From Sarea resinae (lineage: Eukaryota), in assembly GCA_026026165.1 (NCBI GenBank), contig JAPEUD010000009.1, positions 186,001 to 250,000 of the forward strand: 64,000 nt of DNA, given 5' to 3'. Below the pieces are notes generated by a model. The model was not told the origin of the DNA, searched no databases, and was given only the letters and a program-made list of their open reading frames with translations. Position numbers and translations under genes: made by a program. Shown piece after piece: positions 1-64,000 of this stretch. Each line of letters begins with the position of its first letter. Position 1 is the stretch's first letter.

Positions 1-584
1 CAACATCCGCCAGAGCCGGCGCGGCGCCATCACGCTGTCATAGCAACGAAGGGCGCCTTTTGAAGAAGAAGATGAAGGAGAAGGGGTCCCATTGGCGACT
101 CTGTAAGCACGGGAGAGGAGAGGAGAGTTTGGCGAGAGTCGTCTTGTGTTCGCCCCGCCCCCGCCCCCGTCGTTTCTTCCAAGGGCGTCTGTTTTGCTCG
201 GTGGACAATTCTATATAGGCGTTTTTTTGATTTCTGGCCAGAAGATTTCCCTTCCGGGGTGTTTGTTTCCCGTGACGGGGTACCATATTGAAGTGGATAT
301 GTGCGAGGAGTGCCCTCTCTGCTGTCTCGACTTTGCATGAATGCCACGAATAGGTGATGGTACTTGAACGTACATAGTATGGTGTAATTATCTGACGTGC
401 ATGCACGCAGTACTGTAGCTGCATGTGCTGTCTTGTCTTTTTGTGCTCCTATATATCCTCATCTATAGATTTTTTATACATCCGATATCCTTTTACCCCC
501 CCGACCAGAAGCGCCACCAAACCTAGCCAGCCCCCACCAACACCAGCAATGCATAGATAAAACCAACATTTCCCCTCAAAACCT

Positions 585-2450
585 TCATTCCTCGTCACTG
601 CCATCAACATCCAGCTCCGGCTCCAACATCTTGCTGACGTAGGGTCCATCAAGCCGGTAGCCCAACTTCTGATAATACGAGCGCACGCCCACGCCCGAGA
701 TGACAGCAATCTTCCGACTCCCATGCTCGTCGCGCGCAATCCGCTCGGCCTCCTCCATCAACAGGGTGCCGAAGCCCTGATGCTGAAACTTGCGCGGGTC
801 GCGCGCGTGCACGGGGACCGCGGACCCGTAGACGTGCAGCTCGCGCACCAGACTGGTGGGCTGGCGCGTGAGCTCGGGCCGGAAGGTATGGGTGGCGCTG
901 CACTGGCGCAGGCGCAGCAGCGCGATGAGGATGTCCTGCTTGGGGTCCTCGTAGGCGAGGAAGGTCTCCCAGCCGCCGTTGGCGGCGTAGTCGCGCCGCA
1001 CCAGCTCCACCTGCGACGGGCGGATCTGGTGCTTGACCTCGTTGATGCCGACCTCGCGCGTGCGCACGTCGCGGCACGTCGTGCCGAAGTCTTTCATCCG
1101 GCTCAGGGCCAGCTCGCGCAGGTTGCCATTCTCGACGCCCGAGGTCACGAGCGGCATCGGGATGTCGCGCTGCACGCGGTAGATGCGGGTCCAGGGGGGC
1201 ACGAGGGCGAGGATCCGGGCGACGAGGTCGATGAGCGCGTTGGGCGTGTAGTTTTTGTACCGGCCCGTTCGCCAGAGTTCGTAGAGCCCCGTGCCGCGGA
1301 TGACGAGCGTGGGGTATACTTTCAGGCCGTCGGTGCGGAAGGCGGGGTTTTCAAAGTATTCGCGGAACTGGTCGAGGTCTCGTTCCATGCCTACGTTGGG
1401 GAGGTCGGGCATCATGTGGCTCACGACTTTGAAGCCGGCGTCCTTGGCGAGTTTGAAGGTCTCGGCGACGGCGGCGACGGTGTGGCCTCTGTTTGTGTCG
1501 CGGGCAACATCTTCGTAGAGCGATTGGACACCGATTTCCAGCCGCGTGCAGCCGTACCGGAGCATATCACTCAGGTGGGTGTCGAGACAGTAGTCGGGGC
1601 GAGTTTCGATGGTTATCCCGACGCATTTGATATTGCTCATCTCTCCTGCCGCCACGGCTTCGTCCACGTTATCGGTCTGGTACCCGCTGAGGGCATTGTG
1701 TAGTTGCGAGATGAACTCTTCCCGGTAGCTGACCGGTAGCGACATGAACGTGCCTCCCATGACGATGTATTCTACCTTGTCGACGCTGTGGCCGAGAGAC
1801 TTGATCTGGTCGACTCGACCTCGGGCCTGCTCGTAGGGGTCGTAGTGGGCGCGGATCGCACGCATCGACGTCGGCTCGTAACCGGTATATGACTGCGTCG
1901 AGTATTCAAAGTCCGAGTCGGGGCCACCAGGGCAATAGACGCAGATGTTGCCGGTGTAAGAGATGTGGGGGCAGCGGTGGGGTTTGCACATGACTGCGAC
2001 GACAGCGATGCCCGAGGAGGTTCCTGCCACGCCGATAGGTTAGCAACGAGGATTGGTTGTTTTGGGGGAACAGAGAGGTCGCCTACTGATGGGTTTCGCG
2101 ACGAGCTTCGGCAGGATATATTTCTTGTAGTGTTCGGGGACGGCGGCGATGATGGCGGTCAAGGGAGGCTGGTTGCTGAGCTTGTGCTTCTTGGCTATCT
2201 GGCCGCGGAGGCTGTTGAGGTTGATGTCCCTCTTGGGCTTCGTGCTGTCCTGCTGGGCCTCGTAGTCCTGGATCAGCGCACTGGCGATGTCGGAGCATGC
2301 GCGTAGGAAGCGCTCGTTCTCGGGTGGGAGTTTGAGATTCTTGAGGTTCTTGTTGGTGTGGCCATGCCTGCGGCCACCATGATTGCTGTGGTCACCATGA
2401 TCCCCATGATCCCCATGATGAAGGGGCACGGTCATGGTGGCGGTGGCCAT
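585..2450 (-). CDS. ELP3: Elongator complex protein 3 (radical SAM / tRNA acetyltransferase)
   Basis: Exons 2450-2087 and 2023-585; the intron GTAGGC..GCTAAC..CAG restores [23 protein letters not shown]. Contains [19 protein letters not shown] and the GNAT motif FQHQGFG. Confidence 0.97.
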
Positions 2451-2867
2451 GATGGAGGGGATGAGGGGATGAGGGGATGATGGATCGTGAGGTCGAAAGC
2501 CGTACGCTGTACGCCGTACGACGTCGTGATGTGAGAATTCCCAAAGCCGATAGTGGGTGAATGGGCGAACGGGTGACGGAGATCTCCTGCTCTTTCCAGA
2601 CTGCCGACCAGGTTGTCTCGGTATCCGGAGCCACGAGGGCCCTCGGTCTCCCCTAGCGAACCCTTCGAGCTCCACTCTCTCGTTCCCTCTGGCACCGGTG
2701 CTCCGACCTCATCTACCATTATCCAGATAGTCTCGCCATTTGCACTCCACCTCCACCTTCCCCGTTCTCCCGCGCTGTTGAACCCGCCCCCATAAAGAAC
2801 CGTCCTCCCCCGCATTCCCGATCCTCTCCAACCCCATTCGACTGCACAGTGATTTCCATTGCCCAGC

Positions 2868-4266
2868 ATGCAAGCTCTCAGACGTTGCGCTTCTTCGACC
2901 CTGCAGGCTGCCGCCCGGAGGCAGGCCTACTCGACTGCCAGCTCGTCATATGCCAACACGGTCAAGAATCTCCGGATAAATTCCGAGACGAAGCTCATCT
3001 ACCAAGGTTTCACCGGCAAGCAGGGAACGTGAGTTGGACCTTCTCCCTCGATGCATTCCCCGTGCCCCTGGCGATGCTGATAGCCAGAATAGATTCCACG
3101 CCCAGCAGGCCATCGACTATGGTACGCTCGAGATCCTGTCTCTTCGGCTAGCTTGGGCGGTTGATTGATTGATGACGATGAAATGCAGGCACCAAGGTGG
3201 TTGGAGGCACAAACCCGAAAAAGGCCGGACAGGAGCATCTAGGAAAGCCCGTCTTCGGCACGGTCGCCGAGGCCGTCAAGGAGACTGGAGCAACCGCATC
3301 CGCCATCTTCATGCCGTACGCATCTCTCACCACTAGGGGGGACTCTTCAGGTAGATCATCCAAACTAACATGATGCAGGCCTTCCGTTGCGGCTGCTGGT
3401 ATCGAAGAGGCGATCGCGGCAGAAGTCCCATTAGTGGTCTGGTGGGTGACCAAGTCTCTCTTGTATCGTGTGGAGAGGAAGCTGACTGGCGAAATACAGT
3501 ATCACGGAAGGCATTCCCCAACATGGTGAGACGAATCCAGACATCTAGCAAGGGGGAAAATTTCTAATCGAAGCAGACATGGTCCGCATTACGGATATTC
3601 TCAAGACTCAAGGCAAAACTCGATTAGTAGGACCGAATTGCCCTGGTATCATTGCTCCTGTAAGAACCAAACTCTTCCACGGCCGTCATACCAGTACTCA
3701 TCTGTCTGTTCAGGGTCAATGCAAGATCGGCATCATGCCTGGTTTCATCCACAAGCGCGGCCGCATCGGTATCGTTTCTCGTTCCGGCACTTTGACCTAC
3801 GAAGCCGTCAACCAGACAACCCAAGCAGGTCTCGGACAGTCGCTTGTCGTTGGTATTGGAGGTGATCCCTTCTCGGGCACGAACTTCATCGATTGCTTGA
3901 AGGTGTTCCTGGAGGACGAGGAAACCGACGGCATCATCATGATCGGAGAGATTGGAGGATCTGCTGAGGAAGATGCTGCCGACTTCTTAAAGGAGTACAA
4001 CACTGCCAACAAGCCAGCTGTCAGCTTCATTGCCGGTATCTCGGCACCACCGGGACGCAGAATGGGACACGCCGGTAAGTGTCGGATCAATAAGTGCGTA
4101 TGGCAGACTAGCTTACTGTGTCACAGGTGCCATCGTCAGCGGAGGAAAGGGAGGTGCCGATTCAAAGATTTCCGCTCTGGAGGCTGCAGGCGTGATTGTC
4201 GAGCGTAGCCCTGCGTCGCTTGGCAAGACGCTCCACGCTGAATTCGTGAAACGGGATATGGTCTAA
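2868..4266 (+). CDS. LSC1: Succinyl-CoA ligase alpha subunit, mitochondrial
   Basis: Eight exons (2868-3028, 3093-3121, 3189-3315, 3379-3441, 3500-3525, 3577-3659, 3714-4074, 4127-4266) splice in frame to [39 protein letters not shown] and the active-site RRMGHAGA. Confidence 0.96.
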
Positions 4267-4891
4267 GGAGCTGGTTGTATATCTTCGTCGAGGAGGTTTG
4301 CTGAGGCTCCTCTTCGCTGCGAGCGGCGATTGTTATTCTGGCCTGCATCTCGCATGATGCTCATATCTGCCCTTGATTGGTGATTTCGGAGTGTACATTT
4401 TACAGGGGCTTTGTCTCTTACTCTACAGGATCTCATCGATATTGAACTCGCCCTTGATGCAACGATGAGGGAATGTTCTGGCTGGCATAGAGCTGTAGAA
4501 TGGTGCTATCGTACAATATCAGATATACCATGAGAACGAACTTTGGCGATTTGCTCTCGCGAGTGCTCTTCAAGAGACGGCGAATGAATAGAGTCTTCGG
4601 CCAAATGGCCAAGGCGATTTGAGCTGTGAAGTCTTTCATCTAGATCATCATCTCATCCTGACCGAGTCCGTAGTTGAAGCCGGGAGAATATGCGAACTTC
4701 GAAGGTTGTCCTGGCGGTCATTTCACCACTGATGGAAACTCGCTCGCTCGCTCGCTCGCTTGGGCCCCCGCGGCCGCCGCTGACCGCTGACGACGAATTG
4801 CCAGTTGACATTCGCTCCAAAACACCTCCCCGTCAATCTTCACGTCCGCGACTCTTCACAGCCATCTCCACGTTCTCGTCCCGCCGGCATC

Positions 4892-6459
4892 ATGCTCTCC
4901 GGTATTCTCATCTTCAATCAGAAAGGTGAGAACCTCATCTTCCGCGCTTTTCGCAACGACTGCCGCCCCCGACTCGCCGACGTCTTCCGGATCCAGGTCA
5001 TCTCCAATGCGCAAGTGCGGTCTCCGATCCTCACGCTCGGCTCGACCACCTTCAGCCATGTGAAGCACGAGAATATATACTTGGTCGCGGTGACGAGGAG
5101 TAATGCCAATGCCGCGCTGGTATTCGAATTTCTATATCGGCTGATAGGCTTGGGGAAGTCGTATTTTGGAAAGTTTGACGAGGAGGCTGTGAAGAACAAC
5201 TTTGTGCTTGTTTATGAGCTCCTGGATGGTATGCGAATGATTGCAACAAACGGCGTCGATTCATCAAAGCACAGATGCTGACAGTGCTGTCCATGGCAGA
5301 GATACTGGACTTTGGATACCCCCAAAACACGGAGACGGACACCTTGAAAATGTACATCACCACCGAAGGCGTTAAATCAGAGCGAACAATGGTATACCTC
5401 TCCCCCTACCGGCTTGTTTGGTTTGTCTCAGAATAACCTGCTCACTGTAATCCAGGAGGACTCATCCCGGATCACAATGCAAGCCACAGGCGCCATGTCC
5501 TGGCGTCGCTCCGACATCAAATACCGCAAAAATGAAGCCTTTGTCGACGTCATTGAAGACGTAAATCTCCTCATGTCTGCCACAGGCACTGTCCTCCGCG
5601 CCGACGTCAACGGCCAAATCGTCATGCGCGCCTACCTCTCCGGAACCCCCGAGTGTAAATTCGGCCTCAACGACCGCCTCCTCCTCGACGGCGACAACCT
5701 TTCCGCCCCATCAGGTAACCGCGCGGGAACCAAAGCCACTCGTGCGGCAGCCGGCAGCGTCACGCTCGAAGACTGCCAGTTCCACCAGTGCGTCAAGCTA
5801 GGCAAGTTCGACACCGACCGCATCATCTCGTTCATCCCGCCAGACGGCGAATTCGAACTCATGCGCTACCGCGCCACGGAGAACGTGAATCTCCCCTTCA
5901 AAGTCCACGCCATTGTCAACGAAGTCGGTAAGACTAAAGTCGAGTACTCCATCGCGATCAAAGCAAACTACGGCTCCAAGCTCTTCGCGACCAATGTGGT
6001 CGTGCGCGTACCCACCCCCCTCAACACGGCACGCATCACCGAGCGTACCTCACAGGGCAAGGCCAAGTACGAGCCCGAGCAAAACAACATCGTGTGGAAG
6101 ATCCCGCGGTTCACGGGCCAGAGCGAGTACGTGTTAAGCGCTGAGGCGACATTGACGAGCATGACGAATCAGAAGGCATGGAGTCGGCCGCCGTTGAGCT
6201 TGAATTTCAGCCTGCTCATGTTTACGAGCTCGGGCCTGTTAGTCAGATATCTGAAGGTCTTCGAGAAGAACAACTATAGTAGTGTGAAGTGGGTAAGATA
6301 TATGACGCGCGCAGGCAACTACGAGATTCGGTACGTTACATCCTACACCTCAACGTCTGCCATTCAGACGAGACGAGCCTTCCGATCTGGCTTATCAGGG
6401 AAGTCTAACAAGGGGACTGTCAAAACCGCTGACACTTGTCATCACTCTACAGGTTTTAA
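4892..6459 (+). CDS. APM4: AP-2 adaptor complex mu subunit
   Basis: MLSGILIFNQKGENLIFR start; SWRRSDIKYRKNEAFVDVIE, LEDCQFHQCV, KWVRYMT. Three introns; the last (6331-6452) leaves a 7-nt terminal coding exon giving YEIRF*. Confidence 0.95.
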
Positions 6460-6784
6460 AAAGCAAGCTATGCCCACCCGACTTTTCCACGAATCTGCAG
6501 GCAGAAAGCATGCATGCATCAGACGGCGGCGTTTAGGTTCCACGATTCCATGTTTTTTTCCTTCCAGCCTTTTTCCCTCTCACCAGCGGGACAAGATCGT
6601 CTCCGTCCTCGTTCTCTTTCGCGTCCTCCCCCGTTACTGATATCGGCGTTCCTGGGCGTCTCTATCGTTTCCTACAAATATCGGGATATCACTTCGCGCA
6701 TCAACCCATCAGAACCCTTGGCCCCATTTGTCCCCCCGTCCCCCTTCCGCTTTCCGTCCGAGTACGTTGGCTTCTTCCACGACG

Positions 6785-7108
6785 AGATGGATGGATGGAT
6801 GGACGGAAGGACGGATGAATCCAATGTACATGAAGTACATGAACGTCTATAAGATAGGTAGTAGCTAGCCATTCAGAGCAAAAGCAAAAGCAAAAGCAGA
6901 GTAGATTAGAGCAGAGTAGAGTAGGGTAGAGTAGGGTACTCTGGAGGCGAGTCGAGTGGCCAGCGCTGAATAGCCAGGTTGTCAGCTTCAAAGTGTTCTT
7001 GGCTCTTGATGGCTTAGTAGCTTCATGGCTTGATAATTGATATCTAATCTACACACACATAATCACTCCTACACCGTACACACGCCATTGAGCATCGTCG
7101 GGCCAGGA

Positions 7109-7147
<39 letters not shown>

Positions 7148-7465
7148 GGGGGGCCCATAACATAAAAATGGCGATTCTCGAATCGCACAAGACAGGACCC
7201 CGGGCGATAGATATGTCTGGAGCGGAGGCCACATACCATGTAGATGGGCCTGAAAGTCTCTGGGAAACATATGAGTGGAGCTATTGTCGTTGTCGTTTGT
7301 CTGTGCTACCATCTATCCATCCATACCTTACCTTAGCTTAGCTGAGGTGGAAAGAGAAAGGGAAAGGGAAAGGGAAAGGGAAAGGGAAATAGCTACGGTA
7401 CTGAGGGATATAAATCGTAGACGTCTCTGGTCATGTTATGAAGAGAGATAGAGAGAGAGAGAGGG
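6785..7465. repeat. Cluster of simple sequence repeats between convergent 3' ends
   Basis: (GATG)n ~6786-6802, (CAAAAG)n ~6878-6897, AGAGT/AGAGC-type units ~6898-6935, G30 run 7112-7141, (AAAGGG)n ~7357-7388, (AG)n ~7442-7468. Confidence 0.9.
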
Positions 7466-7858
7466 AGAGCAACTCTGGGCCTTACTGTTGGCGGGTCGGG
7501 GAGTGGGGGTGGGGCATAGGAATGATGGCCGGACATTTATTGGATGTCACGGTTCAGTTGCGCGTGAGGGGTGTGGTCGAGTTGGCGGTTCATCTAAACT
7601 TCTCAGATGGGACTCTGGACTTGCGTTTGAGCACATATGCGGCTGGAAATAAGTCGCCGGACCGGGCCTGGCTGGCTCGCTGGCTGGCTGTCACGACATA
7701 GCAACGTCAAGAAAGATGTCTGTGCGTGCTTGAGATTTGGAACATGGAAATTTGATGAATGCATGTCGTCGTCTTGATAACAACGGGAAAATACAACGCA
7801 TTCCGTTTTATCCTCCCCACCACCGAATCCCTGGCCTTCGTCGTCCTCAACCCGTCCC

Positions 7859-8855
7859 CTACTCCTTCGTCTTCTGCGTACCACGGAGCAGACCGGTTCT
7901 CCGGGCGGCGATGAGACCGGCCTTTTGACCTTGGGCGGCGTACCGGGAGATGGTCGAGGCTTTACCGATATGTTGATGGTTACCACCACCGTGAGGCTGG
8001 AAGAGGGAAATGTGTTAGTGCTGGCGAGGCATGTCTCCGGAAAGAAGGGTAGTCTTACATGGTCGACGGGGTTCATGGCAACACCACGAGTCTTGGGCCA
8101 CGAGTTACGCTTGACAGCGAACTTATGCTTGGCACGCGATGCCTCTGTTATACTTGTCAATTCTGCTCTCATGTTTGTTGAAATCCCGAGAGCAACGTAC
8201 TCAGCAGCGGCTTGTCAGTTCGTCCACCACCAGCAACGATCCCGATCATTCCTCTTGCGGAGCTCTTGACGATCTTCTTGGCTCCACTGGGGAGCTTGAC
8301 TCTGGTCTTGCCCTCATCCGGGTTGTGGCCGATGACGGTGACATAGTTGCCAGAGGTACGGCCAAGAGCGCCGCGGTCGCCGGCCTTCTCCTCGACGTTG
8401 GTGACAACGGTACCTTCAGGCACAGAACCCAGAGGAAGAACGTTTCCGACGGTCAGCGCGGCGTTCTTGCCGGCGTAGATGAATTGGCCGGTGTACATGC
8501 CCTCGTTGGCGATGAAGGTCTCGGTGTGGAGCTTGAAGCGGTACGGGTCACGGAAGACGACCTTAGCCAGAGGCGCGCCTCGGCCAGGGTCGTGGATGAT
8601 GTCCTTCACCACGCCGCGAATGTAGCCATGTCGCTCGGCATAGTCGAGGGATCGGAACTGGGCGGGGGCCTTGTTGAGACGGGTGTGGGCCGCTGTGATG
8701 CGAAGGTTTCAATCAGCTTTGACGTTTCCTTTTCCAGCCTCATGATCTTCTTGTGATCCCAATGATATCTCTCCCACTATGCATCTGGAACCGGATGAGC
8801 ACGTACTGAATATCGAGCCACGACCCTTTCTCTGATTGCGAATAACTCTACCCAT
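7859..8855 (-). CDS. RPL2: 60S ribosomal protein L2 (uL2)
   Basis: [16 protein letters not shown] start at 8855; [53 protein letters not shown]. Three coding introns plus a probable 5'UTR intron 8958-8864. Confidence 0.97.
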
Positions 8856-9063
8856 CGTTCCTACTGCAGACAGGATCAGAGTCAGTATCTATGTCGACAA
8901 TATAACAGCCCTGGATGGGACAATGGATTCCGCAATGGGGTCTGGATGGTCGGCATACCTCGTCTCGAGTGTGGTGGTGTGGGAGAGTCTTGGTCGTCGT
9001 CGTGATCTTGTCGCTTTTTCGTCAATCGACTCGATGCGATACTCAGAGACCTCTTGAGGCCTT

Positions 9064-9175
9064 AGCCCTTAGTGTGGTGCCGGTCAGTGTGGGCTCGTTT
9101 GGAGAGATTCGCTTCGATTACTCTTTGTGGCACAGATTCACGGCACGAGTGACTCCACAGCAGTCCCAGCCCTAA
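9064..9175. promoter_or_regulatory. Putative ribosomal-protein promoter motifs upstream of RPL2
   Basis: AGCCCTTA (9064-9071) and AGCCCTAA (9168-9175) resemble the GCCCTAA-type motif associated with RP promoters in filamentous ascomycetes; CAGTCCCA (9161) is one mismatch from Homol-D CAGTCACA. Confidence 0.45.
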
Positions 9176-9489
9176 ACGACGTTGCCGCTGCTGTCAGGGC
9201 CATTCGGCCTTTCAATCATTGCTTACGGAATCAGCCATGCTGTCCACGGGTCTGATATCAACGATGCCAACGAGCATCAAATCTTCTTCGGTCCTTCCTC
9301 TCTTCCAGGCCAAGGTAATCTCTTGATCCTCTGAGCTCAAGACGTCTTGAGTTGCGGCTTCTTCGAGGCTCCTGTAAAGGTCACGTGAAGGCCGTCCTGC
9401 TCGATGTCCGAAGTACTCGTACGAAGTACCGTAATAGACGTCTACTTCTCCTCCAGCTAGTACCTCCTAGTGGATCCCTCACGTACACC

Positions 9490-10600
9490 ACCAAATATCA
9501 TCATCGCTCATTCCGCTCGAGCTTATCGCCTTCGCTCTGTCACACTTTCTGAAGTATCGTCGAGTGCGGTCGTGGCACCCTCTTTCTACGATGCTGTGGT
9601 TGCGATGGGCGGTTGGTCCATTTCTTAGGAACTCTTGAGTGTTCGCCTTGTCATATGTGGCTCATGGCTTCATCTTCGCTCCAGCTTACATCGACCACTT
9701 TTCCCCGCGAGTGGCACCATCTACTTTGTTGTTTGGCTTATCAAGAGCAAGATAAAATACGCGTATTTGGCTTCAACTTGATTCGAGTCTTCTTTGTTTT
9801 TTGCGCTATGCGGTTTGCATTGCCGAGATTGCAGTCGATTGGCTTCATTTCTATGTCTGCGCGTTTCCTAGGTTGAGTTGTTGCCTCAATACCTCTTGTT
9901 CTCGATTTGCGAAAGCATACTTCACGAGATGGTGGATGCGCGTGGTGGCGACTTCAAACCACTTGAGTCTTGCTCTCGGCCCTGGGCCCCCCCGCAAAGA
10001 GAACTTCATTTCCGGGCATGTACCGATCCTAGTTCTCGTTGACGAGCTCATCGTCTTTTCTGCCTTCTACACGTCCACACGGCTCTACAAGGTGGCTCGA
10101 TGCTTCTAGTTGATGGTTATCACGAGTAGGGCGACGTGTTAGTCTGGGCCCATGATGCTGCGACTTTGCCATGTCAATCTTCATCGTCATCCGTCATTAC
10201 GCGTGGTGATCAAGCTCTCTCGCTTGGGATGCTCATCAAATGGAGCCGCAAATACAATACATATTCAGTCTGTCCTGTGGCGCCCACCATGCGAAAGAAA
10301 AGTGAACGTGTTTACGGAAAGTGCCTCATCGCTGTCTCGATCGTCGCTATCAGCACCGACTGTACTGTCAAGACAGCTTCCTCTGAATCGCATCATGGCC
10401 CTGGCTCTTCGGCCTCAAGAAGATCGAATGCTCGTGCACCTAGACTATTCCTGTGCCTGTGCATGGCCCCTCTCGAAATTGCTGGCCGATGCGCTCCCGC
10501 AGTGCCCAGCCTGTAGCTTGACCCCCGTAGCCCACGCGCGCGTAAATGGTCTATGTGCTGGTCGTAGCTTCGTAGACCGACCGGCGTCCATCTAACACCT
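9490..10600 (+). ncRNA. Candidate large structured non-coding RNA or structured 5' leader (unassigned)
   Basis: No credible ORF. More than a dozen complementary segments, several nested and several needing G-U pairs on the + strand; see findings. Confidence 0.4.
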
Positions 10601-10651
10601 CCGCAACTATTGACCCTCAACCCCCAACAGCACAACGCCAGCAAGAGAAGT

Positions 10652-12791
10652 ATGTCTGCTTCGTCTTCGCCTTTGTCGTCGGTGCCATCGTCCGATGATG
10701 AGCTGTCTCCTCCGCCGGAATCGCTGAGAAGCTCGAAAGCAGATCTCTCGGATAGTCATGGTGCGCTCGATAGCTCGCGCGAGAGCTCCCCAGCGCAACC
10801 AGATAGACCAGAGTCACCGCCCCACGAATACGTCCTCGCCGACAATCCTGACATCGCTGTAAGCAAATTGAATCCCTAGCCAGCTGCCTGACGCGTAATT
10901 ATATGCCTGAAGCCGTTGCTGACTACAGATGTCCGCCTAGTTCATCGTCATGTTCCGTTCCCGCTTCGCCCAAGTTTTCCCCAAAACTTTGCCCAACTTT
11001 GGCCCTCAGGACATAGAATCAGGAGTGGTGGACTCTGTGGCTGGAGAACAAGTTGAGAATCTGCTTTGCGCGCTGGTCAGCTTGGTGTTGAACCGGAAGA
11101 AATTCGTGGAGTGAGTACAGAGCTGGGATAGCAGGTCTTCCAGCTAGGCGCCTGGCATGTCATACGTCTCCATTGGCCAAATGCTAATATTTCCGGTGCG
11201 CTCAAAGGAGAGGACATCATTTACGGGCTCTGGAGGAGTGCATTCTATCACAGAAGCATCAATGGCCGGCCGCTTGGAAAGGTGCCAACCCACTATCAGG
11301 AGGGAGGAGCTTTACGACCATGACACCAAGTGAAAAGGTAATTGTAGAATGGTCTTCTGCGATATAGATACTAATAAGCTCTACAGCTCATTCTTCTGAA
11401 AGCACTGATCCTATGGGCTTTGAGCTCCTCAGAAGCCATCCAGGCTATAATAAAAGATTCCTACAAGCAAGCGCGGCACGATGATGATCTCAACCAGCCT
11501 TTATCCGTACAGCCTTGGGGCCGAGATAGTGCCAAGCGGAGATATTGGCTTATTGAAGGGCTGGATGATACATATTTCAGACTATATCGAGAGAGCAGTA
11601 CTACGGCAGCGGAGAACACTTGGAGGAGTATCGCAGGAAGCATCGAAGACCTAAAAGTCATTGCGGCGAAGCTGAGTGCAGAAAAGGGCCAAGCCGCCAG
11701 GAGACTCAGTGATAGAATATCTGCTGCAATTCCCAGGTTTGAGTCGACAGAGGAGGTACGGTTCGCAGCGAATGTGTGCTTGGACTATGCTGATTTATGA
11801 ACAGAAGAGGAAGCGTCGCGAATACCGGCAATCACGGAAAAATCAATTCCGCCGACCAGAGCCAGGATTTTCTCTCTACGAAGGAAGGACTAGAGGAAAG
11901 CGGATGAGATATACTTTCTCGGACGATGAAGACGATTCAGACTCCACTTCCAACCGCCGCTCCACCCGTCAATCCGGTAACTCCACACCTGCAGAGCCAG
12001 CTGGCCCAACCTTTACAGCCAGTGGACGACAGGTCAAACCCAGGCAAGGTGGTGCATATGGAGAAACGACATCGAATGATCAAAGCAGGAGAATATCCCC
12101 TTCGAGCGGCGTTATTCAGCGGAAAGATGACCCAGAGGAGATTCTTCGAAACGCCAGTGGTCGGCCCCAACGCTCTGGACGGTCTGGTTTGAGACAAGAG
12201 CTCGACGGCTGGACTAAAGGCGGTGACCACATTGAGGGATATAACTCCGTGGACGAAATCGAAGAAGAAGAAGATGCTGCGTCCAGTGGCAACGAGTGGG
12301 ACGGAGGTGAAGACGACGACGATCATGCTCAGGACCTCCTTTCGGACGGTGATGGACAAGATGACGAACTGTCCGAGGAGGATGAAGACATGGACGATGT
12401 GGATATGGATGAGGACACCAGAGGCAGTCTTGTGGTGCAGCTCCGATATAATCAAACACCTGAGAAGACTACCGACAGCACCGAAGAACAGCAAACCGAG
12501 GCTACAAAGTCAGAGCCCAAGGAGAGCAGCGAGAGCAAGCCTCCTGGGGGTGGTGATGCCAAAATAAAGCCCGAGTTCATCAGCAACGGCTACCATTCTG
12601 CGACGACGTCGGTCAAAGACTGGTCCGATACTAAATCCCTCAACGGGCCGGCAGGAGCAGGAGCAGCTCCAGCATCCATTCCGCCTCCCCTGCCTCCGGC
12701 ACATTCCTCCTTGGATCCCAAGCAATCAGAAGAAGCTCTTCTGTCGACCAAAGTGCTTCCCGAACCGGCGGCTTCTTCAGGACCGCCGTGA
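10652..12791 (+). CDS. WHIM1/WSD-domain chromatin-remodelling-associated protein
   Basis: Five exons (10652-10858, 10941-11110, 11208-11337, 11387-11755, 11805-12791) splice in frame: PPHEYVLADNPDIAFIVMFRSRF, LILLKALILWAL, QPWGRDSAKRRYWLIEG, YEGRTRGKRMRYTFSD, acidic disordered tail. Confidence 0.82.
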
Positions 12792-13328
12792 CAGTTTCGC
12801 GATCCAGTCTGTTTCATGTGCTTTCAACTCATTTCCGGCTCGATTTGTGGGAAATCGAAAAGCGCCGGCTGTGAAAATGTAACGAGCGAGCTTACCTGTT
12901 TTCATCTCATTACTAGATCAAAGATTCCCCGGGCTATTTGTAAGTGCGTGGACGGTTCAAAATATGGTCGAGTCTTGCGGCGTCCTTTTTCTTCCTACGT
13001 TCTACAACGGGCTAGATGTTACTTGAATGTCTAAATGAAGTCTTCCCTAGGCAGTCTTTCAAAAGCAACAGTTCTCAACACTCGATCAGATATGATGCTC
13101 TCATCATTGTGCGATAATTGACCCTCTTTCTCGTGAATTTGAGATGGAGCTAGAACGCCGCAGTTGCTTCATATATACACCACCCTAAAAGTTCTATGCA
13201 CGAGGCAAAGTTTCTCAAAACCCTGATGAACATGTCCAATGCAGAAACGCCGCGTATATGCAATGAGCGTAGCAAATCCATGCCCTGCTCCTCTCTTCCT
13301 CCGTCTCAGGATAGCAAAGGCCCTGAGG

Positions 13329-14298
13329 CTAATCGGTACTCGCGTTGCCAAATTGCGTCTTATAATACTACCACCCAATCATCCAGCGATTAGCCCATGA
13401 AAGTCTCAAATACTATCCGCATAGATCCTTTTCGACACCGAACCACCAAACCACTATCACCCTTCCACCCCATCCAAAACGTATAGGTCAGAGGAAAAAG
13501 AAGCTTACCTCACCGATCTTACCCGCAAACTTCCTATCCCTCAATTTCGTCGCCGCGGACGCAGCTGCAGACTTGGGAGGGGGGATCTCCCAATTATTGA
13601 CGCCCCACCACCAGCGCCGGATGCGCGAGCCGACAGTCTGTCCGCTAAACTGTGCGCTCCGGTTCCAGTGGTGCCAGCCTGCTAGAACCAGGTTCCAGAG
13701 CATGCCTTGCACGAGCGGGAGGAAGACCTGATTGTTGTTCGGAGCCAAGTTAGCGGATGGATGTCGGGCCTTGGGTCTTCTTTCTTTCTTTCTTTGTTTC
13801 CTTCTAGGACAGGGCAGAGCGGGGCAGAGCAGAGCAGAGCAGAGAGTGTATCTAGTGGATAGGGAGGCGATGAATGGAAGAAGACATTACCTGGTCGCGC
13901 ATGGTGATGTACCCCACAGCACCCCATCCGTTCGCAGCCTCGATGCTCTTCAGATAGCTCTGCTCGAACCTCAGATCCGGCAGCGGCGGCAGACCCGGCC
14001 GTCGCGGTCGCGCCTCCAGCACCGACACGGGGATATCATCCACCCCCATTTCTTCTTCCAGCTCCTCCTCCTCGTCGTCCTCGTCGAGCTCGATGCCTTC
14101 GATTTCTTCTTCCTCTTCCTCCTCGGAGACCGCGTGACCCTGGCGATCGTGTGGGGCGTACGAGGGCGACGACAGCGTCACGGGCTCTTTCCTGCTCGCG
14201 GCCGTCGAGGGGTTCATGTCGTGTGCGGGCGAGGGAGAGCGATTGAGCGACGCAGATTGCAGCGTCGATGCCAGCTCCATGGCGGGGTTTGAGGCCAT
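13329..14298 (-). CDS. DUF1770-family fungal protein
   Basis: Exons 14298-13891, 13727-13509, 13367-13329; LPPLPDLRFEQSYLKSI, RDQVFLPLVQGMLWNL, RIRRWWWGVNNW. Confidence 0.8.
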
Positions 14299-15208
14299 CG
14301 CGGGCGTCCTTTGGGGGAGGGGGAACTGCTTGGTCCCTCGAGTCTCACGTCGTGATCGAAGAAGCTGTGAGAAGCGGAACAGTGGGCGAGAGACGTGGAC
14401 GTGCGGTGCGGTGGTCAATTGATTGAATGATTGACTTGACTGTTGACAGCTATCGTGATGCACTTCCGCTTTCCGCGATGTTGGCGACCCGACGCCTGGT
14501 CGCTCGGTCGGCATCCTGCGCTTATGGTGCCCCCACCGTACTCATTTTCATCCTTCAGGGAAAAAGCAAGCCTTCAACACAGGTTTATGGCAGTCAAACT
14601 AGCTGAATCTGGAACCATGGTGTAATGGTTATCACGTTTCCTTTACAGGATGTTTCTTTCATCTTGATTACGATCGGAAAAGGCTCTGAGTTCGATCCTC
14701 AGTGGTTTCAATTTTTTTGGGCTTCTGGAACCAACCACCAATGCACCCGAGTCGTGGTACCGATCACACCGCTCATGACTTACCTACTTTTTCCTACGGA
14801 CTTGCTCTACATTTTGTTTCACATGCCATTCATCTCTGGAACGGACCCGAAGAGTGCTCAAAAAGCGAGATATATATTATGACATCAGATCTCATAGGTG
14901 CTTTATAGCTTTACTTCGTAGAGCTATAATTCCCTGCGGAGCGTTAGGAAATAGGGAACCGTTACGCATCTTTCTACCCATCTACCATATCAAACTACAC
15001 TACTGTCAAGATTATAGAAATAGCGACCCCAATTTCCAGCCATAGATAATACATAGTCAAATGAAAAGACTTCCTCCATGCCTCAATATCCCCATGCCAC
15101 CCGTCCCTTTGCATCAACAAGCGCCTATTGAAACGTGAAAGTAAAAGTAAAAGGGAAGCATGCATCCCTAAGGGCCCTGCTGCCTTCTGTGGTGGACGAG
15201 GACAAAAA

Positions 15209-18200
15209 TCAGTCCTCGTCCTCATCTGCCGCCGCAGAGGGAGACGCCTCAGCCATCGGAGTATCCTCAGCCGATGCAGTGTCGCCATTTGTGGGAGCAC
15301 CCGTAGCATCTTCTTCCGCATCTTCATCGTCGTCATCGGCGATGCGTCGAGAAACCTTCTTTCTTGGGGCAACGACAGCGGGCTCCTCAACCTCATCATC
15401 ATCGCCAGAAGGAGCAGCAGATTCGTCCCGTATGGCTTCATCTGCAGAGCTCTCGGCTCCACCGTTGGCCTGGACTTCCTCTTCGCTGTCACTCTCGACC
15501 ACAATCTCGGACGACTTGTATTTGGCGGTATCCCTCGCTTTCGCCTTCGCCTTCGTCTTCCTCTCGAGCTTCCGCTTCTTCTTGGGCTGAGGTCTCTCGT
15601 CATCGGTAGAAGCAGCGGTGCTGCTTGACGCAGTGCTCTTACCCCGTGCCTTCCGTCCGGTGTCCCTATCCGACCCCTCAGAGTCACTCTCGTCTCCCTT
15701 CTTCTTCCTCTTTCCACCAGCGCGCTTCTTCTTTCTCCGCTTCTCGCCGGTTTCATCATCGACACTGAAGTCGGCCTCATCTCTGGCCCGCTCCTCCTCA
15801 GCTCGCTTCTCCGCAAGCTCTCTGTCCTTCTCAAGAATCTTCTGCCTCTCCTCTGCAATCTTCCGCTTGTGCTCGAGCGCGACCTCTTCCGCTTTTCTCT
15901 TCTCATCCTCGCGACGCTTGAGGTCTGCCTCCCGCAGCTCCCTGGCCTGTTGGAGCTTGGCCATGTTGTTCTCCTCATACTCCTTCTGGCCAGCCAACGC
16001 TCTCTCGAGCTGTCTCCGCATTGTATTTCGGCCCATGTTTGCGCGCTGCTCAATGTCATGCTTGGGATAAGGTGGGTTCTTGGAATTTGCGATTTCGGTC
16101 AAGGATTCGATAGCCATATCCAAACCATCGGCAGCGGCCTGAACCTCTTCGACTGTACGTTGAGTCTCGGGAAGACTGTAGATCAGTTGGGCGAGCTGAA
16201 TCTGGACGAAGGCAACGTTGAACTTGAAATGGATCTGCTCAGGTGCGATCTCGAGAGACTACAATGATCAGTACAAGTGAAACAAAGTAGATATAGAATG
16301 CTTACTCGTTGTGAGTACTCGAGAGAATGCCTCATCGCTTGAACATTCTTATCTTGTTTTCCTTTCTGTAGCCACACTCGTCCCAGACAAGCTAAGATCT
16401 GCGGATCGTTTGCTCTATCTTTGGCAAGAGCAGTCTCATACTATCTTCGTCAGTCACTCTCCTTCAGGAAAATTCATCCAACTTACATTCTCAATAGCTC
16501 TTGAATATTGCTTGAGCTCAGCATAGACATGACCTAAGTTGATGTAAACACTAGCGTCTCTGACTGTCTCTCTGACCCTCGTAAACATTTGTACGGCTGC
16601 GCCAAACTCTTTTTTGTCCTCAACTAAGCAGATACCCACACCTTGCGCAGCGTAGGCATTCTTAGGGTCCAGCTGCAGTGCCTTGTCGAAGAATTCGACA
16701 GCCTTCTCGTAAGTTTTTCTTCGCTTCTCTTTGTCCTGGTCTGTATCCCTTTTCATCTCGCGAGCCGTCGTAAGATAAAGATTTCCCATTCCAGTCAGGG
16801 AATAGCGATCGTGTTTATCGTGATGCTGAAGACTATGCTTGTAATGACGTTGTTCTGGATCTTCCGCGATATTCAATGCTCTCTTCTTCGATTTGCTGAG
16901 ATACCAGCCGTATAACGCTCGCACTTCGAGATTAGTATAATCGGCTTGGTAGAGCTTAGCAGCCGCTTTAGGGCCTTCATCCGTAGGACTCTGCCGTAGC
17001 GCGATATATGCAAGGCGGGTATTAGCATCAGTGTAGTCCTCATGCCGCGCTAGAAGACCTTGATAGACCTGCTTAGCTTCATCAAGTAATGTTGCCGCCT
17101 CATAAGTTCGGGCAAGATTATAGCTGATGGTCGTCACAAGCGCATCAGTATCGATAGAACTGTCCTTCTCGCCCACCTTCACGCAAGCATTAAGCGCTGT
17201 TTGGAAGGACTCTCTTGCCAGATCGAACTTTTCCGCCTGGTAATGAAAGCAGCCGATGTTGTTCAAGAGTTGAGGGGGTAGGTTCTCTCTAAGCGCCGCC
17301 AAGCGTGCGCTTTCATCCTCAGTATCCTCGGGGCGCTCCTCTTCTGGTATCTGATCTAGCTCCATCTGCTCAACTTGCTGTAGGCATTGCAGACTCTTGT
17401 CTGGGTGGTCGGCCTCGTAAAGTCGCGCGAGATTTAGCAGCACGGACGAGTCTGGGGTCAGATGCTTCTTCGGGTCTTTCCAAGCCATTCGCACGGTCTC
17501 GAGCAATGCAATGGCTTTTTTGAGCTCACCAGATTTGTCCTCCTTGTAGCCAGTGGCCTGATTTGTGAAGAAATCTTCGGCATATAAAGCGCCAAGGAGG
17601 GTCATTGCCTCGATGCTCTTCGATGATTGGATGATTTTCTCCAGTCGAAATTTGGCCCCGTCAAAGTCCTGCATGAGAACTTGCAGTTGCGCTACTCCAA
17701 ATTTGGCTGGGAGATAGCCGTTGTCGCCGCCTCCTCTGGCTTGATCAGCCTTTTGGTAGAATTCGCTTGCTCGGGATAGCTGCTCATCGTAATGCTCCTT
17801 CTTTGCCAGCAAGAACCAGCCATCACTGGCAATGGCATTGACATCTGTAAGCTCTATTGCTTTCCGCGCAAGATTTTCAACAGTAGGCATAGCTTTTCGT
17901 GAGAGAAAGTACTGCCCAAATGTTGCACATGTCAAAGGAAGTTCCTTATCGAGCTTGAAGGCCTTTTGCGTATACTGAGTCATTGCCTTTTTGTACAGTT
18001 GCACGAATTCGGGGTCCGTAGTCGAGTGCTGCGAGCTAGAATTGAGATAGTATAAAGCGAGAAGGATGTTCGCAATTTTCGAGTTTGGGCTAACTTCCAG
18101 CGCCCTGTCCCATGCGGCTCGAGCATCGTCCTTGAATCCAAGCTGCCATAGACAGCAGCCTATGCCTATTCGCGGGTCTGGATCGGTCAGGTCGGGCATC

Positions 18201-18997
18201 TTCGAAAGGACTTCTTGGTACCCTTCCAGTGCTTGGGCATACTTCCCAAGGGAGAAGAGCACTCGAGCCTTTCCTAACAGTGCCATCATGTTCCTCCCAT
18301 TAGACACTTCTAGGGCATCTTTGAAGAATTTGAGTGCTTGTCGCAACGTCTCGGTGCGCTCAGACTGGTCTTGCGATCCGGCCACTGAAGACTTCGCAGG
18401 CGGCTGCAGCGAAGCGCGCAGGAGGCAAAGCACTCCTCGAGCGAGAAACAAAGGAGGAAATCTCTCATTGATCCGGGTTGCTTCATTGAGAGTAGCAGTA
18501 CATGCTTGTAGGTAGAAGTCCTTCGTCCTTGCCTCGGAGACCAACTGTCCGTCTGTGTTCAAGTCAGCCACAGGTCACAGAATGGGCCATTTCTACTGAC
18601 CGGGTACCATCCTCGGCGCACTCCGGCTTTTCACAAGATATAACCAGCAAAGACAGCTTAGCAAGCTAAGCTTCTCCTTGGAAGGGCCCCTAGAAAGAGC
18701 ACCCAGGCCCTTGCTCAGCACATCAATCGCCAGATCAACCTTCCCTTGCTTCGCATATGACAGAGCGATCAGCATCCAATACTGTCTCGCGGCACCTTCA
18801 TTCTCAAGCAGTGTACACAGCTCTGTCGGGTCATCAGGAAGACCTTCGAGATCAACTTCGACAGCCTCTTCGGTGTAATCTCCTCGTACAGGAATCTCGA
18901 TCGCAGAAGGGACATCCGAAAAGCGCTGGCTTGCTGCACTCAAGTCTGATGCATACGCTGAAGCGTGCCCATTCTGCCCATTGCGAACTGCCGCCAT
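15209..18997 (-). CDS. CTR9: Paf1 complex TPR subunit Ctr9
   Basis: Exons 18997-18601, 18552-16487, 16440-16306, 16258-15209; many TPRs (DPRIGIGCCLWQLG, LQLDPKNAYAAQG, YINLGHVYAE) and a charged C-terminus with KYKSSEIVVESDSE. Confidence 0.93.
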
Positions 18998-19557
18998 GGT
19001 GAGAGATTGAGGTTGAGGATGAAGAGGAATTGACAGCGAAAAGGTGTTTCAAGTCGCGCGATGGTCTCAAGTGGTGGCGCACTATGACCTTGATCTCATT
19101 GGACCATCAAGGCGCGAAAGGCCATTGAAGTTTCCTTGCTGGAATCGGAGATGAAGGCCCTTGCCTCATGTGGATGTGAATAGTGGAAGATATTGAAGGT
19201 GTTCGAATCGCCAACTTGAAGGGTGATGGTCGACAGTGCCCGTAACTGGGTTATCGGAATAACACTCGGCCCGCGAAAGGCCGTCATCCTAACCGGATCG
19301 GGCCATTTTTCTCCAGCAGATTTCATCCTATTGACAGTCGTTGACAGTCCACGTCTTATAATGACACAATATCTTACGGATTCAGTTTGATTTGACTTGA
19401 CTTCTCTAGAGGGACTGATTCCCTCATCCTTTACTCCTAGGTAGCTGGTAGTCCTCCCAATCGCTCCACAAACCAGTGCTCATGCATCCTCTATTCCCCT
19501 AAACTCCTTCCTAGTTGAAACGTGACATCGTAATACACAGCCTTAGAGACCCGCTTG

Positions 19558-21008
19558 TCATCTGTCAAGATCCCTCGTACTCAACACCAGATTGTAAGTC
19601 TTCACGATGACATTTACCACCAGCCCAAAGGCGGCTAATCCGACAAAGACTTGTCCAACTTCCCAGAAATGTTTCGGTTTGACTTCTGTCTCGATGAAAC
19701 CCGATCCGTGGATGGGTTTGAGCTCCGTCCCTCCGTCTGCTGTGCCAAAGCTCTCGCCGTCATCTGCGGGAAATCTCCCATTTTGCATGTAATGCTCCAG
19801 CAGATCGTCCTTCTCAATCCAACGCTGTTGAAGCCATACTTCAAAAGCTTTAGCGTCGTCCAGGGGAATAGATGACACAGCGAACCGTCGCCAGTACATG
19901 TTGACTGACTTAGGAGGTCGTCCCTGGAAGTAAGTTGAGCGAAGAGTGAAAAGATCCTGTCCATATTTGCCTCTCCTAGTTCAATCAGTCAGCGCCACTT
20001 TCTCGGTGGGCACCGGGTGATACTGACGGAATCCCTTCGTAGGCAACCGTGCAGTCGTAGACCCAATCAACCGTCCCTTTGAGCTCCTGTAAAGTGAAAA
20101 GCAATCCTGTACTGCGAGGGAGCAACTGATGGCGAAGATCCTCTAGGCCCTCCTTATCTGCCCATCTTTTGCTTGCTGCTCTTCCATTATTAGACAGATT
20201 TGTTCCCTCTGGAAAGATCATCAGCCACATTGGGTCAAGTGATTGGGTACTAGACAGTGGCCCAGCATGTTCACCCTTGAGCTTCTGTAGACGATACTGA
20301 AACCGTGGTTTGTCCTTGGCCCAGTTGCGCGCCAGGAATATGAAGCGGTAAAACAGCATCCCGGGTCCTATCAACGGTAGGTATTTCAAGGACTCCTTGA
20401 GTATGATGAATATGTGCCCGTGCATACGATTGGTGTATGCGATCCACCATAGATAAAGCCAGTCCGAGTAGAGCTAGCAACATTAGGAATGTTATGTGTT
20501 GGCCTGAGGACCTTACCTGATGATTAGCAATAAGGACGATTCTCTCCGGAAAATGGCACTCTAGCCTTCCATCTTTGGCTTGTCTCAGTTGTCCTCGAAC
20601 ACTTTTGTCTCCGCTGATTCGCACAACCGTTGGGCTCCACCACTGGGTCATGAATGTTATTACAATCCCAAAGGATTGTTTCGTCATGGCCATATATGCG
20701 TAGAAGTAATCTTTGTTGATGAAATACAAAGGAGCGCCAATAATTTGCGTGATGTTTATACTAGAGACTATCAGGGAATCCAGAAATTGAGACCAAGAGA
20801 AATCTTACCTGACAAGGCAGGAGATGAAGTATAAACCGAAGGCCAACATTCGAAGAGATTGGTTGAAACCGCCATGCTTGACTTTTCCGCCTGGATGCGG
20901 CTCGTCCGCTTTCCCCGCCACGCCCGCACCGAGGTCGGGCAGTGGCTCCGGTACATATTGAGGATTCTCATCTTTCAAAGTTGAAGAAGACATGGCAGAT
21001 TCTCCCAT
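19558..21008 (-). CDS. Lysophospholipid acyltransferase (PlsC family, Cst26/lysocardiolipin acyltransferase-like)
   Basis: Multi-exon; acyltransferase motifs IANHQ..DW (split by an intron), FIFLARNW, IFPEGTN, LLPRSTG, VYDCTVAY, WIEKD. Confidence 0.9.
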
Positions 21009-24000
21009 GCCTCCTTGGGCGAAAAGTGGTTTGCTGTCTGCACGGCAACAGGCAAGAGGTATTGATATTTGTTGGGGTGCGCCGGAGATAAGCCGGGTCG
21101 CGTGCTGAGCTGCCCTGCCTAGATACCAACGAAAATCCCGGTCCAGCTGATCAACTGAACACCGTATTCGGCGACTTCAAGGGCAGCACAAACACAGCTG
21201 CACATATGAATCATATGGTGCGGAAGGAGGGCAGATGGGGATAACTGAAGCAAAGATGGAGAGCATCTACGTGGAAGACATGATATGAAGCATGGAAGCC
21301 CGATATTCGTCTAAACATCCAGTCTGACCGCCTGGTCTCGATGACGATGTTCGATTGATGGGCACCTACCGCAGTCAGATTCGCGCACGGACCAATATTA
21401 GAAAGCAGCTCTTCCTGAGCTTTCCTGCGTCCCGTAGTAATGCCAGGAAACATCCATTCATGGATATATAGGGTTGCCGTAGTCAGGACCGAGGGACTCT
21501 CATACAACATGGAAGCAGGCATATCTAAGAGAAAGAATCCGATGAGCGTTATCCACATACTGCGCAGTAGCCTGTCGCAACCAGGTTGTCCAATAATCGA
21601 TCTATTAGAATAATTTACATATCCCCTATTCAACAAGAATGAACCTGTAAGATGCAGTAATCGAAGGAAGTACATCCCTAGATTTGGTCGCTGTAAGCCT
21701 TTGAAATTACATCCGCGACGGAAAGGGAATTTCAATTTGAAGAGGCATGAATAGAGAAATCAGACCATCTCCTAAATCCAAATCAAGAGAGCGTACAAGC
21801 CTGCTTCGGCCATTCTCTTAAGGAATGCCAGCAATTAGTTGCTAACATGCTTAGGCAATATACTCCGGAAAAGTATCTACCTCGTAGGATAATAGCAGCA
21901 AACGCTCAAAGGATCAAGCATGTACTATGTAGACTGTCTCACCTAAAGAGCAAGGTGAAGCGTCTAGCGCGGTAGCTGGCTTTGCAGCAGAGGCGTGGAT
22001 CACGAGATTGTAACCCTCGACCACCTCTCCCAGGCTTGTCGTTCGATAGCTTCTCCTTGCGACTGTGTTCATGAGATCCTTCTCACACTTGAGTCTCCGT
22101 CGTTCTGTTCTGTGCGCAAAACTCCTGCCGAGAAATCCTCTTCCGATCCTGTCTTACCCGCTGACAGGGGGACGAGCGGGAACCCCGGATTCCAAAATGC
22201 GGCGATAACCTCCTTAGGCATCCTACGAACGGCACCGCATGCAAACGTTACCTATACAATAATTAGGGATTGAATTCGCAAGCCACCGGCATGCCAGATT
22301 AGGACTTCAAAGCCTCACAGCGCCATTGACAACGAACGATCACGGCTCAGGGGCTGGCGGCAGTCTAGCTGCGTGTGCAAGATTGGCAGCGTTAGTCAGG
22401 ATCTGGGGTATGACGGGAAGTACCAAAGCAGACCTATCCCGCATCGAGTCTCGAGCGTTTCTCCACGCGGGGCATAAGGCTCCGAACGCTTGTGACGCGT
22501 TGGGCCCAACAGCTATTTGGTAGCCCTCGAAGGACGAGGAACAATGATTCAACTTTACTTAGCCCAGACACCAGGTCCTGAATTGAACTATTCCAAGATG
22601 CTGCAAGACCTGTTCTTGATTGTTGCATGCATCTATTGTATGGCATAGTCTGTATGTAAGAAAGAGCGGCCGCTGGGGTAGAAAAAGCATTAAGCAGATA
22701 TGTACGTCCTTGGGTGCAGAGTAGGTGAACGAAGCTGGGGTGCCGGGTAAAGCGATAGTCACTTAGGTGATGAAGAAGTTGCTCAATAAGAGACGTAAGA
22801 TACAATAGTAGGTTTATCCGGAATTTGAGGCTTACATCTTGTTAGTCCGTAATGTGCTGTGATTTCCTAGTCTCCTAGAAGAGCCGATGCAGACTTCCAA
22901 TGGCAGGTGGGGTACGGGGTATGGGGAAGTGCATGGCCCGAAACAACACTAGACCTGGTCGCCGCGTGATAGGTGTGATTTTTGCATGTGAGTGCAAATT
23001 CCCGATGCGCAGGAAAAGGGTGGAACGCCGACCAGAAGCAGGAAACCTCAGCTGAAATAAGACTCGACGGAATTATTGTTCTTGCGATCGGGTGTCAGTC
23101 ATACTGTAGCTCCATCTGCGAATGTCAGGTTCTGATCACCCTGGGAGGGTTGGGCTCTTCTCAGCCTGGAGGCCCTGCATACATTCAGAAGGCTTGGGGT
23201 CTGGAAAGCTTGCCATCATTATTGATCTGTTTTTTGTTTTGTCTTGATATTCAAGTTCTTTCGGGCTTCTCTTGATTGGGGTGTATTGAGCACTACATAG
23301 TATGTAGACGATTGTAGACTTTTGACCCCAACGCCTGGGAGCTGGAGCCCGGGGCTGTCAGCTTGTAAGTCTGTCAAGAGAAATTACTGCGTATGAAATC
23401 AATTACTGACTTTAAAGGCGCTCAACAATATAACAGGCCGGATGAACATTGAATGCTGAGCTTCTTTAGACTACGTTTAACCCAAAGGTTCGATGCCGTC
23501 AGATGACTATGTTTTGGATAGGCTAAGCAATCGTCCCAGCGAGCTTCAAGCATTAAATCTAGCATCATAATGCGACCTGACCGGAAAACAACACCTCAGG
23601 TCGGAAATAATACTGGTATGGAGTAGAGTAGCAAGCAACTCGGCAAACTTGCAACTATAACCGATTCCTGGTGACAGAAGTGTAATGGAAAGCCTAAGCG
23701 AGTCAGATGTGCACCCTTGAACGTCATTGCTCGCGTCAAGGCTCAAAACCCTGTTTCATGCACGGGGGCAAACGCCCACGCCAACACCAAAGCGATGTGA
23801 AGATCTGCTCATCATCGGATTGAACAGCATCTTCAAAATCCCATTACACCAGCTGCATTCTGTTTGTTCGGCACTGCCTTGCCCTGCCTTGACTTGGCCA
23901 GCGTTTTTGTGATCGGTCTCAAGTGTTGTTATTGCTTGCCCGAGAGAGCGTCTGCACGTGAAGTCAGACTCGACCTGGAAGTGTTAATCTGAGAGCCGCA

Positions 24001-24028
24001 TTGCACGCAACTCTAAACTACGACGATC

Positions 24029-24886
24029 ATGGCGGAAATCCTGGGAGCGGTGCAGTCTACTGCGGGAGGTCTACTGTCGAAAGGCCAAGGGCTTCTAGAT
24101 CGCTTCTTCCCGCCAGAGAAGCGCGAAATATGGAAGGCGAAGCTCATGAAGTTTGCAACGGAGAAGCCTAAGCTTGCAGTAAGTCGAAGATCGTACCCTA
24201 CCTTGTTTTGGGAGGGATCTACGATGCTGATCGTAACCTTGTAAAAGTCGTTCCTTCTCTCGCAGCTGGCGATCACCGGCCTACCGCTCGTTTTGTTTGT
24301 GGTGATGACCATCGGCGTCTTTGTGTTTTCACTCGTTGTTGCTCTCGTCGTCGGTGTGCTCGCCGCGCTGCTCTTTACCGCCTTTTGCGTTGGAGTAGCG
24401 TTGCTGGTCCTTCTACCGACTTTATTTGTTACGACCTTTGGAGCAGCTTTCATATGGCTGTGGGGCGTCGGAGCGTATTATATCATGAAAGCGTTCAACA
24501 AGGTTGACATCCCCGGGCTCAGCAAGGGCGACGGCGACGGCGAGACGAGCCCTCTACCAGACTTGAACGGTCTTACCAAAGGCCAACCCGATCAGAACGG
24601 AAGCGCTGACAAGAAAAATGATGGAGAGAAAAAGAGTAATGGTGAACAGAACGACCATGCCAACGACCACAAGAAAACCAACGGCGAAAAGCCTTCTCCG
24701 CTCAAGAAGACTGCGGACGTCGGGAAGACGACAGGAGACGTCAAGAAAACTGCGGATGTGGGAAAGACCACTGATACGGTTAAGAAGACTGCCAATGTTG
24801 ACAAAGCTGCGGATGTTGGCAATGCGACCAAAGGAGTCGGAGACGTCAAGAATAAAGCTGGGGGCTTGGCCGGAGGAGCTCTATAG
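24029..24886 (+). CDS. Promethin/LDAF1-family lipid-droplet membrane protein
   Basis: Exons 24029-24178 and 24248-24886; FPPEKRE..KPKLASFLLSQLAITGLPLVLF, a long uninterrupted hydrophobic stretch ending FIWLWG, then a repetitive hydrophilic tail. Confidence 0.8.
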
Positions 24887-27800
24887 TGAGCTCGAAGGGA
24901 CTGACCGAGAAAACTGACGAGACGAAGAAAATTGCATTCGTGAGCTCCGGGTACGCGCTGCTTGCGGGGAAGAAGAGTCGAGGCCTTTTCCTTTGTTTAT
25001 CATGGAAACGATTCGCGGATTTTGTGATTAGCCGCTGCCCGTCTTTTCTCCCGCCTCTCATCATGATGCAGCTTGTGCATCTTTCTTCTGCCGAGCGTAC
25101 TAGCATGGCGCAAGGACATGGGACCATTACTATCATCGTCAATCATCTACTAGCATGTACAATAGTTCATTATGAAAACTCAGCCTCTTGTCAATCAACG
25201 TCGATGATGCAATGACGGCGGTCTCGACAGCTTGGCATGGAGCAGCGGTCAGGTGTAGGTGGTGAGACCATGCATGTCACGGTGCAGGAGAGCGGAGAGG
25301 GGATCTACAAGACGAGCAGATCTCGCCATCCGAAGGACCATCGGCAGAATGAGCGAAGAAGGTCGGGGCGGAAAAATACATGGACGGATCCATGGTGGAT
25401 GCGAGGGGACGGCAGAATGTTGTTGCAGTGGATACCTACCTTAGCATGTGCTTGCCATCCAACTAGCAGACTGCTGCCGCCGTCGGTCGTCGTAGGAGGG
25501 CCCTGATGTAATGCAGATCTCGCTGGGTGCGAGGGAGCATTCCCGGAATGGTGATTGTGCCACGCGAGAGAAGAGGCCCCGTTGAGGGCGCGATCAGCAT
25601 CACCGCATGAAGGACGTGAACGATGGGCATCAACGGTCGACCCATGCCAGTGGATTGATTGATTGATTGATTAATCAATTGATTGTACTTCGTAACGCGG
25701 GTCCCTTGGAACAACGAGAACGATTCACACGGCAAGTGCTTGACTACGGCATCCGTGCCGCACCACTCGGGACGGTGGTGGATTGCATTGTCAGTTCATG
25801 TCTTCATCTAAGTTGCTTTGGTCGGGCAAAATCGTAATACGTAGCGGTCATCTCACTAATCTCTTACGAGAGCGCATGAGGCGCAAGGCAGGAACGGCGA
25901 CCGAACGGAGATTCCGCATCTACACACCAACGTTCTGGCAAGGAAATGAAGCAGATGGCTGGGTTTCACATCCCATCTCAGGGTATCTCAGGGTATCTCC
26001 AGGTTCTGAGCTGATGGCGCGGGGGATAATCTCTGGTGTCGGATCAGTCAATCAGACGGCTTACTGGAGAAGCCCACTTTTATTTTTCCTTCTTTCTTTC
26101 GTGCATACGATATAGTCATTCTAGGGTCACAGAGATGCGCGCATTGGGCTGGAGGATTGCCGATAGATTGCATTGGGAGGATATAAGTGGCCCGCGATAC
26201 CCGCAATTTCATGAGTCGCGGACAGGGGCGAGGAAGCTTGACCCACCGAAGCAACGCCGAGGCACACGCGCCGTCGTTCGGATGGACAAACTAAGTAGTG
26301 CGGGCGTGTGCGTGTGCGTGTGTGTGTGTGTGACTAACCTCGAGGTACTACACTACACTACATGCCTCACTCGAAGAACGGCGTGGCTTTTCGCTACGGA
26401 GCACCAGCGCAATCCATCGTTACCTCGATGAGGTGCCGACGGGACGCTGGAGGGAATGGGAGCTCGTGCTGGTGCTGGTGCTCGTGCTGGTGCTGGTGCA
26501 AGAAGGACTTCAGGTACCGGTACCCGCCACTCCAGGTACGGGGGATGGTCCAGTCGAGAGCAATGGGAGTAAGCAAGCAAACTGGAGGGCTGCTGAGCCG
26601 CTTGCGAGGTACTTCCGTAACAAGGTACGAACTACGAATACCGTACTTCGTACACTCGATGGGTGGAGCTATCGTCGATGGAGCAAAGTGCCGCCGCATC
26701 TCTTGTGTCTCTGGTCAGCACGAACGAGCCCCTCTGGCAGATACGGTTGGTGAGGGCGATGGTTGACTGACGGTTACGGCGCTGTACGAGAAAGCGGATC
26801 CACCCGCCCACATGCAACATGCGAAATGATGTCAAGCGGGGCCAACCGTGCGTGCCCACTGCCCGTTCGTGACCTGTACCACGAGTACTGTGTACTCCGG
26901 AGGAGGGCCTGGACTGCGCAGTAGCGAGCATTGCTTGAACCACCACGTAGGTACCTAGTACGCATGGCGAACGACCGGGCAGCCCTCGAGGGCAGAGGGC
27001 ACACAACTCGTCAGCCCTTGCGCAGGGTCTCTGCCTCGACAACCCTTGCCCTGTCGCCCCTGCCCCTGCCCTGCCTTGCCCGCCCCTCCTCTCTGGTCCC
27101 TCTGTGGTCCCTCCTGGTCCCTCCCTGGTCCCTCCCTTGGCCCCCCCTCCGCCCCTCCCACCATCCTTCCCCCCCCGGTCAAGGCGTTGCTAGTATTTCG
27201 TGCACCGTCGACAGCAAAGCGGCAAAGGGTCCTTGGAGTCCCCGCCCTGGCTCCGCGATGGACCCACATGAGATCCAGTCCCGTTGCGGGGAGAGTCTCC
27301 GCTCAATCAAACCTTGAGCGAGACCCTTTCCTCTCCTGGCCAATTGCCCGGCCAATGACGTTCGTCATGGCAGACCCAACTCCTCCGAGTCCAAGGCACT
27401 GCTCATAGTACGAGTACGCTCCCATGGATCGTGGTTGGGACGGCTGCGTACTCTGCGCGCACATGTCGTCGTACCTGCTACGACCGTTCGAGTAATGAAG
27501 TGCGCCGACTCGCGACCTTACGTATCGTGGATCCGTGGATTCATGGATTCATGGATCCTCCCCTCCGTCACCACATCGTGCACAAGGATCCGACAGGGTT
27601 CGCGCCGTCTGCGTCCGCGCAATTTGCAAATCCTTTCAGTTTCCGACCCGTTTGGCGCGGCTCCGTCGACGAAAGGTTGAACCAATGCCGGGAATGTGAT
27701 GGATTCCCCGGACGGCTGAGCAGGCCCACGATATAAGTAGACGCCAACATCCCCAGACCGGTGCTGGTTTGCTTTCCTCTCCATCCTCTTCATCCTTAGT

Positions 27801-27917
27801 ATCAATCCTATTATCCTTTGAAAGGTCCCGAGAGCAGTGACGGGAGCACTGTTGATATATCTCTTAACCTTTTCACGGCTGGACCCGCAAGACGCATAGG
27901 TCGTCTTCTTTGCCATC

Positions 27918-29697
27918 ATGCCTCCACGATTTATGGGCCTCACGGGGAGGCCGCTCAGTCTGATGGTCTCGTCGATCGCCACCATGGGCTTCTTACTGTT
28001 TGGTTACGATCGTAAGTCTATTCGCCGAATCATGATGGGAGCGTTCTGAATACTAATCCTGCTCCAGAGGGTGTGATGTCTGGTATCATCACCAACTACC
28101 ACTTCAACCAAATGTTCACTGCCACCAGAGGTGACTCGACCATGCAAGGTCTCGTCACTGCCGTTTACGAACTTGGCTGCTTCTTTGGTGCTCTTTTCAT
28201 TCTCTGGATCGGTGATCGATTCGGTCGACGAAGGTCCATCATGCTCGGTGGCTGGATTATGATCCTCGGTGTCGTTATTCAGATCAGCTCGGTCGCCGGT
28301 CACGTCCCTCTGGCGCAGTTCATGGTTGGACGAGTAAGTAGCGACAAGGAAAACCCCCATATTGCAAATCCCGCTCACAATTTACAGGTCATTACTGGTG
28401 TTGGCAATGGAATCAACACTTCAACGATCCCAACCTACCAAGCCGAATGCTCCCATACTAGCAACCGTGGTCTCCTCATCTGTATCGAAGGTGGTACGGT
28501 TGCCTTTGGCAGCTTGATCGCCTACTGGATCGACTTTGGCTCCAGCTATGGCCCAGCGGACCTGACCTGGCGTTTCCCGATCGCTTTCCAGATTGTCTTC
28601 GGCCTTGTCATTGGCATCGGCATGTACTGGATGCCTGAATCTCCCCGCTGGCTCATGAGTCGGGAACAGTACGAGTCTGCTGAGATCTCCATTGCTGCGC
28701 TCCGTGGAAAGGAAATCAACGACCACGAGACCCAGCTCCAGAAAACCGTCATTATGGACAGCATCCGCGCATCTGGATCAATCGGCCAAAAGACCCCTTA
28801 CAGCGCTCTCTTCACTGGAGGAAAGACGCAGCACTTCCGCCGCATGCTTCTGGGAGCGTCTTCGCAATTCATGCAGCAGATTGGTGGCTGCAACGCCGTC
28901 ATCTACTATTGCCCAGTCCTCTTCCAGGATTCGCTCAATCTCTCTCGTACCCTCTCCATGATCCTCGGTGGTGTTAACATGGTTGTCTACGCAATGTTTG
29001 CAACTATGTCGTGGTTTCTCATCGAAAAGGCTGGGCGTCGCAAGCTATTCATCGGGGGTACCATCGGCCAAACCCTTTCGATGGTTCTCATCTTTGCCTG
29101 TCTGAAAGCTGGTGGCAAGGGCCCCGCCAAAGGTGCAGCCGTCGGCCTTTTTACCTTCATTGCCAGCTTTGGCGCCACCTGGTTGCCGCTCCCCTGGTTG
29201 TACCCAGCTGAGATCAACCCGATCAAGACGCGCTCTCGAGCCAATGCGATCAGTACTTGCTCGAATTGGCTTTTCAACTTCCTGATCGTCATGATCACTC
29301 CCATCATGATCGACAACATCCACTGGGCGACGTACCTCGTCTTCGCCGTCATCAATGCCTGCTTCCTCCCCGTCATGTATGTTGCTCTTTCCCTCACTAT
29401 CAGATTAGGCGCTAACAAACGTTCAGCATTCTCTTCTACCCTGAGACTGCTCATCGGTCTCTCGAGGAAATCGATCTCATCTTCGCCAAGGGATACCTTG
29501 AGAATATGACCTATGTCCGGGCTTCTCACGAGTTGCCCTTCCTCACGGATGATGAGATCGAGGCCAAGGCCATCGAATACGGCTTCGACTTCGAAGACGA
29601 CGACTTCCATGCCGACGAGAAGATCGGCCACCCAAGACGGAAGACCAGCTCCGAGGCTATGGCGCAGAACGTCGAGAACGCTCCGCCGCCGGTTTAG
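27918..29697 (+). CDS. STL1: MFS sugar-porter family transporter, STL1-like (probable glycerol/H+ symporter)
   Basis: Exons 27918-28011, 28068-28333, 28387/8-29376, 29427-29697; LFGYDQGVMSG, GDRFGRR, PESPRWL, QQIGGCNAVIYY, WLYPAEI, YPETAHRSLEEID. Confidence 0.88.
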
Positions 29698-30132
29698 GTG
29701 TTATCTATCAAGGGTGGGACCGATTCTTGTTCGAGATTGCATGGTTAAGGGAGGTTCAAGGTGTTTTCTTTTTCATGTCTGTTTGATTTTGACGATATAT
29801 GTTTGCATCGCGACGTGCTATATACCACAACTGTGAAATAGATTCATAGAAAAACGCCTGAAATGATAGAATTGTTCAAGAACGTATTCCATTTTTTAAT
29901 GGGGGTTAATGACCTTCATGTCGCTTTGCATGCCGAATGTGTTTGGCTGAACTGAATCTGATGAGGGTCGAGGGTTGTTGAGATATAAATGCGGTGGATA
30001 TGAAGGAAGGTACTGCAGGGGGCGAAAGGAGCCTATACCGAGACTGCGTTGGGTAAAGGCAGGACAAGCTCTCAATTTCCCAGTCACGGTGAATATTGAA
30101 GAGGGGAGAAGTACAGGAGGAAGGAAGCAATC

Positions 30133-30850
30133 TCATCCGTATTCGGTGCCTCCCTCTTCTTCCTCGTCTTCTTCATCATCTTCAATCATGACCACATCCT
30201 GATTCCCGCCTGACCCTTTCCTATCCTGATTACCGTCGCCTAGTATCTGCCCCAACGTCCCCTCGCTATCCCTTCCCTCCCTCCTAGCCCTGAGAACCTC
30301 GAGCCTAGCCAACCGTACAACCTCCTCTTCTGCCTTCCTCACTGTCCCTGAGACTCGTACAACACGAAACACGCACTTTTCCCCTCCTGCAGCTGCAGGC
30401 AGAGACGTTAGAAACGAGAGCGCGACCCAGACGAGTCGGTAATGCGCTCTTGGGCAGCGGATTATGGCTGTGCTAGTAGCCGGGGAGAGATATTTGACTG
30501 TTTCATTATTCTGCATTAGCGGTGATGCTTATGGGTGGTATAAACGGCGACAAGAAAAGAAAGCCAAGGAACGATTTACCAGCTAGGCCTCCAGCCCCCA
30601 AAGCACCCACGCCGTAATCTCCGAACAACACTCCGACCTCGTTTCTGATCATACGAATCAACAATTGTTGCGTGAGGGCGTCCGGGGTGGGATGGTGGGA
30701 TTGTAGGAGAGGGGGAAGATTCCGAGCAGCAGCTGGTTTGGACTTGACATTTGTGCTCGAGTTGGCGGCTGTATTGGTGTTCGCGTTGGCGCTGGAGGAA
30801 GATGGGTAGAGGATGCGCACCAGCAAATAGCGATTCTTGAGCCGGACCAT
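30133..30850 (-). CDS. POP5: RNase P/MRP subunit Pop5 (Rpp14/Pop5 family)
   Basis: MVRLKNRYLL, LFGDYG; intron 30579-30498 joins to VKYLSPATSTAIIRCPR, then VSGTVRKAEE. Confidence 0.92.
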
Positions 30851-31056
30851 CCTCGCGTCACATTGTGATGTGTTGATTATCCGCGAGCTGGAGCCTCAGT
30901 TGGTTGAAGGAATCAAAGAAAAGACGGAGGTTCGCGTGTCTTCCAATTGTAGCAAATACGTAATGCGCCCAACTCACCAAATGCTACACTGCGAGCGAGC
31001 GACTTCATGATTGCCCCACCATACTTTGTACTCCATACAACACCAAGACCCCAAAG

Positions 31057-32824
31057 ATGGAGTATGATACCCAGACCCGTAAGCACATATCTCTTGATCC
31101 TCGTGATATGGACCTCAAAGCTAATCGCCGTCTCAGCGCCCTACAAGACTTCGGATCAGACTTCGTTCGCCTACGTGTCTGCCCGCGATCGTTGGCCGGT
31201 GATCATCGTAAGTGTCGACTACGAAGAGCATCAGTTACAAATCTATAACCAGCTAATATTCAAAGACTGGGGCTATTGATGATGTCCACCGTGCTACAGC
31301 TATCGAGGGCAAGGAAGACCGCCGAGAGGAGGGGAAGCGTATTGTCGAGAAGTTGGCAAAGCTGAAATACGAACTGCAACATGACCGACAGCTGACGTGA
31401 GGCAATCGCAAGAATTGGTATAGTCGCTGGCTAATCGAATTCCTCTCCAGACCCATCGAAGACGACGGGCAACCAGATGTTGCAGGCTACAACCATGAGT
31501 TGGAGCAACTGGGACAGGTGACTTGGTTCAATGTCCCCTGGCTCTACGCAGAATGCTACCTCTACCGGTAATTGCAACCTTCGATGCCCCTTATCTCCAG
31601 GACCCTGATACATCCAAGCTAGACGAATGAGCACCTTCTTCAGTCTCTCGCAATACTGGAAGTCATATGACGTCTTCTCCAAGCAGAAAATATCTACCTT
31701 TAAATCCTCACGACCGGCGGTTCTCGAGCTCGCCGCCCGCTACCGGGAGCTTTCGCTTCAAGTCGAGCAAGGCAATGCCGCCTCAGCGTCTCAAACGCCG
31801 GAAGAGCTCGAGCAGGCCGAGCGTGTTCTGTTCACCGAGATGTGCGAGATCTGTCTCTGGGGAAATGCCACCGATCTGTCTCTCCTCACCTCCTTGACTT
31901 ATGAAGACATCCAGAAACTCCAGGGGTCTCAGGCGCGCAAGGATTCGGAGAAGAACATCCTCGTCAATGATTTGCCCGCCGCATACACAGTCCTAAAAGC
32001 CGCGCAGAGAGCGTCTCCGAACAAAGAGCGCAGAGTTGATATCGTGCTTGACAATGCCGGATTCGAGCTCTTCGTCGATCTGATCCTCGCAGGCTATCTG
32101 CTTTCATCCAATCTCGCCACAGCAGTGGTGCTTCATCCGAAATCAGTCCCCTGGTTCGTGTCGGACGTGCTACCCGCCGACTTTGCCGAACTACTCAATG
32201 CTCTTGCCGATCCGCAAGCTTTCTACACTACGCCATCCGCCGACGAGCAGCACGCGGGTAAAAAGCTGGAGCCGCTGTCTGCCACCGAGGCCGATAATCT
32301 ATCGTTCTTGTTCCAGCGCTGGTCCCAGTTCCACCGCGAGGGCCAGCTCATCATCCGACCGCACCGATTCTGGACCGAGGCAGGTAGCTATTGGCGTTTG
32401 CCTAAGACGGCGCCGCGGTTGTATGAAGAGCTCAAGGAAAGCGAACTCGTTATCTTCAAGGGCGATTTGAATTATCGAAAGTTGACCGGCGATGTAAGTC
32501 TTTTCAATGTTTCCCCTCGGGCTCGTTTCTCCAAACTCGGCATCCAAAACCAATATCAAAAGCCTATGGATTTTGCTAACATAATCGCAGGCCGAATGGG
32601 ACCCTACCACCCCCTTCACTACCGCCATCGGTCCCCTAGGTCCTGGCTCCGGCATCCGCACCCTGGCACTCCGCACCTGCAAAGCCGACACCGTGGTCGG
32701 GCTCCGCGAAGGCGAGGATGAGCGTCTCAGACGCGAGGAGGGTGGCGGCGGGGATTCTAGGGCAAGAAAGTGGGCGTGGAGTGGGAAGTGGGCCGTGGTA
32801 TCGTTTTGCGATGGGAAGGCTTGA
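31057..32824 (+). CDS. DUF89/ARMT1-like damage-control sugar-phosphate phosphatase
   Basis: Six exons; SFAYVSARDRWPVII, PWLYAECYLYR, LWGNATDLSLL, VLDNAGFELFVD, PWFVSDV, FKGDLNYRKL, LRTCKAD. Confidence 0.92.
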
Positions 32825-33319
32825 GCAGCGGAGTGGGTGGATTTAGATCAGGGGGACGAGAATAGAGGAATTTTATAGACATACAAGATAAGACGAATAG
32901 AGGAGATGTCTTCGTGGTATTCTTATACAGAAATGAGATTGTGGTTATGGTATAGAGGGATCCAGCCAGCCAGAACAGACTTTCTTCTAATTTTTGAGGG
33001 GATTGTATTGATTCGTACATATATTATATATTTCAACGGACGAAATAAAGCGACAGCAACCAGATAAATTACATAGACATGTTAGGTTCTACGCATATAC
33101 GCTTAAAACGTACGAATTGAATACATACTCAAGAATCCCTTTGACATATAAGCTAGAGGTTATTTGTCATCTGCAAGTAACCTACATCCCATCCATCCAT
33201 CCCTTCATTCATCTGTTGGCCACACCACCTCAACCAGCAGACCGGTTCGCACCACCACCAGCATTTCTTCGAAGCCGTATATAATATCAATTAAGCATCA
33301 ACCTTCCATCAATCAGCAC

Positions 33320-33401
33320 GGGCATGTGGTTTAGTGGTATAATTCCTCTTTAGCAACTACTGGTTTAGAGGCGGTCCTGAGTTCGATTCTCAGCTTGTCC
33401 A
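33320..33401 (+). tRNA. tRNA-Ala(AGC) with 10-nt intron
   Basis: Acceptor GGGCATG/CTTGTCC with the G3:U70 Ala identity pair; A box TGGTTTAGTGG; anticodon stem CCTCT/AGAGG; AGC at 33352-33354; intron 33356-33365; T arm CTGAG-TTCGATT-CTCAG; oligo-T terminator at 33407-33411. Confidence 0.95.
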
Positions 33402-33878
33402 TCATCTTTTTGGGGATTTCTTTCCTTTTTCATTTTTTCTTTTTTCTTTTTCTTTCCCGCTTGGTCTGGGTCGACCTTACCTGGCTAGAAGTGTCCGAGA
33501 TGCGCTTTTTACATGAAGGCTTGGTAGTCTATGCTCGCTTGATTTTTGCCAATCGCTTTACACCTCTGTGTCTTCTTCAATTGACGATTCCGGGATCAGC
33601 ATTGTACTCGTATCTTTTTCTCGTTGTCGGTTGGCTGTCACGCACGCTACAGAACCCATTAAATTCGCTCCTGATGAGCATACTACTCTCTCTCAATCAA
33701 CAATTGATTCATGAGGGCGTAGGGCGCGCGCATCAATGTACATATGATGTTCTCCTACATAGCACTAAGAGACAGGCAGCATCAAAAGGAGTAGAGAGAG
33801 AGAGAGACCCTTCATGGCGCCCGTTTTCCAGCACCAAGATCCGAGTACTCGATCGCTACCTACAGATGACCTAATCCA

Positions 33879-34426
33879 TGACTCACTCCGCACACCTTTT
33901 TCTTCACCGCCCGGCCGATTGCGGATGCGTGATTCGTCCCGATCGATCGAAGCAACCGACGTCTTTCACAGATGCGATGGATCTGTCTTTCGACTTGCAT
34001 TGATAGGGCGTGTGTGTGCGTGCATGCGTGCCGATTCTAGTAGATGATAATAGACAGTAATAGACCATTATAATAGCACATGGATAGGGAGTCAGTCAGT
34101 CTATTAAAGAGAGAGAGGATGTAGATTCGATTGATAGAATAAGGATCTAGTATTTCAATTCAATTCAATGCAATTCGATTCCTTCTGCCGACACCAGCCG
34201 CAGCCGCCACCGCCCCCCCCGCCCGCAAATCTCGTGTGCGTGCCGTGGCAGAAAAAATGTATATCAGATCCCGGACATCGATCGATTCCCCCCTTCCACT
34301 GCCCCGCCACCCCACCTCTACCTCTACCACCGCCAACACCGCGCGACCGATTTCCACCCCCAATTCATCCCATTCAGTCATTCAAGCACATACATCACCG
34401 CCGCCGTGTCGTCTTCCATTGACTCA
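33879..34426. promoter_or_regulatory. Two Gcn4/CpcA sites upstream of PDX1
   Basis: Exact TGACTCA at 33879-33885 and 34420-34426. Confidence 0.6.
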
Positions 34427-34550
34427 CTCACTCGCTCACTCACTCGCTCGCCCGCTCTAAATAACACCCACCCACGCCACCCTTCACGTCTCCCAGAAGG
34501 CGCACCGCACCATACCGCACCGCATCACTCCGTAACCCATCACGACAACA

Positions 34551-35787
34551 ATGGCCACCGAACTCCCCGTCAGCGCCATCAACGGCCACGGCCCGGCCGC
34601 CAATGGCAAATCCACCAGCTTCACCGTCAAGGCCGGCCTAGCCTCCATGCTCAAGGGGGGCGTGATCATGGACGTCATCAACGCCGAGCAGGTAAGTCAC
34701 GCACGCCCCACGCACGCACGCGCGCCCCCCCAAAGCCCCCGTGTTGCGATCAGAGATTAGAGATTAGAGACCAGAACGCTCATGTTCCGCTGTTTTTTTT
34801 TTTGGGCAGGCTCGCATAGCAGAGGAGGCTGGCGCCGCGGCTGTCATGGCCCTGGAGCGAGTGCCCGCGGACATCCGAGCCGAAGGCGGCGTCTCGCGCA
34901 TGTCGGACCCGAAGATGATCAAGGTACGTCTTGGAGGTGTTACCTATAGGAGGCCAGCCAAACGGGCTGCGAGGAGCGGAGAGCGGAGAGGCTGATGGAA
35001 AGTAACCTGCTAGGAAATCATGGAGGCCGTCACCATACCCGTCATGGCCAAGGCGCGGATAGGTCATTTTGTTGAATGCCAGGTACGTACGACTGCCTGC
35101 TTTGAAGAAGAAAGCAATCATGCTTCCGCCCGTCTCTTTCGTCAGCCCCCGCAATGCTAAAACCTTCAATGCCAGATCCTCGAAGCCCTAGGTGTCGACT
35201 ATATCGACGAGTCCGAAGTCCTGACCCCGGCAGACAACACGCACCACGTGGAAAAGCACCCTTACACGGTTCCCTTCGTCTGCGGGTGCCGGAACCTCGG
35301 CGAAGCGCTGCGCCGCATCTCCGAAGGCGCGGCCATGATCCGCACCAAGGGTGAGGCCGGCACGGGCGATGTCGTCGAGGCCGTCAAGCACATGCGCACG
35401 GTGACGGCGGAGATCCTGCGAGCCTCGAGCATGACCGACCCGGAACTGCGCGTCATGGCCAAGGAGATTGGCGCGCCCTTTGAGCTGCTGAAAGAGACGG
35501 CGCAGCTGAAGAGACTGCCGGTGGTCAATTTCGCGGCGGGCGGCGTGGCCACTCCGGCCGACGCCGCGCTGATGATGCAGTTGGGCTGCGATGGCGTCTT
35601 TGTCGGCTCGGGCATCTTCAAGAGCGGCAACGCCAAGAAGAGAGCGACGGCCATCGTGCAGGCCGTCACGCATTACAAGGATGCGCACAAGTTGGCCGAG
35701 GTGAGCACGGATCTGGGCGAAGCCATGGTGGGGCTGAACGTTGGCAAGATGGGTGAGAGCGAGAAGATGGCCAAGAGGGGCTGGTAG
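34551..35787 (+). CDS. PDX1: Pyridoxal 5'-phosphate synthase subunit (SNZ1/PDX1/PyroA)
   Basis: Four exons; [76 protein letters not shown]. Confidence 0.97.
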
Positions 35788-36232
35788 TCTTCTTGTTGTC
35801 CCCCTTTCCCAGTTCCTTTGTTTTGACTTTGTTGCGGATGCATTCACGAACATAAAAAGCACACGTTGAATGACTGCATGCATGCATGGGACAGGAGTGT
35901 CATTGCTTGCTTGCTGGCTGATTTGCTTGATTGGTCTGCTTTTGCCGTCAATAGTCCAGGGGTATATATTTGAAGAAGAAGATGCAAGGTCCAAAAGCAA
36001 GACGAGCCACCCATAGAAATGAAATTACTACTCATCTCCGATGCTCGATCCCCTGTCACCCTTCTCCCCTCGTCCTGCAACCAAAGCGATCCGTAATCCC
36101 TTGCTATCTTTCTTCCTTTCGCACCATCTGCCCCTTCGCTCATTCCATTCTGTCTATGGACATGGCCGTCTCTCCTCTCTCACATATATATTGGACGAGA
36201 CAGAACCCCCCCCTTTCTCGAACGGCAAGAGA

Positions 36233-36469
36233 TCACACCAACTCCTCAATCAACAAGGCCTCGAGCTCCTCCCGCTCGAACGGCACGCTCAGGATCTCGC
36301 TGCCGAGCCCGTCGCGGCGGGATGTGATGATCTGGTGGTCGTGGAACCTGGAGCGGTGGGTAAACGTCAGCTCTGAGGTAATAGAAGGAGGGGGGAACGA
36401 GGAAGGAAACGCAGGGAAGGACGGATTGTGGGAGAGGTACGAAAGAGACGAGATGAGACATGGGGGAAA

Positions 36470-36502
<33 letters not shown>

Positions 36503-38134
36503 GGACTCTTTCAGCAAAGTACGGAAGGCGACCTCATTACTGCAGATGAATTCCTCGAGGGCTTTGTTGTAGAGCGTGCGGTACTCCACCCCCGCCGCCC
36601 CGCCTTCTGCTTCAGCGCCTGTGCTCGCACCCGCCTGCCCGCCGAGCTCACCCATCCCAGCACCACCGTCAGAATCCATGCCCGCCAGCTGCTCGGCCAC
36701 GAGACATCTGAACAGGCTCCTTGCGTTCTCGGGAAGGGAGCGCAGTACGAAGATGACGCCGTCTCGTCCGTTGACGCGTCGGGCTGCCCGGCCGAGGAGT
36801 TCGTGGATCGTGTCCACTGGATTGAGCTCGTGGCTGCTGGGCGCGAAGGTCGTGGTGTCGTGGTAGAGGAAGGGTTTGGCGGTGCCAGCGGATGAGGACA
36901 GGGAGGGGAGGAGAGGGGCGAGGGGATGGGTGGTTGTGACCAAGGTTTTGATGGAGGGGTGGGCGAGAAGGGCGGGGAGGACAGTGTGGAGGGGATGGGT
37001 GGGCCGGCGGAGCGGGGGAAAGTCGAGGGAGTGGATGAGCAGGTAGGTTGGATTGATGACAGGCAGGATGGAAGAGAGGGAGGGGGCTGTGCCTGTTGTT
37101 GGGGTCTGAGAAGGGGAGAGTGTTGAGGCAAGAGTGGAGAGAAGGACCTTGGGAGTGAGGGTGGGGCTGGAACCGTTGATGATAATTATGCTTGGGCTTT
37201 TGGTCCCGTCCTCCGAGGAATGCGCATCGTGTAGATGCTGAGCGAATTTCGTGACTACCGTTCTCTTGTCCCCATACCCGTATAGGCAGACATTGAACCC
37301 CTCACTCATCTCGAACCGCCACTGCTCGAACATGCCGACGTGCAATTCTTCGAGAAATTGCCGTTCTTCGGCATGTGGTTCCTTGTAGGCCCGCATGAGA
37401 GAGAAGTATTCGTCGTGTGTGAGGAGGGAGAGTGAAGAGAGCGTGTTGTTTGAGGTTCTGATACCCCCAGGGCGGGTTTGGAAGAAGTATGTTTCGTGAG
37501 GTGGGAGGTCTGCAAGTGGGGGCGTGGGAGTGCGTTTGTTGCGGGAACCTTTGGGGCGACCTCGGCCACGTTTGACTGGCGTGGCGGCGGTAGCTTTCGA
37601 CTGATCACCGAGTGTGTCGGGGCCTGCGGGAAGGAGTTCAACATTGTTGTCGACGGCGCCATCAAGCTCATCTCCTTCGTCGCCCTCGTCCTCCTCGTCC
37701 CAAATCCGTCGCGCGAGAAGGTCTTCCTGCCCCAAGTCGTCATCCTCATCACTCAAATTCCCAATGATCGTCCGTTCGATGAGCGATCGAGCACTCTTGC
37801 GCCGTGCTGAACGATCTGCATTGCGGATTATGGACGGAGGAGAGCCGGCCAAGCTTGCGTTCTCTTGTGGCTTTAGCTTCGTCGGAGTTGAGAAGAGCTT
37901 CCTTCCTTTCAAAGGCGTAGGCGTCTTGCCGTTGGTGGAGTCATTCAGTAGAGGTTTGATCTTGTTCTTGCTTCCAGGTGGTCTCCCTCTTCCGCGCTTG
38001 GTGGGCGTTCCCGATTCAGCGATGGGAGTTGCGAGAGCGGCGTCATTGAAGCGGACTTTTGAGGGCGTCGCATTGAGAGATAAATTCTCTTGGTCATCCT
38101 GCACGTCAGAGTCTCTTTTGCGTTTGGGTGGCAT
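36233..38134 (-). CDS. ORC2: Origin recognition complex subunit 2
   Basis: QWRFEMSEGFNVCLYGYGDKR, HDTTTF, VLRSLPENAR, EEFICSNEVAFRTLLKE|FHDHQII with intron 36506-36348; likely start MPPKRKR at 38134. Confidence 0.92.
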
Positions 38135-38223
38135 TGTGGTGTCGTTGGGTGGATTGATGTTGTTTGACGGCGCACAACGATAGCTGCAGGCATCGACCAT
38201 CGAAAATTAGCGCCGCCTGAGAT

Positions 38224-38282
38224 ACGCGACGGGTGACGCGCCAGTTATATTAGGCTTACTTGACGCGGCACTCGCGTCGCGT
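38224..38282. promoter_or_regulatory. MCB-like (ACGCG) cluster upstream of ORC2
   Basis: Five ACGCG/CGCGT cores at 38224, 38236, 38263, 38273 and 38278. Confidence 0.65.
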
Positions 38283-38513
38283 TTATCATACCTCAAGGGG
38301 AAATTACTAAACTACCGGCCCAAAACCCTCGAGTCAATAGATGCAGCCAGTGTCCTTATCTTTAGCATACAGCTGGGACGTCTCGGTGACTGTAATGTAA
38401 CAAGTGATGCTATCTTGAGCCCGAAGAATGCCATGCTATGTCAATGATATTTCGTCCACACCAGCGCCGGGCAAGCCCCTCCAATCCATATGATATTGTC
38501 TAGGTGCAAGTCC

Positions 38514-39323
38514 TCAACCAACTGTGACGACTTTCTCTGGCTCAAACCCCTCTGACTGAGCAAAGTAATAACCTCTCTGGTTCGTCAACAGCCTCTTCCC
38601 AGTGACGGGGTCCTTGAAATCGCAGTTGAAATGCGTGTGACCAAATGCCCACAGCCTCACTTGTGGATTCGTGAAGCATTCTTCCTTTGACAGATCGGTG
38701 CAGAACCCAGACGAGTGTGGGCTTCTCATATGTTTCGGATCCGTTGCAGCCTCCTCGAGCGACGGGCTGTAATGAGTGAAGATGACGATCTTCCTTAAAG
38801 GGTCGGAGCGTGCTATGAGAGCCACCTGCTCGTTCAACCACGCCAGCTCGGTCTTATGCTCTGCACAATGTTGCTCAATATCCCAGTCCCTGATACGATA
38901 GAAGTCGTTGAGACCGAAGCTGACGTGATCAAATTGGGGCTCTGTAACCTGCGAGAACAGGGTGCATCCAAGGACCGTCACACTCGAAGAAACATCGTAG
39001 CGAGTTCGATCAAGAACGACAAAGGTGCCCAATCTCGGTTCCGCTTGAGCCTTTTTGTTCATCTCCTCAGTGAACTTTCCAAGAGTTTCCTCGGTCTGCT
39101 GCCAGCTAGAGTAGTAAGGCTCATGGTTGCCCGAGACGAAAAAGACGAGCCGAAAATTCCAAAGTTGCTTTTCCAGAAATAATAGAAAGCCGTCGTCTTT
39201 GAAATTACCAATATCGCCTAGAAGGGCTAGATATGGCGCTTTAGGGGCGATCTCGAATACATCATATCCGGCTGGCGCTTCAAGATGAAGATCAGATATG
39301 ATCTGAAATTCAGCCATACTCAT
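38514..39323 (-). CDS. Calcineurin-like metallophosphoesterase
   Basis: Intronless, with the full motif set SDLHLE, LLGDIG, SGNHEPY, FTHYSP, FGHTH, TNQRGY. Likely ATG at 39323 or 39317. Confidence 0.9.
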   Translation of the reverse strand: MSMAEFQIISDLHLEAPAGYDVFEIAPKAPYLALLGDIGNFKDDGFLLFLEKQLWNFRLVFFVSGNHEPYYSSWQQTEETLGKFTEEMNKKAQAEPRLGTFVVLDRTRYDVSSSVTVLGCTLFSQVTEPQFDHVSFGLNDFYRIRDWDIEQHCAEHKTELAWLNEQVALIARSDPLRKIVIFTHYSPSLEEAATDPKHMRSPHSSGFCTDLSKEECFTNPQVRLWAFGHTHFNCDFKDPVTGKRLLTNQRGYYFAQSEGFEPEKVVTVG

Positions 39324-40969
39324 ATCGTGGATCCAAGAATCTGTGACGTGTGGATTGGGAACAATTAGATATCGTCCCGTGATCAATAAGCAAAAAGGTA
39401 CGGTGATTTGTTGTTGTTGTTGTTGCGTGACAGATGACGAAAAGGGAGTTGCTTTTCTCGGCGGGGCAAGACCGTCAACAGCGAATTTGATCTGAAACTC
39501 GCAGGCCTGATTTATACAACCTTCGAACACTAGTCAAATATCCTCCGAATCTGAAAGTATACTTTTCGTCCGCAGCGGTCGAATTTGCGATGTTTCATTG
39601 GCCGCAAGCTGCTGGTGCTGCAACCCACAACTCTAAGCGTCTGCCTGAATTCCCATGCGAGCGCTTTTTATTTATACCGCGAGGATTCAGCAGGATGTTC
39701 AGTAATCCAAGAGACGCTGATCTGGTTAAGAAGAAAGGCGTGCCTTTAACTTATAGATACCCATTAGATAGGGTAGCCTGGGACTCGTCCATGGCTAACG
39801 ATCTCGACGCAAGTTACCTTTGCCGTTGTCATCAGGCCTCCAGCTGCGGTCTTTGTACACTAAGATTGAAATGGCTGGTTGAATAGACATGTCTGTATCA
39901 GCTAAGACACAAGGCAGCCGTCGACAAGGCACAGTGAAACATAATCCTGAAGTCCTAAAGCCAAAGGATCCGCTGAACTGCAGTAGGCTTTTCGAAATTA
40001 TCACAGGGTCAGATCAAAAGCCGTTGGGAAGCTCAAGATTGCCGATCATCCACTATCGATGTCTCGAGAGCACTGCTCTCAGTCAGGTCTCATGTCCCAG
40101 GCATGGGTAATATGATAAAGCGCGTTTGTTGAAGGCAGAGTCATGGATTGGCAGGCTCAGGCTGACATTGATTGTGCTATCGAGAGAAGGAATGAGTACC
40201 CCTCAGGAATTGATGATGAAATAGTCTTGGTATATGCTAACCGGCATAAGTGGCCCGTAAGCTGGTGGCAAAGCATAGCATCCTTGGTGTCGAATCCACT
40301 GGAGACCACAGTCGTGATCTTAGGGGTCCCCTTCCCTCACTCTCAGTATCGGCCAAAATAAACAAACGAAAAAGCGTCGACCGGACAAAAAAAAATTCAG
40401 ACTACTCTTACGAATAGTCCTACGAAAATCCCACATAAGGGATTTATCTCATCAGATGTTCTCTAGAAGTGAAAGGCTGCCTTCTTTCACTAAGACATTA
40501 TGGTTGAATGATAGATACTGCGCAGACTTCTCTAGACGGCGTTCGAACACACCGCTTTCGAGATAGAGGTCGAACCGCGGACCGTTAAACCAACATGGCC
40601 TTTCTGTGCTATGGATGGTCTTATTCATGTTTATATGGGGTGACTTGAGGGATTCGCTGCGGTCGAGTTCCTGGACGGGCTGGGGAAGACTACGCATGTA
40701 CGATTGGTCGCATTCGCTGACGTGTTTCACAGCCCATTAGCATGCCGACCTTTAGAGAGTTGTGAGCTCACGCATCATGACCGAGAGGACGTTTTTGAGG
40801 AAGGAGGTATGAGTTCGAAACGGCCGCAAGGGGCCGTACTTTAGTGATTTATATTCCTTGTTGCTTGCAATTTCAATACTAAACGACACAGGTATTAATC
40901 CCACGATCTCGATGAAAAAACGCTGGATCAATCGACAAGCAAGCACTGAACGAGGATGCAATATCCTTC

Positions 40970-42368
40970 TCAATTATATGGCTCAACCTCTCCCTCAAGC
41001 AGAGCTCGCCGAGAGAGATGAGGAAACCCCGGAACTCGATCAGGAAAGCCCTCACGCCCTCGATACTCTCTAATTCGCTCAGCAATCTTCTCGTCCGATG
41101 TGGCCCACCAGAACAGTGAATGCCGCGCTTCTACCGGCCATTCCTTCCTGTACGACGCCCAGCCTCTCGAAAGTTCCTCTCCGCCGTACGCTTCCAGCTT
41201 CAATCCGACTCCAACCTCGAGATGTCCACCGGAGAAATATGTGTCGGGAAGGAATGGCGTATCCATGTGCCTGACACTTCCGCCATAAAAGTCAAACATG
41301 CCGCGGGAAGCCAGATATTGCCCTTTATCTTCTGGCCAGCCCGGTTCATCCGTCCACGTGTGCATGAGAAGCAGCTCGATGATATCAGGAGGTCGAAGAT
41401 GAAGACGAGCATTGTTGACAAAGAGATTCATGTCGCTCCATCTCGGGTACGGGACATCGCCAGGAGACCACTGGAGGTACCAATTCCCCGTCCCCATCAC
41501 CTTTCGCAGCAGGTATCCATAGATGAAATCATACACCTCGAGCACATCAAAACTCTCCTGCAAGCTCATCTCCTCGTTGTCTTTCCACATGTGGTGGATC
41601 TGGCTATACCGCGTGTTCCGCTCGGTAGACAGATGATACGTGGACGCATGCGCAAGACGCAGGGCTTCAATCGCCAACCAATGCGCCGTGGTGGCCGCGT
41701 AGAAACGGCCCGTTTGCTCACTATTGAATGACCGCTGTTTCGACGAGATAAGACAGTCCTTCAAAGCGGGCACGGGCGTCTCCTCCGTCAGCTTCAGGGT
41801 ATCTACCAGCGTGTGCACATCGTAGGGAAACATGGAGTCGGAATACGCCTGCTGGATAATCGGATGGAGATACAGGTCCTGGATCAGGCGAAGGCCCTGC
41901 CAGCGGCAAACAATTTCCCAGACATGCTCATCGGATATATTTCTGCATTCGGTACTGTAGCAGGCCTTGAAGACCGACGAATCCGGCCGACCCGTGGTTC
42001 GATCTGCTGCTTCGGTGATGGCAGAGGCGTGTGCTTGATTTACGTCTATGAATCGGCAGAGACGGACGTCGTATTTGTGGATTTCAGAATTGAGCTGCGA
42101 ATTTTTCGCGTCAGATGGATACTCAATTGCATTGGCGCGCGCACATACACCACCGGGAAGATTTTCAGGGGAAAGGATTTTCGTGCGGCAGGGTGAGAAC
42201 GCTTACAATTACAGACCTCATGATGACGAGTCTGTTCCTACCGGCTTCAAGGATGTCATGGAGACGGCGACAGCTGCGTGCCAGGTGGTAGACGTCGTCG
42301 ATGTTCTCGAGGCTGCGGTAGAGCAGGAGCATGAGCTCAGCGGGGAGATTTGCGAGAAGAACCGTCAT
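40970..42368 (-). CDS. Hypothetical protein with N-terminal F-box-like motif
   Basis: Exon 42368-42207 (LLANLPAELMLLLYRSLENIDDVYHLARSCRRL); intron GTAAGC..CTGAC..CAG 42206-42095; exon 42094-40970 is open in frame. Confidence 0.78.
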
Positions 42369-43036
42369 TGCTAGGTGCTCGGTATTGACAGCGTCTAGAA
42401 TAGGAGACGTCGAATACGAGTGATGTGAAGCTTCGATAGACTGGTAGACTGATACAGCCAGACAGCACGATAGGTAGAGTCTCCAACAGTAGAGTTGGTT
42501 TTAGTCGTTGCCACGACAGATATATAGGACGCTCGAGAAGAGCACAGTTTCCAACGAGATCATCTTTGATTCTGGCCGAGCTTGGAAGAGTCCTCAACGC
42601 GGCCAAGCAAGCCAGCCAGGCAGCCAGGCAGTGCAAGAGAGCAAGGGAGCGAGTGTGCGGCGTCGCTGTTGCTGGAGCGCGGCGAGGACGAAACGGAAAC
42701 GAAACGAACCTGCTACAGCAGAAAGATGGGGAGGCTGGCGGGAGCGGGACGACGGCGCACAACCTCCGCCGCGGGCGCCCGCACGCACGGGGAAACTACT
42801 GAAGTAAACCGAGCCCGCCCGCCGTCACGGTAGGGCGGGGGGACTTTTTGCTTTTGCTGCTGCTGGTTTGTCGATCATATCTTATCGACCGCGCGTGCTT
42901 GACAGCGGAGATCTTATCCATCTAATCTACGTCGGCTCGCGATCACGATCAAACGGGACCATCAACACCAAGAAATTCCATCGTCCGAGTTCGGCGACTC
43001 AGGCTCGCACCTCCGCCAGCCTTCAAGGTCCATGAA

Positions 43037-43043
43037 TGAGTCA
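43037..43043. promoter_or_regulatory. Gcn4/CpcA site upstream of ARG7
   Basis: Exact TGAGTCA ~125 nt before the ATG; one-mismatch copies near 42995 and 43101. Confidence 0.65.
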
Positions 43044-43164
43044 CCAGCATCGAATCGACCAGGAGGATATTGAAATTGAAGCCCATCTCCGCAATTGCTC
43101 GGACTCAATTGCAAGATTGTCACAACATCATCTCCATCTGTCAGATCTGGGTCGCTTTGCACTC

Positions 43165-44769
43165 ATGTCAACACTCGCCATGGCGCTCAAACCTCCCCTT
43201 CGCATCCCGATCCAGCATCTCCGTCTCAAGCACTTCCACCTTACTTCCCAACTCCGCGCCTACTCTGCTCCATCCCCCCACGCCATTCCGCCTTCCAAGG
43301 TCCAATACGTCCCCACCTCTGGCACCTACCCCCGAGGCTTCCTCGCCTCAGGCACCCACGTCGGCGTCAAGGCGTCCAACACCTCCTTTCCCGACCTCGC
43401 TCTCATCGCCTCCGAGACACCTTGCTCGGCCGCCGCCGTCTTCACGAAAAACAAGTTCCAAGCCGCGCCCGTGGTCGTCAGTCGAGAAGTCCTCCGGAAG
43501 AAAGGCGGAGACGGCATCCGTGCTGTGGTGGTGAATTCGGGATGTGCAAACGCCGTGACGGGGCGCCAGGGCCTGCTGGACGCAGAGGCTATGGGCGGGG
43601 AGGTGGATAAATGCCTCGAGCGCGCTGAAGAGGGTGCCTCGACGACGACACCACAGGGCAAAGAATTAGACGGAGAAAGCTCAAGCAGCAGCAGCAGCAG
43701 CAGCACGTTGGTGATGAGCACCGGCGTAATCGGCCAACCGCTGCCGATCGCCAAAATCCTCTCCAAGATCCCCACGGCGCACTCCACGCTCGGCAGCTCG
43801 CATGCGCATTGGCTCGCCGCCGCCCGCGCCATCTGCACCACGGACACGTTCCCCAAGCTGCTCTCGACGACCTTCACGCTGCCGTCGGCGCCGGGCGTGA
43901 CGTACAGCCTCTCGGGAATGTCCAAGGGGGCCGGCATGATCCACCCGAACATGGCGACCTTGCTCGGCATCGTCTGCACCGACGCCCCAATCGCCTCGGA
44001 CGCTCTGCGCCCGCTCCTCAAATACGCGGCCGATCGATCATTCAATGCGATATCCGTCGACGGCGACACGTCGACCAACGACACCGTCGCGCTCCTAGCC
44101 AACGGCGCCGCCGGCGGGCCCACCATCACCCTCCCCACGACCACGACCACCAGTACCACAACATCCCAAGAAGACTACGACGCCCTCCAAACGCACCTCA
44201 CGACCTTCCTCTCCACGCTCGCGAAGCTCGTCGTCCGCGACGGCGAGGGCGCAACCAAATTCATCACGATCCGGGTGTGCGCGTCGCCCTCGTACGCGGC
44301 GGCCAAGAAGATCGCCTCGACGATCGCGCGGTCGCCGCTCGTCAAGACGGCCATGTACGGGCGCGACGCCAACTGGGGCCGCATCCTGTGCGCGACGGGC
44401 TACTCGCTGATCGACGACGCCAGCGCCGCTACGGCCACGGCTACGACTACAGCCACGGGGACGGAGACGGAGACGGGCTCGGGCTCAGGGGACGTGGTGA
44501 TTCCCGAGCAGACGAGCGTCAGCTTCGTGGAACGGGCCGACGGGGACGGGGACGGCGACGGCGCCATCACGCGCGAGCTGCGCTTGCTGGTCAACGGCGA
44601 GCCGGAGCGCGTGGACGAGGCCCGCGCGGCCGAGATGCTGAGCCGCGAGGACGTCGAGATCGTGGTCCGGCTCCGCAGGGACGAGAAGGACGGCGCCGAG
44701 GAGGCCGTGTATTGGACGTGCGATTTCAGCCACGAGTATGTTACCATCAACGGGGACTACAGGACTTGA
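43165..44769 (+). CDS. ARG7: Ornithine acetyltransferase (ArgJ family), mitochondrial
   Basis: Intronless; [49 protein letters not shown] (autocleavage site), [40 protein letters not shown]. Start at ATG 43165 or 43180. Confidence 0.96.
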
Positions 44770-45273
44770 ACCCTCTTGCTTGCTTGGACATTCCCGACGG
44801 GGTCTTCTTTCCCGGGGTCTTTCTGATTTTGCGCATCGGGCGGAGAGGGCCGAGGTTTAGAGAGTGAGGCGTATAGTTTGAACATGACATTAGAGAAGAT
44901 ATCTGCAGCATCCATCCCAGCGAAAATAAATGTCATCCATGCGTAACATACTGCGCAGTACAGAGACCATCCAACACGTTACAACCTATGAATCAGTAAA
45001 GTTCCTACGCTTTTCGTTTGGTCTTTCTCTCTATACAAATCCTAGAGTACAAGTTACGGGACCCCCTTCCCCTCCCCCTAAGAAACTTTTCACCGACACA
45101 CACCGATACACGCGCGTTATGACTACTCCGAGGTACGAGAAAGAAAGCCTAAAGACGTCTCGTCATGTGCTCGGCTTACTGGCCACTAAGGGGTGGCAGC
45201 TTTTGCAGCAAAAGATCAATGATGCTGCATTGCGGGACGATAGACTGATGAAGGAGCACCCAAATCAATCCAA

Positions 45274-47022
45274 CTATCCCATGACCATTCCTTTCAGACC
45301 AGCCATATCACCTTCTTTGGCTGCAATTTCAAAGTATCCGTAGATGATGCTAGAAGGTGTTGTTAGGGCCAAATAATCAGAAATCAAGGTACGGATGATA
45401 CTTACGTGACAGCCAAAAGAATACCAGTACCGGAACCCAAAGCACCGAGCAGGTCGCTAGCCACGGACAAAGCACCGATGCAGGCACCACCGAAAGCCGC
45501 AGCCGTAGGGATGACCCTCTTCAATTCCTTGTACATGCTCTGCTCACGGTGACCGGCCATGACCATTCCCTGCTCCTTGAGCTGCTTGGCAACATCGCGG
45601 GGGCTAGATCCAGATACCTCAATCCATGTCTTGGAGAAGACGGCACAGGCAATGAGCATATAGGCGATATAGGTAGCCGTGTGGATAGGGTCGAGAAGCG
45701 CCTCAGAGAAGTTGAGCGGCGGTGACATGTAGTATGCAATACCAGACGCGGCGTAGAGCTGAGCAGAACCTTCACGGGGCTCCCAGACACCGATCAGACG
45801 GACGAGCAGGTTGTCAGAGAAGCGCGAGTAAAGCATCTGGCTGACGAGGAAGATGTTGGACGACAGGGCTGATTGGAGCATGATGGGCATGTTGGAGGTG
45901 TAGAACAGGCGGACCGGGTATGAACCACGCACACCCCTTTGGCGCGAAGACTTGACGGGGATCTCAACGCGGAAGCCTTGAAGGTAGATGACAGCACCAA
46001 AGACGAGAACGGTCGCAAGAAGGTTCATGATGTTGGGAAGGTTTTGTCGGTAGAAGGCCTCACGGAGAGCACGCTGCTTGTCACTCCACGTCAGAAGAAG
46101 ATGGAACAGAGCGATGACGGCACCCTCGAATTCAGGTCCACGGCCAGTGTTGATGGTAGTCGGCGAGAAAGCTTTCCAGATGATGGATTCGCAGATGTTG
46201 GTCGCGATGAACAGGGAAATACCACTTCCAAGACCATAGCCCTTCTGGAGGAGCTCATCCAGCAGGATAACAATCAGACCAGCGATAACGAGTTGGACCA
46301 CCAGGAGGACGCAGACGCCAGCACCGAGATCGGATGGCTGACCGTACAAGCCGGTAAGGACGTATACACAGGCCTGGCCAAAGGAAAGGATGATGGCGAA
46401 AACTAGATGGGAACAATCAGGGTATGTACGATTAAAGAAAGGACATAGGCATACGCTTTTGAGCAGTCTGGTAGAGTTCACGGTCCGCCTTGAGGTCAAG
46501 GTTGACATCAATAAGATGTGTTCCAGCAAGAAGCTATGCGGCCGTCAGTCCAACGACATTCATGCGCGAAAAGACCGCCAAAGGCGTACCTGGAAGACCA
46601 TCCCAGAAGAGATGATGGGCGTGATACCCAGCTCCATCAGCGTTCCTCGATTACTCGCCAGCATCATTCGCAGCCAGTATAATGGATCCGAAGTGTCGGA
46701 CGAGACAATACCGTACAAGGGCATTTGACTCATGACCAAGAAGATCAACAACGTCAACTGGAAAAGGCCACACGTCAGCAACTGAGCGCATTTGTCCAGA
46801 CCGTCGAAGGCACAACTTACCCCCGTCCACATCATCCGTTGATTGAATGGAGTCTTCGTTTCAGGCGCCGACACCTCCGGAAGGAGGGGGGTGAAGGGCT
46901 TGATCAGATCAAGAAACCGTACTGCCATGTCCCATTCATTAGCTGATGCTCCCCAACCTCGAGCTGCTTTTGCCAACAATGCTGCACGCAAAGATGTCAT
47001 AGGGGGACTCACGGCCGCTCAT
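45274..47022 (-). CDS. SEC61: Protein transport protein Sec61 alpha subunit
   Basis: 10-nt first exon (47022-47013) gives [68 protein letters not shown]; terminal exon ends GLKGMVMG*. Confidence 0.97.
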
Positions 47023-47477
47023 GATGGCAATCCTTCCCAATTACCCGACCACCAAACAAAAAGGGAAGAAGTCAAAGGAATGAAGAAGAAGAGGAGATCT
47101 CGCGCGATCGACGAGGAAGAGAAGGTGGGAAGAAGAGGGGGAGGAGGAGGATGATGCAGTGAGAGGAGGGAATAGAGAATGAATCGTCCAAGAGAACAAG
47201 AGGACAGCGAAGGGTACGAGCGAGCAGTTGCTGCTGCTTCACTGCAATTACGCGAAATGTACCTGGAAAGGAACGAGGGAAGGCCAACTTGGTCTTTTGG
47301 TCGGTGGGGGAAATCGCCGTGAGGACACATTTCGGCCATCAGGGACCACATCACGTGACGGAAATAGCCTCGTTCCCCTGACTGCTGTCACATAAGGAGA
47401 CAACACAACACTGCAGTCACGGACGACGCATGCCCATCGTGATACATGACCGTCAATCGATCTCGTCGCCGCAGTGA

Positions 47478-47522
47478 ACAGTTACTCGACAGTTACTCGA
47501 CAGTTGCTTGACAGTTGCTTGA
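47478..47522. repeat. 4 x 11-bp tandem repeat
   Basis: ACAGTTACTCG x2 followed by ACAGTTGCTTG x2. Confidence 0.9.
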
Positions 47523-47682
47523 AGCGGTGACGACATTATGGATTTCTAATAAGGCCCCCTTGAATACAAAATGCGAAGCCAGCTCGAACAAGCTGTGGCC
47601 CGCCTGAGAAAACCGTATGGGCAAGAAGGCAAACAATATCTACAGAATAGAGAAACGAATATGCTTCAAACCAAACCGAGGT

Positions 47683-50600
47683 CTAAGTATCATCCACAAG
47701 CCTCTTAGCCTCATAAGCCTTCTTGGCCTCCCGTTCAAGACTTTCCAAATCACCACTCATCTCGCACATGCCCTTGAACGCTCCTCCGTCCTTTCTTACT
47801 AGATGCCAAGGATCGTCGTACTCGACCACACGGCCTTTGTCGAGCACCAGCACCTTGTCATAATCGATGATTGTTTGCAAGCGGTGTGCAATCGTGATGA
47901 TGGTGCTCCTTAGCTCTCTTATCGTCTCTTGAATCTTCGCATCCGTAGCATAGTCAATCGAAGCCGTTGCTTCGTCCATGAGGAGAACGTTAGGGCTTTT
48001 GAGGAGGGCGCGAGCAAGACAGAGTAGTTGTCGTTGCCCTTGAGACAGGTTAGAACCCGACTCGGTGACGTGGGAAGTCAGATCGAGGAAAATGTTTTTG
48101 TTGTCTGAGTGGGTGGGTGTGCTCGTCCCATTGGCTCCGTTGGGGATGCTGGGAGTGCCAGAGGGAGTAGGGGTAGCAGAGGTCGAAGCTGCTGTCGAGG
48201 GATCGATGAGATGCACGCGACGGAGGGCGTTAAATATCTCTTCATCTGTGAACACGCCGAACGGATCGAGATTGCTACGAATCGTGCCAGTGAAGAGAGT
48301 AGGATCTATATGTGCATTAGTTGCATGCTGCTTGTGATCTTTGGTGAGAGCTTTACCTTGAGGTACTATGGTGATAGACTCCCTCAGATCTCTGAGCCCG
48401 ATTAGGCCAATATCGACATCATCGATCAGGATCTTGCCCTCTTCGGCCTCCAGACCCCGGAAAAGGGCCAGCGCCAGCGAGCTTTTGCCAGCACCGGTCC
48501 TACCAACAATACCTACTTTTTGTCCCGGAGAGATATGGAAGCTCACATTTCGCAGGACTGGATCGAAGTCTTCGCGGTATCGAGTGGTATAATTGATGAA
48601 TTGCACGGAGCCTTGGCTGGGCCAATTGGCAGGCGGTCTCATGTCAGGTATGACGGGAGCAGATTCCTGCTCTACATCGAGATATTCCTTGATGCGTTCC
48701 ACCCTTTTTCTCGTCAGGTAAAGACATTCGGCAGCGGATCGGGATACTTACGAGTTCATATTTTGCTCATTGTTGGCGTAGAGTCGAACAAGCCATAGGA
48801 CGTTTTCTGTGAACGTGACAGCGTAAGTCAACGAAAGACCAGCGGCACCGGCATCAATCTTTCCAGTGCTAAGAATAACAAACGTCCCAGCAAAGAAGGA
48901 TACGAGAGCACCCGTGACGTCAACACGGAAGGAGAGCCATCGGTTCGCAGCCCACAGATATATGAACGGCCGATTGTGCGTGTTGACACGGCTTAGATTG
49001 TCCCGAACGAATCGTTTCTCATCCGCATATGCACGAATGGTCGTAGTCCCGGTGAGCGTTTCTCCGAAATGTTGATACAACGGACTTCGTTGGACAGACT
49101 CCAGCCTTTTGAGATCTCTTGACGTGTTGATATAGAATTGGCCGATGAAAAAGTACATGGCGCTGATGAATACGCCAGCAATAAGGAATCCTGGGGTGAT
49201 CACTGAGATGAGTATCACAATGGTGATGACAGAAGCGAGGCAATGAAGCATTCCCACCGCTACCGGTGCAACTTCTTGGTCCACGGCTTCAATGTCCCGA
49301 GAGAATCTATTCATGATCTGTCCCAGCGGCGTCGAGTCGAAGAACCTTAATTTCGCGCGTGTGACTGATTCGAGGAGACGCTGATGTATTTTCCAGGAAG
49401 CAGAAAGTGAACCACCGAAAAGGACGCCTTCTCTGACAAAGGTAATGACCATGAAAGCGAAACCAAGGAAAGCGTAGATTCCTAGATAATAGGGAACATT
49501 GACCTCGGCCGATGATGCTGTTGAAAATCCTTTGGGTGTCTGCTTTGTGGAGAAAAGCATATCCCACCCACATGTGCCACGCGTGAAGCAATTGCCATAA
49601 AGAGCATCACGACCGGTATGAACATAGTTCTGTACCGGCGGTTCGGCGGAAGTCCCGGTGACCCCGGTGGTAGCGATTGCATGATAATGATAAGCGTTGG
49701 CCCAATTTCTGATCCAAACGTTGGTTGCGACAGACGAAATCTGTTGCCCGGCAAAAACAACCAACGCAGCAGTCCAAAATGGCCACGAGCCCATGGCGGC
49801 AAGGTACAGATGTATTATTTGCAGTTTTACACCTCCTTCAGCTTTTCCTTCAGTCCTTAAATTTGCGTTTCCAGGCCCATTGGCGGGCTCCTTTGGTTTG
49901 CTTGCCTTGCCGTTGAGGCCATTGTCGATAGTACCATTGGTGCCATTCGCATGTTCACCTTCTCCAAGGGCCTCTTCCCCTCCCACATCGGACGGTACGC
50001 GTGAGGGCATAGTGGAGGCTGGCTTTGAGGCAGGCCTTGATCTTGACATTTCTTCGCCCAGGAGTCCGGATTCGATAACCTCTTCTGGGGAACCTTGTGA
50101 TGCAATTCTTCCATTCGCAAGGATCACGACCATTTTAGATTTCGGTACACATAAAGCGACGTTGTGCGTAACCAAGACACACGTTCGATTGTACATTAGT
50201 GGCCCCATGATGCAATGATCGAAGATCCACTTGGCGGTGTGCGAGTCCACAGCGCTCAAGCAGTCATCCAGCAAGACATGACGAGAGTTGCAATATAAGG
50301 CCCTAGCGAGCGAGATCCGCTGCTTTTGACCGCCCGACAGCGTAATGCCCTTTTCACCCACCAGAGTCTCATCACCATTGTCAAGAATCTGCAGATCTTT
50401 TTCGAGGGCACATGCTACGAGGACGGTTTTGTACCTTCGTTCGTCCCAAGGGCTGGCAAAGATAATGTTTTCTTTGATCGTATCGTTGACGAGCCAAGCT
50501 TGTTGGGAACAGTACGCCACACTCTCAGTCAGACCAGTTTCTCGGTCCACGTGAAGATCTTCCCTGCTGTGTCCTCCAGGCAGATAGACCGAGCCTTCCA

Positions 50601-52904
50601 GTAAAGTCATCTCGCCCAGCAGTGCCATGAGTAATGATGTTTTCCCAGATCCAGTAGGCCCTGTAATGACATTGAGCTGCCCAACTTCGAATTTAATGTT
50701 CATTTCAATGAGGCGGAAAGCTTTCGAGAGGTCCATCCCCGCTGCCTCCTTGCTACCCCAAGTGAATGTTGCGTGTTCGAACCCGATGATTGGCTGGCCA
50801 TCCTCGTCAAAACGTTCATGCTGCAGTTGAGAATATTTGCCCGTCTCTTCCTCGCTCAAGAATTCTTCTACGCGATCGACGGATACCTTGGCCTCCTGGA
50901 TATGCGCTAACATATCCGCCAACTGATCAAGCGGTACCCTCAGCAAAGTAAACAACGAGAGCGCCGTAAATGCGACAGAGGGTATGAGGTCCTTCTTCTC
51001 AACGAGCGTGTAGACGGCGAATGACAGAAACGTGATTAGCACTGGCGCACCAGACCAAATTGTAGCAGCTACAGCCCATAGAATATATCGATACCTGAGT
51101 GCCTTCAATTCTCTCGCTCTAGACTCATTGACAATGTGTCCGAAACGCTCTTCCCAGGCAAAAAATTTAATGATCCTGATGTTTTGTAGGACTTCATTGG
51201 TTGTGTGGATTCTTGTGTCGGTCGCAGCCATGATCGTCTTCTGCGCCTTGCTGAATTGCTTGGCAACGACGATGTTCACGGGAAGCAAAACGAGCATGGT
51301 CCCAATCCCGGCGATTGAGCTGTACCCCAGTAGTCTATAAAGGAGAGAGATAGCCAAGACGACTTGAACAGGTGTGGCAGCCGTAAGATAATGTAAGTAA
51401 GCACTGAGCTCACTGATTTTAAAGGAGTCAACTGCCATTAAGTTGATGATGGTTCCAACATTGACTTGCTGATCCGAAGTATCTTTAGCCTGCGGTGCAG
51501 ACAAATTGGCGTTGTTTTCTTGAGTCTTCTTCCGACCGAAGGATAGGATTCGCTTTACAATTCCCTGCTTGGGCTCCTGGTTGGTTTCATCCCCTAGGAT
51601 TGTGTCTGATCCAGCAGCCGCCTTGCGTTTGATGGCTTTTGCATAGATCTCGCCAATTATCACGGCTCGTGATCGAATACAAATCTTGCGTCCGATCCAC
51701 AAAGCCTGTCCACTAGAGATTGCTGCGACGCAGCCAGATACGAAAAGAAGTATGACATATAGCCAGGCTGCATTCATCGGCGTATCTTCCGGGTTCTCCA
51801 CATATTCAAGGACTGCCTTCAGCAGTAGGGTCGGGACAAAGGTATTCAAGCCAGAGATAAAGGCCCACGCCGCTTGAATGATCAGCCCTCGACGGAAGTA
51901 CTTGACCATGTGCCATGCTAAGCCTGATGTTTTCCTCACTTGGCGATAGTTTGCCAACACAGCGGCCGCCTTGTCCTTGGCAAGAAGATTCCATACGTCA
52001 GAGAGCTCCAAAGTCTTCCGATAGCCCTTCCAGACTATAGAATCAACCCATGAGAATGAAGCCAAGGACAAGACACTGGCAAGCGGCTCTCTTGACGGCT
52101 CGAGGTCGTCTTCATACTCTAAGACCACGGCCTTGTTTCCTTTTCGCGAATTGAGTGAGATGAGCGTCAGAAGCGTAGCCAAAGCGAAATCGGATATCAT
52201 CAAGCCCTGAGCAAGTTTAGACCGTGGATGGATGATAGCTGATCGAAATAGGATGACAAGAAACAGCCACTGGAAGCTGTAGAGAAACGCTGTGTGGTAC
52301 CATAGTTTCGGAAAAGAATACTTCTTTGTCCCGGAGAAGAGAAGCCGGATGGAAGCCAGTATCAGAATGTACGTTCAGGCCAGTAGGCCAGCTATTGCAG
52401 CCAATCGCCCGTTCGGGCCCCATGCGTTTGTCAATAACGCGGCAGCACTAATTCCCACTTCTCCAAGCACGGCTAACTCTTCGATAATGACCACGAGGAT
52501 CTCTCCCTTGGGCCTGTCCACAGCCAGGACAGACTCGTGGGTTTTTGTTGGAGCCAGGTGCAGGTCCAGATCCTCATCCTCACTTTCTGTATCATCGTCG
52601 TGATTCGAAAGTCCATTCCTGGCATCGCTGTCACCCGGTATGCCGAAAACGTTATCGGTGCTGGCAAGTGATTTGTAGGAAGACTTTTGGGACTGTCTGA
52701 TCTGCTGGATGATCTGGAAAGACAAGAACAGAATTGAAGTGCCGGAGATGATTAAAGGTAGGAGGACTTGCAGGAAGCTAGACAGTAGAGTTAGAGAAAG
52801 TGCGTGCGATGCCTGTAGAGCACTTGCGATTGAACTTACTCTCGTTGAAAGCAATTTGTAAAGTCATCGTGCCTCCAAATTGGGCCTTCGCAACGCGCGA
52901 ACAT
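47683..52904 (-). CDS. ABCC/MRP-type ABC transporter (Ybt1-like) with an in-frame TGA at codon 156
   Basis: Exons 52904-52840, 52777-48752, 48703-48357, 48305-47683 total 5061 nt (1686 aa plus stop). TMD0 followed by two TMD-NBD halves (GPTGSGKT/LSGGQ, GRTGAGKS/LSQGQ). Internal TGA at 52377-52375, so it may be a pseudogene allele. Confidence 0.9.
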
Positions 52905-54836
52905 GGCCGCCACTCTCTAATGGCACGAAGGCGAACGCAGGATGCTTTTCGGGCCGGAGCAATTGCGTGCTAGATTACCGCGGGTAGCACTGGAGGAGCT
53001 GCAGCAGTGCTAACAGCGACAGCATCTCTGGATAAGCGTTCAAAGAAAAGGCTGAGTCTATGCAATTATTAGTGAGAGTGAGGGAGAAGGTGGTGTTGAG
53101 TGAGGTAAGGTCCAGTCAGTAAGGTAGGGTAAGGTAGGCAAATAGGTTTGGTTTGGTAGCTGGAGTGTTATTTCGATACGGTAGGCATGTCCACTAAATG
53201 CTCCAGAGTCGATCTTGAGCCTGCCGTAAATTTGTGCATCAAGTACTTTTCATCGTCCAAGAGGGCTTCGGTACGCGCAAAAGGCGGCCATCTCCGGCAG
53301 GACAAAGAGTACTGACTACTTTGAGAGTAAGTACATCTACTGCGCATGGGATGACTCTAATGCCGGCTGTGCGGTTGGTGCGGCGCCCAGAACATGCACT
53401 TTTGGGACGATAATGCATCATGAACCCGGACCAGCAACAAGATAAGGCCAGAGAGCAACGGGATGCACGAGATGAACACATGGACCACCTCAGATTGAAC
53501 GATAGATACTGACCATCTCCAGGGCTGGCATCAACGATGAGCTGAATTGCAATTATCCTCTGCCCTCTGGGTATCGATTGAGCTACCACCTTGTACCTGA
53601 TATAGCCAATCTGATCTTATTATTGCATCGTCACCGTCTTTCCTTCGTACTCCCACAACAGACCTGGACTTCTCGTTTCTTCGCGTCAAGGGTGGGGCCC
53701 GGGTACGAGCACGGGCGCAACTCGCAATGACTAAGGCGGCCTGGACCAGGAAAGGTAAGCAAATGGATTGCTGCACCATCTCCATACGCCTTGTCCCTTT
53801 CAGCAGGTGGCAACGTCCATGATGGCAACATGAGGTTCGCCATTGTGCATCTCTAGGTACCTAGACAATCATCGAGCAGACAGCTCAGATGCGGTAGCTA
53901 TCGGAGAGACTAGAGTCATCTCCTCTAGCTGAGCTCTAGGGAGTACCAGAGTAGAGTAATGGAGGTCTCGCTATTACCTGATCACGCTTCTTGCATGCGG
54001 TGGTTGACTTTCACTCCCACCTCCGCTCCCTCCCCATCATGTGCAAATGGCGGAGCAGCGGGAGCGTGTGTGCATGCAGATCTGCTCTGCTATCTGGCGA
54101 GTTCTCTCCTGCCATCATTGCCATTGACTCTCTCGTGATTGGGCTCTTCCGTTGTTTCCCGCTTCTCAGACGTTTCGCTCGAGCCCTCCCCTGGTCAGAT
54201 GGCGGTTGGATTTAGCCACTTCCATGCCAATTGGTGACTCCTCTCGACTCTGCGCATCTCGTGCAAGGATCGCGAGCCGATTTGCATCAGTACATAGTAT
54301 CCCCTCCGTTTGTCTTCTACATAGTACGAGCATAAGTACGAAGTGCGAAGTACTCTATCGCGATCGCTCCTCCGGCTGCGTTCGAGTAAACCAGAATCAC
54401 CGCATAGGAACCCTGCTCGCTCGCAAAGAGCAATGTTACACCCGATTCATTCAGAGCGTCCGCGGGCCCCTCAAGAGACACGGCTCGTGAAGGCAAAGTG
54501 TCAGAGTCACAAAGAGGTGACTAGGTTCCTCACCGCCCACTCTCAAGTAACAGGATCAGACGATACAGCTTCCCGTCGAAACATCACTGCCGGAGGAGGG
54601 ATCTCAGATCGGGGAAAGACTCGCGTGAGAGGGCCATGTCTCAATGCTTAGCATGTGGCGTTTCAGGCGCTTGTGGCCCGGTGGTAGCGTTGATTGAACC
54701 TCCAAGCTTGTCTACATCTACATCCAACCAAAAGTGCCTTCATCTTGACAATCAATGGCATGAAATTGACTTGGTGCGCAATTCGGATTCAATCTATATA
54801 CAAACAAGTCCATCGCTCCATCCGATAGCCAGAGAT

Positions 54837-55647
54837 CTATTCGCGCGGTTTGGCCGTTGGTTCCCATGCGTTGATTTTCGACTTCGTTCTAATTGCCCAG
54901 GATGTTAGAGCCGTCGAGGGAAAGTCGAGGGAATGCCTTACGTGCTGTAGGTCTTGAATGCTCCTCGGCTTTGGGTGAGATTAGGGCGATGCTCTGGAAG
55001 TTCCCAGGCCCGCACGCCGGTCTGTACAAGAGGATCTTGAGTTGGAGGCTTATCGATCATGTACGCCAGCCAAGCGTGCCTTGATAATGTCAAAACCCAA
55101 CGAGGAAGAGAATAGCTAGCGTCGTGATTTGCTTACCAGCCAGGCTCGACCTGCGCTCTAAATATCAAAGGCATTAGCGAATGAAGACGATGAGCAGTCT
55201 GTACATAACCTACGCATCGAATTGCTTTTCCTTGTAGTCAACCCACCGCGTTCTCACTATAATCTAGAGTCAGAAAGTCTCTTTGTTCTTCTTGCATCGT
55301 TTGGCCATACACGGCAACTCCTCTTCTTGATTTTCGTAGAACTTGTTGCCATATCGGTCCTTGGCGATGAACGTTCCAGCCTTGGTATCACCTGCAGAGC
55401 TTTAGCGGAAGCACAATAGCACGCTATAGACAGCTCCGCTCACCTTGGTACTGTACGGAGAGGCATCGTGATTCAGCATGGAAACCTCCGCAGACCCGCG
55501 GCAACATGGACGTACCTGCATCTGATGGCCATACTCCTATCGCGATCACGATCGTCAGCGCACGCAAGATCTCTAAGATGTGTTGAGAATCCATACCTTC
55601 AGGCCAATCCGTCGCAGGTTTCGCAGAGTTCTGAGTATCGTCGACAT
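54837..55647 (-). CDS. NDUFA12: NADH:ubiquinone oxidoreductase subunit NDUFA12 (B17.2)
   Basis: Eight exons (55647-55597, 55536-55516, 55450-55444, 55391-55311, 55256-55214, 55157-55137, 55079-54942, 54888-54837) total 414 nt: MSTILRTLRNLRRIGLKEYGHQMQYQGDTKAGTFIAKDRYGNKFYENQEEELPLRTRWVDYKEKQFDAAQVEPGWHAWL...AWEPTAKPRE*. Confidence 0.95.
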
Positions 55648-56046
55648 GGTGGAGAGGAGATTGACGCTCGACGTGCTTTGTGCATTCCCACTCGCCGTCA
55701 AGGACGTCCCGACGACTTGAAGTTGACGAGAGTCGCCGGGTAACACCATGCTTGGCTTGGGTTCAGCATCACCGGAACGATCGACGCAATTCGGCTAGCC
55801 GATCCATGACAACATGCCCGAACAGGATCTCCATAGATCAACAAATTAAAGTTGAATGGATTCTGCAGAGCTTGATATCTGCCAAAACCGCGTCCCCTTT
55901 TGTTGACATCTAACTAATTCTCAACTATAGATTGCTGGATGTGCATTTCAGTCATAGGAAGTCTCTAGAGCTTCTCCAGGTCAGTAGATAGCCCTGGAGC
56001 TTCCATTGGGAGCAAAGTTGGTTGCCGTAGTTGCTGATCTTCTCAG

Positions 56047-57788
56047 ATGCTGGCTCGGCGCATTGCAAGATGTCGACCTCTTCGGAATCGCAATTGTCCG
56101 TCGTGTGGGGTTCGATCCAGTAGCTGCCGCAATCTATCCTCTTCAGCGAGCTTCAGCAATTCCTCTCCGCCGCAGTCTTCGGCCTCCGTCCTGGGCAGTC
56201 TCTCAAGTGAGCTCGATCGACTGGCGCCGCGCTTTGATGTGGAAGCCTCTCAGATACGCATATTACAGTCTCCTAGCCAGTTTTACGAGACATTAAAGGT
56301 CCGCCCGCCGTATGAGTCCCTATTAGGTTAATTTAGCCTGCTGACCATGCTCGATAGACCAAAATCCTGAACGCGCAACGACGAATATATATTTCTACCC
56401 TCTATATCGGCAAGACGGAGCACGATCTAGTATGTCAGTATGCCTGCTTGAGAGCCGAGCTAAGAAATACAGATTTCTACAATTCGACATGCGCTCCAGA
56501 CTCATCCGAACCTCAAGGTCTCATTCTTGACTGATGCTTTGCGCGGGACACGAGAGACGCCAGAGCCATCATGTGCTTCTCTACTAGCACCGCTGGTTGC
56601 GGACTTTGGGCCTGAAAGGGTAGAAGTGCGCATGTACCATACCCCTAACCTAACCGGTCTGAGAAAAAAAATCATCCCACGGCGTATCAATGAAGGATGG
56701 GGACTTCAGCACATGAAGCTGTACGGTGTTGATGATGATATCATCATGTCGGGGTATGAGCTCCTCGCGGAAGAAACGTTTTATCAAGCCACCCACGCTA
56801 ATTGCAATACCACAGAGCAAACCTCTCAACCGATTACTTCACCAATCGGCAAGATAGATATCACGTTTTTTCCTCAAAGGAGATTACGGACTATTTTGCT
56901 CGCATCCATTATGCAGTTGCCAGCATCAGCTACCTAGTGCGGCCTGATCCTGATGATCCTGCCGGCTATTTGCTCCAATGGCCGGACTCGAATCAGGCGC
57001 CAAACCCCCTAGACGCCCCCGGCGAATATGTCAAGAAAGCCGGCGCTCTCCTGAATCCTCTAATACAGCCGCTTGTAGCGACAAAAGGCCAAACTCAGCC
57101 TGCTACCGATACGGTTGTCTATCCCCTAGCACAATTCACACCTCTCTTATCTCCGGACACATCTACGGAACACCCTTCTCTCACTACCGTCTTGCGCCAT
57201 CTATCCACCCCCGCTTTCGCCAACTCAAGATGGGCTTTCACTGCCGGATACTTTAATATTTCTCCCGAATTCAAACAATTACTCATGGCTTCCAAGCCGA
57301 AAAATGGCACCATCATAGCAGCAAGCCCGTGGGCTAACGGCTTCTACGGCTCCAAAGGCGTCTCTGGAATGCTCCCCCCTGCATATACGTTGCTCGCGCG
57401 GCGCTTCTTGGAGAGCATTCAGCGAGCCGGCCTTGGCGAGCAGATAGAGCTCAAGGAGTGGCGCAAAGGCACGGTCGGCGAACCAGACGGCTGGACGTAC
57501 CACGCCAAGGGCATATGGGTGACCTTACCCGAAGAGCAGACCCCAAGCATTACCGTGGTAGGGTCATCGAATTATACGAAGCGGAGCTATTCGCTCGATC
57601 TCGAGGTCAACACGCTCATCGTCACGCGCAATGAAGACCTGAAGAAGAGATTGGGGGCCGAACAAGCCTGGCTTCAGGAATATGCGAAGACGGTTGATAT
57701 TGATGAATTTACGAAGCCCGAGAGGAGAGTCAGCATTGTCGTAAGGATATCGATGTTGATCGTCACTTTACTGGGTGGGGCTCTGTAA
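56047..57788 (+). CDS. PGS1: Phosphatidylglycerophosphate synthase (PLD-type), mitochondrial
   Basis: Exons 56047-56298, 56358-56429, 56473-56753, 56816-57788; STLYIGK, DALRGTRE, GLQHMKLYG, SGANLS..YFTNRQDRY, WTYHAKG, GSSNY. Confidence 0.94.
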
Positions 57789-58150
57789 TTTGACGACTTG
57801 CTGCAGAACAAACCAGAGAGGGTGTAGGGCTTGGCTTTTTGGGTCAAGGTCCGTCCATATATCCATACCTGACCTATGATAGAATTGTATATAGAGAGGT
57901 GTGGTAGAGTATCGAAATATGTATGAGTGAGCATGACGTCTCTTCTCTCAATATTAGAAATCAGATCTAATCAATGAAGACTTTGGACCGTATGTATTAG
58001 TGTGCGCTTGAATTGGGGATAGGTATCTACTAGGTCTCTAAAATAAATAAGAATGACTCTGTACTTTTATCTGATGTTGGTGCTCCAAACCCAACTCCCA
58101 CGCGCCTCGCACAGAGATATTCAATAGCAGGAAAAGCTCATGGACCATAC

Positions 58151-59647
58151 TTATCCCCTAGCTTTTGCTAATGCCTTTTCCGACCGGAATCGTGCAGGTC
58201 CAAGGCCACGTCGCTAGACAGAAAACAATCATCAGTATATTATCGCACAGAAGAAGCGCGAAGCAGACGAGGGGAGACGACTCACCACCTCCTCTAATTG
58301 CTCCAACCCACTCTGATATCCACCCTTCTTGACTCTCCTCTTCCCAGACATCGAATATCCCCCTAGGAAATCATCCATGATTGAATCGAAGTCTTCGCGC
58401 ACGTGGCCCGTTCCTTGCTGTGAAGACGCCGTCGTGGTACCCGTGGCCACTGAAGCACCATCATCCAAATCATCATTCTCATCGTCGGCGTATTCCTCCT
58501 CGATCTTGTCGAAACGCTCGTCGAGTAGAGTCAGGCCCTCGGTGCGGAAGAGCGAGGAACTGGTCATTGAGTAGCCGCTGGTGGAAGTGCGGGCACCCTT
58601 GCGCTTTTTGTGTCGGCCACCGGTCAAGGAGCTGTTGCTCGTGAGGATTGAGGATTGGAGGTCGGAGGGTGCGAGGGGGTTGCGGGGCGTGTTAGCGCTG
58701 GCTTTGGTGGCCTTTTTGAACTTGCTGAATTCTTTCATCCAGTCACCGTCACCGTGATCGCCGGCTTCTTCGTCGGATGGTGTGACGCTCTCGCCTTCTG
58801 CAATGGCTGGTGCAGCCATGGTTTTGTATTCTTTGCTCGGCTTGGCGGTGTCGTCTGTTTCCCAGCCGTCGCCGTCCTCGTCGCCGAACTCTTCACCGTC
58901 CCATCCCGCCTCGTAGAACTCATCTTCTGTGACCTCCTTTCCGTCCTTGGCAAGTTCGCCGAAGATGTCGTCTTCATCGTCGACGTACGCTTCGTCTTCC
59001 AACGCTTCCATGACCTCGCGCAGCCTAGGGTCCATGTCCGGCTGGAACCCGGCTAGCGCATCTGGAATGTCCTGTTGATCTTGATACGTCGTCTTTCGTT
59101 GCTCCTTCGAGGGTAGTATGTCATCATCCAGCAACTGTTTTCGACTGTCCGAGACCTTCACTCCTCCAGCAGACTCATCATCAGGATCGTCCAACGAGGC
59201 CTCTCTCAGCGCATCCTCCAACTTCTGTTTCCCCTTCCCTTTCTGCTGCTTCGTCGACGGCTTCGGAGCCTCCACAAAATACGCCTCGGTCGAAGATCCC
59301 AGGTCCCGCATATGCTGCATGTAGTCATATTCCGTGTCGTCGTAGTAAATGCCATAATTTGCGGCCTCACCCTCGTTATCGCGCACGGTATTCGGGTCCA
59401 GGCCTAGCTCTTCCTCAAGGTCATTTCGGTGCTTGATTTTCTGACTGTTCGGGGCCGCCACCTCCTTGAAGACCATGTCCGAGGCCTCGGCATCGTGGAT
59501 GCGCGGGTCGTTCTGGGCGCGGTGGACCAGCTGAAACGTCGTGGCATTTTTCTTGTCGCTATCGATAAGGGTGTTTTGTTAGTGGGGAGGTAGGCAATTT
59601 TTCGTGCGCCCGGATCTGGAGACTCACATCCATCTTTTCGGAGCCAT
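58151..59647 (-). CDS. LTV1: 40S ribosome biogenesis factor Ltv1
   Basis: MAPKRWI|DKKNATTFQLVHRAQNDPRIHD, GEAANYGIYYDDTEYDYMQHMR, GFQPDMDPRLREVMEALEDEAY, SMTSSSLFRTEGLTLLDERF; terminal exon RRGLGPARF..*. Confidence 0.94.
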
Positions 59648-59930
59648 CTTGAATAAGAGAGGTTATTGTTATCCCTCTTCTCTGACCAATTTGGTGACAG
59701 GAGCTGTTGGGGGGGAGGGCGCTCGTTGATTATATTCTGCTGACGAAACAAATCAGACCGAGTGGAGAGTGTGAAATCGATCGTGACTCCAAAAAATTGT
59801 CGAGACACACAAGCGAGTGACGTTTTGCCCCTCGGCCTTCACAAAACCCCACCAGTGTTCTTTTACATCACTCTCAACCGCATTTATACCCCATTTTCAA
59901 CCACGGATCAGCATCTCGAAGATTGCCATC

Positions 59931-62023
59931 ATGGTTCTGGCAAAGTCGAAGAACGCCGTCGGGCTGGGTAACAGTCTGATGAACGATCGTTTTGGCAAGG
60001 GCAAGGGCGCAGACCGCAAAAAGGGCTCCGCTGTGGGCATCCAGAGAACAGACGCCAACGGCGAAGCAGTGAGTCCCATCTACCCCCTGGCCCATGACCC
60101 ATCGTTGATTGAAAAATTCAGTACATCACGAGCGGTCCGAAAGAGGCATCATGGGTCAAAATGCGAAGTGTCACCGAGCAGGCCGCCCTGGACGAATTTC
60201 TCAGCACCGCCGAGCTAGCAGGCACCGACTTCACGGCTGAAAAAATGAATAATGTCAAGATCATCCATACCGACCAGAAAAACCCTTACCTGCTCTCAGC
60301 GGCCGAGGAGAGATCTGCGGTCAAGAAGCAAAATGCGAACAAGAACAGATTGACCGTCCCTCGACGGCCGCATTGGGATGCGACGACTACACCGCAGCAG
60401 CTCGACAATCGCGAAAGAGAATCGCTGCTCGATTGGCGACGGGGATTAGCTGAGCTACAAGAGTCCAATGATCTTCTAATGACGCCTTTTGAGCGAAATC
60501 TGGAAGTTTGGAGGCAGCTATGGCGAGTGATCGAGCGGTCAGATCTCGTCGTGCAGATTGTTGATGCACGACACCCTCTGCTTTTCCGATCAGAGGATCT
60601 CGAGAAGTACGTCAAGGAAGTGGATTCGCGGAAGAATAATTTGCTGCTGGTGAACAAGGCGGACATGATGACTCTAGAGCAAAGGGAGGCTTGGGCGGAC
60701 TACTTTGAAGAGGCGGGCATCAATTACAAATTCTTCTCTGCTTCGCTGGCGAAAGAGATGAACGAAGCTAAAGAGCCCGGCGACCATGAAGAATCGGGCG
60801 AGGAAGAGGAAGCTAAACCATTGGATGGGGACAGTAACCGATTGGCGCGCGAGGCTAAAAAGATGGCGATTCAAGATGCCGAAGAGGAAGAAGAAGAATG
60901 GGCTAGTGAGGAAGAGATTGACATAGAAGGGGGCGTTGCCGCCGGTGATCAGAGAACTCGTATCTTGACCGTGGATGAGCTCGAAGAATTGTTCTTGGAA
61001 CACTCGCCCCTACTGGAGGGTAAGCTCCGTTCCACTGCTCCATTTCGATCTTGGTGTATACTGACTAGAAAATCAGACGCCAACTCCGAGAACCCCCGGA
61101 AAACTCAAATCGGCCTCGTCGGCTACCCCAACGTCGGGAAATCCTCCACAATCAACGCGCTGATCGGCGCGAAGAAGGTATCCGTGTCTTCCACGCCCGG
61201 AAAAACAAAGCACTTCCAAACCATCCATCTCAGCCCCTCGGTCATCCTGTGCGATTGCCCCGGTCTCGTCTTCCCCAACTTTGCCACCACCAAGGCCGAG
61301 CTCGTATGCAGCGGCGTGCTGCCCATCGACCAACTCCGCGAGTTCACGGGCCCCGTTGGACTCGTAGCCCAGCGCATCCCGCAGGCATTCCTCGAAGCCC
61401 TGTACGGCATGAAGATCCACATCCGACCCCTGGAAGAAGGCGGCACGGGCACGCCCACCGCGCAGGAAATCTTGAGCGCCTATGCCACCGCGCGCGGCTT
61501 CTCCACCACGGGCCACGGCATCCCGGACGAGTCGCGCGCCGCTCGCTACGTGCTCAAGGACTACGTCAACGGCAAGCTGCTCTTCTGCCACCCGCCGCCG
61601 GCGGACGAGCCCATCGACCCCCGCGCCTTCAATCGGGAGCTCTACAACGAAGCCCACCTGCCGCAGAAACGCCGCGCCCTCCTCGCCGTGCACGACGACT
61701 CGCTCGCTTCACAGTCCGAGGATCCGTCGCTCATGGACGATGACGACGCCGCCGACGCGATCCCGCTGCCCGTTCAGGGCGAGAAGTCGACGAGGTTGGA
61801 CAAGCGCTTCTTCGGGCCCGGCCAGGGCGTGAACGCGCACGTGACTATGCCGTTCAACCACAAGTACAGCGAGCAGGGGAAGGCGCTCAGTGGACGGAAA
61901 CAGCGGGCTCTGGTGGCGTTGGAGAGAGGGGTGGATCCCAGGGAGGTGCAGTTGCAGGGAGGAGGAAAGAAGCACTTCAAGGGCAATAGGAAGAAGGGCA
62001 AGGGCAAGGCCGAGGAATTCTGA
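59931..62023 (+). CDS. LSG1: 60S export GTPase Lsg1 (circularly permuted GTPase)
   Basis: TPFERNLEVWRQLWRVIERSD, NKAD before GYPNVGKSS, TPGKTKHFQT, DCPG; two introns. Confidence 0.96.
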
Positions 62024-62338
62024 GTCCCATGTTTGTTTGCCCCTTACTCAGGGAGGGGAAGAGCTGTCTGTGTTGCTTGATGATGGATGAGGAGCATTCG
62101 TTCGCTCATGGCGTTTGTGGGGTATGGCCTTTTTTCCTTTAGACTGGCTTGCTGGTGCGGTAGACGTTAACCCCTACCGAAAACGGGAAGAATATTACGG
62201 ATGCAAAATGGCTGTCGTGTCTTCTGTCTTGATTGAACACATTCATCGAGAGGACTGCAACGTAGAAGAAAGAGAGCGAAGGATCGTGCCCAATTAAGTG
62301 ATAATCTTTTACTCAGACCAGACCAGACCAAAGCAGAC

Positions 62339-63507
62339 CTATCGCCGACTCGTAGACCCAAATCCCGAACTCTCGTACCTCGTAGACGAAAAGGACGCAC
62401 TGGGAGACGAACGACTGCTGCTGCCCCTCGAACTCCCTTCGCCGGCGTCATCTCCCCAGAGACCGCCACCGCCACCCCACCCCGTATTTCGACCTTGCCC
62501 AGGTGTTTGCGTACCATTCTGCCCTCGTCTGCCAGCCATATAGCCCGCGGCCGCACCACCCAGCATACCCGACCACAGCCCAGGTCGCCAGCCTTGCCCT
62601 CCAGCGGCAGCCGGAGCAGCCCGCGAAGACGAAGAGCGGGATTTACGTGGTGGACCTCCTGGTGGACGAGGATCGTACGGCGGAGGCGGGTCGTCGTTGT
62701 CGTCGCCACCTCCACCACCCCCTCCGAACCCACCCCAGCCGTTTCCGCGCCTCGGTGGTGGAGGCAAGCCCCTGGCTGCGCCATCCCTGATGAACGCGGC
62801 ATACAACATCCAGGCCACCACGCCGACAAAAAGCACCCAGAACGCCACTTTCACCCAATCGGTGCCGCTCCCCTTGAAGCCGCGCCATAAGTCGTCGCCG
62901 TCGGTTCCAGAGCCGTATCGCTTCTCGCCCTCCTCGGTGAGGAGCAGGCGGTATTCTACTCCGCACGACCCCTTGAGGATATACGGGTCGTTCGGCGACG
63001 CGTATCCCTCGCAGATGACGTCTGTGGAGCCGAGCTTGAACTCGGGGGGCAGGGAGGCGGTGCATGTCCATTCGACTGTGTCGTCCGAGTAGGAGGTGCC
63101 TTGGTTCTTACAGCGCATGACATCGATCGTATAGTAGGGCTGTGCGCTACCACCGATACATTTGAGCTGGAGACAAAGATGGGTAAGCGAACATCATCGC
63201 CACAAATCTACGCTCACAGGAAGCGCCGTTTGAGAAAGTTGTGATGTGAAATAGGAAGGTTGGCATTGGATCGGCGCGCCGAAGCGACGCTGGCCGGTGT
63301 GGTGGGCGTCGAGGGGTTGTTTACCTGTGGAATGGCGGACACGCGCCTTGCTGTCGTCTTTGCATCTTTGCGCAGCGTGAGCGTTTTGACATCCGAGAGG
63401 AGGACGGCGTTGGCTGGCTTGCGTTCTTTTGCTGCTGCTGCGTCGGTGACGCTGGTGATGGCACAGAGGGCGAGGATGGCGGGGTAGAGAACGCTGATGG
63501 CCCGCAT
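62339..63507 (-). CDS. SARAF-family (store-operated calcium entry-associated regulatory factor) membrane protein
   Basis: Signal peptide; VLLSDVKTLTL..TTARRVSAIPQ|LKCIGG (intron 63324-63167), FKLGSTDVICEGY, YILKGSCGVEYRL, one TM helix, PPPY, GFGSTSRR*. Confidence 0.92.
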
Positions 63508-64000
63508 GGTGAGATGTGATGGTGGTAGGTAGGATGGGATAAATGAAAGGAGAGTCAGTCAGGATGGTGAAGGCATCGCGGGGAGGTGTTGAGATCAAGT
63601 GTGGCGAATACTGGTGAGAAGGACAGGTGGTGTTTTGTCCCACGCTCAGTGTCTTTTGGCTTTGGCTTTGGCTTTGCCTTGGCCGTTCAGTCTGTAAACA
63701 CCGGACCAGGGTCTACGTCATTGGGCTTCTGTCGCTTCTCGCGTTTGTATCTGATGATCATCCGCACGGAGGTGATGATCAGGAAGGGAACGATGCCGAA
63801 GGGAGAGATATAATAGAACATGTTGAGATGGCTGATAATGCATAGGTTTTACTGACGACTCGTGAATCGATTCGATGCAGACGCCTCTTGTTGTTCCTCG
63901 CCGCATCTCTCAAGCGAGCATCAATCGCTGGCTGAAGATCATCAGCACGCCTGAAGGTTCCTTCCTTCTTCCCCAAGCCGCCGAGTTGCAGCTCTCAGCT

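Follow-up and report, generated by a model that had tools for sequence, protein, structure and literature searches.

A non-coding, probably transcribed spacer beside the ribosomal-protein gene RPL2 of Sarea resinae lacks excess RNA structure

Genes flanking the spacer and an RNA contig that covers most of it

The window analysed here is a 64,000-nt stretch of the Sarea resinae genome (GenBank assembly GCA_026026165.1, contig JAPEUD010000009.1, positions 186,001 to 250,000). It contains a block of about 1.1 kb (9490-10600), flanked by RPL2 and a WHIM-like gene, which a sequence-only reading had put forward as a candidate novel structured RNA. The features of the locus are as follows.

7880..8855, minus strand: RPL2 (uL2) gene, lower bound approximate
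8864..8958, minus strand: inferred RPL2 5' UTR intron of 95 nt (GTATGC ... ACTGAC ... CTGCAG), predicted from sequence alone
9169..9176, no strand: AGCCCTAA, a single TTAGGG/CCCTAA box of Tbf1 type in the RPL2 upstream region
9381..9388, no strand: tCACGTGa, identical to the Cbf1-type consensus
9495..10254, plus strand favoured: non-coding stretch covered by an RNA library (record 12 of run X2, from a relative)
9715..9934, plus strand: nested arm of 220 nt from the sequence-only reading, the sole piece that beats its shuffles
10152..10595, plus strand: open frame of 147 codons, taken to be a chance ORF
10556..10651, plus strand: ATG-free, C/A-rich stretch of 96 nt directly 5' of the WHIM-like start codon
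10652..12791, plus strand: WHIM-like gene downstream of the block, interrupted by several introns and carrying WHIM1/WSD-like motifs

The RPL2 start codon lies at 8855-8853 and, as read from the sequence, the first coding exon spans 8855-8807 and is followed by introns. The translation of 8202-8699 on the minus strand matches the Pfam domain Ribosomal_L2_C (E 8.8e-24). Spliced RNA contigs of run X2 pass directly from 8144 to 8201 and from 7996 to 8059, and the skipped stretches have CT..AC ends. The predicted 5' UTR intron would place the RPL2 transcription start near 9000-9050. On the other side of the block, the stretch 11387-11758 resembles the Pfam families WHIM1 (E 0.01, 15.8 bits) and WSD (E 0.015, 15.9 bits), in both cases below the curated cut-offs of 19.1 and 25.4 bits, respectively. 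The 96 nt before the WHIM-like start codon are probably a short leader and core promoter belonging to that gene, and the last 100-250 nt of the block probably serve as its promoter and leader. A candidate intron (10543-10624; GTAAAT ... CTAAC ... CAG) may also lie 5' of the gene.

Among four sequencing runs compared, the stretch is present only in a DNA run (X1, possibly the source itself) and an RNA run (X2, 0.07 of words). A single X1 contig spans 8695-12784 unbroken, which makes the block single-copy in that run and, together with its G+C content of 46-53%, removes an origin as a NUMT or a repeat. In X2, a wood-decay metatranscriptome, a 762-nt contig (record 12) lies colinearly on 9495-10254 without a joint. 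It differs from the block by 46 letters and three gaps (~94% identity) and comes from a close relative. Its start at 9495 is 5 nt from the block start drawn by the sequence-only reading, and three letters at the contig end are unmatched. That reading had made its proposal depend on a transcript, and this part stands insofar as an RNA contig of a relative covers most of the block; the structured RNA that the transcript was supposed to be is not supported, as set out below.

Since RNA libraries can hold DNA, and the support consists of one contig from one study, in a relative rather than in Sarea resinae, the contig could derive from library DNA, from another copy or from another organism instead of from a transcript of this locus. 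We regard this as very unlikely. The same run also yields spliced RPL2 contigs, so the library contains processed RNA; the block is single-copy and unbroken in X1; and the 94% identity extends colinearly across 760 nt. Contig depth is 23.3 for the block contig, as against 33.4 for the RPL2 contig that matches best and 3.8 for one at 12649-12800. This hints at a much higher level of block RNA than of WHIM-like mRNA, but contig depth cannot rank genes, and contigs carry no strand, end or level information. At a likeness of at least 90%, X2 has no contigs over 8635-9469, 10305-11807 and most of the WHIM-like gene, which is not evidence of silence. A candidate DNA relative from a metagenome (L001), sought through the 20-mer at 10005-10024, shares only 27 nt (92.6%) and is a chance match.

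Coding potential and known RNA families

The four longest ATG-initiated ORFs in 9440-10320 encode 73, 66, 57 and 53 amino acids. Our ORF and pairing comparisons with the relative took in 35 of the 46 substitutions and two of the three gaps, namely those in 9495-10053. An indel in the relative (after 9702 or at 9984) shifts the frame of three of these four ORFs, two of which also gain two stop codons each. Non-synonymous changes equal or outnumber synonymous ones in most ORFs of the covered stretch, none of these ORFs has a CaaX-type end, and none of the five block ORFs tested matches a Pfam family. The 147-codon frame was compared with a protein collection (lengths 80-258), and none of the 33 candidates reached E <= 0.01. 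A coding reading of the block can therefore be set aside, and the stretch 9495-10254 is non-coding. Short ORFs do exist there, including the 53-aa ORF at 10029-10190 on the minus strand, and the differences compared extend to 10053; an mRNA for a small peptide of under 55 amino acids is nonetheless highly improbable in view of the frameshifts, the new stops, the excess or parity of non-synonymous changes and the lack of CaaX-type ends and Pfam matches. Coverage by an RNA contig, combined with the non-coding nature of the stretch, makes an independent Pol II non-coding transcript plausible.

Known RNA families offered no identity for this transcript. The sequence-only reading had reported no TTAGGG-type telomerase template, and this is borne out: (CCCTAA)n 7-, 8- and 9-mers are absent from both strands of 8850-10700, although the telomere repeat of Sarea resinae may differ. 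With up to one mismatch, TAACCCTAA has three matches in the 64-kb window and none in the block. The Rfam telomerase families have no match at E <= 10 in 8850-10700. The 86-aa ORF at 8915-9175 lacks a twin Cx9C motif, and the neighbours of the block are RPL2 and the WHIM-like gene rather than an Emi1-type gene. Because no TTAGGG template of 7 nt or more is present, the suggestion of a telomerase RNA is not supported.

The companion suggestion of a very large snoRNA, or of another known family, fails because no Rfam match rises above threshold. At E <= 10, the only matches in 8850-10700 are two sub-threshold C/D matches on the minus strand at 9470-9531, namely SNORD113 (19.3 bits, E 1.6; gathering score 36) and sR12 (14.6 bits, E 4.7; gathering score 38). 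By eye, we saw no CTGA (TCAG on the plus strand) in the 100 nt downstream of the AUGAUGA there. Fungal telomerase RNAs are often invisible to Rfam.

Folding energy, complementary words and divergence in a relative

The pairing motifs listed by the sequence-only reading are real: all 31 were found within 1 nt of their quoted positions (CATCGC, for example, begins at 9502 rather than 9503), and the partners named for them do pair. Their number is nevertheless what chance provides. We counted Watson-Crick complementary words in 9490-10600 and in 200 dinucleotide shuffles of it. There were 148 complementary pairs at k=6 (137.5 in shuffles, a count reached in 49 of 200), 35 at k=7 (33.1; 77 of 200), eight at k=8 (8.7; 117 of 200) and two at k=9 (2.0; 110 of 200). 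Complementary 6- to 9-mers therefore match the shuffle counts, and the helices in the block are at chance level.

Folding energy gave the same picture. The minimum free energy (MFE) of the whole block is -347.2 on the plus strand (-345.6 +/- 8.7 in 40 shuffles; z -0.18) and -336.0 on the minus strand (-338.1 +/- 8.8 in 40 shuffles; z +0.24), so that the block folds no better than its shuffles, one of three results named beforehand as refuting the proposal. When the four proposed domains were folded singly, with 150 shuffles each on both strands, the z-scores were -0.56 (plus) and -0.46 (minus) for domain a, -2.51 (plus, 3/150 shuffles) and -1.57 (minus) for domain b (9715-9934), -0.93 (plus) and +0.96 (minus) for domain c, and -1.84 (plus, 6/150) and -2.09 (minus, 3/150) for domain d (10146-10401). 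Across 19 sliding windows of 220 nt on both strands (38 values) the mean z was +0.23, with mostly positive values on the minus strand. For comparison, 36 windows drawn at random from the rest of the 64 kb had a mean z of +0.27 and a minimum of -1.82. The block lacks excess structure against both shuffles and native background. With neither surplus complementary words nor excess folding energy, the description of the block as densely base-paired does not hold.

The only outlier is the plus strand of the arm at 9715-9934 (z -3.37 with 40 shuffles; z -3.01 with 200, one of which folds equally well). Its ends had been picked by the earlier reader so as to pair. We also regressed MFE on dinucleotide content for 1958 native windows (bases 35 to ~54,000, both strands); by this comparison the arm ranks 446 of 1958 (z -0.68) and is unremarkable. 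The relative carries 14 substitutions in the arm, nine of them in paired positions: six break a pair and three preserve it through a change in one partner, with no case of compensation in both partners. The arm fold is not kept in the relative. On the minus strand of the arm, the differences are nominally gentler than random placement, both by the energy of the native structure (35/1000) and by MFE (12/200).

Over 9495-10053, the stretch on which pairing was compared, the substitutions hit 21 pairs of the plus-strand MFE structure, breaking 13 and keeping eight one-sidedly, while 14 substitutions fell in unpaired positions. Random placement does equally well in 96 of 1000 trials. On the minus strand, 986 of 1000 random placements gave an energy at or below that observed, meaning that this structure is hit harder than random. 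The natural differences break predicted pairs about as often as random placement does. No two-sided compensatory change was found in 9495-10053, and the covariation that a conserved fold was expected to leave is thus missing as far as one relative, with its low power, can show.

The overall divergence of the covered stretch (46/760, 6.1%) can be set beside that of RPL2 in the same run. A spliced RPL2 contig (record 11 of X2) differs from the window at five of 302 bases (8259, 8415, 8424, 8457 and 8463), all of them third codon positions, which amounts to five of ~101 third positions (5%) and none of ~201 first and second positions. Divergence in the block is therefore close to that of RPL2 third positions, a figure that comes from five differences, and indicates near-neutral change under weak constraint.

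These results bear most directly on a functional structured RNA, be it of a new class, a snoRNA of very large size or a telomerase RNA whose template is unusual. In its favour, an RNA exists and has no Rfam match, as is common for fungal telomerase RNAs; the arm folds about three standard deviations better than its shuffles; the segment 9935-10053 differs from the relative at only three of 119 positions; and a telomere repeat in Sarea resinae that is not of TTAGGG type would leave room for an unusual template. Against it stand global and sliding z-scores near 0, 13 of 21 hit pairs broken with no two-sided compensation, divergence equal to that of third codon positions, the absence of template matches and snoRNA scores far below threshold. 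We consider this explanation very unlikely. The block as a new structured or telomerase RNA should be dropped, since its helices are at chance level and unprotected by natural variation.

A possible origin at the RPL2 promoter and comparison with known systems

The CACGTG at 9382 that the sequence-only reading had called promoter-like is real, and its context is tCACGTGa (9381-9388). This is the Cbf1 consensus, and TTAGGG, as in the box at 9169-9176, is the Tbf1 motif (PMC2834713). Binding of Tbf1 at 9169-9176 and of Cbf1 at 9381-9388 would be predicted from these matches. The first base covered by record 12 lies 107 nt past tCACGTGa and ~640 nt from the RPL2 start codon.

We therefore propose, at odds slightly short of even (a probability of roughly 0.45), that Pol II makes from the block an unspliced non-coding RNA, under weak sequence constraint, which begins at the far edge of the RPL2 promoter and is read on the plus strand. 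Pol II would start at ~9490, ~110 nt from tCACGTGa, and 9495-10254 (~760 nt) would form the body of a transcript that runs away from RPL2 and towards the WHIM-like gene. The RPL2 promoter, with its CCCTAA box and tCACGTGa, would be common to both directions, and the block RNA is most likely an ordinary by-product of this two-way promoter. Base composition speaks for the proposal: the plus strand of the covered stretch is T-rich (A 17.6%, T 32.4%), and an AT skew of -0.2 to -0.4 coincides with the contig-covered stretch. Given the nearly neutral drift, any function would reside in the act of transcription rather than in a conserved fold, and any effect on the WHIM-like neighbour could be to insulate the downstream promoter or to interfere with it. 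Some observations sit uneasily with the proposal. A start at ~9490 would be separated from the inferred RPL2 start by ~450 nt, a wide gap if a single promoter serves both, and the arm at 9715-9934 does beat its shuffles (1/200).

Strand and direction would also suit a WHIM-like mRNA that begins further upstream, with a long, uORF-laden regulatory 5' leader running from ~9490 into the coding exons. The right end of record 12 (10254) sits in a 5-nt tandem repeat, AATACAATACA, and may for this reason be an assembly break, in which case the RNA could reach the WHIM-like gene; the possible intron at 10543-10624 would moreover put the start of that gene upstream of 10543. Yet 23 ATGs lie on the plus strand between 9495 and the WHIM-like start codon (9495-10651), none of them in the final 96 nt, which argues for a short leader of its own. 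No X2 contig links the block to the coding exons, although this is not decisive. On balance such a leader appears unlikely.

We attach a similarly low probability to a non-coding RNA on the minus strand, which would start in the promoter region of the WHIM-like gene (at or beyond 10254), run towards RPL2 and end near 9495. The contigs give no strand, and on its minus strand the block is A-rich, as are the coding sense strands in the 64-kb window. The gentler differences in the minus-strand arm (35/1000) and a GTACGT on the minus strand at 9486-9481, just beyond the contig end, also favour it. The minus-strand structure over 9495-10053 is, however, hit harder than random (986/1000), the z-scores of that strand are mostly positive, and a poly(A) end at 9495 should add more than three unmatched letters, which is a weak argument. 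The minus strand also carries 21 ATGs and for that reason cannot serve as an RPL2 leader. A long RPL2 leader, with GTACGT at 9486 as donor and 8864 as acceptor, was rejected on account of these 21 upstream ATGs; in addition, a 5' splice site closer by, at 8958, yields an intron of ordinary size (95 nt), and record 12 does not end at 9487.

Building on the plus-strand, RPL2-derived transcript, a more speculative and unlikely possibility is that a lineage-specific functional lncRNA of the ribosomal-protein regulon, transcribed over the promoter of the WHIM-like chromatin-remodeller gene, controls that gene inversely to growth in this wood-decay fungus, in the manner of IRT2/IRT1 or SRG1. The U-rich arm at 9715-9934 might then bind protein or stabilise the RNA. 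What is new is modest: evidence that a long spacer beside a ribosomal-protein gene of a little-studied fungus gives rise to non-coding RNA.

Among known fungal RNAs, the telomerase RNA of Ustilago maydis (UmTER) is 1,291 nt long, with the template UAACCCUAA and T/PK and CR4/5 domains, and lies in, and is processed from, the 3' UTR of an mRNA for Emi1 (twin Cx9C), in conserved synteny; a template is expected to be complementary to at least ~1.5 telomere repeats (PMC9564094). Like UmTER as described there, the block would be a kilobase-scale fungal non-coding RNA missed by family libraries; unlike it, the block lacks a template of this kind, and its neighbours are RPL2 and the WHIM-like gene, with no Emi1-type ORF preceding it. 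A putative Malassezia telomerase RNA, a basidiomycete candidate with support from comparative genomics and a transcriptome, is compact and shows template, pseudoknot, CR4/5 and Sm-site hallmarks (PMC12506658). It shares with the block the status of a candidate non-coding RNA and differs in its compactness and in hallmarks that were not found in the block.

Closer parallels come from upstream transcription in yeast. SRG1-SER3 and IRT1-IME1 involve upstream lncRNAs that act by transcription across the promoter of a neighbour. The block, too, lies upstream of a regulatory gene, is co-directional with it if transcribed on the plus strand, and is poorly conserved, in keeping with a function exerted by transcription itself; in the block, reach into the WHIM-like promoter or an effect on it is proposed only. 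Regulatory circuits formed by such lncRNAs are mentioned in a study of yeast ribosomal-protein promoters (PMC6602560). The same study describes RPL43B/IRT2, in which a divergent non-coding RNA arises from a ribosomal-protein promoter, as belonging to a recognized class, and reports that these promoters have wide nucleosome-free regions (200-400 bp) and that Rap1, bound no more than 50 bp from the divergent start, normally represses the divergent RNAs (PMC6602560). As in that system, the block RNA would lie at the upstream edge of a very active ribosomal-protein promoter and run towards the promoter of a regulator. The yeast RNA can interfere with neighbouring genes, whereas here strand, start and effect are predicted. 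The two also differ in that the boxes seen near the block are of Cbf1 and Tbf1 type, and in that a natural sample contains the block RNA while its yeast counterpart, in that account, is normally repressed. If the block RNA is a divergent RPL2 product that reaches the chromatin gene, it would represent natural bidirectionality of a ribosomal-protein promoter feeding into the control of a regulator, outside budding yeast.

The RPL2 to WHIM-like spacer and its RNA-library contig

The window is eukaryotic, fungal in style and rich in introns. The RPL2 and WHIM-like genes are divergent, with start codons approximately 1.8 kb apart, and the block at 9490-10600 occupies most of the spacer between them.

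Genes flanking the block
8202-8699, minus strand: matched region of the RPL2 (uL2) gene (Pfam Ribosomal_L2_C, E 8.8e-24)
8855-8853, minus strand: RPL2 start codon, read from sequence
8958-8864, minus strand: likely RPL2 5' UTR intron of 95 nt (GTATGC ... ACTGAC ... CTGCAG), read from sequence only, ending 8 nt ahead of the start codon
10652, plus strand: start of the WHIM-like gene, read from sequence

The 11387-11758 exon of the WHIM-like gene gave weak matches to WHIM1 (E 0.01) and WSD (E 0.015), both under the Pfam cut-offs. Downstream of RPL2, 6895-7389 contains simple repeats: 6898-6938 is (AGAGT)n, 7112-7153 is a run of 42 G, and 7349-7389 is (GGAAAG)n.

A metatranscriptome run labelled wood decay metagenome, which has 7% of the words of 7800-12800, yielded many RPL2 contigs from various organisms in this region. 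Some are spliced, with joints from 8144 to 8201 and from 7996 to 8059 and CT..AC ends (GT..AG on the minus strand), and one (record 11) agrees with the window at all but 5 of its 302 bases. A further contig of 762 nt (record 12) is colinear with 9495-10254, with 46 other letters, three gaps and no joint; it represents an unspliced RNA-library molecule over the first 760 nt of the block, from a relative that is ~94% identical. Its left end lies 5 nt from the start of the block, and its right end, within a 5-nt tandem repeat, may be an assembly break. Such contigs are silent on strand, ends and level, and record 12 is one contig from one study. RNA libraries can also contain DNA, but a DNA or foreign origin of record 12 is improbable, given that a DNA run shows the locus to be single-copy and unbroken, with one contig spanning 8695-12784.

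The covered stretch could alternatively belong to a long, uORF-laden leader of the WHIM-like gene. There are 23 ATGs in 9495-10651, yet the final 96 nt are C/A-rich and contain none, which suggests that this gene probably has a short leader of its own and makes the long leader unlikely. A possible intron in its 5' UTR was seen at 10543-10624 on the plus strand (GTAAAT ... CTAAC at 10592 ... CAG at 10622-10624); if real, it would place the WHIM-like transcription start within the last part of the block.

Folding of the block and known RNA families

The sequence-only reading described the block as densely base-paired and proposed, among other readings, an independent Pol II long structured RNA. 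All 31 quoted motifs are present at most 1 nt from where they were placed, and the quoted partners are complementary; the letters were right, and the statistics were lacking. Dozens of such pairs are expected by chance in a 1.1-kb sequence, and the block has no excess of them: complementary words of 6, 7, 8 and 9 nt number 148, 35, 8 and 2, against means of 137.5, 33.1, 8.7 and 2.0 in 200 dinucleotide shuffles. The minimum free energy (MFE) of the whole block on the plus strand is -347.2 kcal/mol, against -345.6 +/- 8.7 in 40 shuffles (z -0.18); for the minus strand, z is +0.24. When 19 sliding windows were scanned on each strand, the mean z was +0.23; for 36 windows drawn at random from the rest of the 64 kb it was +0.27, with a minimum of -1.82.

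Among the four proposed domains, a (z -0.56) and c (z -0.93) are unremarkable, and the multibranch domain at 10146-10401 is slightly low on both strands (z -1.84 and -2.09). The nested 220-nt arm at 9715-9934 (arm b), whose ends were selected for pairing, is low on the plus strand (z -2.51; 3 of 150 shuffles) and was the sole outlier of the scan (z -3.37 with 40 shuffles; -3.01 with 200, one of which folded as well). When MFE was regressed on dinucleotide content across 1958 native windows of the first 54 kb, arm b ranked 446th (z -0.68), and the block overall lay slightly above its expected MFE (+0.57). Dense base pairing was thus not confirmed, because folding energy resembles that of shuffles and native background, and arm b is nominally stable only against shuffles.

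The lowest composition-corrected folding energies in the first 54 kb (220-nt windows) were found at 29405-30229, 26820-27424, 48325-48654 and 32595-32814 (z -2.3 to -3.1); measured against background, all of these are much more stable than any part of the block. The second partly overlaps tandem repeat rows at 27088-27148.

A tRNA gene at 33320-33401 (plus strand, 46.8 bits) was the sole Rfam match at gathering thresholds in the whole window. At E <= 10, 8850-10700 returned only two C/D snoRNA matches, far under threshold, on the minus strand at 9470-9531, which argues against the suggested large snoRNA. A fungal RNA of kilobase scale that Rfam does not recognise brings telomerase RNA to mind, and this class was considered. 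The Ustilago maydis telomerase RNA is described as carrying the template UAACCCUAA and as originating by cleavage of the Emi1 mRNA within its 3' UTR (PMC9564094). In contrast, the block holds no TAACCCTAA with up to one mismatch, and the small upstream ORF at 8915-9175 is not Emi1-like. Consistent with the earlier remark that a TTAGGG-type template is missing, (CCCTAA)n stretches of at least 7 nt are absent from both strands of 8850-10700, although a CCCTAA-type repeat may not be the organism's own. These results speak against a telomerase RNA. In the RPL2 upstream region, CCTTAGCCCTTAG at 9060-9072 (plus strand) comprises ~1.8 copies of a 7-nt unit that resembles the telomere-type CCCTAA without being identical to it.

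Differences in the relative

A scan of metagenome contigs for further relatives gave only a chance match. Coding and structure comparisons rest on 35 of the 46 substitutions and two of the three gaps, none of them beyond 10053. Within the covered stretch the longest ATG ORFs encode 73, 66, 57 and 53 aa; in the relative, the first three of these four lose their frame through a 1-nt insertion after 9702 or a 2-nt deletion at 9984, and two of the three gain two stop codons each, leaving a small-peptide mRNA very improbable. For a 147-aa frame at 10152-10595, Pfam gave no family and a protein search no homologue at E <= 0.01.

The stems of arm b are not avoided by substitutions, since 9 of 14 fall in paired positions against a paired fraction of 0.62. 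Of these nine, six disrupt their pair and three preserve it through a one-sided change; in this covariation test, with one close relative and a partial list of differences, none had a compensating change in the partner base. When substitutions of the same types were placed at random, 158 of 1000 trials gave an energy on the native arm b structure as low as or lower than the relative's. Across 9495-10053 on the plus strand, 13 substitutions disrupt a pair, 8 leave one intact and 14 fall in unpaired positions, and random placement did as well in energy in 96 of 1000 trials; on the minus strand the real differences do more harm than random ones, 986 of 1000 random placements giving an equal or lower energy. 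For arm b on the minus strand alone the differences are nominally gentle (35 of 1000; relative's MFE, 12 of 200), which we treat as a likely multiple-testing fluctuation.

Divergence of the block is 6.1%; its four consecutive segments give 8.2%, 6.4%, 2.5% and 5.5%. The five RPL2 differences are all at third codon positions (~5 of 101), with none at ~201 first and second positions, so the block appears to drift at about the rate of silent sites, as far as these small numbers show. Despite the stability of arm b against shuffles, a truly functional structured RNA is a poor prospect. The readings of the block as telomerase RNA, snoRNA or structured RNA are not supported; from the original proposal the transcript gains support through the relative's RNA, whereas the structure is at chance level. 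Most probably the block is a non-coding spacer that is transcribed, as is known and ordinary for such regions.

A proposed divergent transcript at the RPL2 promoter

Transcription of RPL2 should start near 9000-9050, as expected from its likely 5' UTR intron. Two boxes lie between this inferred start and the block.

Boxes upstream of the block
9169-9176: single CCCTAA/TTAGGG box, Tbf1 motif
9381-9388: tCACGTGa, exact match to the Cbf1 consensus; the covered stretch begins 107 nt beyond

Both motif assignments follow published descriptions, in which Cbf1 and Tbf1 drive ribosomal-protein genes in Candida-type fungi (PMC2834713); by analogy, they may do so in the present organism. Between tCACGTGa and the contig start, in a cluster of GTAC motifs, two adjacent copies of CGAAGTAC (GTCCGAAGTAC / GTACGAAGTAC) at 9406-9429 are possibly a factor-binding site.

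Read most simply, 9495-10254 would be the body of an unspliced plus-strand Pol II transcript that diverges from RPL2 and is under weak constraint. A strong T excess maps to the covered stretch (AT skew from -0.2 to -0.4; 17.6% A and 32.4% T), and the 9495 end of record 12 has no long unmatched tail. Together with position relative to the boxes, these features favour the plus strand without being proof, and render a minus-strand transcript over the block doubtful.

Highly active ribosomal-protein promoters of budding yeast are described as having wide nucleosome-free regions and, where Rap1 does not prevent it, as giving rise at their upstream edge to divergent non-coding transcripts; an example is IRT2, which originates at the RPL43B promoter and perturbs a regulatory circuit (PMC6602560). 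As with RPL43B and IRT2, 9495-10254 may be read as a divergent non-coding transcript at the upstream edge of a ribosomal-protein promoter.
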